DNA from: Waterburya sp. | GTDB lineage: Bacteria; Cyanobacteriota; Cyanobacteriia; Cyanobacteriales; Xenococcaceae | Assembly (NCBI GenBank): GCA_965217895.1 | Contig: CBDCJV010000002.1 | Location: 5,088,001 to 5,152,000 of the forward strand | Reading direction: 5' to 3' | Length of the DNA stretch: 64,000 nucleotides | Part shown: piece after piece, positions 1 through 64,000 of the stretch | How the letters are laid out: every line of letters begins with the position of its first letter | Numbering within the stretch: the first letter of the stretch is position 1 | Notes under the pieces: generated by a model | What the model saw: only the letters and a program-made list of their open reading frames with translations | Databases searched by the model: none | Told to the model about the DNA's origin: nothing | Translations under genes and position numbers: made by a program

Positions 1-1
1 G

Positions 2-439
2 TGTCTTAATTTAGAACCTGAATTAACTACTATGATTCAGCATAAGCTATCTCTCAACTTGGTTACGGGTTTAACTAGCGATCGCCCAATTTGTCTAGCT
101 ACCCAAAAACGCCAGCTTGCTCAACAATATGCTGCTGAAGCTGTGGATATGGAAGGTTATGACTATGTTAAAGAGCTACAGCGTCAGGGAATGTCTGTAG
201 CTATGTTACGGGTAATTAGTGATGATTTAACAGGTAATATACCTAATTTAAGCCCAGCTATTGATGAAGATGGTAATTTAAAGTCTTTGCCACTGGCGAT
301 CGCATTTTTACGTCAGCCTATCGCTGCAATTAGATTAATCAAAGGTTCTTTAATAGGATTAAAAAAGCTGCAACAAATTACTACTAAATTGTGCCTGATG
401 TATAGTTATACCGATTTAAATTTTAAATATGACAGATAA
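2..439 (+). CDS. Nucleoside phosphorylase-family protein, C-terminal part (5' end outside the window)
   Basis: Frame is open from base 2; motifs AVDMEG and LRVISDD are typical of the PNP/UDP/MTA phosphorylase fold. Confidence 0.75.
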   Translation, partial: CLNLEPELTTMIQHKLSLNLVTGLTSDRPICLATQKRQLAQQYAAEAVDMEGYDYVKELQRQGMSVAMLRVISDDLTGNIPNLSPAIDEDGNLKSLPLAIAFLRQPIAAIRLIKGSLIGLKKLQQITTKLCLMYSYTDLNFKYDR

Positions 440-447
440 TTTGTGTA

Positions 448-475
448 GTAAGGGCTACTCGCGAATAGCCCTTAC
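448..475. repeat. REP-like palindrome
   Basis: GTAAGGGCTA-ctcgcgaa-TAGCCCTTAC inverted repeat downstream of a gene; a similar palindrome lies at 13416-13435. Confidence 0.55.
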
Positions 476-501
476 GAGATGTATGTAAAAAACACTATTT
501 A

Positions 502-688
502 ACCTCAGTTCGGGATAAGCTGAAACCTAACTTCTTCGTTACCAATTGGATGAATTGATTTTTGATCTTCAACAACCACGAAGGCACAGATAGGTTGTAA
601 CAACTGACTTTGATTAAAAGGCTAAAAGCTAATAGTTAAAAGCTGATAGCTACCTTAACCGATCAATTGTCTTAACCCGAACTCAGGT
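502..688. mobile_element. MITE (187 bp)
   Basis: Terminal inverted repeats acctcagttcgggataag / cttaacccgaactcaggt (2 mismatches); TATTTA duplicated on both flanks (496-501, 689-694); no ORF. Confidence 0.8.
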
Positions 689-722
689 TATTTAATTTAG
701 TATCTTTATGCTTCGGAGTCTA

Positions 723-2891
723 TTAATCGCCAGATTGGGGTAATAATTTAAACTTGGCAACTTCAGCTAAAGGCAGAGAAATTTGTACTGTTGTCCCTTG
801 TCCTTCCCCGCCACTGTATAAGGATATATGACCCTGCATCAATTCGATTAGATTGCGAGAGATGGCTAAACCCAGGCCAGTACCACCAAATTTGCGAGTA
901 GTTGAGCCATCTGCCATAACAAATGGATTAAATAATTTATCCTGCTGGCTTTTCTCAATCCCAATTCCCGAATCTTCTATAGTCAGTAGAACTTGCTGTG
1001 AGGGTTCTAATTCCCCATAGCTAAAGTTACTGCTGTGATAATTTTGCGCGCTCGGCAAATTAGGTTTTAAGTCAGCATTCCCAAGCCAGTCCGTTGGGCG
1101 GGTTTCCCGACTTGAAGGAACTGACGTTTGCGTCTTACGCGGATGCGGGATCTGACTTTTGGTTTTGAACAGCCTTGGCTCATATTTCTGTGAGGGGTCA
1201 TAATAGTCTCCAGAAGCTAGCAGATATTGATGCTCTGCCTCCCCAATAATTTCTTCGATAATCTCGACTTTGATAGCAATAGTGCCTTGTTCGGTAAATT
1301 TGACGGCATTGCTGACCACATTGATTAATACTTGCTTAAGCTTGGCTGGGTCTGCTAAAACAGAGATATTCTCTGACCAAATTGGTCGATCTAAGGTCAG
1401 ATTTTTATGCTGAATTGAGACTAAATGCAAATCAACTACTTCGTTCAGTATTTTTTGCAGATCGACTTTTTCAATCACTACAGAAAGCTTACCCGCCTCA
1501 ATTTTAGAAATATCTAGCACATCGTTAATAATTCCTAATAAATGGATCGCAGCATCATCTGCCTGCTGCAAAAATTCTCGCTCTTCTTCTTTATTATCAC
1601 AGTAGCCATCTCGCACAATGCGAATACAGTTAATAATCCCGTTGAGGGGGGTTCGCAATTCATGGGAGGTAGTTGCTAGAAATTCGCTCTTGAGTTTATT
1701 AGCAGCTTGAGCTTCTTGCCAAGCCGAGACAATTTCTTCTCCCCAGGCTCGTAAGCGACTAACCATATCATTGAGAGCTAGAGAAAGCTGATTAAATTCA
1801 CGGATTTGGAAATTTTCTGGCAGGCGATCGCTAGTAGACTGAAAATGATCTTCTTTAAGAGAATAGTCTCTAATCCGCTCTAGAGGACGAGCCAACTCCC
1901 GCGAAACATATAAAGTAGCTAAGGAGCAGGCTGCAATTAACCCTAAAGTCATACCGACTAAAGCCTGGCGAATATCCTTTAGGGGTTCAAGGGCTGCATC
2001 AATCGGGCTAACCGCCAAAATGATCCACTTTTCTTTACTGCTAGCGGTTACAGGAGAAGGAATAGAGCTATATCCTGCTACTAACTCTACACCATCGGTT
2101 TCCAAATAAAATAAATGGAGAAAATCAGGCTTGTTGGCGATCGCATTTTTCATCAAGTCATTTAATCTGGGAAAATCGGGCATCTGCTTGATATTCCTTC
2201 CTACCCGCTGCTCAAAAGGATGAGCCAAAATAGTGCCATCTTCATCGATGACAACGGGATAACCCTCCAAAGAGCCTGGTTCAATAATTTCTTGAGCTAA
2301 AATAGCCGACTTGACGCTAAGAGCATAACGAAGGTTGCCATTTTGATCGTAAACTGGAGCAGTTAACCAGAGTTTTAGCTGTCGTCGTAGGGGATTTTCA
2401 TCCGCATCTTCTGAATCTTGCACCAAAGAAGTTGACGGAATTAATAACTTGACATTTATTTGCGCAGGAGTGGTTAAAATCTGTTGCTTCTTCTTTTGCC
2501 AAGTAGTACTTTCTAGTTCTACTGGTTCTTTGCAGTTGCTGGCAGCTATTTCATTAGTATTGAGATCTGTAATTTGAGCGCATAAGATATCTGCGGGTAA
2601 TACTTGTTTTAACTGGGCGATATATTTTTCAGGGTCAAATGTATTTGAACTTTTGATCGCTGCATCACTTGCAGTAGCCAAATTATTACGGAGAGCCTTT
2701 GTTGATTGTTGAATAATTTCTCCTTTTCTGACGGCACTTTCTGTCAAGTTTTGTCTAGCGGTTTCTAAAAAAGCCGATCTGGCTTTTTGATAAGTAACGT
2801 ACACTCCTACTAGCAAAACTGGCACGCTAACTAAAAGAATGCGCGAGAGTAATATACGTCGAAAGGAAGATTGACCAATTGCCATAGTCAA
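723..2891 (-). CDS. Membrane sensor histidine kinase (Cache-type sensor, HAMP, HisKA, HATPase)
   Basis: Two TM segments, SHELRTPL H-box, NAVKFT N-box, DSGIG and GGTGLGL boxes; long low-complexity insert in the HATPase domain. Confidence 0.93.
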   Translation of the reverse strand: MTMAIGQSSFRRILLSRILLVSVPVLLVGVYVTYQKARSAFLETARQNLTESAVRKGEIIQQSTKALRNNLATASDAAIKSSNTFDPEKYIAQLKQVLPADILCAQITDLNTNEIAASNCKEPVELESTTWQKKKQQILTTPAQINVKLLIPSTSLVQDSEDADENPLRRQLKLWLTAPVYDQNGNLRYALSVKSAILAQEIIEPGSLEGYPVVIDEDGTILAHPFEQRVGRNIKQMPDFPRLNDLMKNAIANKPDFLHLFYLETDGVELVAGYSSIPSPVTASSKEKWIILAVSPIDAALEPLKDIRQALVGMTLGLIAACSLATLYVSRELARPLERIRDYSLKEDHFQSTSDRLPENFQIREFNQLSLALNDMVSRLRAWGEEIVSAWQEAQAANKLKSEFLATTSHELRTPLNGIINCIRIVRDGYCDNKEEEREFLQQADDAAIHLLGIINDVLDISKIEAGKLSVVIEKVDLQKILNEVVDLHLVSIQHKNLTLDRPIWSENISVLADPAKLKQVLINVVSNAVKFTEQGTIAIKVEIIEEIIGEAEHQYLLASGDYYDPSQKYEPRLFKTKSQIPHPRKTQTSVPSSRETRPTDWLGNADLKPNLPSAQNYHSSNFSYGELEPSQQVLLTIEDSGIGIEKSQQDKLFNPFVMADGSTTRKFGGTGLGLAISRNLIELMQGHISLYSGGEGQGTTVQISLPLAEVAKFKLLPQSGD
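1083..1127. repeat. ~45-nt GC-rich hairpin repeat inside the kinase CDS
   Basis: aagccagtccgttgggcgggtttcccgacttgaaggaactgacgt forms an imperfect stem-loop within the HATPase insert; resembles cyanobacterial small dispersed repeats. Confidence 0.6.
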
Positions 2892-3046
2892 AGGTTTAGG
2901 CTCACGCTTAAACTATATCTCTATTATTGTATTTTAATGATATCCATTCAAATATCATTTGCCCTACCTGTAGGTAAAAAATGAAGTAAGCATGGTTGTC
3001 AAAAGCCTTTAACTAAACGACACGGTAGAATTTATTTTTATTTTTA

Positions 3047-3766
3047 ATGAACAATAGACCGCAAATTACAGCTATTTTAGCAATGACTGCCGATGGCAAA
3101 ATTGCTGACTATCAAAGATCTCCTGCTCGTTTTGGTTCTGCCAACGATAAAATACACCTAGAAAAACAGGTTTCTTTAGCAGATGGAGTATTATTTGGTG
3201 CTGATACTTTAAGAGCTTACGGTACAACCATGTCCGTATCCAATTTTAAGTTGATCCAGGGACGAATAGAGCGATCGCAATCATTACAGCCAGTACAAAT
3301 TGTAGTTTCAGCATCAGCAAATTTCGATCCTGACTGGCGTTTTTTTCAGCAGTCAATACCACGATGGTTATTAACTGTACCCAGTGGCGCAGAATTATGG
3401 CGGGGTAAAAAAGAATTTGAGCGTATTTTGATTATTCACGGTACTAAAGAAAACAACTCGACGATTAATTGGGCATCAACCTTGGTACAGCTAGACGGAT
3501 TAGGGTTAAAAAAACTAGCCATCCTCGGTGGAGGAGAATTAGTAGCATCTCTTTTCGCGGTAGATTTAATCGATGAGCTTTGGTTAACCGTTTGTCCCGT
3601 AATTTTTGGGGGTAACAGTTCTCCTTCTCCCGTTGGCGGAGTTGGGTTTTTGCAGTCTCAAGGAAAAAAGCTAAAATTGCTAAAAGCCAAGCAGGTTAAT
3701 GAAGAAATTTTTCTCCACTATCGAGTACTAAACAATGGACAATTATCAATAAACAATTATCAATGA
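3047..3766 (+). CDS. RibD C-terminal (reductase-like) family protein
   Basis: AMTADGKIA, GADTLR, LGGGEL and LIDELWLTVCPVIFGG motifs. Confidence 0.88.
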   Translation: MNNRPQITAILAMTADGKIADYQRSPARFGSANDKIHLEKQVSLADGVLFGADTLRAYGTTMSVSNFKLIQGRIERSQSLQPVQIVVSASANFDPDWRFFQQSIPRWLLTVPSGAELWRGKKEFERILIIHGTKENNSTINWASTLVQLDGLGLKKLAILGGGELVASLFAVDLIDELWLTVCPVIFGGNSSPSPVGGVGFLQSQGKKLKLLKAKQVNEEIFLHYRVLNNGQLSINNYQ

Positions 3767-3828
3767 ACGATTATCAATTTGCGTTTTTAGATCTTTGCTA
3801 TCTTAAAAAACTACGGATTTCTTATTAG

Positions 3829-4908
3829 ATGGGTTTTGATACATATTTTGCTGATTCTTATCTAGAGGCGCGTCAAAATTTTCTAACTTCTTGTTTAGAT
3901 GAAGCAACTTTAATTAAGTCGTGGCAGCATCCTTTAAGGGGTATGGCAGGAGAAAAACTATATGTCGATTTGGCTTGGTTTGGCAGTCTTGCTGCCCAAA
4001 AAGTCTTAATATTATTATCGGCAACTCATGGAGTAGAAGGATTTGGCGGTTCTGGTATTCAGGTAAGTTCGCTCAAAAGCAATTGGCATAAACAGGCTGA
4101 TAATGATGTAGCTATAGTTATGATTCATGGACTTAACCCGTGGGGAATGAGTTATTGTCGGCGCGTTAATGAAGATGGAGTAGATCTAAACCGTAATTTT
4201 CTCGATTTTGGGCAGCCTTTACCCAAAAACTCTTTTTACAATGATTTAGCAGATATTATTGTTCCCTCAGAATGGACAATAGAAACTCAAAGACAAACTC
4301 TACAGCAGCTATTTGAGTATCTGTATAGTCATGAATTCTCAGTCGAAGCATTAGCTCAAGGACAATACAGCCATTGGTATGCGCCTTTTTATGGTGGAGA
4401 AGTTTCTACTTGGTCAAATCGTATTTTTCAGAAGATATTTGCTCAATATTTTCAAAATAAGCAAGCAGTTGGCTTACTTGATTATCATACGGGATTAGGA
4501 CAGTACGCCACTGGTCAACTTATGGGCATCGCTAATAATGCTCGCACTGCTAATTTAGCTGCAACCATTTGGGGCGATAAATTAGTTATGACTGGTTCGG
4601 CTAACTCGGTTGCTGTCTACAAACCTCACGGAACATTAATTGCTACTCTACAAAACAACTTATGTCAATCAATTTGTCTTGCTGCTGCTTATGAATTTGG
4701 CACAATACCAGAAACTGAAGTATTTGATGCGCTGCGCGCCGATCACTGGCTATATTATCACGGAGACTTGAATAGTAACCATGCCCAAATAATTAGACAA
4801 GGAATGATCGATGCTTTTTATAATCACGATCCTGATTGGCAAGAATCAATCTGCCATCTTGCTTTTACCGCCCAAGCAGAACTATTGGCAGGTTTAAAAT
4901 CTCTCTAG
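3829..4908 (+). CDS. DUF2817 / M14-like zinc carboxypeptidase-family protein
   Basis: HGVEG, NPWG, RRVNEDGVDLNRNF and DYHTG motifs. Confidence 0.85.
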   Translation: MGFDTYFADSYLEARQNFLTSCLDEATLIKSWQHPLRGMAGEKLYVDLAWFGSLAAQKVLILLSATHGVEGFGGSGIQVSSLKSNWHKQADNDVAIVMIHGLNPWGMSYCRRVNEDGVDLNRNFLDFGQPLPKNSFYNDLADIIVPSEWTIETQRQTLQQLFEYLYSHEFSVEALAQGQYSHWYAPFYGGEVSTWSNRIFQKIFAQYFQNKQAVGLLDYHTGLGQYATGQLMGIANNARTANLAATIWGDKLVMTGSANSVAVYKPHGTLIATLQNNLCQSICLAAAYEFGTIPETEVFDALRADHWLYYHGDLNSNHAQIIRQGMIDAFYNHDPDWQESICHLAFTAQAELLAGLKSL

Positions 4909-5068
4909 GTTATTTCTTTCCTTATCAAAATAATTCTTAACAATCTTTAGTTTTTAACCTTTTTTTAACTGTGGAATACAAAACATTAACTGCTATTTTC
5001 TTAATAGAAGATTTCTGATAATATTTGCTGTAGTGCTTCTATATTGTTGATATGTTCAACACTTAAAA

Positions 5069-5389
5069 ATGAGTTTAAAAATAGTCAAGAATTATGATAC
5101 AAGCTTCGCTCTTGATTCGGCAGCTAAAGACATTTTATTTAGCTTGTTGACAAATAAAACTTTTACCGACCAGATTAGCCAAAGACTTAACGAAAACAAG
5201 ATTCATTTTACTAACCAAGTTTTTCAACCTGTTCCCTATAGCCAACATACTCCCAAGGGAATGCCTCCTGAGTTTGAGAGATATCATGGTTCAGATGACT
5301 ACATTATTATCAATGTGCCACCAAATTTTATGTTCCAAGCAAAAATTTTTAAGCCTAGTCGTTTGTGTGCCATTTATCGTAAGCTTTAA
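5069..5389 (+). CDS. Hypothetical protein (106 aa)
   Basis: ATG-started ORF followed by a hairpin at ~5431-5457; no family recognised. Confidence 0.65.
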   Translation: MSLKIVKNYDTSFALDSAAKDILFSLLTNKTFTDQISQRLNENKIHFTNQVFQPVPYSQHTPKGMPPEFERYHGSDDYIIINVPPNFMFQAKIFKPSRLCAIYRKL

Positions 5390-5477
5390 CTAGCTTTACC
5401 TAATTGAGCAGACATAGATAATAAAGTTTTAGTTGGGGGAAAATATTCCCCTTAACTTATTTCTTGATAGATTGACA

Positions 5478-5596
5478 TAAGTTAGGTAGGACAAATTAAT
5501 TAGAAGAGAGTCTCGTTACTTGAGTAACGAGTAACGAAAATAGAGCGTAATATCTTGCTTACGCTTGTTTTACATTTAATCTTACCCACCCACTTA
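5478..5596. mobile_element. Degenerate MITE-like element
   Basis: Imperfect terminal IRs taagttaggtaggacaaattaat / atttaatcttacccacccactta with internal heptamer repeats; similar element at 33463-33551. Confidence 0.5.
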
Positions 5597-5812
5597 ACTA
5601 AAATTGAAAAATTAATTTAACTTTAAAGGTGCGTAGCGGTTGCGTAGCAAGTCGTTAGACTCAACCATACCGTAGGCGACACGAAGTTAGTCCTTTATGG
5701 CTTATTGCCACATTAAAAACAAAGATTAAGCTTAAGATAAATAAAGGCTACGGACAATACAGTAAGAGTAGCCCAACAAAATATAATTAATATTTAGCAG
5801 CAATTAATAATT

Positions 5813-6352
5813 ATGTCTATCCAAGTCGAAATCCCATCTCTTTCAAGTTTGGAATATTTGACGTATTTAAACAATGATGGGTGCATTGATGAAGATATTC
5901 AAGGAAAAATAGGCGTTTATGCAATTTTTGATCGAACTCAAGAATTGCAGTATGTAGGCTATTCACGCGACGTTTATCTCAGCCTCAAGCAGCATCTAAT
6001 TCGCCAACCTGAAAACTGTTATTGGGTGAAGCTACAAACTATTACTCGCCCCAGTCGCAAAATTTTAGACGATATTGCCTCGGCTTGGATAGCTGAAAAT
6101 GGCAAAACTCCTATGGGAAATGACATTGAACAGTCTCTTTGGAGCGAACCTATTGATGCTAATCCGACTATGACAGAGGAAGAAAAGGCACAATATCAGC
6201 AAAACGATGAGTTAGGACAAACTAAAATACGAAAAAAAGTAGCCAGACGAGTAGAAGCCAAAATTCAGCAGCAACTGAGCGATCGCGGAGTTAAAATGAA
6301 TATTCGCTTCAATCCTAAACTAAAGGAAAAAGGTCTATTAGACTTAAAGTAA
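5813..6352 (+). CDS. GIY-YIG nuclease-family protein (conserved cyanobacterial type)
   Basis: GVYAIFD...YVGYSRD motif. Confidence 0.85.
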   Translation: MSIQVEIPSLSSLEYLTYLNNDGCIDEDIQGKIGVYAIFDRTQELQYVGYSRDVYLSLKQHLIRQPENCYWVKLQTITRPSRKILDDIASAWIAENGKTPMGNDIEQSLWSEPIDANPTMTEEEKAQYQQNDELGQTKIRKKVARRVEAKIQQQLSDRGVKMNIRFNPKLKEKGLLDLK

Positions 6353-6456
6353 ATAATCTTTATTTGAAGTTGTCATCGGCTGTACCAATTAATTCATAAT
6401 CGTCTTTAACTATAAAACCGAGTCCTAAATTAATTATCACTCGATACACATAAAGT

Positions 6457-8208
6457 ATGAAAGCTGTATTGCTAAACAACCGCTATCGCATCATCAAAAC
6501 TTTAGGGAGGGGAGGTTTTGGTGAGACATATTTAACTGAAGATACTCATATGCCTTCAGGGCGTAAGTGTGTGTTAAAGCAGCTTAAACCAATCGTCAAG
6601 CAACCAACAACTCCTTTGTGGATGAAGGAAAGGTTTCAGCGAGAAGCAGCAATATTAGAAGAGTTAGGGCAAGGCAGCAGCCAAATTCCTCGGCTTTATG
6701 CTTATTTTTCTGAAGACGACAAGTTTTACTTAGTGCAGGAGTGGATTGAAGGGCTGACCCTAGAGCAATACTGGGAACAATTCGGCAATTTGCACCGCGA
6801 TGAGGTTCGGCAAATTCTAGCAAAGCTTTTACCTGTATTAAGTTATGTTCACAGCCGTCGTATTATTCATCGAGATATCAAGCCTGAAAATATTATTCTC
6901 CGCCAAGGAGACAAACAACCATTTTTAATTGACTTTGGGGCGGTAAAAGAGGCGATCGCCACAGAAGTAAATCAATCTGGTAGTACTTTTTCCGCTTCTA
7001 TTGGTACTCCTGGCTATATGTCCTCAGAGCAAGCAGCAGGTCGTCCTATATACTCTAGCGATCTTTATAGCTTGGGCTTGACCGCAATTTTCTTACTCAC
7101 GGGAAAATCTCCTAATGAACTGGAGACTGACCCCCAAAATGGCGAAATTGTTTGGATAGAACACGCCTTTAATCTGGATTCTGAATTAATTGCTATACTC
7201 GATCGAGCAATTAAGTTTCATCCTCGCGATCGCTTTAGCACTGCTCAAGAAATGCTAAATGCTCTTAATAGCGGATTTAATACTGCTCAATCTAGCAATC
7301 TTACAGGAGCAACCTTAAATCTTGCCCCGGGGATAAATTCCCTCGTTAACAACCATACGTTTCCAGAAAATAGCAGTAATACTGTCGTAGCATCTAAAAA
7401 TAGCAAAAAGCCCAAAAAACGTAATTGGTTAGCAACTATGGGTTTATTTGTTCTAATTGCTACGGGAGTTGCCGCAGGAACTTTAGCGACAGGTTTTATC
7501 GTCATTTCTAATTTATTAAAATCTTCCGAACCAACCCAAGAACAAGCTCAGGTTCAGCAACAGCAACAGACTCGCAAACCAGATATATTTCAACCCACCG
7601 AAAAAAAAGCACAAGAAGTACCCACAACAAAAGAGAAAAAAAATAGAGACGAAATTCAACAAGCAAAACTAGAAAAAATTGCTTTAAAGATTAAAAAAGA
7701 AGAGCAATCGGCAACAGAAGTACAGGCAAATGATTCAGCAGCAACTACAGATAACAAACAACCCAAGACTTTAGCCAAGGTCGATTTAGATTCAGCATCA
7801 GAAATAAATATACCAATTTTGACTACAGGAACGTCGGAAAGTCAGCTAGTCAGCACTTTAGGACAACCAACTTCTGAGAGAACAGGCTGGCAGCCAAACA
7901 GCAAAGTTCTTGATTACTACAATGTAATTCCCGATCGCGTCAATCTTAGTTATCAGTCAGATAATACAGGTACAATACGTCAAACAGATATAGCTCTTAA
8001 TCAATCAGTAAGCTTAGGAACAATGCAGCAAACCCTAACTAAACTGTTGGGAGGGGATGCCCCGGCTGATATTAAAGAAAAATTACGCAGCGTTTATAAT
8101 CGTCAAACCAACTTTAGTTTTTTCAAGTTAAATAATTTAGAGGGCAAGGTTCAGCGAGATAGCAAAGATAGAATCAATATTTCCGTCTGGGAAAAAGGAT
8201 TTCAGTAA
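6457..8208 (+). CDS. Hanks-type Ser/Thr protein kinase with TM segment and C-terminal extracytoplasmic domain
   Basis: GRGGFG, VLK, HRDIKPEN, DFG and GTPGY motifs; hydrophobic segment around aa 325-352. Confidence 0.95.
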   Translation: MKAVLLNNRYRIIKTLGRGGFGETYLTEDTHMPSGRKCVLKQLKPIVKQPTTPLWMKERFQREAAILEELGQGSSQIPRLYAYFSEDDKFYLVQEWIEGLTLEQYWEQFGNLHRDEVRQILAKLLPVLSYVHSRRIIHRDIKPENIILRQGDKQPFLIDFGAVKEAIATEVNQSGSTFSASIGTPGYMSSEQAAGRPIYSSDLYSLGLTAIFLLTGKSPNELETDPQNGEIVWIEHAFNLDSELIAILDRAIKFHPRDRFSTAQEMLNALNSGFNTAQSSNLTGATLNLAPGINSLVNNHTFPENSSNTVVASKNSKKPKKRNWLATMGLFVLIATGVAAGTLATGFIVISNLLKSSEPTQEQAQVQQQQQTRKPDIFQPTEKKAQEVPTTKEKKNRDEIQQAKLEKIALKIKKEEQSATEVQANDSAATTDNKQPKTLAKVDLDSASEINIPILTTGTSESQLVSTLGQPTSERTGWQPNSKVLDYYNVIPDRVNLSYQSDNTGTIRQTDIALNQSVSLGTMQQTLTKLLGGDAPADIKEKLRSVYNRQTNFSFFKLNNLEGKVQRDSKDRINISVWEKGFQ

Positions 8209-8330
8209 CGAGTGGAGATTAAATAAAACTTTTCTTTTTAAAGCGATCGCCTTATCACATTAAAAATATCCTATGATTAAAATAAATGTAGAAAAACTTC
8301 TCTAAAATTTCTAGTGATATTGAAAAAAAT

Positions 8331-8573
8331 ATGTTTGTAATAGCTATAAGACTTATTGCCCTTTTAGCAATCTCTTACTTATTTGGTCTGCTAGTGGCTT
8401 TGCTATTTTCGCTGTTTAACAAAGATAACGGTGGTGATGACTTTAGCCAAGGCGATCCCGATGCTCCTCAACCACCCGAACCAGGAAAAACCTTGAAGCA
8501 AAAAGGTAAGAAGCGATTAGTGGAAGTTGATGAATTCTATTATCTTGAAGAATTTGACTTGACTAAGAAATGA
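8331..8573 (+). CDS. Small hypothetical membrane protein
   Basis: N-terminal TM helix followed by a Pro/Asp-rich tail. Confidence 0.55.
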   Translation: MFVIAIRLIALLAISYLFGLLVALLFSLFNKDNGGDDFSQGDPDAPQPPEPGKTLKQKGKKRLVEVDEFYYLEEFDLTKK

Positions 8574-8673
8574 TCCTGGATTTAGTAAAGCAGGGTGGGC
8601 AAATAACAAGAGCTAAATTCAAAGACGCACTTTAAAACCAAATTTGCCCACTTCAAAAGATATAGAGTAATTA

Positions 8674-9429
8674 TTACATCGTTGCAAAAAGCTGTTCCCA
8701 GTTAGTAATAGCAAGTCTTTCTCCTTCATTGGCAATAGAAAAGGCTTTATCAATTGTAATGTCATAAAATAATGACTCTACGCAGACATTAGCTACGTCA
8801 ACCCGACTTGCTTCACCGTTAAGATTGTCTCCGAGTTTAATCTTTATAGCTTTTTTGCCATCGGTCTTAGCGTGTAATAAAGTATTTAGATCGTAAGAAG
8901 TGTAAGGACCATCGATCAATCTTCCAGGGCGGATGATAGTGTAAGGTAAGCCAGAGGCAATTATGGCTTTTTCTCCCATGAGTTTGGCATCTAAAACTCC
9001 AAAAGCATTAAGAATATTATAGGGAAGCTCATCTTTGCGTAATACGCCACAGGAGGAAACAAAAACAAACCGCTTTAAATCTTGAGGTGCAGCAGCTAAT
9101 AGATTTTTTACACCTTCACCGTCTACAGCTTCAGGGCTATTAGCAGGCTGAAATAAGTTAGCAAAGTCCCATTTCAAAGATGGAAAAGCAGTTGTTCCCG
9201 TACAGCAAATAATATAATTAATGCCGTTAGTAGCTTCAGCAAGAGTATTCGGGTAACGAATATCCCCCTCAACTATTTCTACTCTACCTTCAAACATAGA
9301 TTCGGCTTTAGATCTACTTCTAGTTAAAGCCCGAACGCTCAAGTCTTTTGCCAATAATTTTGCCACCACAAGTTGTCCTACTCCACCAGTAGCACCAGCA
9401 ACCAAAATTTTGTCTGAATTAGTAATCAT
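8674..9429 (-). CDS. Atypical SDR / NAD(P)H-binding oxidoreductase
   Basis: VAGATGGVG Rossmann motif, YTIIRPGRL, SRVDVA. Confidence 0.9.
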   Translation of the reverse strand: MITNSDKILVAGATGGVGQLVVAKLLAKDLSVRALTRSRSKAESMFEGRVEIVEGDIRYPNTLAEATNGINYIICCTGTTAFPSLKWDFANLFQPANSPEAVDGEGVKNLLAAAPQDLKRFVFVSSCGVLRKDELPYNILNAFGVLDAKLMGEKAIIASGLPYTIIRPGRLIDGPYTSYDLNTLLHAKTDGKKAIKIKLGDNLNGEASRVDVANVCVESLFYDITIDKAFSIANEGERLAITNWEQLFATM

Positions 9430-9625
9430 ATTATTTTTAATTTAAAGCTTACAGATCATTTTAAAAGCTTTTGACGATCGTAGAGCGATCGCCTGAAGCG
9501 GTAAATTGCTCAAGAAATATTGGCTAGTGTTGGTACACAGATATGCGCCATGCTTAAATCAGCAGTCGAATAGGTAGCAGCCACAGCTATTTAATTTATC
9601 TTAAATAATTAGCATCGGGTGCAGT

Positions 9626-11443
9626 TTAATTAAAAACCTCTCCTGTTTCTTGTAAAGAATGAAGGCGGTGATAAATACCGCCCTGGTTTAGTAATTCCGA
9701 GTGACTGCCTACTTCAATTATTTTCCCTGCGTCTAACACCACAATCTTGTCAGCTTCGCGAATAGTGCTGAGACGGTGAGCGATAATAAGGGTGGTGCGA
9801 GTACCTAATATAGACTTCATGGCTAGCTGAATCGAGCGTTCTGATTCATAGTCTAGGCTAGATGTTGCCTCGTCAAAAATTAGGATATCGGGATCGACTA
9901 CTAACGCTCGTGCAATGCCTAAACGTTGTTTTTGTCCGCCAGAAAGCCTTACGCCTCTTTCTCCGACTACAGTTGAATATCCTTGGGGTAATTCATCAAT
10001 AAATTCGTCAACTCTGGCGATGCGACAGGCTTGTTTGACTTTTTCTCGGTCTGCTTGAAGATTACCGTAGATCAGGTTATCCCAGACTGTACCATTAAAT
10101 ATATCTACATCCTGATGGACGATCGCCAGTCGGCGACGATAGTGTGCCACATTTAGGGTGCGAATATCTTCCCCGTCGATTAAAATTGACCCTTGATTGG
10201 GTTCAAAATAGCGAAATAATAGCTTAACTAAAGTAGACTTTCCCGAACCAGAACGACCAACTAAAGCGACAGTCTGATAGGGTTTTACTAGCAGGTTGAT
10301 ATCTTGCAAAATGAGGCGATCGCGATCGTATCCAAAGCTAAGATGATTCAGTTCTAACTTACCCTGAAATTTATAGGGATTATTTCCCGCATCTTCTTTT
10401 ACTAAACTGGCAGCATCCACTCCAGATTCTAGCTTCATAAAGTCGTGAAAACGTCTCATTGAAGCATAGCGACGGGCAAAGATTTCGGCTAGTTGGCTAA
10501 TAGGCTCTAATTCGGCATAAGCCATGCTAGAAACCGTCAAAGTAGTCACAAAATGACCAAGAGTAATGTTACCCCTAACGGTAGAAATCAAGGTAAATAA
10601 GAGAACTAAAAAGACACAGGTTTGAATTACAGTCCGTGACCAGGTGATCAGATTTACATAACCCTTGTGGATGCGATAGTTGACGTATTTAAATTCTCTT
10701 TCAAATCGCTGTTGTTGCCTAGAATATTCTTGAGCTTCGGTAGCAAAAGATTTGACGGTTTTGATATTGGTAATAATTTCTGAGGTACGACTTTCAGTAT
10801 TTTCCTGATGCTTTGCCAATAATTCTTCTTTAGCAACTAGAAACTGTAGGTGTTTGAGGCTGTATCCTAGAATCACAACAAAAGAAAGCAAAAAAGCGAT
10901 CGCAATTCCTGGTGCAATAAACAAGATCATCACAAAAATACCCAAGATACGCGCCAGCTTAGGAAGCAACTGCCCCGCAATTTCTGGATATGTCCAGGTA
11001 TGATTTTCAATGCCTCTAGCTATTCTGCCCGCAATGCGCCCAGGATTATTCTCATCGTAATAACCCAAGGGTAAGGTTAGAATCTTGCCTACCACTTTAC
11101 TAAAGTGATCCCGCCTTGTCCTCAAAGCAATATCCCAGTGATACCATACCCCAATCCAGGGCTGGATTGGCGATCGCACCACCGTAACGATAAAAATTAC
11201 TCCTAGCAATACACTCAAAGATAACCATTGAGAGTTAGGAAAGTTGCCCAAATTTTGCACTAGAACAATTAAAGCAGCCACTGGGGCATCCAATGGCTGA
11301 TTAGACAAGACATTAAGAATCTGTCCAATACCGTAGGGGACTACCAAATCAATAATTTCAAATAGGCTAGAAGCAGCGATACTAAAAATTGCGATCGCTC
11401 TATACTTACGAAAATAGCCAACAAGATCGCGCCAAGAAGACAT
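9626..11443 (-). CDS. ABC exporter, fused permease and ATPase
   Basis: TM domain, GRSGSGKS Walker A, LSGGQ signature, DEATSSLD; ATG at 11443 preferred as start. Confidence 0.93.
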   Translation of the reverse strand: MSSWRDLVGYFRKYRAIAIFSIAASSLFEIIDLVVPYGIGQILNVLSNQPLDAPVAALIVLVQNLGNFPNSQWLSLSVLLGVIFIVTVVRSPIQPWIGVWYHWDIALRTRRDHFSKVVGKILTLPLGYYDENNPGRIAGRIARGIENHTWTYPEIAGQLLPKLARILGIFVMILFIAPGIAIAFLLSFVVILGYSLKHLQFLVAKEELLAKHQENTESRTSEIITNIKTVKSFATEAQEYSRQQQRFEREFKYVNYRIHKGYVNLITWSRTVIQTCVFLVLLFTLISTVRGNITLGHFVTTLTVSSMAYAELEPISQLAEIFARRYASMRRFHDFMKLESGVDAASLVKEDAGNNPYKFQGKLELNHLSFGYDRDRLILQDINLLVKPYQTVALVGRSGSGKSTLVKLLFRYFEPNQGSILIDGEDIRTLNVAHYRRRLAIVHQDVDIFNGTVWDNLIYGNLQADREKVKQACRIARVDEFIDELPQGYSTVVGERGVRLSGGQKQRLGIARALVVDPDILIFDEATSSLDYESERSIQLAMKSILGTRTTLIIAHRLSTIREADKIVVLDAGKIIEVGSHSELLNQGGIYHRLHSLQETGEVFN

Positions 11444-11694
11444 TCTTTTGAAGGATGAAGGATAAGGAAAGAAAGGCAATACTGCTGAGATAAGCTTCTC
11501 TATTAATTAGTTGTGCTTAAAGTAGTAGGTAGTAAATGCCTACTAAACGAGAAGTACTGGAAAAAAAGTGATTTTTAAATGTTCACTGCTGAATGCTGAA
11601 TGTTCAATGGTCAGCACACTGACGGAAAAACTGCTTAGATATATAGAGGCAGTCAAGTCAGTTAATTAACAAATTTCATAAATTAAATATCTAA

Positions 11695-12960
11695 ATGTCT
11701 TTTAATTCCAGTTCTACTATAGCTATTCCTAACCTGCATCGCTTAGTTTTTGAGAATGGCATCACGTTAATAATCGTTGAAAACCAAGCTGCTGATATCA
11801 TTTCAGGTCGCTTCTTCCTTAAAAATGCTGGCACAATTGTTGAAAAACCAGAGCAAGCAGGAGTCTCTCAATTAGTTTCGGCGGTAATTACTAAAGGAAC
11901 AAAAAATTTATCGGCGTTAGAAATTGCCGATCAAATTGAGTCTATTGGCGCGGGTTTGGGTGCAGATACCTCTACTGATTATTTTTCCCTGAGTTTGAAA
12001 ACCGTATCGGCAGATTTTCTCCCCATGTTGAAATTGTTGGCGGAAATCATGCGATCGCCTACTTTTCCTGAATCAGAGGTAGAATTAGAGCGCAAGCTAA
12101 CTCTTCAGGGGATTCGTTCGCAAAAAGAACAGCCATTTAACGTAGCGTTCGATCAGTTGCGTCAACAGATGTATCCCAAACATCCCTATGGTATTTCGGC
12201 TTTGGGTACAGAAACTAGTGTAACTAATCTAACTCGTGATGATCTAATGCAGTATCATCAAACTTATTTTCGTCCCGATAATTTAGTTATCAGTTTGTCT
12301 GGCAGGATCGCCAAAGAGCAAGCAATAAATCTGATTTCTGAAGTTTTTGGCGACTGGCAAAAGCCCGAACAGCCCTGTCCTCCTGTCCAGATAACATCTC
12401 TTACCTCAAATCCTTTCCAATCAGAAATTATCCAAGATACCCAACAGTCTATTGTCATGCTGGGTTATTTAGGCACAAAGGTAAATCTGCAAGATTATCC
12501 TGTCTTAAAGCTTCTCAGTACTTATTTGGGTAATGGACTGTCTAGTCGTCTATTTGTGGAATTGCGAGAAAAACGTGGGTTAGCTTATGACGTTTCGGCT
12601 TTTTTCCCTACTCGTCTAGATGTAGCACCATTTATTACCTACATGGGAACAGCACCTTCTAATACTGAGATAGCTATTGAAGGCTTAAGTACGGAAGTAG
12701 AGCGATTAACCAAAGAAACGCTAACCGAAGAAGAGTTACAGGGAGCAAAAAATAAGCTTTTAGGACAGTATGCTTTGGGCAAACAAACTAATGGCGAAAT
12801 TGCTCAAACATTCGGCTGGTATGAAACTCTTGGTTTAGGAGTTGAATTTGACCAGACTTTTCAAGCTACTATTCCTCCTATTACTCCTGAGAGGGCAAAG
12901 GAGGTGGCAAACCGTTACTTAAGTCAACCCTATATTTCTTTAGTGAAGCCAGAAGCTTAG
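11695..12960 (+). CDS. M16 (pitrilysin-like) peptidase, non-catalytic-type subunit
   Basis: SSRLFVELREKRGLAY motif; HxxEH replaced by QLVSA. Confidence 0.88.
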   Translation: MSFNSSSTIAIPNLHRLVFENGITLIIVENQAADIISGRFFLKNAGTIVEKPEQAGVSQLVSAVITKGTKNLSALEIADQIESIGAGLGADTSTDYFSLSLKTVSADFLPMLKLLAEIMRSPTFPESEVELERKLTLQGIRSQKEQPFNVAFDQLRQQMYPKHPYGISALGTETSVTNLTRDDLMQYHQTYFRPDNLVISLSGRIAKEQAINLISEVFGDWQKPEQPCPPVQITSLTSNPFQSEIIQDTQQSIVMLGYLGTKVNLQDYPVLKLLSTYLGNGLSSRLFVELREKRGLAYDVSAFFPTRLDVAPFITYMGTAPSNTEIAIEGLSTEVERLTKETLTEEELQGAKNKLLGQYALGKQTNGEIAQTFGWYETLGLGVEFDQTFQATIPPITPERAKEVANRYLSQPYISLVKPEA

Positions 12961-13090
12961 GATGATCATGCTCTATCAGCGTTTTCTATCTATGCTTTTT
13001 AAAGACTCATAACTATAATCCGAGGTGACAATCATTAAACTGTTACACATTCGAGCGTGTTTTTGAGATAGATAGGCAAAAATACAAAGA

Positions 13091-13172
13091 GTGTGAGGAG
13101 TGAACTATCTAAGAAGCTTGTTTTTGGGATCGAAACACGGACAGAACCCCAAAGGCAAGCTTCTCTTTTTTT
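13091..13172 (+). ncRNA. yfr2: Yfr2-family sRNA
   Basis: 5' GTGTGAGGAGT, complementary to the Yfr1 motif ACTCCTCACAC; long stem agaagcttgtttttggg/cccaaaggcaagcttct with a GAAACACGG loop; T-tract. Confidence 0.8.
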
Positions 13173-13784
13173 GGTAGGTGAGAGGATGCTAATCTTTGTC
13201 CAACAAACAATCACCCATTGTCTTTAAAATTATTTATATAATGATTCCAACTGTCTTAACTGATGATGTAAACGTCTGATGTGAAATAAAAAAAGCTGAT
13301 TCTTCTGTTCCCATCCAAAATTTGTCTGTAAAAACCGAAATATAATACTGGGGGAACTTTCCACTACTACCCCCTGTTGGGGACGTAACGACCCTCCCCA
13401 AAGCCGAGACAACGTGGGGCGAATGTATTCGCCCCTTTAAGTGCCGTCTTCCGTAAACATTAACCATGATTTCACTCATCAGCTAATTTCTAATTATCTA
13501 AATGAAGAGTTGAATTTACTTGAGTCAGGTTCAGGTTCTCAAAAAATCTTTATTTCTCTGGAAATATTGGACTTTTTATAAGCTGATAGTGAAAAAGTCA
13601 ATTTACATTAGGCGTGATGTAAAGAAGTAACAAGAATTATCCTTAAAGCAACATAATTGTTGAGGTCAGATACATTTTTGTATTTCACGCTTATGATTTA
13701 CGCTATATTCCAATTAGAACCTATGCACTTATTAAAACAGCAGTATGTAGGCTTTTAAAAGATTTAGCGTTAATCTAAAACAAT

Positions 13785-14657
13785 ATGACTTGGGTAAAAA
13801 GCTTTTGGCAATTCTCTCGCCCTCACACAATTATTGGGACAAGTCTTAGTGTGCTGGCGTTGTACTTTATCTCATTAGCCACTACAGGGAATCCTGTAAC
13901 AACAACGAATTTAGAACAGATGTTGGCAGTTTGGTTAGCCTGTCTGTGTGGCAACGTCTATATTGTTGGTTTAAATCAACTTTACGATGTAGAAATAGAT
14001 CGCATCAATAAACCTGAACTTCCTTTGGCTTCGGGCAAGTTTACCATTGGGCAAGGTAAGTTAATTGTAAGTATTGCAGGTATCCTGGCGTTACTAACTG
14101 CTAGCTTATCAGGAATATGGTTATTTGCCACTGTAGCTACTAGTTTAATTATTGGTACAGCTTATTCATCACCGCCAGTACGTTTAAAACAGTTTCCTTT
14201 CTGGGCAGCTTTTTGTATACTCACTGTACGGGGAGTTATTGTCAATATTGGTCTGTTTTTGCATTATGGAGATAAGTTAAACGGTAAAGAAGCTTTAAAT
14301 CCCTATGTATGGACGTTGACTTTATTTATCTTACTATTTACAGTAGCGATCGCCATTTTTAAAGACGTGCCAGACTTAGAAGGTGATAGACAGTTCAATA
14401 TTAATACCTTCACTTTAGTTATCGGCAAGCTGGCGGTATTTAACCTTTCTCGTGGAGTAATTAGCGTTTGTTATTTAGGCATGATTGGGGCGGGTTTATT
14501 TTGGTTGACTTCTTTAAACGTCAGCTTTTTTATTGCTAGTCATTTGGTCTTATTGGGATTACTGTGGTGGCGTAGTCGTGATGTAGATTTATCAGAAAAA
14601 AGTGCGATCGCCGATTTCTATCAGTTTATCTGGAAACTCTTTTTCTTAGAGTATTTA

Positions 14658-14684
<27 letters not shown>
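13785..14684 (+). CDS. hpt: Homogentisate phytyltransferase (UbiA family)
   Basis: FSRPHTIIGT, NQLYDVEID, KDVPDLEGD and FYQFIWKLFF motifs; near the tocopherol cyclase gene. Confidence 0.93.
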
Positions 14685-16562
<1,878 letters not shown>

Positions 16563-16625
16563 ATATTAGAGTTAAACCCCGTCTGTCAAACGAAAACCGT
16601 AGTTTTTGAATCGGAGATTGAGCTA

Positions 16626-16832
16626 GTCACAGATTACTCCGCCCTAAACGGACGAAGCCTGCTGTGACCGTTGGTCAAACAGCAGGATATAATTTCTACT
16701 TGCTACTTGCTACTTACGAACAGTCAACTTAAAAACTCCTGGTTTCAACAAGTGCGTGGAAGCAAGGGATTAGCCGCAGCTAGCTTGGGAAACCCAAGCA
16801 TTTCCGCACTTCAAACTGGATGCGGTTTATTT
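16626..16832. mobile_element. IS200/IS605-family end remnants
   Basis: Hairpin ctccgccctaaacggacgaag inside gtcacag..ctgtgac, and a second hairpin ccgcacttcaaactggatgcgg; no transposase ORF. Confidence 0.4.
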
Positions 16833-16874
16833 GGGGCATTGTATAATTGCGAATAGCGTTGAAATCAACTTATT

Positions 16875-17447
16875 ATGACTGCTATTAATATTTCTGCATT
16901 TGTAGATAAAATAAGCGATCGCGATCTGGAAAAATTATGTTCGGATAACCCTGAAAGCAGATTTGAAACTACCCCTAAAGGAAGATTAATTGTCATGTCG
17001 CCAACAGGAAGCGAAAGCGGAAAGCGGAATGGAGATTTGTTCTTCCAAGTTGAATTGTGGAATCGTCGTTACAAATTAGGAGTTACTTTTGACTCTTCTA
17101 CAGGGTTTAAATTGTCAAATGGTGCAACAAGATCGCCTGATGTCAGTTGGGTAGAAAATGCTAAATGGGATAGCCTAAGTAAGCAGCAGCAAAGGAAATT
17201 TGCGCCTATAGATCCCAATTTCGTTATCGAACTAATGTCCCCCACTGACGATCTAGTAGAACTGCAACAGAAAATGCTCGAATATAAATCGTGTGGGGTT
17301 AAATTGGGGTGGTTGATTAACCCTGATGATAAAGAGGTGGAAATTTATCGTCCTGATGTGAAAAAAGAAATTCTGAGCAATCCAACTAGTTTGTCTGGAG
17401 ATAAAATATTATCTGATTTAACTGTAGATTTATCTGGAATATTTTAA
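16875..17447 (+). CDS. Uma2-family endonuclease-fold protein
   Basis: MSPTG, FDSSTGF, RSPDVSW, PNFVIELMS and LGWLINP motifs. Confidence 0.92.
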   Translation: MTAINISAFVDKISDRDLEKLCSDNPESRFETTPKGRLIVMSPTGSESGKRNGDLFFQVELWNRRYKLGVTFDSSTGFKLSNGATRSPDVSWVENAKWDSLSKQQQRKFAPIDPNFVIELMSPTDDLVELQQKMLEYKSCGVKLGWLINPDDKEVEIYRPDVKKEILSNPTSLSGDKILSDLTVDLSGIF

Positions 17448-17556
17448 TATCGATTAATTTACAATTTTAAAAGAAAAACCCATCCCTAACAAATAAAAAA
17501 GTGTGTCAGGAATGGATTCGTAATTAATTAGAAAATAAATTGTTTTAGAAAGCCAT

Positions 17557-19638
17557 TTAAGCAGCTTCTAATAAACCACTATGTCTCAATAATGGTTCGG
17601 TTTGTGGTTCTCTGCCACGGAATGATTGGAATACTTCCATGGGGTGTAGGCTACCTCCAAGAGAAAGTACGGTATCTTTGAATTTTTTACCCACAGATTT
17701 TACTGCTTGTTCGTCTTCTAAACCAGCTTCTTCAAAAGCTGCAAAAGCATCGGCACTAAGTACTTCTGCCCACTTATAGCTATAATATCCTGCTGCGTAT
17801 CCTCCAGCAAAAATATGCCCAAAAGCACAGAGGAAGTTATCTTCAGAAATAGGTTGCAAGACGCTAGTGGTTTTCGCAAGGCGATCGCGCACATCATTAG
17901 GAGTTTCTTCGCCTCCTGGTTCATAATTAGAATGAAGTTCCATATCTAACAGTCCAAAGTGTAGCTGACGCAACATAGCCGAACCACTCATGTAGTTTTT
18001 TGCCGCAACTAGCTTTTGGTAATATTCTTCAGGAAGAGTTTCGCCAGTTTGATAGTGTTTTGCCATACCGAAAAGAGTAGGACGATCATAACACCAGTTT
18101 TCCATAAACTGACTTGGTAATTCTACCGCATCCCATTCCACATTGTTAATTCCCGATGCACCTACATAATCGATGGTAGTTAACATATGCTGTAAACCAT
18201 GACCAAACTCATGGAAGAGTGTAGTTACTTCTCCAAAGGTCATTAGGCTTGGTTTATCATCTACAGGTGGAGTTTGGTTACAGATGAGATAAGCGACAGG
18301 TAGACGAGTTTCAGTTTGACCTTCAACGGTCATTTTAGCTCGACCAATGCAGTCGTTCATCCATGCACCACCGCGCTTTTCGGCGGGACGAGAATAAGGA
18401 TCGAGGTAGAAGAAAGCGATCGCATCTCCACTTTCATCAGCAATTTGAAAATATCTAACATCCTCATGCCATACGGGGGCTTGACCATCCGCAGCAGTAA
18501 TAGTTACCCCGAAAATGCGATTAGCTAAACCGAATAATCCGTCTAAAACTTTAGGTAATGAGAAGTAGGGGCGTAATTCTTCTTCATTGAAGTCAAACTT
18601 AGCTTCGCGCTGTTTTTCTGCCCAATAACTTACATCCCAATGCTTGAGTTCTTGTCCTGCAAAGGTTTTTAACTCCTCAAACTCTTTAACTGCCGCATCA
18701 TAGCTTGCACCGCGTAAATCATCCTGTAGCTTTTGTACCGCTGCTACATCTGGTGCCATTTTGCGTGCCAAACTCAACTCAGCAAAGTTATCAAAACCGA
18801 GAATATTTGCTTTCTCTTTTCTTAATTCTAAGATGCGATCAATATTACCGCGATTATCTAATTTTCCACTCGAAGCGCGAGAAACAGACGCTTGGTATAG
18901 CTTTTCTCGCAATTCCCTGTTAGTAGCATATTTCATATAGGGAATATAGCTAGGATAGTCTAAAGTCACCACCCAAGAACCATTTTCAGGAGTTGCATCT
19001 TCATCTCCCTCAGCCTTAGCGGTTTGCGCCATCAAGCCCAAAGCACTAGGAGGCAAACCTTCTACATCTTTTTTATCGGTTAGCTTAAGCTTGAAAGCCT
19101 TAGTCGCATCGAGAACGTTATTAGAAAACTTAGTCGAAAGTTCGGCTGACTCTAGCTGAATCTGATTAAATTTGTCTTTGGCTTCACCTTCTAAACCAAC
19201 ACCAGATAATTCAAAATCGCGAATGGAAGACTCTACAATACGTTGTTGTGCAGGTTCTAACTTGTCCCACTCCGCACCTTCTTTGATTCCTTTGAACGCT
19301 TCGTATAAAGGCTTACTCTGACTTAGTTTATTATAGAATTTGACTATCTCTGGCTGCATAGTCTCATAGGCTTCGCGCAACTCTGGACTATTCTTAACGC
19401 TCATCAAGTGTCCCACAATTCCCCAACTCCAGTCTAATCGCTCTTCTAATTCTGTCAGAGGTTCAACTAAACCAGACCAAGTAGGAGTTACATTCTCTTC
19501 TAGCTTGCTAACTTCTACCGTTAGTTCTTCTAGTAACTGTGTCATTGCAGGAACAACCTGTTCTGTCTTGATTTCGTTGAAGGGAGGTAAACCCTTACCA
19601 ATCAATAGGGGATTTTTAGTAATAGTTGCGTCTGTCAT
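17557..19638 (-). CDS. prlC: Oligopeptidase A (M3 family)
   Basis: HEFGH zinc motif, KRGGAWM, VELPSQFMENW, YSYKWAEVL. Confidence 0.93.
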   Translation of the reverse strand: MTDATITKNPLLIGKGLPPFNEIKTEQVVPAMTQLLEELTVEVSKLEENVTPTWSGLVEPLTELEERLDWSWGIVGHLMSVKNSPELREAYETMQPEIVKFYNKLSQSKPLYEAFKGIKEGAEWDKLEPAQQRIVESSIRDFELSGVGLEGEAKDKFNQIQLESAELSTKFSNNVLDATKAFKLKLTDKKDVEGLPPSALGLMAQTAKAEGDEDATPENGSWVVTLDYPSYIPYMKYATNRELREKLYQASVSRASSGKLDNRGNIDRILELRKEKANILGFDNFAELSLARKMAPDVAAVQKLQDDLRGASYDAAVKEFEELKTFAGQELKHWDVSYWAEKQREAKFDFNEEELRPYFSLPKVLDGLFGLANRIFGVTITAADGQAPVWHEDVRYFQIADESGDAIAFFYLDPYSRPAEKRGGAWMNDCIGRAKMTVEGQTETRLPVAYLICNQTPPVDDKPSLMTFGEVTTLFHEFGHGLQHMLTTIDYVGASGINNVEWDAVELPSQFMENWCYDRPTLFGMAKHYQTGETLPEEYYQKLVAAKNYMSGSAMLRQLHFGLLDMELHSNYEPGGEETPNDVRDRLAKTTSVLQPISEDNFLCAFGHIFAGGYAAGYYSYKWAEVLSADAFAAFEEAGLEDEQAVKSVGKKFKDTVLSLGGSLHPMEVFQSFRGREPQTEPLLRHSGLLEAA

Positions 19639-19761
19639 GTAAATAAATGCTTGCAAATCAATAGTTATATCTATTTACCCTAACGTTTTGTCTGTGTATA
19701 TTGCAGTAGCAAGCAGGTTGGGATTACCGAAATTTTGATTAAGCTTAGACGGAACTTAAGG

Positions 19762-20859
19762 CTAGCTAACTTTAGGTTGCTCGTAAGATATAACAATCGA
19801 CCTAAACTTTTCAGCATATTGGTAAATTTCTTTCAGATCTGTAATAGAAAATTTTTCTGAAACTTTATTTCCATTCTCATCAATTGAAAAAATTTCTATT
19901 TTCTTTTTCTCTGGATTATTGAAATGCAAGCGGACAATTGGTTTCCAACTATTATTATCAAAAAGAATATTGCAGTAAGTGGCGGTATCTTTATAGGTGA
20001 CTTTGGAAGGATCTATTATTGAACTTAAAATTGCTCTAAGAATATAATATCCTTCTCTTTCATTTTCAGTAAATTCAAGTTCATCTTCAGATGGCTCAAT
20101 TACTGGAGGAGGATCAATAACAGGAGGATTTACAACATCGTCTAAAAGATGCTTCATTTCTTCTGTAATGAATTCTTTAATTCCTCTAAGAGTATATTCA
20201 AAGAATTCTTCTTTTAATTTTCCCGAAAAAATATTGTCAGGACATAGTTCTTTAAAAAAGTATTTAACAAAATCATCACTCGGCAATTGCATTTGTCTTC
20301 TAAGTAAAGCTTTTATTCCTCCTACATATTTAAGTTCTGAAGCTGAGCTTATAGCATCTTTAACATCAAATGTAGATTTAGTTAGTTTAGAAAGTTCTTT
20401 AAGTGCTGACTCATTTAATTTCAGTAAATTAAGTTCTAAAAAAGGAGTTTTATCCATTTTATTTGGTCTTTCCAAGTCTGCGTAGAACTTATAAATTACG
20501 CCATTGGTTAAGATGCCAATTCGTGCATCGGTTGCTGAAAAATATGCAAATAACTGACTCCATTCATGATCATTTCCAAAATCGTTACCATAACATTTGC
20601 ATTCAATCAAAATGGATGGTTTGCCATCTTGAAATATTGCATAATCTAACTTAAATTTTTTTGCTGCACCTACATTAGCATCATATTCAGGCATGACTTC
20701 ATTGGGATCAAAAGCATCGTAACCTAATATATTTTGAATAAAAGGCATCACTAAAAACTGTTGAGTGGCTGCTTCCGTTTTAATTCCATCTAATTTTTGA
20801 GGAATTGTAGCTGCAAATGCTTTAATGCGATCAATGAAATCCATAAAATCATGCTCCAA
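19762..20859 (-). CDS. HsdR N-terminal-type (PD-(D/E)xK) restriction endonuclease-like protein
   Basis: TEAAT, LGYD, EVMPEY, LDYAI, LIECK and ILTNG motifs; very AT-rich. Confidence 0.82.
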   Translation of the reverse strand: MEHDFMDFIDRIKAFAATIPQKLDGIKTEAATQQFLVMPFIQNILGYDAFDPNEVMPEYDANVGAAKKFKLDYAIFQDGKPSILIECKCYGNDFGNDHEWSQLFAYFSATDARIGILTNGVIYKFYADLERPNKMDKTPFLELNLLKLNESALKELSKLTKSTFDVKDAISSASELKYVGGIKALLRRQMQLPSDDFVKYFFKELCPDNIFSGKLKEEFFEYTLRGIKEFITEEMKHLLDDVVNPPVIDPPPVIEPSEDELEFTENEREGYYILRAILSSIIDPSKVTYKDTATYCNILFDNNSWKPIVRLHFNNPEKKKIEIFSIDENGNKVSEKFSITDLKEIYQYAEKFRSIVISYEQPKVS

Positions 20860-20916
20860 TATCTTTTTATGTGGAAGTGAGCCTATACAATTATCATTCC
20901 CACATAAATCAAGAAA

Positions 20917-21105
20917 TCAACCAAATTTAAAGCAAATAAATAAATTATCTGGAATTGGTTCAAGCATTAATTTAATCGCGTTTTGTAATTTTGCGATCGC
21001 AGTTTCTTTTGTATCGTCACAGGAAAAAACAAAATTAAGCTCAGGGCAGGTAGCAGAATAAGCTTGTGCTTCTTCATCCCATTCAATAACTGCTTGAATA
21101 ACCAT
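20917..21105 (-). pseudogene. HicB-family antitoxin, short and probably degenerate
   Basis: AVIEWDEE..YSATCPEL..SCDDT.E.A matches the HicB N-terminal pattern; no hicA nearby. Confidence 0.6.
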
Positions 21106-21351
21106 AAATGCGTAATCTGTGTTTATTAAATTTTAGCTTGTCGAGATTAGAGAATGCGACCGCCTTTTAAGTTAGTAAAATATAGTTATTCTTACAGCTA
21201 ATATTGCATTTTTACTACTCTTTATTTTCGGAGAGTGGCAAAAGAGTAATATTTATAATCAATGGTTAAGATTCCAGTTTTAAAACCGCAAGAAGTTAAG
21301 TTGTTCTAATTTTGATAAATATCATTTTCGCTAATGGCTAATAATATTAAA

Positions 21352-22098
21352 TCAAATAAACAATAAAGGCTTATCTTTTAAAGGTGCAAAAGCTTTTGAA
21401 TTAAACTTATACAGACTTGCAGGGCGACCAGCACCACGAGATACCTTTACTCCTGTATCTAATAAAATACCCAGCTTTAATAAACGCGAGCGAAAATTAG
21501 AATAGTCAGAAAAGTTTTCACCTAAAATTGTACAGTAAAGCTGGTAAACTTCATTTAAAGTAAATTCTGGTGGCAAGACATCAAAAGCAATAGGGCTGTA
21601 TTGTAACTTGTTTTTAAGTCGATTCCAGCCATAACTGAGGATTTGATCGTGATCGAAAGCTAACTTAGGAATCTCGTTTACCTTGTACCAAGAAACACTA
21701 TTATCTGATTTAGTAATTATTTTGGCATTATCATATCTAAGCAAAGCAAAATAACTTACCGATAAATATCTTACTCCAAAGCTATCAAGATCTTCTCGAG
21801 GATCTCTACCAGGATTACCAAAGGAATATAGTTGTTCTAAATATAAATTATCTACCTGAATTTTTTCAGCTAAAGTGCGATAAGCAGCATCGGTTAGAGA
21901 TTCTCCTTGGCGTACTAATGTACCTGGTAAACTCCAGTGGCTTTTAAAAGGTTCTTCTTGTCTTTTACGTAGCAAAACTAAAACACGGTTATAGGTAGTA
22001 TCAACAGAAAAAATAACGTTATCTACACCAACTTTAAAATCAGCCAAACTCTCTAATTTGATTTTAGTCTTAGGTTTGATTTGAGAATTAGTTTTCAT
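21352..22098 (-). CDS. nrtR: NrtR-type Nudix transcriptional regulator of NAD metabolism
   Basis: Degenerate Nudix box, LEQLYSFG, LAFDH, C-terminal wHTH with NFR and GRPASLY; overlaps nadD by 4 nt. Confidence 0.85.
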   Translation of the reverse strand: MKTNSQIKPKTKIKLESLADFKVGVDNVIFSVDTTYNRVLVLLRKRQEEPFKSHWSLPGTLVRQGESLTDAAYRTLAEKIQVDNLYLEQLYSFGNPGRDPREDLDSFGVRYLSVSYFALLRYDNAKIITKSDNSVSWYKVNEIPKLAFDHDQILSYGWNRLKNKLQYSPIAFDVLPPEFTLNEVYQLYCTILGENFSDYSNFRSRLLKLGILLDTGVKVSRGAGRPASLYKFNSKAFAPLKDKPLLFI

Positions 22099-22697
22099 AC
22101 TGTTTTTTCTTGTTTATGCCGATTTGCTTTTACTTCATATAAATTATGTTGAATAATATAATCATTAACGGCAGGAATAATTAAGTTTTGATCCTTTTGC
22201 AGACGATAAGTGCTAGAAGCTACTTTTGGGGCATTTAAACTAGCGATCGCAACTCTTGCGCCAACTCCTTTTAATGTTTCTAAATCTTGTTCTTGAATAT
22301 CATATTCTACACGAGGAATAATTAAAACTTTTACTTCTTTTAATAAATCTTCGATACGATACCAGCTACTTATCTGCTGTAAGATATCTGAACCAATTAT
22401 TAAACTAAACTCCGCTTTTTGTCCCCATTTTTTCCTAGCTTTTTTGACCGTAATTAAAGTACGGCGATCGCTCAATTCGGGATGCAGGCTAATATTATTA
22501 TCAGCTAGACTAATATCTTTAATTGCCGTATGCAGCATCTGTGTACGATCTTTTAAAGAAGTTTGATGCTGTTTAAAAGGATTATCTGATGCCCAAACCA
22601 CGACAAGATCAAAGTGTTGGGACAACCAAAATAAAATAGTTTGATGTCCTATAGTTGGTGGATCTGCACTTGTACCAAAAAGAGCAATTTTTTTCAT
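22095..22697 (-). CDS. nadD: Nicotinate-nucleotide adenylyltransferase
   Basis: IALFGTSADPPTIGH, IIGSD, WY and SST motifs. Confidence 0.92.
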   Translation of the reverse strand: MKKIALFGTSADPPTIGHQTILFWLSQHFDLVVVWASDNPFKQHQTSLKDRTQMLHTAIKDISLADNNISLHPELSDRRTLITVKKARKKWGQKAEFSLIIGSDILQQISSWYRIEDLLKEVKVLIIPRVEYDIQEQDLETLKGVGARVAIASLNAPKVASSTYRLQKDQNLIIPAVNDYIIQHNLYEVKANRHKQEKTV

Positions 22698-23058
22698 TAG
22701 TTAATGATCGAGTTACTAAATATAGCTTCAAACTTATTATCTATTGGTGACAAGTTGAGGCTATGTGTTGTTGGTCAAACTGTTTTTAGCTATTAGCTGT
22801 CAGCTTTTTAGACATTTTTAAGCTAACTTTTTTTTCTAAGGCGGTCGCTAATTAATTTTACCTATCTTATCTGAGTTCTGAGTTCGAGATAAGAAAAGGA
22901 GGGAGTAGTAAGCTGAAAATGTATAGTCATTCCAATTAATTTCCTCATGATTGGCTGGTCAGAGGTCAGAAGAATTTGAGGTACTTACAAAATTTTTCCT
23001 TTTTCGTATGGTTTCTATTTGCAAGTCAGCACCTACAGTAAAAACCCAGCCACTACAG

Positions 23059-23919
23059 CTAGAAAACTTTAAGATTAATTTGAGCCTGAAGATTGGAGCT
23101 AATCTTAACTCCATGCTGTACAGGAGTTACAGAACCTTCTACTGCTGCTGCATAGCTCGGTAAAGCACTAGCCGCCAAGGGAATATGGCGATCGCTAATT
23201 ACTAAGCCCAATGTAGGATCGTAACCTCGCCAGCCAGCCCCAGGTAAATACACTTCTACCCAAGCATGAAGATCTCTCGACTGTTGTTCAAGCTCGCCTT
23301 CTTGATAGCCACTAACGAATCTAGCAGCAATGCCTATAGTCCGACACACTTCCATAAATAAAACCGCATAATCGCGACAAGAGCCTTTCTTATTACGCCA
23401 GGTTATTCCTGCAGGATAAGGTTCTCCTGTGTCTCTAACAAAATATTCGCAGTCATTATATATACGCTGATTTAAAGTAAACAAAAAATCTAGAGTATTG
23501 CCTTGAGTAGCCATAACCAACTCTTGAGCTAATTCTAAAGCCGAATTATCAACAACAAAGCTATAGGAATGCAGATATGGCTTTAATTGCTTTAATAAAA
23601 AATTAGGATAGTCAAAAGGTAGAGTAGTCGCCCAAGGCTCAAGCATATAGGCAAAAGGATTGGTACAGCTAGTTTCTACTTTGGCTGTTGTCTGGATACT
23701 CAACTGTTGCGTTGAGTGATCGAACCATAGCTTTGTTAGATTATTGCCATCTAAATCGATAAAATCTGAGCTTCCCTGGCAGAAAGGTAATACCGATAAA
23801 GAAAAATTATGAAGTTGAGTAAAGCGATCGCTACGGGGACGCAACCTAAGCAGATGAGGTTTGAGAAAAACTGGTTGACTGTAACTGTAAGTTGTTTGAT
23901 GATTTATTTGATAGAGCAT
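23059..23919 (-). CDS. Transglutaminase-family protein with bacterial N-terminal domain
   Basis: GSCRDYA, ARFVSGY, HAWVEVY, GYDPT (Cys-His-Asp triad); start could be 23928. Confidence 0.92.
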   Translation of the reverse strand: MLYQINHQTTYSYSQPVFLKPHLLRLRPRSDRFTQLHNFSLSVLPFCQGSSDFIDLDGNNLTKLWFDHSTQQLSIQTTAKVETSCTNPFAYMLEPWATTLPFDYPNFLLKQLKPYLHSYSFVVDNSALELAQELVMATQGNTLDFLFTLNQRIYNDCEYFVRDTGEPYPAGITWRNKKGSCRDYAVLFMEVCRTIGIAARFVSGYQEGELEQQSRDLHAWVEVYLPGAGWRGYDPTLGLVISDRHIPLAASALPSYAAAVEGSVTPVQHGVKISSNLQAQINLKVF

Positions 23920-24868
23920 CTGACACATTGCCTAGAGCGAAAAAAGCAGTATGAATTTCGTTGCCTACCTGGTTGAGAGAACTTTGCATTTGTTCTAAAA
24001 ACTCATGTAAACCAGATTGAATAATATCTTCGATGGTTATATAGCCCAATTGAGAACATAATCTGCCTAAAGCTCTCTCTGCACCGTTACACCAATTACC
24101 AGTTGGAGTTTGCGTAATTTCATGGAGACATTGCTTTGTTTGCCAGAGACAAAAATGAATCGAGCGCGGAAATGTTCTATCCAAAACTAAAAACTCAGCT
24201 ACACTACTAGGAGTAATATAGTGCTGACACTTACGATACATTTCATAGGCACTAGCAGACTTTAATAAAGCCATCCATTGAATTCGATCTAAAGGAGTGC
24301 CTACCCATTCTGCTGAGGGCAATAGCAGAAAATATTTAACATCTAGAATACGAGTAGTTTTGTCGGCTCGTTCTAGCAGTCTACCCATTTGCCCAAAGTG
24401 CCATCCCTCATTATGAGACATAGTTGCATCCATAACTCCTGCAAAACGATGACTAGCCATTTTGATCTGGCTAAAAAACTTGGGTAAAGTGCTAAAAGAA
24501 GAAGCTGTAGCAGCCTCTTGAATCATCAGATAAAAGGAATTAACTTCTTCCCACATCTCCGAAGAAATTACCTCACGGATGGAGCGAGCATTTTCTCGTG
24601 CTTTTCTCAAACAAGAGATAATTGAGTTTTCATATTCTCGATCAAAAGCCAAAAATTGAATGACATTCTGGCTATTTATCTCGTCATAACGACTGTTGAA
24701 TAGTTCTATATCTCCTGTAACTGAAATCAGAGGTTTCCACTGGGGAGAGACTCCTGCGGGTAAATCTAACATCAAATTGAGATTGACATCGATAAAACGA
24801 GCTACGTTTTCTGCTCGTTCGATATAGCGATTTAACCAGTAAATTGAATCTGCAACGCGACTTAACAT
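23846..24868 (-). CDS. Alpha-E domain protein
   Basis: MLSRVADSIYWLNRYIERAEN, ARENAR, GRLLERAD and FPRSI motifs. Confidence 0.93.
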   Translation of the reverse strand: MLSRVADSIYWLNRYIERAENVARFIDVNLNLMLDLPAGVSPQWKPLISVTGDIELFNSRYDEINSQNVIQFLAFDREYENSIISCLRKARENARSIREVISSEMWEEVNSFYLMIQEAATASSFSTLPKFFSQIKMASHRFAGVMDATMSHNEGWHFGQMGRLLERADKTTRILDVKYFLLLPSAEWVGTPLDRIQWMALLKSASAYEMYRKCQHYITPSSVAEFLVLDRTFPRSIHFCLWQTKQCLHEITQTPTGNWCNGAERALGRLCSQLGYITIEDIIQSGLHEFLEQMQSSLNQVGNEIHTAFFALGNVSDALSNKSSNNLQLQSTSFSQTSSA

Positions 24869-24932
24869 GAAAAATAAATTTTTTTATCTTTTGAAAGATC
24901 ATTATTATGAATAAATATCAAGGAAAACTTCA

Positions 24933-25211
24933 TTAGTTTTCAATTTCCACCAGTCTACATTCATGGTTTTTAACAAAATCAGAAGTTAGCTCGATTGAGT
25001 CGTAGGTCGAAACTGCCCTAAGATCGAGAGAATGCCTTCTATCCATAAGCATTTCTCCTGCAATATTAACTGTTTGATGTTCTTTGTTATCAATTAGCAA
25101 CTGCATTTTGTTGTCTTTAAATAGTTTTTTTTGCCCTGTTATCGAACCTGCAAAAACAGTTTCTCCCGTTTGAAAGTGAAATATATCAAAAATCTTTATT
25201 TCAACGCTCAC
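24933..25211 (-). CDS. Hypothetical protein (92 aa, beta-rich), candidate immunity protein
   Basis: GTG start overlaps the TAG of the upstream ORF by 1 nt. Confidence 0.65.
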   Translation of the reverse strand: MSVEIKIFDIFHFQTGETVFAGSITGQKKLFKDNKMQLLIDNKEHQTVNIAGEMLMDRRHSLDLRAVSTYDSIELTSDFVKNHECRLVEIEN

Positions 25212-25600
25212 TATTGCAATCCTTTGATATAGCTATTTTTCATAATTATAAGTGCTTTAATATCGTTGTTAGACAAACCTAGTATTTTTTGGTGTCTGAT
25301 CATAAATTCTTTGACATGAATTTCCGATTTGTAATTACCAAGCTTGTTAATGATACCTAGCTTATATTGTGTTCCATGGAGAAACTCTTCCAAAATTTCA
25401 ATTTTGAGAACATCAGGTCTAACAATAATATGATTAATGTTATTTGTATTAACACTAGCATTCGCGCCAAAAAAATCCAAAAGTTTGGCTTCATCAGACT
25501 CTGGTAGCGCAAAAACTATGATTTTCCCTTTTGCTTCTATCGATTGAAGCAGCTCTTTAGAAGCAACAGTATCGCCACGAGTCAAATCTGGCTGAAACAT
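25211..25600 (-). CDS. Hypothetical protein (129 aa) with EExxHxxQ zincin-like motif, candidate toxin domain
   Basis: ILEEFLHGTQ and a downstream E (SEIHVK). Confidence 0.65.
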   Translation of the reverse strand: MFQPDLTRGDTVASKELLQSIEAKGKIIVFALPESDEAKLLDFFGANASVNTNNINHIIVRPDVLKIEILEEFLHGTQYKLGIINKLGNYKSEIHVKEFMIRHQKILGLSNNDIKALIIMKNSYIKGLQ

Positions 25601-25622
25601 TTAAATATCGCCTTGACTCAAT

Positions 25623-27062
25623 TTACCTCCCATTTAACACCCAGGTATCTTTGCTTCCTCCACCTTGGGAAGAGTTAACGACCAACGAGCCTTTTTTGAG
25701 GGCAACGCGGGTAAGTCCTCCAGGATGGACATAGATTTCCTCACCACGATGGAGAATATAGGGGCGTAAATCTACGTGCCTGCCTTCAACTTTGCCATCA
25801 ATTAGAGTTGGTACACGAGATAGGCTAAGGGTTGGTTGAGCAATATAGTTGCGGGGTTGAGCAATAATCTTTTGAGCAAATTCGGCTCTTTCTGCTTCCG
25901 TAGACATAGTGCCAATCAGCATTCCATAGCCACCAGCTTCATTAGCAGACTTAACTACTAGCTTATCTAAATTTTCTAAGACATAATTGCGATCGCTTTC
26001 TCGCCAACAAAGATACGTCGGTACATTAGCTAGTATTGGTTCTTCTCCTAAGTAATAACGGATCATCTCAGGAACATAGGCATAGACTACCTTATCATCC
26101 GCCACTCCTGTTCCAGGTGCGTTAGCCAAGGCGACTCGTCCCTGCTGATAGACTTGCATCAGTCCTGGTACTCCTAACATAGAATCAGGATTAAAAGCCC
26201 AAGGATCTAAAAAGTTGTCATCAATACGACGGTAGATTACATCCACACGGCGTAAACCCTTAGTGGTTTTCATCTGTAGATAGCCATCGGCTACCACTAA
26301 ATCTCTTCCTTCTACCAGTTCAATTCCCATCTGTTGTGCCAAAAAGGAATGTTCGTAATAGGCAGAGTTATAAATGCCAGGAGTTAGTACCACCACAGTT
26401 GGATCTGGTAACTGAGGCGGTGCAAGATTAAGCAGAGTTTCTAATAGCTGGCTAGGGTAGTCGTCCACAGGCTTGACCGTCATATCCTGAAAGATTTCGG
26501 GAAAGGTGCTTTTCATTACCCGTCTGTTTTCAAGGACATAGGAAACTCCAGAAGGCGATCGCAAATTGTCTTCTAAGACATACCACTCACCATCTTTGTC
26601 TCTAACTAGGTCTGTTCCTGTAATATGACACCAAACTCCTGCGGGGGCTTTTACGCCCAAACATGGTTTCAAAAAGCCTGAAGCGGTATAAATTATTTCA
26701 GCAGGAATTTTACCATCTTTAATTATTTTTTGCTCGCCATAAATATCATTAAGAAATAAATTTAAAGCCTGGATTCTTTGCTTTAATCCCTGTTCTAAAG
26801 TTTCCCATTCTTGAGCGTCAATAATGCGGGGAATAATATCAAAGGGAAATATTTTTTCTACCCCTTGAGTATCGTTATAGACATTGAAAGTAACTCCCAG
26901 TTTGAACAAGGCTATTTCTGCTGTTTGCCTCTGTTGCTCTAGCTGCTCAATTCCTAGCTCGCTCATGCGTTTAATTAAGGAAGCAGAATGCGATCGCGGT
27001 TTGCCCTGAGCTAAGAAAAGTTCATCATAAAAGTTTTCTGGGTCGTATGCTTCAAATGCCAT
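25623..27062 (-). CDS. Circularly permuted type 2 ATP-grasp protein
   Basis: [50 protein letters not shown]. Confidence 0.95.
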
Positions 27063-27190
27063 ATATCTTTCTTAATTAGTCTTGAAGCTAAATTATTTAG
27101 CCAGCCAATCTTAACCAAAATATAGCTGTTTGTAACTTAAAAATGTTCAATTTGAACTTTGTAATGTTGCTTAATAATGATAATTAACAA

Positions 27191-27955
27191 CTAATCAATA
27201 TAAATATCTTCTTCAGAATCAGTATCGACTTCCCACTCAATATCAGGCATAGCTTCAAAAGCTTGCTTAACAGATGTTTCCCACAGGTTACGAATTTTGG
27301 CGATATAGGGCGCACCCAGGCGTAATTCTAAAGTATTTTGCAGGTCAAAGCTATCAGTTTTGTACATAATCAAGTTAATCGGTGGTCCTACAGAAATATT
27401 TGACTTCATGGTTGAATCAATCGATAACAAGGCGCATTTTGCAGCATCTTCAAGAGCGGTATCGTAGGTTATCGTACGGTCTATAATCGGCTTGCCATAC
27501 TTTGTTTCGCCAATTTGCAAAAAAGGAGTTTCTTTGGTTGCCTGAATAAAATTACCTTGGGAATAAATCAAATATAATTGAGGAACTTCTCCTTTGATTT
27601 GTCCTCCCAGTAAAAAATTACAGCTACAGCTAATATTGTCTTTTTCTAGCCAAGGACGGTCTAATTCTTGAATTTCTCTGCTTTTACCACCAATGTAGGC
27701 AGCAATATCATACATAGTTGGCAAGGTGTGAAGATTATTTTCTGCTTGATTTTCAATATCTCGATTTAACCTGGTGATCACTCCCTGGGTTACTGAAAGG
27801 CTTCCAGAAGCACAGATAACAACTACTCTTTCTCCTGGTAAAGACAAATCGAATAGCTTTTTATAACTAGAAATATGATCGACTCCTGCATTAGTACGAG
27901 AGTCGCCAGCCATTACTATGCCAAATTGATTGATGATTCCCAGACAATAGGTCAT
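27191..27955 (-). CDS. anbu: Proteasome-type NTN protease (Anbu)
   Basis: MTYC N-terminal Thr nucleophile, DSRTNAGVD, QIGETKYGKPI, STMKSNISVG. Confidence 0.93.
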   Translation of the reverse strand: MTYCLGIINQFGIVMAGDSRTNAGVDHISSYKKLFDLSLPGERVVVICASGSLSVTQGVITRLNRDIENQAENNLHTLPTMYDIAAYIGGKSREIQELDRPWLEKDNISCSCNFLLGGQIKGEVPQLYLIYSQGNFIQATKETPFLQIGETKYGKPIIDRTITYDTALEDAAKCALLSIDSTMKSNISVGPPINLIMYKTDSFDLQNTLELRLGAPYIAKIRNLWETSVKQAFEAMPDIEWEVDTDSEEDIYID

Positions 27956-27982
27956 TGGTTGATTACTAGTTACTAATCTTCC

Positions 27983-29257
27983 TTAGTGTTTATCGCTTAT
28001 TGATTCTAAGTAATTAGCGATCGCTTTGGCAATCTCCTTTTTTCCCACTGCTTTTTGGGGTGGTTGGTTTTTTGTTACTAGATAAGCCACCTGCGCGCCT
28101 GTAGCTTGATGTTCTTCCCCACGGTTGGCTACTACCATCTGATAACCTTGTTGCAATCTAGTTTCGGCGATAGTGATTAATTCTGCATGGGAGATGTTTT
28201 CTTGATACTTAAAAGTGATCATGCCCAAGCTAGGATATTTGGCTTTTACTTCTTTAATTACCTTTTGAGTAGCTACTAAGTCAATTTTAGATAATGCCCC
28301 ACCGCTAGGGATTTTGCCTGAGTATACTTGAGCAGGTTTGTAGTCAGCAACCGCAGCCGAGAAGATTCCATAACGATAATTCTTTTGTAATTCCGTCATT
28401 ACCTCTGACAGATATTCATCGTAGCTATTAACTATTTGATGGGGGAGATAGCTGGGAGGAGTATAGCTGCCTTGTCCATGAATTAGTTTTACTTTTGCGC
28501 CTCGAAGATACAATTCTTCAGCGATGCAAGTGCCTAACCTGCCTGTAAAGCGATTAGTGAGACGACGTATATTATCTACAGGTACAGGGGTAGGTCCTCC
28601 TGTGACTAAAATAGGGATATCCTTGAGAGATGATAAACTAACTGCGCGACATACAGCCAAGGCGATCGCTTTTTCTTCGGGCAGATTGTTTTTACCATTA
28701 GCAATTTTGGGCGGGATAATCTTGACTCCCATTTGATTTAGCTGCTGTAGAGATTGAGTCAAAATAGAGTTGTGCAAACTACCGTGCATTGTCGGCGCAA
28801 TCAAAATTTGAGCTTTACCTTTTTCCATTCTGCCAATAGCTGAAGCCAAAGTAGAAGCAATGACACCATCAGCAATGCCTAACGCCATTTTATTGATGGT
28901 ATTATAGGTTGCAGGGGCGACTAAATAGGCCGCAAAAGGATTCTCATCGCTGAGGTGTTCGGCATTCGCGGTTAACTTGGTAACCACAGCATTAGTAGTA
29001 CTCCATTCCAAAGCATCAATAGTGGTGTATCTCAATGCTTCATTCGAGGCAAAAGCTACGACATCAGCCCCCTGACGGCGAAGAGTACGAGCAATTAAGG
29101 GAGCTTTCAGGGCTGCAATGCTACCTGTAACCAACAGGGCAATACGTTTATTTTGCAGATGATTTGATTCTAAAGTAACTTGGCGATCCGTAGGGGACGC
29201 GGTCGCGTAATCGCCCAATTCTGATTCTGGTGGCGGTTGAAAATCCCAATCGCTCAT
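27983..29257 (-). CDS. coaBC: Phosphopantothenoylcysteine decarboxylase/ligase CoaBC-like protein
   Basis: TGSIAA, VAPATYN, APTM, LVTGGPT, TNRFTG and AAVADY motifs. Confidence 0.85.
   Translation of the reverse strand: MSDWDFQPPPESELGDYATASPTDRQVTLESNHLQNKRIALLVTGSIAALKAPLIARTLRRQGADVVAFASNEALRYTTIDALEWSTTNAVVTKLTANAEHLSDENPFAAYLVAPATYNTINKMALGIADGVIASTLASAIGRMEKGKAQILIAPTMHGSLHNSILTQSLQQLNQMGVKIIPPKIANGKNNLPEEKAIALAVCRAVSLSSLKDIPILVTGGPTPVPVDNIRRLTNRFTGRLGTCIAEELYLRGAKVKLIHGQGSYTPPSYLPHQIVNSYDEYLSEVMTELQKNYRYGIFSAAVADYKPAQVYSGKIPSGGALSKIDLVATQKVIKEVKAKYPSLGMITFKYQENISHAELITIAETRLQQGYQMVVANRGEEHQATGAQVAYLVTKNQPPQKAVGKKEIAKAIANYLESISDKH
29183..29214. repeat. Small element inserted into a HIP1 site (in frame)
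   Basis: GCGATC-[CGTAGGGGACGCGGTCGCGTA]-ATCGC: 21-nt core plus duplicated ATC, adding 8 codons. Confidence 0.7.
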
Positions 29258-29284
29258 AATATCAAGATTTGTCTTTTATTCTTC

Positions 29285-29626
29285 TTAGATATTAAGCCTT
29301 CCCGTCGTAAATAACTGATATCCCCCTATAAAGCTAGCTAGGGAAAGAACAAATTGCCAAAGACTAGTTGGTTGTAAAATGGCTTTGCTACTGAAGAACA
29401 CGGCAATAATGCCAATGGCGATCGCAATTCCTGCCCAACTTTTAATACCGCGAGGTAGGATAAAAAACATTAACACTCCTGCGGTGAGAAAGAGAATAGA
29501 CGTATCGGCAGCAACTCCTCTCCACCAGTAAGGAGAAATGTTATTAGTAAAGTAAATATTTTGTCCTAAAAAATAAACTCCTAATAGCAATAAACCCAAT
29601 CCTAGCAACCTAGCAAATAATCTCAT
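29285..29626 (-). CDS. Hypothetical 4-TM membrane protein
   Basis: Four hydrophobic segments, ATG start. Confidence 0.75.
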   Translation of the reverse strand: MRLFARLLGLGLLLLGVYFLGQNIYFTNNISPYWWRGVAADTSILFLTAGVLMFFILPRGIKSWAGIAIAIGIIAVFFSSKAILQPTSLWQFVLSLASFIGGYQLFTTGRLNI

Positions 29627-29974
29627 GTCAATATCAATTATGAAAAAACTCTAATTCTAGGTTGCCCAAATGCTGTTGCTTAAATAAAGAACATAGAAAA
29701 AATTGCTAAATTAATCTTGTCCATAATTAATTAGCGATCGCTTACTTTTTAGGTACAAGGCGATCGCTTTTAAATAGAGCAAAATACAGTGTCTAAAATA
29801 ACAACTGAAGATAATCAGAGTAAAATTTTTCTACAGTTAGTAAACTGACGAATACTAGATTATTAACTCTTAATTAACACACTTACTTTTGATAGTAACT
29901 ATACAGCCATGTTTTTAGAGTTTGGCTTAATTACAAATATCTCTTATAGTGTATATATAAACAAAATAAAGGAT

Positions 29975-30098
29975 GTAGCAGACATACTCGACGAGATATG
30001 ACATCCCGTTACCCTTAATAGGGTCGAGGCTAGTCCGGTAAAGACGTTCTGAATACCAAAAGAAATTTTGGCGAAGGCCCCTTAAGGGGTCTTTGTTA
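29975..30098 (+). ncRNA. Putative intergenic sRNA or structured leader
   Basis: GC-richer island in a 680-bp AT-rich spacer; hairpins ccaaaa/ttttgg and ggcccct/aggggtc followed by T-rich sequence. Confidence 0.3.
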
Positions 30099-30310
30099 TT
30101 TGGGCTTAGGTAGCTCTTTACCTTTCAACAAATTATTAGCGGTAGATTTTTGATTTTGCAACCCCAAAATAAGAAGTACAAATGAATTAATTAGCCGTTA
30201 CTCTCTACAACTTAACAATTGCCAATTTTAGTAACATAAATTAATCTTTTTAGTCTTCGTTCTCAAAAAAATTAGGTTAAATTTAGAGGTGTCTTTTGAG
30301 GGATTGTCCA

Positions 30311-30577
30311 ATGAACTCTACACCGTCTACGCGCAAAAATAATTTAGCTAAATCCGAAGATCCGAATATGATATTTTTCGATCCGACTTTGATTAATGCA
30401 GCTAGAAACATCTATCGCAATTACTATAGCCAAGGCGTGCCAGCCAACAGCCAACCAATGGGAATCGTCATTAATCGAGATAGCCATAGAGGACAACTAG
30501 CATTTAAAAATAAGCCAGTGCTGTTGCCCAGAGAATGTTTTATTCCTATTAGACAAATCGAAGCTGATACTTATTGA
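30311..30577 (+). CDS. Small hypothetical protein
   Basis: ATG ORF; P.GIVI..RGQL..PVLLP.ECF pattern recalled from cyanobacterial hypothetical proteins. Confidence 0.7.
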   Translation: MNSTPSTRKNNLAKSEDPNMIFFDPTLINAARNIYRNYYSQGVPANSQPMGIVINRDSHRGQLAFKNKPVLLPRECFIPIRQIEADTY

Positions 30578-30627
30578 AACTAGTCTTGTTAATTATTTAA
30601 TTATTATTATATTTGTACCGTTAAGCT

Positions 30628-31443
30628 ATGGAAACGCTGGTTACAGTAATCGCATTTAGTATTGCTTTTACTTTTGGTGCCTGTATTGGCAGTTTCCTAA
30701 ATGTAGTTATCTACCGTATTCCTGCGAGGATATCTTTAATACATCCCCCTTCTCGCTGTCCCCGTTGTCTTCATCAATTAGGTGTAACCGAAAATGTTCC
30801 CGTCTTTGGCTGGCTATGGCTTCGGGGGCGTTGTCGGTGGTGTAAAACTAAAATTTCTAGCCGTTATCCAATTGTTGAAGCTACCACGGGATTAATTTTT
30901 GCTTTGGTTTTCTGGCGGTTTGGCTACAGTATTGAAACTGTTGGCTATTGTGCTTTTTTAGCCTGGCTTCTGGCTTTATCTTTGATTGATTTAGACACCA
31001 TGACGTTACCTGCCGCCTTAACCAAGTCGGGTTTAGTTTTGGGGTTAGTATTTCAAGGGATTTTAGGCTGGCATCTGGCACAAGGGCGTGGGGTTGCTAA
31101 TCAACTAATGTTTGGGGTTGGTGGCTCAACTACAGGTATCTGGTTACTCGAAATTATTGCTTTGTTGGGTACAATTATGCTGGGACAACAGGCAATGGGT
31201 GATGGGGACGGAAAGCTAATGGCAACTATTGGGGCTTGGATTGGCTGGAAATATGTTTTAGTCTCTAGCTTTATCGCCTGTGGAGTTGGTTCAATTATTG
31301 GCGGTGGCGCGATCGCTTTAGGCATTATTAGCAAGAAACAACCCATGCCTTTTGGTCCTTTCTTGGCTTTGGGTGGGGCATTAAGTCTCTTTTTTGGCGA
31401 GGCAATTATTAATGCTTACGTTAATACTTTTTTCAACTTTTAG
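30628..31443 (+). CDS. pilD: Prepilin peptidase / N-methyltransferase
   Basis: GSFLNVVIYR, two CxxC pairs, IDLD, MGDGDGKL, PFGPFL. Confidence 0.95.
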   Translation: METLVTVIAFSIAFTFGACIGSFLNVVIYRIPARISLIHPPSRCPRCLHQLGVTENVPVFGWLWLRGRCRWCKTKISSRYPIVEATTGLIFALVFWRFGYSIETVGYCAFLAWLLALSLIDLDTMTLPAALTKSGLVLGLVFQGILGWHLAQGRGVANQLMFGVGGSTTGIWLLEIIALLGTIMLGQQAMGDGDGKLMATIGAWIGWKYVLVSSFIACGVGSIIGGGAIALGIISKKQPMPFGPFLALGGALSLFFGEAIINAYVNTFFNF

Positions 31444-31797
31444 TTGATTGCTATTTGCAGCATATATAATAATTTTGATTTAGATACATATACAGTTGAT
31501 TAATTTAACTAACGTCGTAAAAGTATTTTCTCTGCCGTAATATCTAGTATAGCTTTTAAAGTAAAATATATTCAATCGTTACTATTACCGATACGCGGCA
31601 GAAAATATCAAGATTATAATAGTCGATTAAAGACTAATTGATATTTTAAATTAATAAGTTATTTACAAGATAAATATAAAGTAATTGGGAGATTTTAGTG
31701 TTAGAAAATGCCAGACATTTACAACAGCTTGCCCTGGGAAAAAATATTGATGTTAAACCAATAAGTCAAAAAGTTTCTAATAAGATTGCGCCTTAAC

Positions 31798-32622
31798 AAA
31801 ACCCTTTAGTTGCAGGTTGGGATCCTCTAAAGGCAGCAGTCAAACTAGCTCATGCAAGAGGTATGGAATTGCACGCTTGGGTATGGACTTTTGCTGCGGT
31901 CAATCAACGTCATAATGAAATTCTTAATCTACCTCGCAACTATTTAGATCCTGTTTTAGCCAAACATCCTGATTGGGTAGCTACAGATAACGAAGGTAGT
32001 CGTTTTCACTATAGTTCGGGAAAAGTTTTCTTCGATCCTGCTAATCCCGATGTCCAGCGTTATCTTTTATCTCTATTAACAGAAATTGCTACTAATTACG
32101 AGGTAGACGGTATCCATTTAGACTATATTCGCTATCCGTTCCAAAGTCTTTCAGGTAAAATAACCTATGGCTATGGTAAGGCTGCTAGAGAACAGTTTAA
32201 AAAACAGACAGGCTTCGATCCGATTACCCTAAATCCCAATCATTACTTGTGGTCTGAATGGACGGACTTTCGTATTAAACAGATAGACAATTTTGTAGCT
32301 GCTGCTTCTCAAAATCTTAAGCAGCTACGACCTGAATTGACTCTTTCGACTGCCGTATTTCCCATGCCAGAACCAGAGCGATTGTCAAAAATTCAGCAGC
32401 ACTGGGAAAAATGGGTAAATTAAAGAATGGATTGATATGCTAGTGCCGATGACCTACGCTCAAGATGCCGATCAACTTAATGTTCTTGCTAATCCTCTAC
32501 TCAGTGAATTTGATCGCGGTCAAGCTCTACTTTTACCAGGAATTAGGCTTTTAAACATATCTGAAGTAGCAGCGTTAGATCAAATACAGCTATTGCGAGG
32601 TATGTCTACTGAAGGTTACGCT
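31798..32622 (+). pseudogene. Glycoside hydrolase GHL10-like (DUF187) fragment
   Basis: WDPLKAAVKLAHARGMELHAW and DGIHLDYIRYP motifs; 5'-truncated, frameshift near 32420, 3' end cut by a MITE. Confidence 0.85.
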
Positions 32623-32815
32623 TGTTACGCACTCATCCTGTAAGACTTGGGGACTTAGGGACTTAGGGACTTGGGGACGAATTTACTACCTGCGTAGTTG
32701 CTCCCAGTCTCCCGCGCTCCCCGTCACCTCGTTACCTCATCACCCTTTTATGCGAAGCGGTATCCTTTAGGACACCCCGTCACTCCGTCACAGCAGTTGG
32801 ATTAAATGCGTAACA
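32623..32815. mobile_element. MITE with internal 7-8-mer tandem repeats
   Basis: Terminal IRs tgttacgcactcatcc / ggattaaatgcgtaaca; internal gactt(a/g)gg and ccgtcac repeats. Confidence 0.65.
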
Positions 32816-32915
32816 TCAAATGTTAATTTCTGTTCTAACTTTAATATCAGGAAAGCTGGACGTATGCCCTGCTAAAATAACAGTGTCGTGAATTAGCCAA
32901 CTATTGAAGACGATT

Positions 32916-33146
32916 ATGCTGCTTACAGAGACTAATTTAGTTGCCTTGTTATATCTAGTTCTAAGTGGTACATATCTTGTGGTGTTACCAGCACTAGTTT
33001 ATTTTTATCTTAAGAATCGTTGGTATGTTGCTAGCTCTATCGAGCGGTTAATTATGTACCTATTTGTGTTTCTCAGCTTCCCTGGAATGATTTTACTCAG
33101 TCCGTTTCTTAATTTTCGCCCCAAACGTCGCGATCTAAAAGCTTAG
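32916..33146 (+). CDS. ndhL: NDH-1 subunit L
   Basis: RWYVASSIER...FPGMILLSPFLNFRP; ndhL-DUF3007-trpA synteny. Confidence 0.93.
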   Translation: MLLTETNLVALLYLVLSGTYLVVLPALVYFYLKNRWYVASSIERLIMYLFVFLSFPGMILLSPFLNFRPKRRDLKA

Positions 33147-33155
33147 GATAACAAA

Positions 33156-33461
33156 ATGCGTAGAATCGATGCGATCGCAATTAGTCTTGGCGTATTTGTG
33201 GCTGCGGGACTAGTCTATTTTGTTTTGCAAATAGTTGGTTTGGACGGCATTAATGCAGGAATTTGGACTCAAGCCCTATTGGTTATTGGTTTGGTGGGTT
33301 GGTCGCTGACCTATCTTTTGCGAGTCGGTAATAAAAATATGACTTACAACCAGCAGCTTAAAGATTATGAAGAGGCAGTGATGCAAAAGCGTCTTGAAGA
33401 GATGTCTTCAGAACAGCTGGCCGAACTACAAAAAGAAATTGAGCAACAAAAAGAAGCTTAA
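33156..33461 (+). CDS. DUF3007-family protein
   Basis: MRRIDAI, AGIW.Q and MTY.QQL.DYE motifs. Confidence 0.9.
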   Translation: MRRIDAIAISLGVFVAAGLVYFVLQIVGLDGINAGIWTQALLVIGLVGWSLTYLLRVGNKNMTYNQQLKDYEEAVMQKRLEEMSSEQLAELQKEIEQQKEA

Positions 33462-33462
33462 A

Positions 33463-33551
33463 TAAGTAGGCAGGAAACAATAAACCTTGGTATAGATTGA
33501 CTGGGAGACTGGGAGAATTCTATTTTCAGTTTAATTATGTCGCTCTACTTA
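33463..33551. mobile_element. Degenerate MITE-like element
   Basis: taagtaggcaggaaacaataaa / tttaattatgtcgctctactta imperfect IRs. Confidence 0.45.
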
Positions 33552-33612
33552 TCGTGGCAACTTAAATTAAATTATTCAGTATTAATCTTAAACTTTAAAT
33601 TAACTTTACCTA

Positions 33613-34407
33613 ATGAACTCCGTTGCCCAACGTTTTCAACAACTAAAACAAAATTCTCAATGTGCTTTAATTCCCTTTATTACTGCTGGCGATCCCGATC
33701 TAGAGACAACAGCTAAAGCTATAGAAGTTTTGGCTGAAAACGGTGCAGATTTGATTGAATTAGGTGTTCCCTATTCCGATCCCTTAGCAGATGGTCCAAC
33801 GATTCAAGCAGCGGCTACTAGAGCCTTACACAGAGGAGTTAAGTTAGAAGCTGTTTTAGAAGTAGTTAAGCAAGCTGTACCAAAAATAGATGTGCCGATT
33901 GTTTTATTTACTTACTACAATCCAATTTACTATCGGGGCATCGAGTCTTTTCTTAAACAGGTAAAAGAGGCAGGAGTTAGCGGTTTAGTTGTTCCTGACC
34001 TACCTTTAGAAGAAGCAGAAGTACTGCTTAAACCCGCAACAGAAATAGGAATTGAGGTGATTTTATTAGTTGCACCTACTAGTTCGACCGCTAGAATAAA
34101 GGCGATCGCTACTAAGTCTCAAGGCTTTATTTACTTAGTATCTGTCACAGGTGTAACGGGGATACGGTCAGAAACAGCAGCAGGAGTCAAAGATATCCTG
34201 GCAGAGTTGCACAGCACGACGGATAAACCTATCGGCGTTGGTTTTGGTATTTCTAACCCCGAACAGGCAAAACAAATTAAGGAGTGGGGCGCAGATGGGG
34301 TAATCGTTGGTAGTGCGATAGTTAAACGCTTGGCAGAGGGAACTCCAGAAGCGGGACTAAAAGCGATCGCTGAATTCTGTGCTGCTTTGAAACAAGCGAT
34401 TTCCTAA
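33613..34407 (+). CDS. trpA: Tryptophan synthase alpha chain
   Basis: [31 protein letters not shown]. Confidence 0.98.
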
Positions 34408-34413
34408 AAAATC

Positions 34414-34854
34414 ATGAATCTGAAATTATTACATGAACGCGATTATAACCTTTGGATAGAAGAAATCAAAAAAGCGATCGCCAATCAAGATCTAGAAAAT
34501 ATGGACTGGGATAATTTGCTAGATGAAATTGATGACATGGGCAAGTCGGATAAACGGGCTTTACGTAGCTATACTCAGCGATTGATTGAGCATATATTTA
34601 AAATTAAGTACTGGGAAAATGAGCGTGAACGGGCTTTAAACGGCTGGAAGATTGAAGTAATCAACTTTCGCACTCAAATCATGAATATCTTAGAAGACTC
34701 TCCTAGTCTTAAGAATTATTTAGCAGACAACTATAGTAAATGGTACGAACAGTCTTACCAAAAATATCAAAAAGGTATTCTCTTTGATATGCCTTCATTT
34801 GAGCAGATCGAGCTAGAGCATTTGATGCAAGATGATTATTTTGGAGAGATGTAG
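34414..34854 (+). CDS. DUF29-family protein
   Basis: RDYNLW, DWDNLLDEI..MG and DSPSLK motifs. Confidence 0.9.
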   Translation: MNLKLLHERDYNLWIEEIKKAIANQDLENMDWDNLLDEIDDMGKSDKRALRSYTQRLIEHIFKIKYWENERERALNGWKIEVINFRTQIMNILEDSPSLKNYLADNYSKWYEQSYQKYQKGILFDMPSFEQIELEHLMQDDYFGEM

Positions 34855-34860
34855 CATGAC

Positions 34861-36366
34861 TCACGAATTGGGATAACCAAACCAGGTAGGGTCAATATAA
34901 TTGATGCGAGCGCAAGGTTCTAGAGTTAATAAAATTTCTTTGCCATAACTACGGAAATTGACGCGGTTGTCCAATAAAGCCATGATGCTTTGTGATTCTC
35001 GCAGCGGTACTACGGTTTGTTCGAGCGTTTTTAGGGCTGTCGGCAATAAATAAGTCCGAAACCAATCTTGACGCTGATTTTTGTAGTAGGCAACGCGGTT
35101 GGCAACTAAGGGGTTTTCTAAAGATGGTATGGGAAGAGTGGCAATAATCAACAGACTGGGAATTGGTAGCTTTTCTTGATGTTGTTGCCAAAATGACCAA
35201 CCACAAATTAAGATACTGCGATCGCTTACCTTGCTTTTTTCTACTTTAACCCGCGAACCAAATTCCGCTGCCAACACTGAACTTACCTGTCCCTGAAGCG
35301 GCACATCTTCGACAATTAAGACAATTAGGCGATTAAGCCTACCGCTCAGGCTAACTAGCAATAGGCTTTCTTCGATCAAAGCCGACTGAAATTCGGGTGT
35401 ATTGGGCAAAGGAAAGCGATCGGGAATATAAAGCTGGATATGATTATTTTGGCGGTTGGGAGTAAATTTTAAACTTAACATTTGTGAATCTAAGCCCAAC
35501 TGTTGTCGATAAGTGGTTGCTTTGGCTTCAATATCTAAAAAGCCACCAATTATTACGACTGGCTGCTTTTGCCAAATTGGTTTGAGTTTTGTACCAACTT
35601 CAGCAGGGGCGAGATTAACGGTAAATAAACCGCGATCGCGATCGCGAGATATCCAAGCTATAGTTAGTTCTGAAGCTAAGTACTGTCCAAATTGTTCAAA
35701 TTTACCCTTGAGCAGTTTTTTTTGGGCTAAGACTGTCCATAATTGCTTGATTGTGTTCAATTCCGAATTAAGCAATATGTAATTACCATAAGGATTTTCA
35801 GGACGAGTAAAGATAGATTTAGTTAACTTGATTTTCGTGTCGCGAATCAATTCCTGATGCTCAGGAATTGTCTTTAATAACTCCTCCCAGTCTGAAGGAG
35901 TAATACTAATAGTTAGCTGCTGTCTTGCCCATTCTTCGAGGCTCTCGGCTCGTTCGATAATGGTGGGCATATTCAGGGGAAATTTTCCTTGCTCCGTTAG
36001 GCGATCGCCTAACCAGCTGGCAGGGGAAGTGAGGAGTAGCTGATCGTCGTCTTGCCAGCGATCGCCAATTCTGACTTTTTTATTAGTTTTTAACCATGCC
36101 TGTAATTTAGGAATTTCGACCTCGATTAAATATTGCTGGGTTGTCAGGGGGGCAACTATAATAACCGACCAGTCTCCTATCAATATCGGCATTAAATAAC
36201 TCAGACAATACTTGCTGACGCTACTACCAGTTTGCATCAACGCAGGGCGACCTAGGCGTAAAGCTCTAGCGATTAGCCTTGCCATGGTTAAATGATGGGG
36301 AAAATTTCGCTCCCCATTCGCTCTTAAAAAATCTCGCAGGGATGAATGAACTTCTACTTCAATCAA
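34861..36366 (-). CDS. DinG-like helicase C-terminal domain protein
   Basis: PHHLTMARL N-terminus; ATLPIPSLENP and LLDNRV..SYG degenerate DinG motifs. Confidence 0.8.
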   Translation of the reverse strand: MIEVEVHSSLRDFLRANGERNFPHHLTMARLIARALRLGRPALMQTGSSVSKYCLSYLMPILIGDWSVIIVAPLTTQQYLIEVEIPKLQAWLKTNKKVRIGDRWQDDDQLLLTSPASWLGDRLTEQGKFPLNMPTIIERAESLEEWARQQLTISITPSDWEELLKTIPEHQELIRDTKIKLTKSIFTRPENPYGNYILLNSELNTIKQLWTVLAQKKLLKGKFEQFGQYLASELTIAWISRDRDRGLFTVNLAPAEVGTKLKPIWQKQPVVIIGGFLDIEAKATTYRQQLGLDSQMLSLKFTPNRQNNHIQLYIPDRFPLPNTPEFQSALIEESLLLVSLSGRLNRLIVLIVEDVPLQGQVSSVLAAEFGSRVKVEKSKVSDRSILICGWSFWQQHQEKLPIPSLLIIATLPIPSLENPLVANRVAYYKNQRQDWFRTYLLPTALKTLEQTVVPLRESQSIMALLDNRVNFRSYGKEILLTLEPCARINYIDPTWFGYPNS

Positions 36367-36409
36367 ATTTAGATGATCCCACTAAAAAAAACTGCCGTAG
36401 TTTCCACTA

Positions 36410-37618
36410 TTACTCAAATTCGCCTTTAGGAAAAGCAGTTGGTTGAACTTTAAGGGTTTTAAGCTTACCATCTCGCAAAACTTCCACCTCTAATTCTGAA
36501 CCAATTTTACTTAGGTCAACTTGTTCTTGTACCTGAACAGAGGTTTTTACAGGACTACCGCCTACTTTATCAATTATGTCTCCTGGCTCAAAACCGCCTT
36601 TAGCAGCAGGAGAGCGAGGCATTACTTTGACTACCACCACGCCTTTATCTTCAGGAATTTTGAAATCAAATTCTTGGCTGGAGTTAATTTCGCTTTTAAT
36701 TTCTTCATTCAGGTTAATCATGTGAACCCCTAAATAAGGATGATCTGCCTGTCCCTTGGTAAATAACTGATTGGCGATGCGGTTAGCCGTTTCAATCGGA
36801 ATAGCAAAGCCCAATCCTTGAGCATCAGCGCGAATTGCCGTATTAATGCCAATAACTTCTCCTTGGGAATTTAATAAAGGTCCTCCAGAGTTACCTGGAT
36901 TAATGGCTGCGTCAGTTTGGATAAATTTAACTCGCTTGTCTGGCACGCCAACTTGAGAACTCGATCTACCCAAAGCACTTACAATACCCACAGTTACAGT
37001 ATTATCTAAACCTAAAGGATTACCAATAGCGATCGCCCATTCCCCAGGCATCAACTTTTTTGCATCCCCAAAACTAACCGTGGGTAAGTTTGTGGCATTA
37101 ATTTTGATGACTGCTACATCAGTAAAAGGATCTGTTCCTAATACTTTTCCTGGGTAACTTGTGCCGTCTTTAAGAGTTACCTGTACTTTTTCTGCCCCAT
37201 CTACCACATGAGCATTAGTAATCAGACGACCATCAGAGCCAATAATAAAGCCAGAGCCAGTTCCTCGTTCTATCTGCTCAGGCAAGGAGTCTGAAGACTT
37301 TTTACTCTTATCACCGCCAAAAAAACGCTTCAGTAAAGGATTTCTGAGATTTTCTGGTGATGCCGAAATATGACGCGAAGCATCAATTCTAACTACTGAT
37401 GGACCAACTTTTTGTGCTGCCGTGGCAATAAAATTAACGTCTCGGTCATTACTGCTTCTGCTGACAGAATTAGCCTCAGTTGGGATGGCGGTAGGATAAA
37501 CTTGAGTTTGTCTCATTGCCGTTGGTTGTTGAAACTGACGACTTCCAAGAAAGCCTAAACTACCGCCAACTGCAAGTATGCCTAAATAAACACTTAGCTT
37601 ATTAGATAAAAGTTTCAT
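36410..37618 (-). CDS. HtrA/HhoA/HhoB-family serine protease with PDZ domain
   Basis: GTGSGF, TNAHV, DVAV, TDAAINPGNSGGPL. Confidence 0.95.
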   Translation of the reverse strand: MKLLSNKLSVYLGILAVGGSLGFLGSRQFQQPTAMRQTQVYPTAIPTEANSVSRSSNDRDVNFIATAAQKVGPSVVRIDASRHISASPENLRNPLLKRFFGGDKSKKSSDSLPEQIERGTGSGFIIGSDGRLITNAHVVDGAEKVQVTLKDGTSYPGKVLGTDPFTDVAVIKINATNLPTVSFGDAKKLMPGEWAIAIGNPLGLDNTVTVGIVSALGRSSSQVGVPDKRVKFIQTDAAINPGNSGGPLLNSQGEVIGINTAIRADAQGLGFAIPIETANRIANQLFTKGQADHPYLGVHMINLNEEIKSEINSSQEFDFKIPEDKGVVVVKVMPRSPAAKGGFEPGDIIDKVGGSPVKTSVQVQEQVDLSKIGSELEVEVLRDGKLKTLKVQPTAFPKGEFE

Positions 37619-37888
37619 ATCGTTTATTTAATTATGCTGGGCTAAATCCCTAATTCAAATTATCGCAGACATTAATCAATAAAGCTTTCTTAAAATTTAC
37701 AATAAACTTATTGTCTTAATTATGTCTAATATCTTGATGCAAAACTTTACTATTTTATTTTAAGGCATTGTCAAGAAGAAAACTGTTATTAATTTTAGTA
37801 GCTTCAATACGAACAAAATCTAAGTTCTTTGGACACTTACGTTAATTTTGTAAAATAAGATAAAGCATTTAAAAGGCAGTCTGTACTC

Positions 37889-38830
37889 ATGGAAGCAACA
37901 AAGATTTCAGTCGGCAATATTTCTTTTCCCCCTCTAGGCATTGGTACATGGGCATGGGGTGATAGTTTATTTTGGGGTTATGGCTCAAACTACGGAGAAA
38001 CAGAAGTAAAACAAGCTTTTGAGACAGCCGTAGACAATGGCGCAGCTTTTTTTGATACTGCTGAAGTTTATGGTTTGGGAAAATCAGAAAAGCTAATTGG
38101 GCAATTTCTCCAGCAAACTAGTCAGCCAGTACAGATAGCGACTAAATATTTTCCTTTACCCTGGCGATTTAACAAACAAGCGGTAGCTGATGCTTTGAAT
38201 AAAAGTCTTCAGCGACTCCAGGTTGAACAAGTTGCTCTTTATCAGGTTCATTCGCCCTTTGACTTTTTTATGGGACAAGAAACTCTAATGGAGGCTTTGG
38301 CAGAAGAAGTAAAACAAGGACGTATTCTGACGGTGGGAGTTAGTAATTACTCCGCCACACAAATGCAGCAGGCTCATGATTTGTTGGCAAAGTATGATGT
38401 GCCTCTGGCAGTAAATCAAGTTCGCTATTCTCTGTTGACTCGCAAGATTGAACAAAATGGTGTTTTAGCTACTGCTCGTCAATTGGGAGTTACCATACTG
38501 GCATATAGTCCCTTAGATCAAGGATTACTAACTGGTAAGTATACTCCAGAAAACACTGAAAAAGTACAGGGCGCAAGAAAACTAGATCCTAAATTCTCGA
38601 CTCAAGGATTGAGTAAGATTGAACCAGTTATTAACCAGTTAAAACAGCTTGGAGAAAAGTACCAAAAAACACCTGCACAGGTAGCTCTAAATTGGTTAGT
38701 AGCCCAAGGAAACGTAATTCCTATTCCTGGAGCAAAAAATGCTAAACAAGCCCTTGACAATGCAGGTTCTATAGGTTGGCAACTGAGTTCAGAAGACGTT
38801 GAACAGCTTGGTTTATCGGTAGGCGGTTGA
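37889..38830 (+). CDS. Aldo/keto reductase
   Basis: GIGTWAWG, FDTAEVYG, VGVSNY, AYSPL, IPIPG. Confidence 0.93.
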   Translation: MEATKISVGNISFPPLGIGTWAWGDSLFWGYGSNYGETEVKQAFETAVDNGAAFFDTAEVYGLGKSEKLIGQFLQQTSQPVQIATKYFPLPWRFNKQAVADALNKSLQRLQVEQVALYQVHSPFDFFMGQETLMEALAEEVKQGRILTVGVSNYSATQMQQAHDLLAKYDVPLAVNQVRYSLLTRKIEQNGVLATARQLGVTILAYSPLDQGLLTGKYTPENTEKVQGARKLDPKFSTQGLSKIEPVINQLKQLGEKYQKTPAQVALNWLVAQGNVIPIPGAKNAKQALDNAGSIGWQLSSEDVEQLGLSVGG

Positions 38831-39082
38831 CAATATTTTGGCAAAATTTATTAGCTTAACCACCCTTGAAAGTGATTTTGAATTATTGCGATCGCCTATT
38901 GCTGCTTCAATCAATATGATAAGACAAAAATTGCATATTAAAACTCTAAAAATATCAACTTTTATCAGAACAAAGTTGTGTTTAATATAAAAAATACTTT
39001 AATAGAAAAACAAGTCATTAAGCAATTGCATTAGTTTTTTATGAAAATAAGCTCAAAGTAATCGCTAGCTTTTTTTTAGTAA

Positions 39083-39110
39083 CCATTGCATAATGTCTTT
39101 TAGGCAAAGT
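39083..39110. other. dif/res-like tyrosine recombinase core site (11-6-11)
   Basis: CCATTGCATAA-TGTCTT-TTAGGCAAAGT; arms are TTGCATAA / TTAGGCAA inverted repeats, 85 bp upstream of the Tn3 transposase. Confidence 0.55.
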
Positions 39111-39194
39111 AATGTTTCGTAGCACGAACAAAGGTCAAACCAGTGCTGTAATCTTAATTAAAGTTAGTCGAGTTTATCTGCGGAGGCGATCGCT

Positions 39195-42167
39195 ATTACC
39201 GTAATTAGTAGAACTGCTTATCCTCAGTTCAAGCGTTATCCATCCAATAAAGAACTACACGAACTTTACACTCCAACGGCTGAAGAAATAAAGTTTGTTA
39301 CCAGTCGCACCAGAAGCAAGATAGGACTATTGGGATTGATGGTGATGCTAAAATCATTTCAAAAATTGGGCTATTTTACTCATCCAGAATTAATCCCCCA
39401 GCCAATTATTATTCACCTCCGCACCTGTCTAAAATTAAATTACCAAGTCTCTCCCATTCCTTCCCTACGGTCAATTCGCTACTATCAAGAAGCCATTAGA
39501 GAATACCTGAACATTAGTCCCTATAATAATCGAGGTCAAGAGTTAGCAGCAGTAGCTATTAGAGATGCAGCCTTTGTCAGAGATCATCCCGCAGATTTAA
39601 TCAACGTAGCCATTGAAGAGTTAGTAAGACAACGCTACGAGTTACCAGCCTTCAGCACTTTAGATCGTTTAGCCTGTCATATTCGCTCGATTGTAAATAC
39701 CCGTTTGTTCAAACGAGTAGCCCGCAAACTATCTCCCACTGATAGGCAGAATATAGATGGCTTGCTAGTTCCCGATTCTGTCGATCATACTAATGCCAAT
39801 CTCAACCTCCTCAAATCTTCTCCCAAAAGTCACAAACTCAAGTACATCAAAGAACTACAGGATAAGTTCGATACCATGATGTTGGTGGGAGATGCCCAGA
39901 AATTACTCTCATTTATCCCCGCGACCAAAGTTAAATCTTTTGCTGCATTAGCCAGAACTCTGGATATTTCCGAATTTAACGATTTCAGGCTGCCCAAACG
40001 CCGAACTTTATTGCTGTGCTTGCTCTATCAGGCTCAAGTGAAAACTCGCGACCATATGGTAGAAATGTTTCTCAAGCGGATTAAGAAAATTCACAACAAT
40101 GCTAAAACCAAGTTGGAGTATCTAAGAGAGAAGTATCTCAATCAAACTCAGACCATGTTAGAAATGTTTGGTGAGATTTTGATTTTTTCCGATAAATCTC
40201 CAAACTATACTCAATTAGGACTCCAGGTACAGGGTTTATTAGACAGCAATGGCGGGACTCCTTTACTGCTAGAACAATACTCAGAAATTGCCTCTGTCAA
40301 TACCAAAGACCATTTCCCCTTACTCTGGTCGTTTTATTCTCCCTATCGCAAGGCATTATTTGACTTGGTAAGGTCCTTAGAAATTTGCTCTACTTCCAAC
40401 GAACAGTCAGTCATCGAAGCAGTACAGTTTGTTCTAGATCATCAGCAGAGAAGAAGTAAATTCTTCAAAGCCAATCTGAATTTAAGTTTTATCGGCGACC
40501 AATGGCTAAAGCTTGTAGTTGTAGAAGTTGATGGCGAAGAATTATTGGTGCGCCGTCAGCTAGAGATTTGTATTTTTTCCCATTTAGCTCAAGAACTCAA
40601 AACTGGAGATGCTTGTGTCATCGGTTCGGAGAATTATGCTGACTTTCGCCAACAGCTATTATCCTGGTCGGAATGCGAGCCGAAATTAGCAGAATACTGT
40701 TCTTCTTTAGGCATTCGCGATACTCCAGAAGAATTTGTCTCCCAACTGCAAGATCGACTTACTACAGTAGCTCGCGAAGTAGATATTATCTGTCAGCAGG
40801 GCGACCAAATAACCATTAATGAAGAAGGAATTCCCGTTCTCAAAAGAATTACCGCTCAAGATAAACCCGACGGTGCAGAAGCCTTGTTTAATGCCATTCG
40901 AGAGCAATTGCCCCAGCGCAGCGTGTTAGATGTTCTCTGTAATGTAGAACATTGGCTTAACTGGACGAGACACTTTGGTCCTCTATCGGGCAGCGAACCC
41001 AAATTATCAAACCCTCAAGAAAGGTATATCCTGACAGCATTTGGTTATGGGTGCAATATTGGTCCTAGCGAGATGGCTCGTCACGTCAGAGGAAAAGTAA
41101 CTTCTCATATGCTTTCCTATACCAACCGCCGTCATGTTACCAGTTCCTATCTAGAAGCTGCGATTAAAGATATCATCAATGCCTATAACCGCCTCAGTCT
41201 TCCCAAATGCTGGGGTAGTGGGAAAAAAGCAGCAGCCGATGGCAGTAAATTTGAAATCTATGAAAATAATTTGATGAGCGAGTATCACATTCGCTATGGA
41301 GGTTACGGCGGAATTGCTTACCATCACGTTTCCGATACTTACATTGCCCTGTTTACCCACTTCATTGCCTGTGGAGTTTGGGAAGCAGTTTATATCCTCG
41401 ATGGACTGCTAAAAAATACTTCTGATATTCAACCCGACACCATCCATGCAGATACTCAAGGACAGTCTTCGACCGTGTTCGCTCTTTCTCACCTGTTGGG
41501 AATTGAATTGATGCCCAGGATTCGTAACTGGAAGGACTTGGATTTTCTCCGTCCCCATAAGGATGAAGTTTACGATTATATCGACCCTCTATTCGATGAT
41601 GTGGCTGAATGGAAGTTAATCCAGACCCACTGGCAAGATTTGATGCGGGTGGTATTGTCGATTAAAGCGGGAAAACTTTTACCCTCAACTGTTCTAAGAA
41701 AGTTGGGCAGTTATAGCCGTAAGAACAGATTGTATCAGGCTTTTCGAGCCTTGGGCAAAGTCATACGCACCATGTATCTTTTGCGATTTATTTCCGATCG
41801 CGCTCTGCGTCAAGAGGTTACTGCCTGTACTAATATCGTTGAGAGCTATCATCATTTTTTGGACTGGTTGTTCTTTGGCAAAGATGGCGTGATTACAGAT
41901 AATGATCCAGTGGAACAGGAGAAGCGGTTGAAATATCTAGATTTGGCGGCTAGTGCGGTAATTCTCCAGAATACAGTAGATATGACTGGGGTAATTCGTT
42001 CTTTGAGTGGGTCGGGATTTAAGATTAATCGTCGGATGCTGGCAACTATGAGTCCTTATATCAACCGCAATCTCAAGCGGTACGGGGATTACGTGGTGGA
42101 TTTGAAGAACATTCCTCAACCATTTGAGGGGGCGATCAACCTGCCAGTAGAGATTTTTGAAACATAG
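39195..42167 (+). CDS. tnpA: Tn3-family transposase
   Basis: RTAYP N-terminus, ELPAFSTLDR, DDE region AADGS / HADTQG / NIVES; in-frame ATT at 39195 behind a GGAGG RBS. Confidence 0.93.
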   Translation: MTVISRTAYPQFKRYPSNKELHELYTPTAEEIKFVTSRTRSKIGLLGLMVMLKSFQKLGYFTHPELIPQPIIIHLRTCLKLNYQVSPIPSLRSIRYYQEAIREYLNISPYNNRGQELAAVAIRDAAFVRDHPADLINVAIEELVRQRYELPAFSTLDRLACHIRSIVNTRLFKRVARKLSPTDRQNIDGLLVPDSVDHTNANLNLLKSSPKSHKLKYIKELQDKFDTMMLVGDAQKLLSFIPATKVKSFAALARTLDISEFNDFRLPKRRTLLLCLLYQAQVKTRDHMVEMFLKRIKKIHNNAKTKLEYLREKYLNQTQTMLEMFGEILIFSDKSPNYTQLGLQVQGLLDSNGGTPLLLEQYSEIASVNTKDHFPLLWSFYSPYRKALFDLVRSLEICSTSNEQSVIEAVQFVLDHQQRRSKFFKANLNLSFIGDQWLKLVVVEVDGEELLVRRQLEICIFSHLAQELKTGDACVIGSENYADFRQQLLSWSECEPKLAEYCSSLGIRDTPEEFVSQLQDRLTTVAREVDIICQQGDQITINEEGIPVLKRITAQDKPDGAEALFNAIREQLPQRSVLDVLCNVEHWLNWTRHFGPLSGSEPKLSNPQERYILTAFGYGCNIGPSEMARHVRGKVTSHMLSYTNRRHVTSSYLEAAIKDIINAYNRLSLPKCWGSGKKAAADGSKFEIYENNLMSEYHIRYGGYGGIAYHHVSDTYIALFTHFIACGVWEAVYILDGLLKNTSDIQPDTIHADTQGQSSTVFALSHLLGIELMPRIRNWKDLDFLRPHKDEVYDYIDPLFDDVAEWKLIQTHWQDLMRVVLSIKAGKLLPSTVLRKLGSYSRKNRLYQAFRALGKVIRTMYLLRFISDRALRQEVTACTNIVESYHHFLDWLFFGKDGVITDNDPVEQEKRLKYLDLAASAVILQNTVDMTGVIRSLSGSGFKINRRMLATMSPYINRNLKRYGDYVVDLKNIPQPFEGAINLPVEIFET

Positions 42168-42189
42168 ACAGAGTAGGATATTGAGGGCT

Positions 42190-42227
42190 ATCTTGCACTA
42201 TTTTACACGTATCTCGGCTCTTCCCCC
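42190..42227 (-). mobile_element. Tn3 right terminal inverted repeat
   Basis: Minus strand reads GGGGGAAGAGCCGAGATACGTGTAAAATAGTGCAAGA, just after tnpA and exactly where the RT reading frame loses its family pattern. Confidence 0.75.
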
Positions 42228-42851
42228 TTTAGGGGCAATGAGCCGTTTCATGATGGATGAGTGGCTGATTCTATCGAAGCATTTGGATATGTCGAGTTCC
42301 ATTACTCGTTTTTTATATCCTTTGGAGTTGGAGCTTAGGTTTGAAAATAGGATTTTTTGTGCGTCATGCGCGCTTCTTCCTGGTCTAAACCCATAACTTC
42401 GTTCATGAAAACCTGCTTCGTGGGTTGGTTCTAACGCGAACTTAGCAAGACATTGCCAAGCTCTATCGCTGATGGTGGGTACTTTTAGTATCCGCTTTGA
42501 GCCGTCCTTCTTGGGGATTGGAATAGAACGTAGCCCTTGATGCTTCCAATTGTTAGCCTGGGTTTTTAACTTTTGTTCTAATTCAAATCTTTCTTTGAAG
42601 TCTAAGGCTAGCTGTCCATCGATACCAGCCGTTTTCTTGCCGTTGTTTAGTTGTGTTACTTGACGTATTGCCAGAAATCTAGCTGCGACAGAACGCATAA
42701 TTAGTTTCTGTAATGACCGAGCTTTAGCTGTATCGCCTTCTCTAACTGCTTTGTACGTGCGCTTTTGCAAACGGAATAAATCTCTGCGGAATTGCTTCCA
42801 GGGGAGATTTACCCAAGATTCACTATCGAGTTTTTCGATGTGTCCAATCAT
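42228..42851 (-). pseudogene. Group II intron reverse transcriptase/maturase, truncated
   Basis: RVT_N (LFRLQKR, LQKL), GKKTAGIDG, IPKKDG, PTISDR, SYGFRPGRSAHDA, DISKCFD; ends before YADD. Confidence 0.92.
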
Positions 42852-43461
42852 GTTTTGCTCCAGTTTTACGTATTCTGAGTTCCTTTTGGCAATTACGCCT
42901 CATCCTACCCGTCGTCTGGTTTTCCGCTACTCGTCTAGCCTATCTGGGTTTCGACTACACCCAGAACCAGATATCGACGTTTTTATTCGTTCCGTCTGTG
43001 AGATTGACGGTGGGGGACGCGGAGGCTTCCTCCGTTTGTCCAACCACAGTGTTGACTGACATTTTAGGGCGGTTCAATTTGCCTACATACCATCTCGGAG
43101 AAGCAGCTATCTGGGGGATAATACTGCGAGAATAATCGGTAGTGAAGTCCATATTGTTTTGTTCAGATTATGGCTTAAAAATAAGACATTTTTCTAGAAC
43201 CTGTTTACCCATGATGTTTCCCTATTAGCGGTAGTGTGCCTATCTGATTTGGCTCTAATTCCGCCCTGTTCCCAGCTTCAGCCTCCCGAATTCCGAGTCG
43301 GGTCACTGTGGGCAGATGAGGAGTCACTAATCTCCGTAGCGGTGGGAGTTGAACCCACATCCCACGAGACAGTTCAAGGTACTTACGGTTTTCTCCCCGT
43401 CATTCCTTGGATACTTTATACTCTCTGTTCCCCAGAGGATTCGGGTATCAACGAATCGCAC
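42228..43461 (-). mobile_element. Group II intron, 5' half only
   Basis: 5' boundary GTGCGATTCG at 43461 (minus strand), ~610 nt of GC-richer structured leader, then the RT ORF; no domain V/VI found. Confidence 0.85.
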
Positions 43462-43581
43462 CTCCCACTTTTTTTCGCTCTCGATCATCATCCCTTTTTT
43501 ACTGGTGTTTGTCCAGTTTGCAGATATGAGTTTAATCGAGGCAATTGCTTATTGTAAGCAGAAGCGGATATTTTTGGCAGA

Positions 43582-44241
43582 TTAATCTGAGCCGAAAATG
43601 GAAGTTTTTGCTTTTGATCGAGAGCGCAATCCTAAAGCTAAAAAAGCAACTAGTTTAGATACTGTAGCTTGAATGCTTAGGGGTGAATTATTCTGAATTA
43701 AAGCGTTGGGTTTATTTGCCTCTGTTAATACACGAAGTAACGTAGCAATTACTAAATCCAACTTCCAAGTAAGTTCGGTACGAGAGAAATTAGGAAGCGA
43801 TCGCCCAAATGCATCTAAATAAGCTGTTTTACTACCCTGAAATTCTTGCTCGGCAATTTTCCCAATCGGATCGGGTTCAACACGGCAACGTCCCATAAAT
43901 CGTGCGCAATAGATACTGCGGTCGCCACTATTGAGAACTACTTCTAAAGGGGGAGTGATAAACGCCTCTAAAACAGCTTCAATACTGGGAGTATTACCCT
44001 TCGCTTCACATTGTGCTAAACGCTTCAATTGACCACTAACTACTGGTTTGGCAATTCTAGCCGTAACTGCACGAAATAATTCTTCCTTAGAACCAAAGTG
44101 GTAATGAACCGCAGATAGGTTAACATCAGCTTCGCGAATTACGCTTCGTAATGAAGTTCCTGCAAAACCATTTTCGGCAAACAAATGTTCGGCGACATTA
44201 AGGATCTGCTCTTTGGTATCAACGGAAATAGAAGTAGTCAT
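43582..44241 (-). CDS. TetR/AcrR-family transcriptional regulator
   Basis: TKEQIL..AEHLFAENGF..TSLR..VHYHFGSKEEL HTH; divergent from the RND operon. Confidence 0.93.
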   Translation of the reverse strand: MTTSISVDTKEQILNVAEHLFAENGFAGTSLRSVIREADVNLSAVHYHFGSKEELFRAVTARIAKPVVSGQLKRLAQCEAKGNTPSIEAVLEAFITPPLEVVLNSGDRSIYCARFMGRCRVEPDPIGKIAEQEFQGSKTAYLDAFGRSLPNFSRTELTWKLDLVIATLLRVLTEANKPNALIQNNSPLSIQATVSKLVAFLALGLRSRSKAKTSIFGSD

Positions 44242-44242
44242 A

Positions 44243-44478
44243 TTAAAACAAACGTAAGAACTATATTTATACTATATTCTCTTGAAATAAATGTCTATAT
44301 GTTACTTCTGATTGAGCTTGTAAACCAGATAACCTAAAAACTAACCTTGTCAAAATTTAAATCGTTTGTTTTAATGAAGTTAAATACAGATTTAAATAAT
44401 TACTTGGCAAGCAAAGCCAAGCTTTACTCCAATAAATGTACTCGGCTCTTAATAATTAGAATAAAACGTTCGTTTGAT
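44243..44478. promoter_or_regulatory. Candidate TetR operators (three 18-bp imperfect palindromes)
   Basis: ttaaaacaaacgtaagaa 44243-44260, ttaaatcgtttgttttaa 44357-44374, ataaaacgttcgtttgat 44461-44478. Confidence 0.55.
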
Positions 44479-44500
44479 TTAACCAACTCGACAAAACATC

Positions 44501-45895
44501 ATGACTTCCAATCCGATCGCCAAGACAGACTCCAAATCCCAAGCTTCGTCAGAGTTTTTAGAACAGCCTCGTAAGAAACTGGGTAAATACTTTTACTGGC
44601 TGTTGGGGATTGGGGGAGCGGGATTAATATTGCTAATTGCTCGTCCGATAGTAATTTCAACTCAAAACAGTTCGACGAAGACTGAAACAGCGAGTAAGGG
44701 TAGGGCTTTACCCATAGAAACAATTGAAGTTCAGCCAGTAAATTCCTATCAAGTGTCGCGCACCTATACAGGCGAGATTGCTGCGGTGAGAACCAGCAAT
44801 TTAGGATTCTCTCGTGGTGGGGAGATAGAGCAGGTTTTAGTTAGAGAAGGCGATCGCATTACTCAAGGGCAACCATTAGCCAGATTGGATATTCGTAACC
44901 TAGAAACTCAGCGTCAGCAGCTTGTGGCAGAGAAAGCTCGCGCCCAAGCACAACTATCTGAGTTGCAAACAGGAGCGCGAATTGAGGATATTAATGCAGC
45001 GTCAGCAGCGGTACAAGATATGGAGCAGCAGCTAAAGCTGCAAGAAAAGCAAAGAGAAAGAAGAGAGTTTTTATACACCCAGGGGGCAATTTCCAAAGAA
45101 GAACTAGACGAATATTCCTATGGCGAAGGAGCATTACAGGCGCGGTTAAATCAGTCTCGCAGTAACTTAGCAGAACTAGAAAATGGTACTCGCCCCGAAC
45201 AGATCGCAGCACAGCAGGCAATGGTACAGCAGCTTGAAGCTCAGATCGCCGACATTGATGTAAATATCGATAAAAGTACTCTTAAAGCACCCTTTACAGG
45301 AATTGTGGCACAACGGGAACTAGATGAAGGAACGGTGGCAAATGCAGGACAGTCTGTGATTCGGCTGATGGAAAGTGCTGCGCCCGAAGCGCGGGTAGGA
45401 ATGCCAGCTAAAGCAGTAGAAAAATTACAAATCGGCAGTTCGCAAACTTTAAAGCTTGGTTCGCAGACATATAAAGCGAAGGTGGCATCTGTTTTGCCAG
45501 AAGTAAATTTGAACACCCGCACTCAGGTAGTTGTATTTAACTTAGATCCTTCTGCCATAACTCAGATAAATCCTGGTCAAACCGTCAGATTGGAATTGGT
45601 AGAAAACATTGATACAGAAGGTTATTGGCTACCAACAGAATCTCTATCTAAAGGTATTCGCGGTTTATGGACGTGCTACGTCTTAACCAAACCAGAAGGT
45701 GAACAAGAATATCGGGTTCAACAACAGTCGGTAGAAATAATTCATCAAAAGAGCGAACGTGCTTTAGTTAGAGGCACTTTAGAATTGGGGGACAAGATTG
45801 TGGCAAATGGTACACATCGTCTAGTGCCAGGACAGCGGGTGGAAGTAATAAGTAATAAGGGCGTTGCTGATTTGAAGTATGAAACTGCTAAGTAA
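44501..45895 (+). CDS. RND efflux periplasmic adaptor (membrane fusion protein)
   Basis: N-terminal TM, V.EGD.I..GQPLARLD, coiled coil, LKAPFTGIV. Confidence 0.93.
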   Translation: MTSNPIAKTDSKSQASSEFLEQPRKKLGKYFYWLLGIGGAGLILLIARPIVISTQNSSTKTETASKGRALPIETIEVQPVNSYQVSRTYTGEIAAVRTSNLGFSRGGEIEQVLVREGDRITQGQPLARLDIRNLETQRQQLVAEKARAQAQLSELQTGARIEDINAASAAVQDMEQQLKLQEKQRERREFLYTQGAISKEELDEYSYGEGALQARLNQSRSNLAELENGTRPEQIAAQQAMVQQLEAQIADIDVNIDKSTLKAPFTGIVAQRELDEGTVANAGQSVIRLMESAAPEARVGMPAKAVEKLQIGSSQTLKLGSQTYKAKVASVLPEVNLNTRTQVVVFNLDPSAITQINPGQTVRLELVENIDTEGYWLPTESLSKGIRGLWTCYVLTKPEGEQEYRVQQQSVEIIHQKSERALVRGTLELGDKIVANGTHRLVPGQRVEVISNKGVADLKYETAK

Positions 45896-45974
45896 TCTGT
45901 TCGTAGCTATCAGTTTTTTAAATACTCGTTATCAAGTCAAAATTTTGAAAATCATACCTTGATTCAGCAACGCC
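45860..45974. mobile_element. MITE (115 bp), GGCGTTGCTGA family
   Basis: IRs ggcgttgctgatttgaagtatga / tcataccttgattcagcaacgcc; GTAATAAG on both flanks; supplies the last 11 codons and stop of the adaptor gene. Confidence 0.85.
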
Positions 45975-46020
45975 GTAATAAGTAATAAGTTTAATATTTC
46001 CCAATCCCCAATCCCTAATC

Positions 46021-49000
46021 ATGGTTAAACCGTTTTATCGCAACATCCGTTTATTAATCCTCACCTTTATCCTCATAATTGCCTGGGGAATGGTGTCCTT
46101 TGAATCTTTGCCTCGACAAGAAGATCCCGAATTAATTTCGCGCATTGCCGTAGTTAAGACTGCTTTCCCTGGTGCTAGTGCTGAGAGAGTAGAAGCACTG
46201 GTGACAGAAGTTTTAGAAGGTGAGATCGCCGAAATTGAAGAAATTAAAACGTTGCAATCCGATTCGCGGGTAGGGTTTTCCACCGTAACGGTTGAGTTAG
46301 TCGATTCAGTAGAAGATGCTCAACCGATTTGGTCTAAGGTACGAGATGACATGGATGATGCCTATGCTTCCTTTCCTCCTGGCGCGGGTGTTCCCGAATT
46401 AGAAGAATCCAAAATTAAGGCATATACGGCGATCGCATCTTTGACCTGGAACAAACCGAGTAAGCCTAATTATCCCGTGTTACGACGCTACGCAGAACAG
46501 CTAGAAATAGCAATGCGCGGTGTGGAAGGCACGGAGGAAGTAGAAATCTTTGGCGATCCGAATGAAGAAATTACCGTAGAAATTAATGCTCCAGATTTAG
46601 TGGCAGTCGGACTTTCACCCCAAGAGTTAGCCGAACAGATAAATCTTAGCGATGCTAAAGTATTGGCTGGTCAATATCGCAGCGATCGCTCTAATATTGC
46701 CATTGAGGTAGATAGCGAACTGGAAACTATTGAGAGAATTCGTCAGATCCCAATTCAAAATAATAGCGGACAGTTTACTCGTTTAAGCGATATTGCCACA
46801 GTTAATCGTGGCGTTCGAGAACCACCTACGGATTTAGCTTTAGTTAGCGGTAAACCTGCGGTAGTTGTCGGGGTGCTGATGAAGTCGGGGTTGAGAATTG
46901 ATAAGTGGGCAAAGGAAGTTAAGGCAGAAATAGCTAACTTTGAAGCTAGTTTACCCCAAGGAGTTAGTTTAGATCTTATCTTCGACCAAAGTAAGTATGT
47001 TGAAGATCGCATCGGTACTTTGCTTTCCAATTTATTCGTTGGTGCGCTGCTGGTAGTGGGTGTCAGTTTGGTTTCGATGGGTTGGCGTTCGGCTTTAGTT
47101 GTGGGTATAGCTTTGCCCTTAACTACCTTAATGGTTTTTGGCTGGATGACTCTATTAGATGTTCCCATTCATCAGATGTCCGTAACGGGCTTGATTATTG
47201 CCTTGGGATTACTGATTGATAATGCCATTGTGGTGGTGGATGAAATTAAGATCGAGATGAAAGAGGGAGAAGAACCTCTCCAGGCTGTAGTAAAAACAGC
47301 AAATTATCTCAAAGTACCCCTATTTGCTTCTACCTTAACTACGATTCTGACTTTTCTCCCTATTGTTTTACTTCCTGGGGCTGCGGGTGAATTTGTCGGC
47401 TCGATCGCCTTAAGCGTAATTATGGCGTTAATTACATCTCTGGCACTTTCGCTAACGGTAATTGCCTCCTTAGCAGCGCGAATGCTAGGGAACACTAGCA
47501 ACAAAGCCGAAGAGTTAGAGCATCAGGATACTCAACCCAAAAGTATTCCCCAGAAAATTCAAAGCTTTCTTCTTAAGCCTGGGGCATGGTGGAATGAAGG
47601 GTTTACCTCTCCTAAACTAGCTCGTCCATATCGTAAATCCTTAAAATTTGCTGCCTCCAAACCATTAATGGCGATCGCCTTAACTTTCTGTATCCCTTTA
47701 ATCGGCTTTATTGGTGCAAAGACTTTAGAAAATCAATTTTTTCCTTCCGTATCCCGCGATCAGTTTCAAATTGAGGTGGAATTTGCTTCTTCAACTGCGA
47801 TCGCCGAAACTAAATCTAAGATGCTTCAGGCTAGAGATGTCATCTTAGCTAATCCCAATGTCAGAGATGTCCACTGGTTTATGGGAGAAAGTGCGCCCAA
47901 GTTTTACTACAACTTCACTGGCAACCGACAAAACCAGTCCAATTATGCTCAGGCAATGGTGCAGTTAAATACCGACCGAGAAGTTGCAGCCATCGTCCAA
48001 GAGGTACAAGACGAATTAGATACCAAATTTCCCTCTGCCCGTATCTTAGTAAGACAGCTACAGCAAGGACCTCCTTATGATGCCCCTGTAGAGATGCGAA
48101 TCTTTGGTCCAAATTTAGAGGAATTAAGACGCTTGGGCATAAAGGCAAGAGGTATTTTAGCTGGCGTTCCCGATGTGATTCACGTCCGCGACGATTTAAC
48201 CGAATCATTACCCAAATTAGGACTATCTGTAGACGAAGAACAGGCAAGACAGGCTGGTTTAACTAATACAGCGATCGCGAACCAGCTAGAGGCATATTTA
48301 GAAGGTGCGATTGGCGGTTCGATCTTAGAAGCGACGGAAAACCTCCCAGTACGAGTTAGGGTAAGCAATACAGACCGTGCGGATTTAAGTCAGATTGCCT
48401 CTTTGAACTTAAGTGGTAGTAATAGAGAAAACGGCGGTTTTCGTTCTACCTCGGCTTTGGGAGAATTCAATCTTATACCCCAACTATCTAATATTTCCCG
48501 TTATGACGAACAAAGAGTTAATACCGTCCAGGGATATATTACCGCAGGAGTCTTACCTGCCGTAGTCCTGACTAACTTTCAAGAACAGTTAGAAGCAAAG
48601 GGTTTTGAACTACCCCCAGGCTATCGTTATGAGTTTGGCGGAGAACAGGAAGAAAGTAGTAAAGCCAGAGGAAATTTGGCACAGTATGTACCTCTTTTAT
48701 TAGTAGTCATGATAACAGCCTTGGTACTATCTCTCGGTTCTTTTCGTCAGGCAGCAATTGTCGGCGGTGTTGCTATCGGCTGTATTGGTACGGCATTATT
48801 TTCCCTTAAAGTAGCAGGTTCGCCCTTGGGCTTTATGGCAGTTGTCGGCACGATGGGTTTGGTGGGAATTGCCATTAACGATACGATCGTAGTTCTTTCG
48901 GCTTTGAATGAACATCCCCAAGCTAGAAAAGGCGATCGCCAAGCAGTTGAAGATGTAGTAGTCAAAGCCACCCGTCACGTTATCACCACTACCGTTACTA

Positions 49001-49206
49001 CCATCGCGGGCTTTATTCCCCTGTTAATTAGCGGCGGCCCTTTTTGGCGACCTTTGGCAATTGCGATCGCAGGAGGTATCAGCGGTTCTTCTATACTCGC
49101 TCTCTATTTTGTCCCTGCTGTTTATTTAATGATTAAACGTAAGTCAAACAAAGAGCGTAAATCAAAGCCACAACAACCAGTATATAAGGAAGTTCCTCAA
49201 AGCTAA
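46021..49206 (+). CDS. RND efflux permease (AcrB/AcrD/AcrF family)
   Basis: LPRQEDP, FPGASAERVE, GLLIDNAIVV, two periplasmic lobes, 1061 aa. Confidence 0.95.
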   Translation: MVKPFYRNIRLLILTFILIIAWGMVSFESLPRQEDPELISRIAVVKTAFPGASAERVEALVTEVLEGEIAEIEEIKTLQSDSRVGFSTVTVELVDSVEDAQPIWSKVRDDMDDAYASFPPGAGVPELEESKIKAYTAIASLTWNKPSKPNYPVLRRYAEQLEIAMRGVEGTEEVEIFGDPNEEITVEINAPDLVAVGLSPQELAEQINLSDAKVLAGQYRSDRSNIAIEVDSELETIERIRQIPIQNNSGQFTRLSDIATVNRGVREPPTDLALVSGKPAVVVGVLMKSGLRIDKWAKEVKAEIANFEASLPQGVSLDLIFDQSKYVEDRIGTLLSNLFVGALLVVGVSLVSMGWRSALVVGIALPLTTLMVFGWMTLLDVPIHQMSVTGLIIALGLLIDNAIVVVDEIKIEMKEGEEPLQAVVKTANYLKVPLFASTLTTILTFLPIVLLPGAAGEFVGSIALSVIMALITSLALSLTVIASLAARMLGNTSNKAEELEHQDTQPKSIPQKIQSFLLKPGAWWNEGFTSPKLARPYRKSLKFAASKPLMAIALTFCIPLIGFIGAKTLENQFFPSVSRDQFQIEVEFASSTAIAETKSKMLQARDVILANPNVRDVHWFMGESAPKFYYNFTGNRQNQSNYAQAMVQLNTDREVAAIVQEVQDELDTKFPSARILVRQLQQGPPYDAPVEMRIFGPNLEELRRLGIKARGILAGVPDVIHVRDDLTESLPKLGLSVDEEQARQAGLTNTAIANQLEAYLEGAIGGSILEATENLPVRVRVSNTDRADLSQIASLNLSGSNRENGGFRSTSALGEFNLIPQLSNISRYDEQRVNTVQGYITAGVLPAVVLTNFQEQLEAKGFELPPGYRYEFGGEQEESSKARGNLAQYVPLLLVVMITALVLSLGSFRQAAIVGGVAIGCIGTALFSLKVAGSPLGFMAVVGTMGLVGIAINDTIVVLSALNEHPQARKGDRQAVEDVVVKATRHVITTTVTTIAGFIPLLISGGPFWRPLAIAIAGGISGSSILALYFVPAVYLMIKRKSNKERKSKPQQPVYKEVPQS

Positions 49207-49295
49207 TTACTGTTATTTACTTTAAGTATTAAACCAGATAATACTTACTTTCAGAATCAACTGTGAACTTTAATCTCTTTTTTTCTTTCGCTTAA

Positions 49296-49313
49296 TTCAA
49301 ACGTCCGTATAAA
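49296..49313. promoter_or_regulatory. Candidate TetR operator upstream of the Grx-AhpD gene
   Basis: ttcaaacgtccgtataaa resembles the three sites at 44243-44478. Confidence 0.45.
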
Positions 49314-49381
49314 CGCGATCCACCAAATGTGTAAAAACTCAACTCAAAACCGTAAATCAATTATTAAATAGGAAACAAACC

Positions 49382-51016
49382 ATGACTCAATCAACAGTAA
49401 CTATATTTAGCAAACCAAACTGTCAATACTGCGCTCGCGCGAAAGCAGTCTTAAAACGCGCCGAGATAGATTATCAAGAATACGATGTCATTACCAGCCA
49501 ACGTAATGCCGATGCTTCGGTTTACTTTAGTGGTGTCGTCACCGTACCGCAGATCTTTATTGGTGACTATCACATCAACGGTGCAGAAGACTTAGAGAAA
49601 TTAGAAGCAGCCCGAAGACTAAATAAGCTATTAGAAATAGGTAAAGGGAATTTAGCCCTAGATACTCTTAGTGATGAAGAACTACATCAGGGTGCCAAAG
49701 ATTTCGCCCTGCGGGAATACATTCCTCAGAGTGACGGTAGTAGAGATAAGGATGATGAAAGTCTACCGATCCTGCACTTTTATAAAGAGTTTTTTGGTTT
49801 TTGGCCCAATACTTTTGCTTACCTGCATCACTGGAAAGAGGCATACAAGCTTTTTGTCTACTGTCATAACTTTTCCGCCGTTGCCTATGGTAAGCAGTTT
49901 CTTAGTATGAAGCTGATGAGTGCCATTGGCTATTCCACTTCTAATGCTCATGGCTGTTCCTATTGTCAGGTACATAGTGCAGCAACGGGAGGCGAACAGT
50001 CTGTTAATGTTGTCGAACAGTTAAAAGAGGCGCGTCAGGGAAAAGATAGCTCGTTTGATGAGTCAGACCTTGCCCTTGCGGATTTAGCAGCAGCAGCCAG
50101 TAAAAACCAAGTCGATAAAGCTTTATGCGATCGCGTAGCGTACCCGAAGGGTAATCGCCTGAAAAGCTCAAACGCAGACAAGCAGAGTATTGAGGGTACA
50201 ACAATGATTACCTCTGCCTTTGGTTTTCTTAATGTATTTAACGATCTAACTGGACTAGAGATAGAAGGGGACTGGGCGCATCAGGCACAAGAAAAAGCAG
50301 GTATTGAAGCGGGAAGACATGGTTCAGAAGATACCAATCCAGCCAATCTTGACTATGAAATACCACAGGGTAATCTATCCATTCAGGATATGCTGGCAAA
50401 ATACGACCGAGAAATAGGCGACTTTCAAACCTATGCTCAAAGAGAATTTGGCTTATTACCAGCCTGGATGCAAAACTGGCCTAAACCATTACAAAAGCGT
50501 CATATTTATCTATATGGCGAACTGATGGGCGATGGTGAAGATACCTTAATCTCTGCCGAACTCAAACATTTGATGGCAAGGGTTAGTGCGATCGCCAAAG
50601 GTCACGATTATCTGGCAGCAGTAGAAGGATACATGGCGTATCATACGGCTACTAATAAGGAAGGGGCGATTGAGCGCATTCGTCAGTGTTTTATTGCAGC
50701 AACCAATAGAGGCGATACCAGCAGTATATTTAGTGAAAAAGAACAAGCAGCACTACAACTAGCTTGGCTATCGGCTCAAGTTCCTTTAACTACACCCTAT
50801 CGATTTGTTCAAAGCGCGAGCGCACTCTATCAGCCTCAAGAATTAATTCATCTAATCGTAGTTTGCTCTATTGCTTCGATGGTGCAAAGGTTTGTGGCAA
50901 TAGATCGCCCAGAAATGGAAGCAGAAGTCAGTCAGTTTTATAATCAGCATCCTATAGAAACTGATGCTTTAAAACTACGCTATCCACTACCGTTACAACC
51001 TCAAGCAATTCATTAA
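49382..51016 (+). CDS. Glutaredoxin fused to tandem AhpD/CMD-like domains
   Basis: CQYC, TVPQIFIG and INGAEDL (Grx); HGCSYCQVH (AhpD-like); second degenerate repeat KGHDYLAAVE. Confidence 0.78.
   Translation: MTQSTVTIFSKPNCQYCARAKAVLKRAEIDYQEYDVITSQRNADASVYFSGVVTVPQIFIGDYHINGAEDLEKLEAARRLNKLLEIGKGNLALDTLSDEELHQGAKDFALREYIPQSDGSRDKDDESLPILHFYKEFFGFWPNTFAYLHHWKEAYKLFVYCHNFSAVAYGKQFLSMKLMSAIGYSTSNAHGCSYCQVHSAATGGEQSVNVVEQLKEARQGKDSSFDESDLALADLAAAASKNQVDKALCDRVAYPKGNRLKSSNADKQSIEGTTMITSAFGFLNVFNDLTGLEIEGDWAHQAQEKAGIEAGRHGSEDTNPANLDYEIPQGNLSIQDMLAKYDREIGDFQTYAQREFGLLPAWMQNWPKPLQKRHIYLYGELMGDGEDTLISAELKHLMARVSAIAKGHDYLAAVEGYMAYHTATNKEGAIERIRQCFIAATNRGDTSSIFSEKEQAALQLAWLSAQVPLTTPYRFVQSASALYQPQELIHLIVVCSIASMVQRFVAIDRPEMEAEVSQFYNQHPIETDALKLRYPLPLQPQAIH
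50127..50158. repeat. Small element inserted into a HIP1 site (in frame)
   Basis: GCGATC-[GCGTAGCGTACCCGAAGGGTA]-ATCGC: 21-nt core plus duplicated ATC, adding VAYPKGNR. Confidence 0.75.
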
Positions 51017-51231
51017 CTAAATCTAGTAAGGGTACAGGTAAAACTTCCTCTCTAGCAATTGACAATTATTCAATAACAGATTGATGAAATTTCTACTATG
51101 GCAATATCTCAAGCAACTACTTTTAGATACAAATTATCCGATCGTCGATCCCATCTCATTATTTATAGCGATCGCATTTGTTCGCTATAAATAAACCAAA
51201 TTTTTTAACTTAATCCAAAAGGAGACTAAAT

Positions 51232-52884
51232 ATGTTACACAATACGGATGTATTAATCGTCGGAGCGGGACCTACAGGCTTAACTACCGCTATCGAATTA
51301 GCCCGTCGCAATATTAACGTCAGAATTATCGAGCGTCGTACTGAACCTTCTACCCGCAGTAAAGCTTTAGTCGTTCATGCCCGAACTCTAGAGTTTATGG
51401 ATATTTTGGGTATTGCCGATGAGATGGTGTGTCGCGGTTATACTTCCCCTGGCATTGATTTTAGTTCCAATGCCAAAAAACCTTTACGAGCAAATATGTA
51501 TGGATTAGATACACGGTTTCCCTTTATTTTGATATTACCTCAAGCTGAAACTGAAGCTATATTAGAACGTCGTCTTAACGATTTTGGTATTGAAGTCGAA
51601 CGCGGGCATAGTTTGACTGATTTTAAGGAAACTGAGGAGGGAGTAACTAGTACAGTTGAACGTATACAAGATGAAAAGTTTGATATTAAATCTCAATATC
51701 TTGTTGGTGCAGATGGTGCAAAAAGCGTAGTGCGAAAAACTTTGGAATTACCCTTTGAAGGTTCTTCTTACGACTGGACGGCTTTTCTGGGCGACGTTCA
51801 GCTAAAAGGTCATCATGCCGAAGGAGGAACAGAACAACATTCAAATAATCGCGGTTTGGCGTTTATTGTCCCCTTTGATGATGGTTCTCACCGTATTGTA
51901 ACTATCGACCGCAACTATCAGGGTGAAGATGATACCCGCGAACTTAAGTTGTCAGAGTTACAGGAATCTATTAGTGCCATTTTAGAAAAGCCCGTAGAAC
52001 TAAGCGAACCCAAATGGTTATCACGCTGGGGTGCATCTTTGCGTCTTGCGCCGACCTATCGTATTAGTAGAGCATTCATGGGCGGTGATGCGGTTCATAC
52101 CCATTCACCAGCAGGAGGACAGGGTTTAAATACTGGCATGCAGGATGCTTTTAATCTGGGCTGGAAATTAGCTTTAGCCGTTGAAGGGACTGCACCAAAG
52201 ACTATTCTAAATACCTACAATGATGAACGTCATGCAATTGGCGAAAAGGTATTACGCACCAGTGACTTTCTCTTAAAAAGCTTGTTATTACGTCAACCCA
52301 TCTTGAGACAGTTACGCACCATTCTATTTCAGCTATTGATTCCTTTACCACCCGTACAGCGCAATCTGGCTCTTAATCTGTCAGGTTTGGGAATCAGCTA
52401 CGAAACGGGAACAGGAGATCTTGCGGGTAAACGTATACCCGACATGGAGTTAATGACCGCCGAACACGAATTAGTTCGGCTTTATAACCTTCTGAGTTTT
52501 CCTGGCTATACCATGTTGCTGTTTATCGATCCCGACCAAGTACAACAGTCACGAGATAAAATCGACCACCTAATCGAATATGCCGATAACAGGTTACAGC
52601 CTCAAATCGTATTAAACAATGGTTTGCCTGAGTTACACGACTTTCAAGCTAATACTTTAGTAGATTATCGTGGCGACTTAGAAACCAAAATAGGTAGCGA
52701 AACTGGTCGTATTATTCTAATCCGCCCTGATGGTTATGTCGCCTGTGATTTATCTACCCTCGATCCTGACGTCTTTGCTCGACAGCTAGTAAGTTGGAAA
52801 AGACAGAACGTCGCTTTGTCTCCAGAATTAGTTACTCGGTCAAAGCTTCTAACCCATCATTCATTGAGTTCCAATCTGAAATAA
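51232..52884 (+). CDS. FAD-dependent monooxygenase (group A aromatic hydroxylase type)
   Basis: GAGPTG, GADGAKS, GDAVHTHSPAGGQGLNTG and C-terminal IRPDGYV. Confidence 0.93.
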   Translation: MLHNTDVLIVGAGPTGLTTAIELARRNINVRIIERRTEPSTRSKALVVHARTLEFMDILGIADEMVCRGYTSPGIDFSSNAKKPLRANMYGLDTRFPFILILPQAETEAILERRLNDFGIEVERGHSLTDFKETEEGVTSTVERIQDEKFDIKSQYLVGADGAKSVVRKTLELPFEGSSYDWTAFLGDVQLKGHHAEGGTEQHSNNRGLAFIVPFDDGSHRIVTIDRNYQGEDDTRELKLSELQESISAILEKPVELSEPKWLSRWGASLRLAPTYRISRAFMGGDAVHTHSPAGGQGLNTGMQDAFNLGWKLALAVEGTAPKTILNTYNDERHAIGEKVLRTSDFLLKSLLLRQPILRQLRTILFQLLIPLPPVQRNLALNLSGLGISYETGTGDLAGKRIPDMELMTAEHELVRLYNLLSFPGYTMLLFIDPDQVQQSRDKIDHLIEYADNRLQPQIVLNNGLPELHDFQANTLVDYRGDLETKIGSETGRIILIRPDGYVACDLSTLDPDVFARQLVSWKRQNVALSPELVTRSKLLTHHSLSSNLK

Positions 52885-53090
52885 ATGAGAATATTTGAGT
52901 TAGCATTATTGTCCAAGAAGCAGAAAACTTTTTTCAGTATAAAGATACGATAGTAAAAGCGATCGCCGAGATCGCTCAACGGGAAATAGCCCATCTCGAT
53001 CTAGAGAATCGACTTGAAGGAATTAGGCTAGGGGTTTTGTCACAAACCACTAGCCAAGAATTTATACAGCAAAATTATCCAGAGATAGAC

Positions 53091-53720
53091 ATGAATAATT
53101 TAGTATCTAAAAGCATAGAATTTTTGAAATCCAAGGAAAATGACAAATCTGAAATTATTTTAAAAGGAGCAGCATCGGAATTTCTAGCCAATGGTTATGC
53201 TGCAACCAGTATGGATCGAGTCGCCATAGTTAGTGGAGTTTCCAAAGCAACTGTTTATAAATATTTTGGTAACAAAAGAAGGCTGTTTGAAGTTTTGATT
53301 GAGAAATTAACTAAGGTAAAATTAGAGGCGGCAAGGAAGTCGATAAATTCTCAATCTCCTCAAGAAAAACCTGAAATTACTCTAAATAATATAGCAACAA
53401 AACTCTTAATTAATATTGGAGATGATTACAACTTTCAAAATTTGATGCGAATTGTTGTGGCAGAGTCAGGACGCTCTCCAGAACTAGCGATCGCTTACGT
53501 CAATAATTTTGCCAAACCAGCGATCGATATTTTGACTGACTATTTTAAGTCTCATCCTCAACTAAACATTCAAGATGAAGCAGCAACAGCGAGAATATTC
53601 ATCGGTACGTTAGTCCATCATGTAATTCTGCAAAATCTACTATATAGCAGTGAAATTGTTCCTTTAAAGCTTAATTGTTTAGTCAATACTTTAACTGACT
53701 TAATTATTTTTTCTAAATAA
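53091..53720 (+). CDS. TetR/AcrR-family transcriptional regulator
   Basis: GYAATSMDRVA..GVSKATVYKYF HTH; RIVVAESGR.PELA; start uncertain. Confidence 0.88.
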   Translation: MNNLVSKSIEFLKSKENDKSEIILKGAASEFLANGYAATSMDRVAIVSGVSKATVYKYFGNKRRLFEVLIEKLTKVKLEAARKSINSQSPQEKPEITLNNIATKLLINIGDDYNFQNLMRIVVAESGRSPELAIAYVNNFAKPAIDILTDYFKSHPQLNIQDEAATARIFIGTLVHHVILQNLLYSSEIVPLKLNCLVNTLTDLIIFSK

Positions 53721-53838
53721 TAATAAAAACTTATTTACATTCTAGACCGAATAATTTAATAAAAGTAAGTAATATAAATGCAATTATTAATTGCATAAGT
53801 AATACGAAGCAATAATTATTAGATATTATTTAATCTAT

Positions 53839-55471
53839 CCCTCTTTTGTCACTTTCCGAAACTTGAATTACAATAGAAAAAATTTTTAGAAGCTGAGAGA
53901 GAGAGAGGGCAATGGATGTAGAATTACAGATTCTCAACAGGCGAGTGGAATAAGCTCCCTAGACGGGAGCATTTCCTCGCCTCAAACATTTAAAGCGATC
54001 GCCAACATCTACGGTTTCCATAATAGATCGTTATTGCGACTCTTATAATGACTTGTTTTCTAATGACTTGTTTTCTGATGTCAGAAATTATGAATGTTTC
54101 AAATATTTACATCAAGGAATTATCTCATCAATCAAAAGAAAATCATTACCAGAGATAGCCAACTCGCGCGTTCCCTAGCGTCTTGAAAAGACGCGGGGTC
54201 GCTCGTCAAAGTAGTAGGAGTATCTTCATCTCAATCATTACATCATTTCGTAGCTAATTCACCTTGGTCAATAACAGAATTAAGAACTAGAAGATTAACT
54301 TTATTAACTTTAACTAAAAATACTTTAAAAGAACGAAAAATCACGTTGGTAATTGACGAAACAGGAGATAGAAAAAAAGGAAAGAAAACCGATTATGTAG
54401 CTAGGCAGTATTTGGGAAGCGTAGGCAAAATAGACAACGGTATAGTATCGGTAAATGCTTATGGTGTTTATGAGAATATAACTTTTCCTCTATTGTTTAA
54501 AATCTTCAAACCTAAAGGAACATTAAAAGAGTCAGATACTTACAAAACAAAGATTGAGTTAGCATCTTCTATCGTGACTGAGCTAATAGAATTCGGATTT
54601 AAAATTGGATTAGTATTAGCCGATAGTTTATATGGCGAAGCTAGTTCATTTATTAGAACATTGGAGAAATATCAACTACCTTGGGTTGTGGCAATTAGAA
54701 GCAATCATGGAGTCTGGCTGTCTCAAGAACAAAAGGTCAGAGCTAACAAATGGTGTAAATTTAAGAGAACTTTTAGCAACCAAAAAGCGGTGCGACCCCG
54801 CGCCGACGTAAGGCGCAAGGGAACGCGCACCAAGACATCTGAAATAAGGTATATCAGAGAAATAATTGATGGTCGAAGAAATCATAGAACTTATTGGGAA
54901 ATAACTACCGACCCTGAAACTATGCCAGAGAATTCCACTTCTTTTGTAATGACTAATATTCAGTTAAGTCGGAACAAAATGAAACAAACTTTAGGTAATC
55001 TATACGGAATGAGAACATGGGTAGAATATGGATTTCGGCAATGCAAACAAGAATTAGGATGGACTGATTATCGATTTACTAGTTTTCAGGAAATTAATAA
55101 GTGGTGGGAAATAATTTTTTCAGCTTACTGGATGGTCAGTTCCCATTCCAAAGTCTTCTGTGACTTAAATCAATCTCAGACTTTATCTACTTCCAAAATT
55201 CCAAGTGAAAAATTCATTCCTAATTTTAATCTTCATCAACAATGGTCAAACGAAGGGGGATGGAAAACGACCTTAAACAATTTACGTCTAATTATTCAAC
55301 CAACAATTGTATTCTGGATGATTATGCCCTGGTTAGATGTTTTTCCCAATCGTTCTTTGCTACTTGGTTTTCATCAACTCATTGCTGTCATGAATCAATT
55401 TTATTTTTCTTTTCCTGATGGATAGATTTTGTTTTTGCTATTTTTAAATCTCGGAAAGTGACATAAGAGGG
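53839..55471 (+). mobile_element. IS701-family insertion sequence (decayed)
   Basis: IRs ccctcttttgtcactttccga / tcggaaagtgacataagaggg; flanks CTAT and CTAA. Confidence 0.9.
53912..55425 (+). pseudogene. IS701-family transposase, disrupted
   Basis: MDVELQIL start, IDETGDRKKG, VARQYLG, LADSLYG, WVEYGFRQCKQELG; stop, frameshift, three hairpin inserts and a 15-nt duplication (54046-54075). Confidence 0.9.
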
Positions 55472-55579
55472 CTAAGATGGAGACTTGAAAAAATTTTTAC
55501 TCGATCGCGAAGGTGGCTTGTATCAATCGAACTTTAATATAAGGTGCGATCGCAATGGTCGTTTTGACTATAAAACCTA

Positions 55580-55930
55580 TTATATTGGTTTTCCTAGCAA
55601 CTGCGTTAATTTACTCTTGTCAATCTCATGTCTCATAGCTTCGTTATTGATGACAAATACTTGAAAATAGGTATCTCGATTGGGCAAAATACTTGGTGGA
55701 TAATGCTCAACTAACATCATCTTATTCGGAAATAGATCGTAAAGATTGCTGACAAAATTAATTATTTCTTGAGTGACATTAGCGATTTTCTTGCCAGGAT
55801 TGTCGGTAATATCTGTGGCAATAACTATGGCTTTTTCCCAAGTAACCCAATAAATGCGTATACGACACTTATTAGGTCGATCGTCGCCCTCTGACTCCCA
55901 AAAGAGAACTGTATCTATATTATCGGTCAC
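55580..55930 (-). CDS. Hypothetical protein (116 aa)
   Basis: GTG-started ORF; CRIRIY..VIATD..NPG..I.N..VEHY pattern; no function recognised. Confidence 0.65.
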   Translation of the reverse strand: MTDNIDTVLFWESEGDDRPNKCRIRIYWVTWEKAIVIATDITDNPGKKIANVTQEIINFVSNLYDLFPNKMMLVEHYPPSILPNRDTYFQVFVINNEAMRHEIDKSKLTQLLGKPI

Positions 55931-56219
55931 GATAACTCAAAATTTTTTAGCTTGTATAGCAGAGATAAACATTTGGTTTAAATAGCCAACTCTTAACTTT
56001 TGCATATTATTTAAAGAATGTCTGACCGTTAGCGGACATAGAAGTAACCCTTGCCAAGAGAATATTTCCAATCTCCTGTTAATCTTTCTTATACTGTTCT
56101 GTACTGTAACAGCAACTATAAATTTAAAATAAGACAAAATTAAGACACTTACATAGCAAAATAATGTTGTAGCATACAAAAAGTATATTATAATTCTAAA
56201 AGTTCCAGTTTAATTAAAA

Positions 56220-56255
56220 TAGACCAAATCATTTTGGACAAAATGATTTGGTCTA
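56220..56255. promoter_or_regulatory. Perfect 17-bp inverted repeat upstream of the Crp gene
   Basis: tagaccaaatcattttg-ga-caaaatgatttggtcta. Confidence 0.6.
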
Positions 56256-56298
56256 GGTTTCCTAGCTAACTCCAATAAAGTTTAGAGATATACACAAA

Positions 56299-57006
56299 TT
56301 GTCCTCACCAAATTTAAGCAAGCCAGTCAATCGGCTATTAGCTGCTCTACCAGCCGAAGACTATCAACGCCTTTCCCCTCATTTAGAGCCAGTAAAGTTG
56401 CTTCAGCATCAAATTCTATTTAATGCTGGAGAAAACTATAAATATGCTTACTTTCCCTCCCACTCAATTGTTTCTACCGTGGTGACTATGGAAAACGGTT
56501 CAACAACAGAGATTGGAGTCATTGGCAATGAAGGCATGGTGGGGTTGCCAATCGTCTTAAATACTAGTTATACAAACTCTACAGCTATAGTTCAGGTGGG
56601 TAACGGTGGCTATCGAATTGCTGCCAAGCGACTACAAGAAGAGTTCAATCGTCAAGGAGCGTTAAATCGTCTGCTGATGCACTACGTTCAAGCTCGCATC
56701 ATCCAGCTTGGTCAAACTGCTGCCTGTAATCGCTATCACCACCTTGAGCAGCGATTTGCTCGTTGGTTGCTCACCCTACGAGACAATCTTCAACAAGATG
56801 AATTCCAGTTAACTCAAGAATTTATCTCCCAAATGCTGGGAATGCGCCGTACTGGTGTAACCGAGGTAGCTAGCAAATTTAAAAAAGCAGGCATTATTAA
56901 CTATAAACGTGGCACGATACGTATTGTCTCTCAAGAAAAGCTAGAAGCTCATACCTGCGAATGTTACTGGCTAATTGCTGAAGAGTTTTCTCGGTTGCTC
57001 GATTGA
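56299..57006 (+). CDS. Crp/Fnr-family transcriptional regulator
   Basis: NRLLAALP, IGNEGMVG, QTAACNR.H, LTQEFISQMLGMRR HTH, CECY. Confidence 0.92.
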   Translation: MSSPNLSKPVNRLLAALPAEDYQRLSPHLEPVKLLQHQILFNAGENYKYAYFPSHSIVSTVVTMENGSTTEIGVIGNEGMVGLPIVLNTSYTNSTAIVQVGNGGYRIAAKRLQEEFNRQGALNRLLMHYVQARIIQLGQTAACNRYHHLEQRFARWLLTLRDNLQQDEFQLTQEFISQMLGMRRTGVTEVASKFKKAGIINYKRGTIRIVSQEKLEAHTCECYWLIAEEFSRLLD

Positions 57007-57046
57007 TCTTGAAAGCTAAAAGCTAAGAGCTAGTAATGTTCTGTAC

Positions 57047-57070
57047 ATCATTACTTAAATCAGCAACGCC
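57047..57070. mobile_element. Solo right end of a GGCGTTGCTGA-family MITE
   Basis: ...aaatcagcaacgcc matches the right IR at 45964-45974; no left IR nearby. Confidence 0.5.
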
Positions 57071-57111
57071 GAAAGAGTTATACTACTGAGTTGTTGTTTT
57101 GTTGCTGAAAA

Positions 57112-59259
57112 ATGTCTATGGTTGACTTGTTGCGATATTGCGCTGGAATAACTTTATGGGCGTGTTTTCTACAAACATCTTCTTTAGCTTCGCAATTGTC
57201 TGAAGTTAAGACAAAAGCGAGTTTTCTGCCTAGCAAATTAAATTTATTAACCACGCAGCCAGATTCAGACATTACAACAAATTCTCCTCGTTATTTAATT
57301 ACTCAAGAACGTCAAGGTGAGCAAAGAAAATTTCAAATACCGACTAATCAGGAGTTTCAACCATCAATTCCCATTGAAGAAATTAAAGTAATCGAGGTAA
57401 TTGCCGATCGCCAAGAATATGACGAACAAAGAAAAGTAATTACGGCGAAAGGTAATGTAGTCATGCGTTTTGCTCAATCTGTCATGACTAGCGATCGCTT
57501 GGAAATAAATTTAAGCGATCGTCTTGCAGTTGCCAAGGGTAATGTCGTCCTTAAACGAGGTCAACAGGTATTGCGGGGAGCAAAGTTTGAATATTATCTA
57601 GTTAGCGATCGCGGTATGATTTTTAATGCCAGAGGCGAAATCTATCAGCCTAGTTTAAATCAAGATACCAACGTTAACCAAAGATTAGCACCAGAACAAA
57701 CAATCTTCGATCGGGCTTTGAGCGATCGCCTGATTAACGCCCAACCCTTAACAGGTGTAACTGCTGGTGAGGGTATTGGGGCTACTATAGGCAGCAGCAG
57801 AGATACAAATTTAGGAACTAGCAATAATTCTATAGGCGGGACAATTAATCGTCTGCGCTTTCAGGCTAATCGCTTAGACTTTGCTGGAACTAACTGGAAA
57901 GCAAGCAATCTGCGTCTGACTAACGATCCTTTTTCTCCGCCTGAACTAGAATTACGCGCCAAAACCGCTACTTTTGAGCAAGCTGCTCCTTTGGTAAATA
58001 AACTGACTACCAAAAAGTCTCGTGTAGTAATTGACGATAGTTTAGCCTTACCACTTTTAGCTAGTACGTATGTCTTTGATGGTCGCCGTGGTCGAGGTGG
58101 TGGATTGTTTAGTCTGGGTTTTGACGGGCAAGACCGAGGCGGTTTATATATTGAGAGAACTTGGCGCATTCTTGACGGGACAAAATATAGCTGGAATATT
58201 ACTCCACAATACTTTTTAGAGCGAGCTTTATTTCCTACTACCTTTAGCTTTAGCAATGCTGAGGATGGAGGCTTTGATTTAGCAACGTTGGGCTTAAGAA
58301 GCGATTTTCAGGCAAATTTGACCCCCCGCAGCAATTTTGAAGCTAATTTTTCCTTAAGCAGCTTTAATTTTAATAATCTAGAAGATAATTTACGAGCCAA
58401 GGTTGGCATACAGCAAACCCTAGGTAATGTAGCTAATCCTTATACATTCGATCTGGCATACAACTATCGCGATCGCCTGTTTAATGGTTCTTTGGGCTTT
58501 CAAACAGTTAGAAGTAGTATTGGTGGGGTGCTGACTTCGCCAAATATTGCGATCGCTAATACTGGCGTTAATCTAAGATATCAGGCTTCAATTCAAAACA
58601 TCAATGCCGATACCGATAGGCAAGACCTCTTTAACGTAGATAGAAACAATAACCGCATCAACCTTACTCGTTATCAGGGAGCGGTGTTTCTCAATAAAAG
58701 CTTTCCTATCTGGTCGGGAACAGCATTGCCAAGTAATCAATACCAAGGATTGCGCTATACTCCCGTGCCTGTAGTTCCCTATTTAGAAATATATACGGGA
58801 ATTTCAGGAGTAGGTAGCTTTTATAGTAATAGTGATACTCAGCTATCTTTAGAAGGAACTATCGGTATTCAAGGGCAAATAGGTCACTTTTCTCGTTCTT
58901 GGCTCGACTATACAGGATTTAAGCTTGGTTACTCGCAAAATCTTCGTGGAGATGAATCGCCTTTTCTCTTTGATCGTTTAGTGGATCGTCAAGTTCTCGA
59001 TCTGGGATTGACTCAACAAATTTATGGACCAATTCGTTTGGGGGTTCAGACATCTATTGATTTAAATAATAATCAGGAAATCAGTACAGATTACCTTGTA
59101 GAATACAGTCGTCGAACTCACAATATTACTCTACGCTACAATCCCGTGTTACAAGTTGGTTCTTTTAGCCTCCGCATCAGCGACTTTAACTGGCAGGGAA
59201 ATCCTCAACCTTTTGATAATGAAGGAATTAGCCCAGTTATTCAGGGAGTTAAACAATAA
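57112..59259 (+). CDS. DUF3769 / LptD(OstA)-like outer membrane protein
   Basis: IEVIADRQEYD OstA-like N-terminus, TNDPFSPPEL, beta-barrel C-terminus SPFLFDR, RISDFNW. Confidence 0.85.
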   Translation: MSMVDLLRYCAGITLWACFLQTSSLASQLSEVKTKASFLPSKLNLLTTQPDSDITTNSPRYLITQERQGEQRKFQIPTNQEFQPSIPIEEIKVIEVIADRQEYDEQRKVITAKGNVVMRFAQSVMTSDRLEINLSDRLAVAKGNVVLKRGQQVLRGAKFEYYLVSDRGMIFNARGEIYQPSLNQDTNVNQRLAPEQTIFDRALSDRLINAQPLTGVTAGEGIGATIGSSRDTNLGTSNNSIGGTINRLRFQANRLDFAGTNWKASNLRLTNDPFSPPELELRAKTATFEQAAPLVNKLTTKKSRVVIDDSLALPLLASTYVFDGRRGRGGGLFSLGFDGQDRGGLYIERTWRILDGTKYSWNITPQYFLERALFPTTFSFSNAEDGGFDLATLGLRSDFQANLTPRSNFEANFSLSSFNFNNLEDNLRAKVGIQQTLGNVANPYTFDLAYNYRDRLFNGSLGFQTVRSSIGGVLTSPNIAIANTGVNLRYQASIQNINADTDRQDLFNVDRNNNRINLTRYQGAVFLNKSFPIWSGTALPSNQYQGLRYTPVPVVPYLEIYTGISGVGSFYSNSDTQLSLEGTIGIQGQIGHFSRSWLDYTGFKLGYSQNLRGDESPFLFDRLVDRQVLDLGLTQQIYGPIRLGVQTSIDLNNNQEISTDYLVEYSRRTHNITLRYNPVLQVGSFSLRISDFNWQGNPQPFDNEGISPVIQGVKQ

Positions 59260-59270
59260 CTAATAACTTA

Positions 59271-59457
59271 AGTAGCAAGTAGCAGATAGCAGATAGCAAT
59301 GCTTTAAAGTAGTAATTAGCAGATAGCAGATAGCAATGCTTTAAAGTAGTAATTAGCAGATAGCAGATAGCAATGCTTTAAAGTAGCAAGTAGCAGATAG
59401 CAGATAGCAGATAGCAATGCTTTAAAGTAGTAATTAGCAATTAGCAGATAGCAATTA
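59271..59457 (+). repeat. Nested tandem repeat: TAGCA(G/A)N heptamers within ~37-nt units (4 copies)
   Basis: Unit tagcagatagcagatagcaatgctttaaagtagtaat repeated with no unique spacers. Confidence 0.9.
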
Positions 59458-59529
59458 AGAAAGTTCAAAATTTGCTACTTAAGTAAAGCTTGTCAATGAT
59501 AAAATTAAGTTACACAACTTAATTTTATC

Positions 59530-59750
59530 ATGAATAATCATAACATTTCGATACAAGATAGAACTAGAAATTTTGCGAATAGAGTAATAAAAGTCTATGT
59601 AGAATTAAACAAGAGAAAATACGATGATGCTGGTAAAGTTTTGTCTAAACAATTTCTTAGAAGTGGCACTAGCATTGGTGCAAACTGCTGTGAGGCTGAG
59701 TTCGCACAATCGAGAGCAGATTTTAGATCTAAACTAACTATTGCCTTAAA
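59530..59750 (+). pseudogene. Four-helix-bundle (IVS/Avd-like) protein, 5' half
   Basis: IQDRT..FA.RVI, LSKQFLRSGTSIGAN..EA..AQSRADF.SKL.IAL; the expected KEA.ET.YWL is replaced by unrelated sequence. Confidence 0.85.
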
Positions 59751-59874
59751 TTATATAACCCTCAATATTAATAATAAACAACAACAACAATGGTTGTATT
59801 TTTTTCTGTTGAGTAAAGTTACAATTACCCAAATTCTATATTCTTTTACGAGTATTATGGTGTATAGTTAATAC

Positions 59875-60969
59875 ATGATGCTCACACTACAGAAAGGAAC
59901 TGACCCACACACAAATAAAACCATCTGGATAATGCTGGATGAAGACTATCAGGTAATCGAACCGATACAGCGTTATTTGACTTCTTTATGCGCTACCAAG
60001 TCGCCTAATACTGTACAAGCCTATGGAACAGATTTAAAGCGATGGTGGGAATTTCTCGACCATAAGTGCTTGGATTGGCGTAATGTAAATATTCATCAGG
60101 ATTTAGAGGACTTTGCTTATTGGTTGAGAGTAGGAGATACAAAGGTGATTTCTCTACAGCCAGTAGAAGCCGATAGATCGGAGAAGACTATTAATAGAGC
60201 GATTACTGCTGTGTCAACTTTCTACGACTATCACCTGTGCAACCAAACAGTTGATTTTAGCGAGTTTGAGAGGTTTCATGCGATCTATAAAACGGGGAAC
60301 ACCAGAGTCGGTACGACAGGTATATTGACTGGTATTGCCAAAGCAAAACCAACCAGGGAAAAGTTAGTCAAACTCAAAGAAACTAAGAAATTCCCAGGCT
60401 GTCTGACCGATGAGCAAATAGAAACATTAGTTGATGCCTGTAGCAATCTTAGGGACAAGCTAATGATTCTGATGTTTAACGGAACTGGCATACGTAAAGG
60501 TGCGCTTTGTGGCTTAAAACACGAAGACGTTGGGGATTTTGGAGATTACTTTATTCGAGTAGTCAGAAGAGAAGACAACCCTAATGGAGCATTAGTTAAG
60601 ACAAAAGAGAGGACAATTCCAGTAACTAAGGAGCTGCTCCAACTATATGACGAGTACTTAATGAATGAGTATCCAGGCGTGGATTCAGAATATGTGTTTG
60701 TCAATATCTGGGAAGGGGATATCGGTGCGCCAATAATGCTGACATTGCCTAACAAAATACTTACAGGCTTGGAAGAAAAAACAGGTATTAGAGTTTATCC
60801 ACATTTATTTAGACATACTTATGCCACTCGTCTTTTGAAAGCGGGATATTCACCAGAGAGAGTCAAATATTTGTTGGGTCACGCTAGTATTGCTACCACT
60901 TTGGATGTCTATTCTCATGTCATCAACGAAACAAATCTATGGGAAGTAATCGAGAGAGAAGAAAAATGA
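59875..60969 (+). CDS. Tyrosine recombinase, Tn554 TnpA-like
   Basis: SPNTVQAY, GIRKGAL (R), PHLFRH, LLGH, LDVYSH. Confidence 0.9.
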   Translation: MMLTLQKGTDPHTNKTIWIMLDEDYQVIEPIQRYLTSLCATKSPNTVQAYGTDLKRWWEFLDHKCLDWRNVNIHQDLEDFAYWLRVGDTKVISLQPVEADRSEKTINRAITAVSTFYDYHLCNQTVDFSEFERFHAIYKTGNTRVGTTGILTGIAKAKPTREKLVKLKETKKFPGCLTDEQIETLVDACSNLRDKLMILMFNGTGIRKGALCGLKHEDVGDFGDYFIRVVRREDNPNGALVKTKERTIPVTKELLQLYDEYLMNEYPGVDSEYVFVNIWEGDIGAPIMLTLPNKILTGLEEKTGIRVYPHLFRHTYATRLLKAGYSPERVKYLLGHASIATTLDVYSHVINETNLWEVIEREEK

Positions 60970-62444
60970 GCTTAAATCAATTTGATTGGCTAGACGATTA
61001 TCAAGATCTATTTGAAGAAAAGCTACCGTCGCAATTATTATTAAATCCTCTGCTACAAAAAAATATATGGCATACAGTTAATGATTTAAACTTGAAGATT
61101 AGTCCGCATCAAAAAGTATGGACTCTTAACTTTCAGAGTATTTCTCAAGATTGGTTTAGACTTCTTGTCAAGCTATACATATTAGTCAAAGCCAAACCAA
61201 ATCAGCCTGGTAATACCATCAAAGGGTTTGTTATTTATTTGAGAGGATTCTCTAAGTTTTTAGACAAAAGAAATATTTACAGTCCCAAACATATAGATAA
61301 TCAAGTATTTGAAGAATTTGACTATTATCTAAAAGCTAAAGGGCTAAAAGATAGCTCTCTGGGACATTATCGAAGTACAATCTGCAATTTTTTCGATACC
61401 TGCCGTACTGAAGGATGGATTGATGTTAATACTTATTGGTTTAGAGGCAAGCGCAACAGAGTTCATGTTAACAACGATGAAGTTGACTACATTCCCGAAG
61501 AAGTTTGGCATCAACTAGAAGAAAATCTACATTACTTGCCAGAACCAGTACAGAGGATGATCCTGGTAATAAAAACAACAGGTATTCGAGGTGGCGAACT
61601 TTTAAATTTACCATTGGACTGTCTGAGGAAAAGAGGTAAGCAATGGAGGCTTCGTCTTACAACAGAGAAATACGACATTAAAGATGAAATACCAATAACT
61701 GTTCCAGAATTAGTTGCAGTAATTAAAGAACAACAAAAATACATAAAACAAATTTTCGGTGATAAATTTGATAATTTATTTTGTAGCAATCATCCTGGTC
61801 ATCATCGCAAAGATGGAACTCTTTCTTTTTCTCCTAACTCTAGTGTGATGAGTACAGGTACTTTTAACTTATGGCTGAATAGATTAGCCGAAAAAATTAA
61901 CATCCTTACTTCAGAAGGTGAAATCTACGAGTTTAAATCTCATCAATTTAGAAGGACAGTGGGTACTGTTATGACCAATGCAGGTGTCAGAGATTTAATT
62001 GCTCAAAAATATCTCAGACATCGTAGTCCAGATATGTTGCCCCATTATCAACATCTTCTTAAGCAAACATTAGGAGATGAATTTGAGGAGTTGATTAAGG
62101 ATAAAAAATATCATGATATATCGGGAAAAGTAGTCGAAATAATTAAAGGTAAAAATCCGATTACTGAATTTATTCGTCGCAAAATGTATCCTTTTACAAC
62201 CCAATACGGGGAATGCCATCGACCAATTTTAAAATCACCCTGTCAAACAGTTAATGCTTGCTGGAGATGCGAATATTGGCGAATAACCGATGGTGATTTG
62301 AATTATCTCAAAGAAGATTTTGCGAGAGTCGAGGAAGAATTAAAGGTAGCCAAAACACTTTCTATGACTAGGCAACAACAAGGATTAGAAGATGACAGGA
62401 ATAACTTAAGTGCGATTATTCAAGGTGTAGAAGAAAACAGATGA
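60966..62444 (+). CDS. Tyrosine recombinase, Tn554 TnpB-like
   Basis: TGIRGGEL, SHQFRRT, YLRH, PHYQH; C-terminal GEC..C..NACWRC Cys cluster and coiled coil. Confidence 0.88.
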   Translation: MSLNQFDWLDDYQDLFEEKLPSQLLLNPLLQKNIWHTVNDLNLKISPHQKVWTLNFQSISQDWFRLLVKLYILVKAKPNQPGNTIKGFVIYLRGFSKFLDKRNIYSPKHIDNQVFEEFDYYLKAKGLKDSSLGHYRSTICNFFDTCRTEGWIDVNTYWFRGKRNRVHVNNDEVDYIPEEVWHQLEENLHYLPEPVQRMILVIKTTGIRGGELLNLPLDCLRKRGKQWRLRLTTEKYDIKDEIPITVPELVAVIKEQQKYIKQIFGDKFDNLFCSNHPGHHRKDGTLSFSPNSSVMSTGTFNLWLNRLAEKINILTSEGEIYEFKSHQFRRTVGTVMTNAGVRDLIAQKYLRHRSPDMLPHYQHLLKQTLGDEFEELIKDKKYHDISGKVVEIIKGKNPITEFIRRKMYPFTTQYGECHRPILKSPCQTVNACWRCEYWRITDGDLNYLKEDFARVEEELKVAKTLSMTRQQQGLEDDRNNLSAIIQGVEENR

Positions 62445-64000
62445 TGGAAATAAATTGGTCTAGAGATTATCAGCATGAATTTATTTGTCCTCATTGCGAT
62501 ATTCAAGGTTTACGTTTAGCTGGCAAAGACAATTATACAAATAGGAAACTATTTAGATGCTCCAAATGTAGAAAAAGAATTTCTCAGTGTGTAAATATAA
62601 AATTTCCTAATAGTAATACTGGTATTAATTGGAACAAAGATTATAAAATAGGAGAGTTTGCTTGCCCCAATAAAGAATGTAATTCAAGGGATATCAGGCT
62701 TGCTAGCCAATCTAAAAAAAAGCAGCGTTTTACGTGTAATATTTGTGGAACTAAAACTAGAGAATCAATAGATCTTACGGAAAGCAATTTAGGTCAATAT
62801 GCTCATAAAAGACCAGTTAAGCCATTTTCTTTTCAAGACGATAAATGGGATATTAGGGCAATTAAATCACCAGCAAATAAACAAGAGAAGATTCTAATTG
62901 CTAACTTTCATACTGTAAAAACAAACTGGTTTAGAAATTTAACCAAGCACTACACATACCACCTCTGTAAGCTCAATAAACCTATAGGTGCAATTGAGTA
63001 TCATTTGATTAATCTTCGTATTTTTTCTCGGTATTTAGTAGAGAAAAATATAACTAATATAAATTTAATTAGCCGAAGTTTAATTCTTGATTTTCTCGCT
63101 TGGGATAATACGGGTGTAGACGCTACCAGAAAAAGACTCTCGACACTTAGAGATTTCTTCTGGACTGGTAATGTGCAGAATTGGTTTGTACTTGACCCAG
63201 ATCTTGTAAGAGATAATGATTATCCTAAAGCGAAGGTAAGCAATCCTGACCCAATACCAGATAGCGTTCGAGAACAGATTGAAAGCAATTTACATAAGCT
63301 ACCAGAGCCTATTGCTAGAATGTGGATTATTGCTTTTTTCACAGCAATGCGACCTGGAGAACTAGCTTTATTAAAGAAAGGCTGTTTGGTACAAGAGGGT
63401 AGCCACTGGAGCATTACTTGGCAACGTGGAAAAAACCGAGATTTTCACACAGTTCCAATTACAAGAATCATTGCCAAAGTAGTTCAAGAACAGCAGGATT
63501 ACATAGAGCAATTATGGGGAACTGAATGGGATTACTTGTTTTGTCATTATCAGCGACCTTCAAGCACAAGGCAATATAGCAATATAGATCCTGTTCAAAA
63601 AGTAATACCGAAAAATAATAGCCTGTTTTATGGAGCGATTGAATATCTAATCGAAACAGAAGATATTCGGGATGATAATGGTAAGTTAGCGACATTTAGT
63701 CCACATTTAATTAGGCATACACGCCTAACTCAATTATTTGAGCAAGGACACGACTTGTCAGTAGTTAGTGCATGGGCTGGACACAAAAGATTGGCAACAA
63801 CGAGTAATTTTTACACTCAAGTTAGTTGTGAACTAATTGAAAAAGAAGCAGGTCATATTCAAAAAGCTCTGTTTAATGCAGATGGTCAATACCATCAATA
63901 TGAATCATTACCTAAATCCTTCTGGAAAGATCCTCAAGCTCATAAATTAGATCTTCCTGGCGACCATATTAACACACCTATTTATGGCTACTGTGGGCTA
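62441..64000 (+). CDS. Tyrosine recombinase, TnpB-like, with two N-terminal zinc-ribbon repeats (partial, absent from the ORF track)
   Basis: Manual translation is open to the window end: CPHC/CSKC and CPNKEC/CNIC; AMRPGEL, SPHLIRH, WAGH, SNFY, YGYCGL. Confidence 0.88.
   Translation, partial: MMEINWSRDYQHEFICPHCDIQGLRLAGKDNYTNRKLFRCSKCRKRISQCVNIKFPNSNTGINWNKDYKIGEFACPNKECNSRDIRLASQSKKKQRFTCNICGTKTRESIDLTESNLGQYAHKRPVKPFSFQDDKWDIRAIKSPANKQEKILIANFHTVKTNWFRNLTKHYTYHLCKLNKPIGAIEYHLINLRIFSRYLVEKNITNINLISRSLILDFLAWDNTGVDATRKRLSTLRDFFWTGNVQNWFVLDPDLVRDNDYPKAKVSNPDPIPDSVREQIESNLHKLPEPIARMWIIAFFTAMRPGELALLKKGCLVQEGSHWSITWQRGKNRDFHTVPITRIIAKVVQEQQDYIEQLWGTEWDYLFCHYQRPSSTRQYSNIDPVQKVIPKNNSLFYGAIEYLIETEDIRDDNGKLATFSPHLIRHTRLTQLFEQGHDLSVVSAWAGHKRLATTSNFYTQVSCELIEKEAGHIQKALFNADGQYHQYESLPKSFWKDPQAHKLDLPGDHINTPIYGYCGL

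Follow-up and report, generated by a model that had tools for sequence, protein, structure and literature searches.

The window (the whole stretch of 64,000 nucleotides that was analysed) contains the left part of a transposon of 8,868 bp that interrupts a four-helix-bundle gene and extends past the window end. It encodes, in this order, a TnpA-like and two TnpB-like tyrosine recombinases (T1, T2, and T3), a TnpC/DUF6262 protein (T4), a DnaB helicase, and an ATPase cargo. Our reading, to which we give a probability of about 0.62, is that of a Tn554-family transposon with a duplicated tnpB, where T1 holds the ends of the element and T2 and T3 read two unlike arms of the target. Van Houdt et al. 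found it hard to see why three recombinases are needed to exchange four strands, and described the roles of TnpA and TnpB in Tn554 as not established (PMC3414803). The present family makes this puzzle testable, since forms with two and with three recombinases exist in it, together with identical copies that were active recently and dozens of mapped targets.

A Tn554-family transposon with three recombinases

The element spans positions 59751-68618 and is tripartite, with an operon, then the cargo, then an AT-rich 3' end (Table 1). The four-helix reading frame breaks at 59750/59751, exactly where an earlier note on this DNA had placed the break. The tnpC-like gene, the cargo, and the missing 3' half (with its KEASETRYW motif), which that note had proposed to look for downstream, are all present. 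The terminal inverted repeat is imperfect, the left TTAT end matching the right end at 9 of 11 positions. The element has a GC content of 35.2%, against 39.1% for the chromosome. The absence of HIP1 (GCGATCGC) from its DNA, also claimed earlier, extends to the full 8,868 bp (0 copies vs. 1.11 per kb on the chromosome), and only 2 of 587 windows of equal size are free of this motif.

Table 1. Features of the element and its surroundings. Coordinates beyond 64,000 are counted on from the window (they equal G000:C2 minus 5,088,000; those of locus L001 are minus 57,000).
Feature	Position	Strand	Remarks
Heptamer repeat array (AGCAGAT-type), family D1, inverted pairs I1-I8	59270..59457	+	Outside the transposon
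Four-helix-bundle gene, 5' half, 73 codons	59530..59750	+	PF05635 / TIGR02436 match stops at residue 73
Target spacer CTTAAA, last 6 nt of the 5' half	59745-59750	+
Left end of the element	59751..59790	+	TTAT terminus and ACAACAACAAC run at 59778, kept across relatives
T1, TnpA-like tyrosine recombinase, 364 aa	59875-60969	+	35-40% to Tn554-family TnpA, nearly full length
T2, TnpB-like recombinase, 492 aa	60966-62444	+	C-terminal Cys cluster
T3, second TnpB-like recombinase, 592 aa	62441-64219	+	Two N-terminal zinc ribbons; window cuts at 64000
T4, TnpC-like DUF6262 protein, 281 aa	64216-65061		Beyond window; helical extension and tail
DnaB helicase, 439 aa	65054-66373		Beyond window
HATPase_c-type cargo, 681 aa	66498-68543		Beyond window; cargo segment 29.9% GC
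Right end of the element	68544-68618		Beyond window; terminates in ATAA
6-bp footprint TTTAAA	68619-68624		Beyond window; 3' of the right end
Four-helix gene, 3' half, in frame	68625-68766		Beyond window
Inverted heptamer array	68764-68809		Beyond window

The recombinase genes are linked by ATGA overlaps, and relatives show no variation in the catalytic residues R, K, second R, H, and Y (41/41 for T1, 41/41 for T2, and 32/32 for T3). The earlier description of three coupled recombinases with R, HxxR, H, and Y motifs thus stands, save for one residue: the His of HxxR in T3 is found in this copy only (1/32), most relatives having K or R, and hence is not a conserved catalytic residue. The number of zinc ribbons in T3 also differs among relatives. 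T4 matches PF19776 at 47.8 bits (cut-off 29); the NCBIfam effector names that it attracted were discarded as coiled-coil noise, far under the cut-off. Compared with PDB and BFVD, the fold of the T4 extension gave nothing that reached E<=0.001, the hits being weak ones to DnaD-like or phage replication proteins. Atlas scores were 0.81-0.84 (under the 0.9 line), and a wide search was filled by the coiled coil. We take the DnaD-likeness as a lead only. Across 62 proteins, of which 9 were assigned by eye, the type of T4 tail splits with dnaB, 37 to 25. Because 25 of the 62 relatives lack dnaB, and the tree calls for 8 or more changes in it, the gene is not required. The cargo matched no PADLOC or NCBIfam family.

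To place the element, we compared its proteins with profiles of the Tn554 family (Tn554, Tn558, Tn6188, the lnu(G) element in NZ_CP075898, and the actinobacterial relatives described in Van Houdt 2012, PMC3414803). T1 scored 274-305 bits with TnpA, T2 and T3 126-204 and 87-155 bits with TnpB, and T4 51-75 bits with TnpC. We are therefore nearly certain that this is a Tn554-family variant, in agreement with the earlier proposal of a Tn554-like element with one TnpA-like and two TnpB-like genes. With three tyrosine recombinases and a four-helix target, instead of two recombinases and radC, it is filed as a variant rather than as a canonical member. The shared traits are the order TnpA, TnpB, TnpC (DUF6262), overlapping genes, cargo after tnpC, insertion in a conserved gene, and a footprint of 6 bp that comes from the left flank of the donor; identities are 35-40% for TnpA (over 342-358 aa), 24-27% for TnpB, and 35-38% for TnpC. 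The differences are the two tnpB genes in place of one, the zinc ribbons of T3, a TnpC longer by about 150 aa, the DnaB, a four-helix target instead of radC/JAB, the cyanobacterial host, and the many different targets across the element's family.

Three integrase-like genes with a small helper could also have indicated a RIT element, a GInt, or an SE (strand-biased circularising integrative element). GInts (Bardaji 2017, PMC5385486) likewise have three integrase-like genes, a small TnpC-like (coiled-coil) gene, cargo, and an AT-rich right end; they use a 6-nt staggered exchange, with different families at different sites. SEs (Idola 2023, PMC10214605) share four core genes and the 6-bp fingerprint/footprint rule, and RIT elements (PMC3414803) share three overlapping tyrosine recombinase genes, all with catalytic motifs. 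Yet the proteins of the references used (one GInt, one SE, and two RIT trios) reach at most 37 bits, against 51-305 for TnpA/B/C, and our genes group with the latter instead of with RitA/B/C. In the E. coli GInt (L333), GinA scored 37 bits and GinB/C at most 15, GinD was not among the matches listed, and there is no significant homology outside the generic tyrosine recombinase core. In the SE (L331), IntA, Tfp, IntB, and Srap scored at most 13 bits, and the best score of the RIT trios, both from pHG1 (L334), was 37. R-K-R-H-Y is kept in all three of our recombinases, unlike in GinC, which lacks catalytic residues, or in the SE Tfp, which is non-catalytic. As far as sequence comparison goes, GInts and this element are independent routes to a trio. 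SEs are gammaproteobacterial, and their described core genes include no helicase. RIT elements are about 3.5 kb long, with proteins of 315-410 aa, terminal inverted repeats of 28-34 bp, and no tnpC, whereas ours has 8.9 kb, a T2 and T3 of 492 and 592 aa, an 11-bp imperfect repeat, and a DUF6262 gene. These assignments are thus largely refuted.

Insertion sites and footprints

We identified five identical copies of the 8,868-bp element (0 mismatches) in 3 of 39 genomes of the genus. All five lie at one codon of four-helix genes, the IAxK codon, in one orientation and in three different paralogs. One genome (G019) carries three copies at distant sites, each in a different paralog and all at this codon; two of these paralogs share just 45-48% protein identity with the window's gene. 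The same four-helix codon is occupied in an independent metagenome contig (L091, T1 92%). For comparison, sister elements with TnpA 85-95% identical are located in tnpB, recD, or integrase genes; the relatives' own conserved target genes are tnpB, recD, photolyase, and cas1, and many of their targets are mobile or accessory genes. The four-helix target is confined to this lineage, since relatives each use their own conserved gene. Hence, the idea in the earlier note of a multicopy four-helix gene as target holds for the five copies and three paralogs but not family-wide, and tabulating the insertion sites of homologous trios placed all 5 identical copies in four-helix genes and the sisters elsewhere. 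One target label (L042) is doubtful, as a group II intron RT forms the left flank, and this locus was left out of the arm correlations with one element per target gene, with the T3 core-binding domain, and in the control windows.

There is no target duplication. The right-end 6-bp footprint is derived from the donor's left flank, as in Tn554, and left and right hexamers are unlike in 28 of 46 loci. In multi-copy sets (8 sets, 20 copies), the right hexamer differs from the copy's own left one in 13 of 20 cases; eight of these 13 equal the left hexamer of a sibling, and the other five occur one per set. Such footprint chains were seen again in six unrelated sets. The right-end hexamer is taken from the donor site, and the transposon is recently mobile. 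In viral contigs, the 80 matches listed were to distant integrases, the best of which reached 32% over the protein and one of which had 56% over a 48-aa segment; they do not point to a phage form.

The left target arm tracks the core-binding domain of T2

The three-recombinase state arose once (1 change on the T1 tree of 49 elements). The identity to a tnpB-targeting sister (L036) is 92% for T1, 82% for T4, and 85% for DnaB, but only 52% for T2 and 59% for T3. T2 is instead 71-72% identical to that of L040 and L095, though the T1 of these elements is just 67-69% identical; neither has a four-helix target. AU tests gave p=5e-8 and 1e-80, the former in support of a foreign origin of recombinase 2. 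Judging from these protein comparisons, the element is a mosaic, with a T2 swapped in from another lineage. Among pairs with T1 at least 85% identical, the mean identities of core-binding and catalytic domains are 90/90% for T1 and 50/73% for T2 (40 pairs), and 49/71% for T3 (29 pairs). In enzymes of this class, however, it is common for the core-binding domain to vary more than the catalytic one.

The left target arm tracks the core-binding domain of T2 and not TnpA. In Mantel tests, where shared ancestry stays in the signal, its similarity correlates with the identity of this domain (r=0.28, and 0.26 with T1 controlled for; p=0.001, n=41), whereas the correlation with T1, partial on T2, is 0.03 (p=0.22). 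The former is also found when each target gene contributes a single element (r=0.20, p=0.001, n=31), and the T2 domain given that of T3 yields 0.24, against -0.03 for the converse (n=32). In control windows 15-30 nt away, the T2 signal persists with r of 0.07-0.12. The right arm correlated weakly with T3 before de-duplication (partial r 0.146, p=0.01, n=21) but not significantly after it (0.105, p=0.077, n=18), nor with the core-binding domain of T3 (0.087, p=0.11). For the left end of the element itself, the correlation is with T1 (partial 0.36, p=0.0005, n=21), an association that may reflect physical linkage. The natural chimeras point to T2 and T3 as the target readers, and these two probably set the target. 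Palindromic targets in two-recombinase relatives were considered and rejected: they occur in 1 of 6 (4, 3, 3, 4, 10, and 1 matches of 13), and targets of three-recombinase elements have a mean of 2.8 matches of 13 (n=26).

Alternative explanations and proposed mechanism

The same Tn554-family element might have a loose target, or one set by T1 or T4: a short degenerate site would then suffice, four-helix and other dispensable multicopy genes would be where copies survive, insertions elsewhere having been purged, and T2 and T3 would vary through relaxed constraint or escape from host defence. In line with this, G000 contains between 22 and 104 occurrences of the shorter invariant patterns, a matching four-helix paralog of that genome (C2:1874654) is empty, many target genes are mobile or accessory, and the correlations are modest (r 0.2-0.3). 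Still, we consider it unlikely, because selection would not fix a codon as constant as that shared by the distant copies in G019, and T1 has no explanatory share once T2 is held. A more technical concern is that faulty assembly accounts in part for the identical copies, the hexamer pairings, and an inversion in G020, given that the carriers may come from one sample and have a 9-kb repeat in common. Coverage of the element in one run is about 1,465-1,580-fold, compared with about 230-fold for single flank contigs, and there are several flank alleles; the ratio was the same in another run of this sample. However, the carriers are assemblies of 1-2 contigs with distinct flanks, the 3' half beyond each copy matches the paralog in which that copy sits, and neither the footprint chains in unrelated sets nor the independent contig L091 fit an artefact, which makes this very unlikely.

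Finally, the element could be a programmed interruption whose excision on cue switches the four-helix gene on, as heterocyst xis elements are programmed interruption elements. Removing the element with one hexamer does leave a frame that is open and, at the same motif, agrees with intact natural alleles, and precise excision, as suggested in the earlier note, restores the gene on paper. Neither an empty site nor a circle junction was seen among contigs of three sequencing runs, although contigs drop rare forms, and one target (L034) also has a nonsense codon; programmed restoration is therefore unlikely. Identical copies multiply over paralogs and species, and sister elements use unrelated genes. 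SEs, which have the same footprint, are proposed to copy out and leave no empty site (PMC10214605). On balance, we find a programmed interruption highly improbable. No RNA run carrying the element was among the matches listed for sequencing runs, which cannot show absence.

Under our preferred reading of T2 and T3 as target readers, T1 (TnpA) is predicted to bind both element ends, and T2 and T3 would read the left and the right arm, respectively, the signal for T3 being weak. By analogy with Tn554 and SEs, the element would exit in circular form, taking along the 6 bp that lie left of the donor, and integrate via a 6-bp staggered tyrosine-recombinase exchange. A landing site picked by a swappable extra pair of recombinases would explain why three are carried, and swap or drift of T2 and T3 would result in retargeting. 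The tail of T4 may recruit the element's own DnaB for copy-out, a step that we regard as possible at somewhat less than even odds. More tentatively still, and with doubt prevailing, the element could be a naturally reprogrammable integrase: the duplication of tnpB would have produced a heterodimeric reader, each core-binding domain reading one arm of an asymmetric site, a T2-T3 swap would move the target among tnpB, four-helix, recD, photolyase, and cas1 genes, and a swappable TnpC tail would load DnaB to replicate the element out of the donor. If T2 and T3 are indeed the target readers, the family would offer, as a natural library, core-binding domains along with the asymmetric DNA sites that they match, with up to several kb of cargo, a property sought by engineered recombinase heterodimers. 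Should the reading of T2 and T3 be wrong, this would still be a well-delimited cyanobacterial Tn554 variant; the literature searched, largely without subscription journals, yielded no cyanobacterial or three-recombinase Tn554 element and no insertion in a four-helix gene. The transposon lives inside a gene cassette that was itself recently inserted, that of the four-helix gene, whose left border is the heptamer array upstream.

Boundaries, gene content and copies of the element

In the window (G000:C2:5088001-5152000, part of a cyanobacterial chromosome), the four-helix-bundle frame breaks at 59750/59751, as the earlier note had read it: the profile matches stop there and the frame continues into unrelated DNA. 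Three tyrosine recombinase genes, T1 (TnpA-like), T2 and T3 (both TnpB-like), come next, joined by ATGA overlaps. Of the catalytic motifs recognised in that note, R, H and Y (together with K and the second R) are invariant in 41/41 T1, 41/41 T2 and 32/32 T3 relatives, but the His of the T3 HxxR is present in only 1 of 32. The reported lack of HIP1 extends to the whole 8,868 bp, a property of 2 of 587 equal-sized chromosome windows. Reading on beyond the window yielded the tnpC-like gene (T4), the cargo and the missing 3' half that the note had advised looking for.

Features of the element and its surroundings (positions in the window; those above 64000 are counted on beyond its end)
Feature	Position	Remarks
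DDE transposase (DDE_5)	54346-55425	~4 kb upstream, no relation to the element
Four-helix gene halves with their inverted heptamer arrays	59270-59750; 68625-68809	arrays flank the gene; second stretch beyond window
Four-helix ORF, 5' half	start 59530	matches PF05635 and TIGR02436 as far as residue 73
T3 N-terminal zinc ribbons	62441-62830	
DUF6262/TnpC-like gene (T4)	64216-65061	beyond window
dnaB	65054-66373	TIGR00665, over cut-off; beyond window
HATPase-type cargo gene	66498-68543 (= L001:9498-11543)	681 aa; beyond window
Right end of element	68618	beyond window
Four-helix gene, 3' half	directly after 68618	

When the element and one hexamer are removed in silico, the frame of the four-helix gene is open, and uninterrupted natural alleles (L244, L257, L239 and L338) run through the same IA[LY]KE motif. 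On paper, precise excision would restore the gene, as had been proposed. Three of the 39 genomes of the genus carry complete copies without a single mismatch: the host (G000) has one, G020 one and G019 three. The element is real, sharply bounded and was recently mobile.

The cargo has low GC, a HATPase_c domain and an atlas score of 1.00, and belongs to a widespread family without a name. It matched none of the PADLOC models; a function in defence is possible. The number of T3 zinc ribbons is highly variable, from 2 to 10 Cys pairs (L045, L077, L075, L078), and differs even among near-identical elements (T3 of 588 aa in L071, 668 aa in L072).

We compared the 6-bp spacers at 46 loci with both ends, after removing 4 duplicates and 2 doubtful rows. 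The left hexamer differs from the right at 28 of them. Eight multi-copy sets hold 20 copies, 13 of which have differing hexamers; in 8 of these 13 the right hexamer is the left hexamer of a sibling, and the other five fall one per set, as expected of founders. Since siblings have a common target consensus, chance matching exceeds that of random hexamers. The rule is the one given for Tn554 and SEs in PMC10214605. The window copy has CTTAAA on the left and TTTAAA on the right, the latter being the left hexamer of L034 in G019. In run X1 the depth of the element is ~1,465-1,580, against ~230 for single flank contigs. The carrier genomes may share a sample, so the match with L034 may have come from wrong phasing during assembly.

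Affiliation with the Tn554 family

T1 scored 274-305 bits against TnpA profiles, T2 and T3 scored 126-204 and 87-155 bits against TnpB profiles, and T4 scored 51-75 bits against TnpC. This bears out the earlier assignment to a Tn554-like element with three recombinases as a variant. An identity as RIT, GInt or SE, whose proteins reached at most 37 bits (references: one GInt, one SE and two RIT trios, with reference coordinates from PMC10214605), was rejected on this comparison, and the grouping with RitA/B/C that the note had set against its own reading is absent for the two trios. The comparison also draws on PMC3414803, PMC8138268, PMC3788773 and PMC9881144. A quick tree from the T1 proteins of 49 elements explains the three-recombinase state by one change (39 rows, SH-aLRT 100), its clade being nested within two-recombinase cyanobacterial relatives; the presence or absence of dnaB needs 8 changes. 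The predicted T3 model gives fold matches to XerH, IntI, Tn1549 Int and Cre. From the profile scores and the T1 tree, we infer that the element is a Tn554 variant arisen through tnpB duplication. Its layout resembles that of GInt, as described in PMC5385486, which we read as convergence. A literature search, with subscription journals mostly outside its coverage, found no account of this variant; its make-up is new relative to the literature searched.

Targets across the family

Four genome searches with differing cut-offs found T1 relatives in 18/61, 23/401, 12/401 and 17/389 genomes, and metagenomes added 59 loci. A conserved motif served to locate left ends, some of which were set by eye, and a profile to locate right ends. 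In 28 of the 50 rows that have both ends mapped (duplicates counted, no chance control), a frame over the insertion site continues without a stop through at least 85 of 100 codons. Half of the left-flank frames scanned (17/34) have a Pfam match: IS605 tnpB in 5, RecD-like in 3, integrase in 2, and four-helix, photolyase, Cas1, group II RT, CoiA, PF12747 and DUF4261 in one apiece. Thus, the conserved target is specific to each lineage. The four-helix gene, put forward earlier as the target, holds for the lineage of the window element but not for the whole family. Motifs in other targets point tentatively to products such as a DNA methyltransferase or endonuclease V.

Genes for Cas1, photolyase and RecD-like proteins are broken at conserved motifs by relatives L104, L086, L078/L079, L125 and L089. 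Two family members of different lineages stand head to head in L039 (G026:C26:30000-47000) and in L054, with their dnaB genes facing, and two lie in tandem in L060. In L042 a group II intron RT adjoins the left end and the right flank reads as tnpB, which suggests insertions stacked at one site.

Within the window lineage, the five identical copies occupy one codon, in one orientation, always in four-helix genes. Two of the G019 targets are paralogs with just 45-48% protein identity to the window's gene. The multicopy target suspected in the note is borne out. The metagenome element L091 (T1 92% identical) sits at the same codon. The sister L053 (T1 92%) is in a four-helix gene at another conserved motif, SIGA (L053:8740-8901), on a contig that stops short of readable T2/T3. 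Loose contig ends point to a further four-helix target. The host genome has five PF05635 matches: two halves of the window gene, one without the motif, one unread, and one motif-bearing and empty. The pattern invariant among occupied paralogs occurs once there, in this empty paralog (a partly circular result), and shorter versions 22-104 times.

The target may itself be mobile. Between the same flanking genes (DUF3769 and a response regulator), the four-helix gene is missing from G017 and G023 and likewise at one contig joint; its cassette is inverted in G020, and carriers share 98% identity in this gene against 92% in the flanking gene (loci compared with the window include L032, L261 and L262). 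Hence, the cassette likely arrived recently. Many other four-helix paralogs (L228-L257; G000, G019, G020, G023 and G028) adjoin short heptamer arrays. At some of them the arrays face each other from either side of the gene, most plainly in L257, and several of these paralogs are broken up or frameshifted.

Recombinase mosaicism, target arms and the T4 tail

Compared with L036, a tnpB-targeting sister, identity is 92% for T1, 82% for T4 and 85% for DnaB, but 52% for T2 and 59% for T3. T2 shares 71-72% identity with its counterparts in L040 and L095, whose T1 reaches 67-69%. The element is a mosaic. Gene trees of 26 chosen rows (the T2 tree a quick one) conflict with each other, and AU tests, with groups defined from identity values after the trees were inspected, reject both cross-groupings (p=5e-8 and 1e-80). 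In 40 pairs with T1 at least 85% identical, core-binding domains (limits from Pfam and by eye) share 90% identity in T1, 50% in T2 and 49% in T3.

Target arms, the DNA either side of the spacer, are not inherited along with the element, and a link between arm and gene is therefore informative. After 17 loci with doubtful or missing ends had been left out, 64 elements with left end, T1 and T2 were de-duplicated to 41. The p values are not corrected for the various window sizes and domains examined, and the Mantel tests retain shared ancestry. Over the 12 nt on the left side of the spacer, target sequence correlates with identity in the T2 core-binding domain (r=0.28; with T1 held constant 0.26, p=0.001, n=41) and not with T1 given T2 (partial 0.03, p=0.22, n=41). 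The link persists with one element per target gene (r=0.20, p=0.001, n=31), favours T2 over T3 (partial 0.24 vs -0.03, n=32), and is weaker yet present 15-45 nt off. The right arm only leans towards T3 after de-duplication, without significance (n=18, p 0.08-0.11). The element's left end tracks T1, which could reflect physical linkage. In the simplest reading, the four half-sites would be served by T1, T1, T2 and T3; palindromic targets for two-recombinase forms, a corollary, failed (1/6). Computational support for such a retargeting model is moderate and concerns one arm; the model is open to direct test.

In T4, a coiled coil follows the DUF6262 domain and leads to a helical bundle, which has weak DnaD-like leads only, and to a tail. 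Among 62 distinct T4 proteins (53 classed by script, 9 by eye), 37 have a short helical tail together with dnaB, whereas the other 25 lack dnaB and end in another type of tail. This count does not support dnaB as a core gene of the family. Tail and dnaB move jointly, even to distant T4 (L316: T4 33%, DnaB 83%). This fits a tail that would recruit DnaB; mere adjacency also fits the co-occurrence. Replicative movement of the element may be hypothesised. The host genome holds two more dnaB-like loci, G000:C2:4239719-4241055 and 296435-299221; in the latter, ~1.5 kb separates the two matching parts, a spacing that an intein or an insertion would produce.
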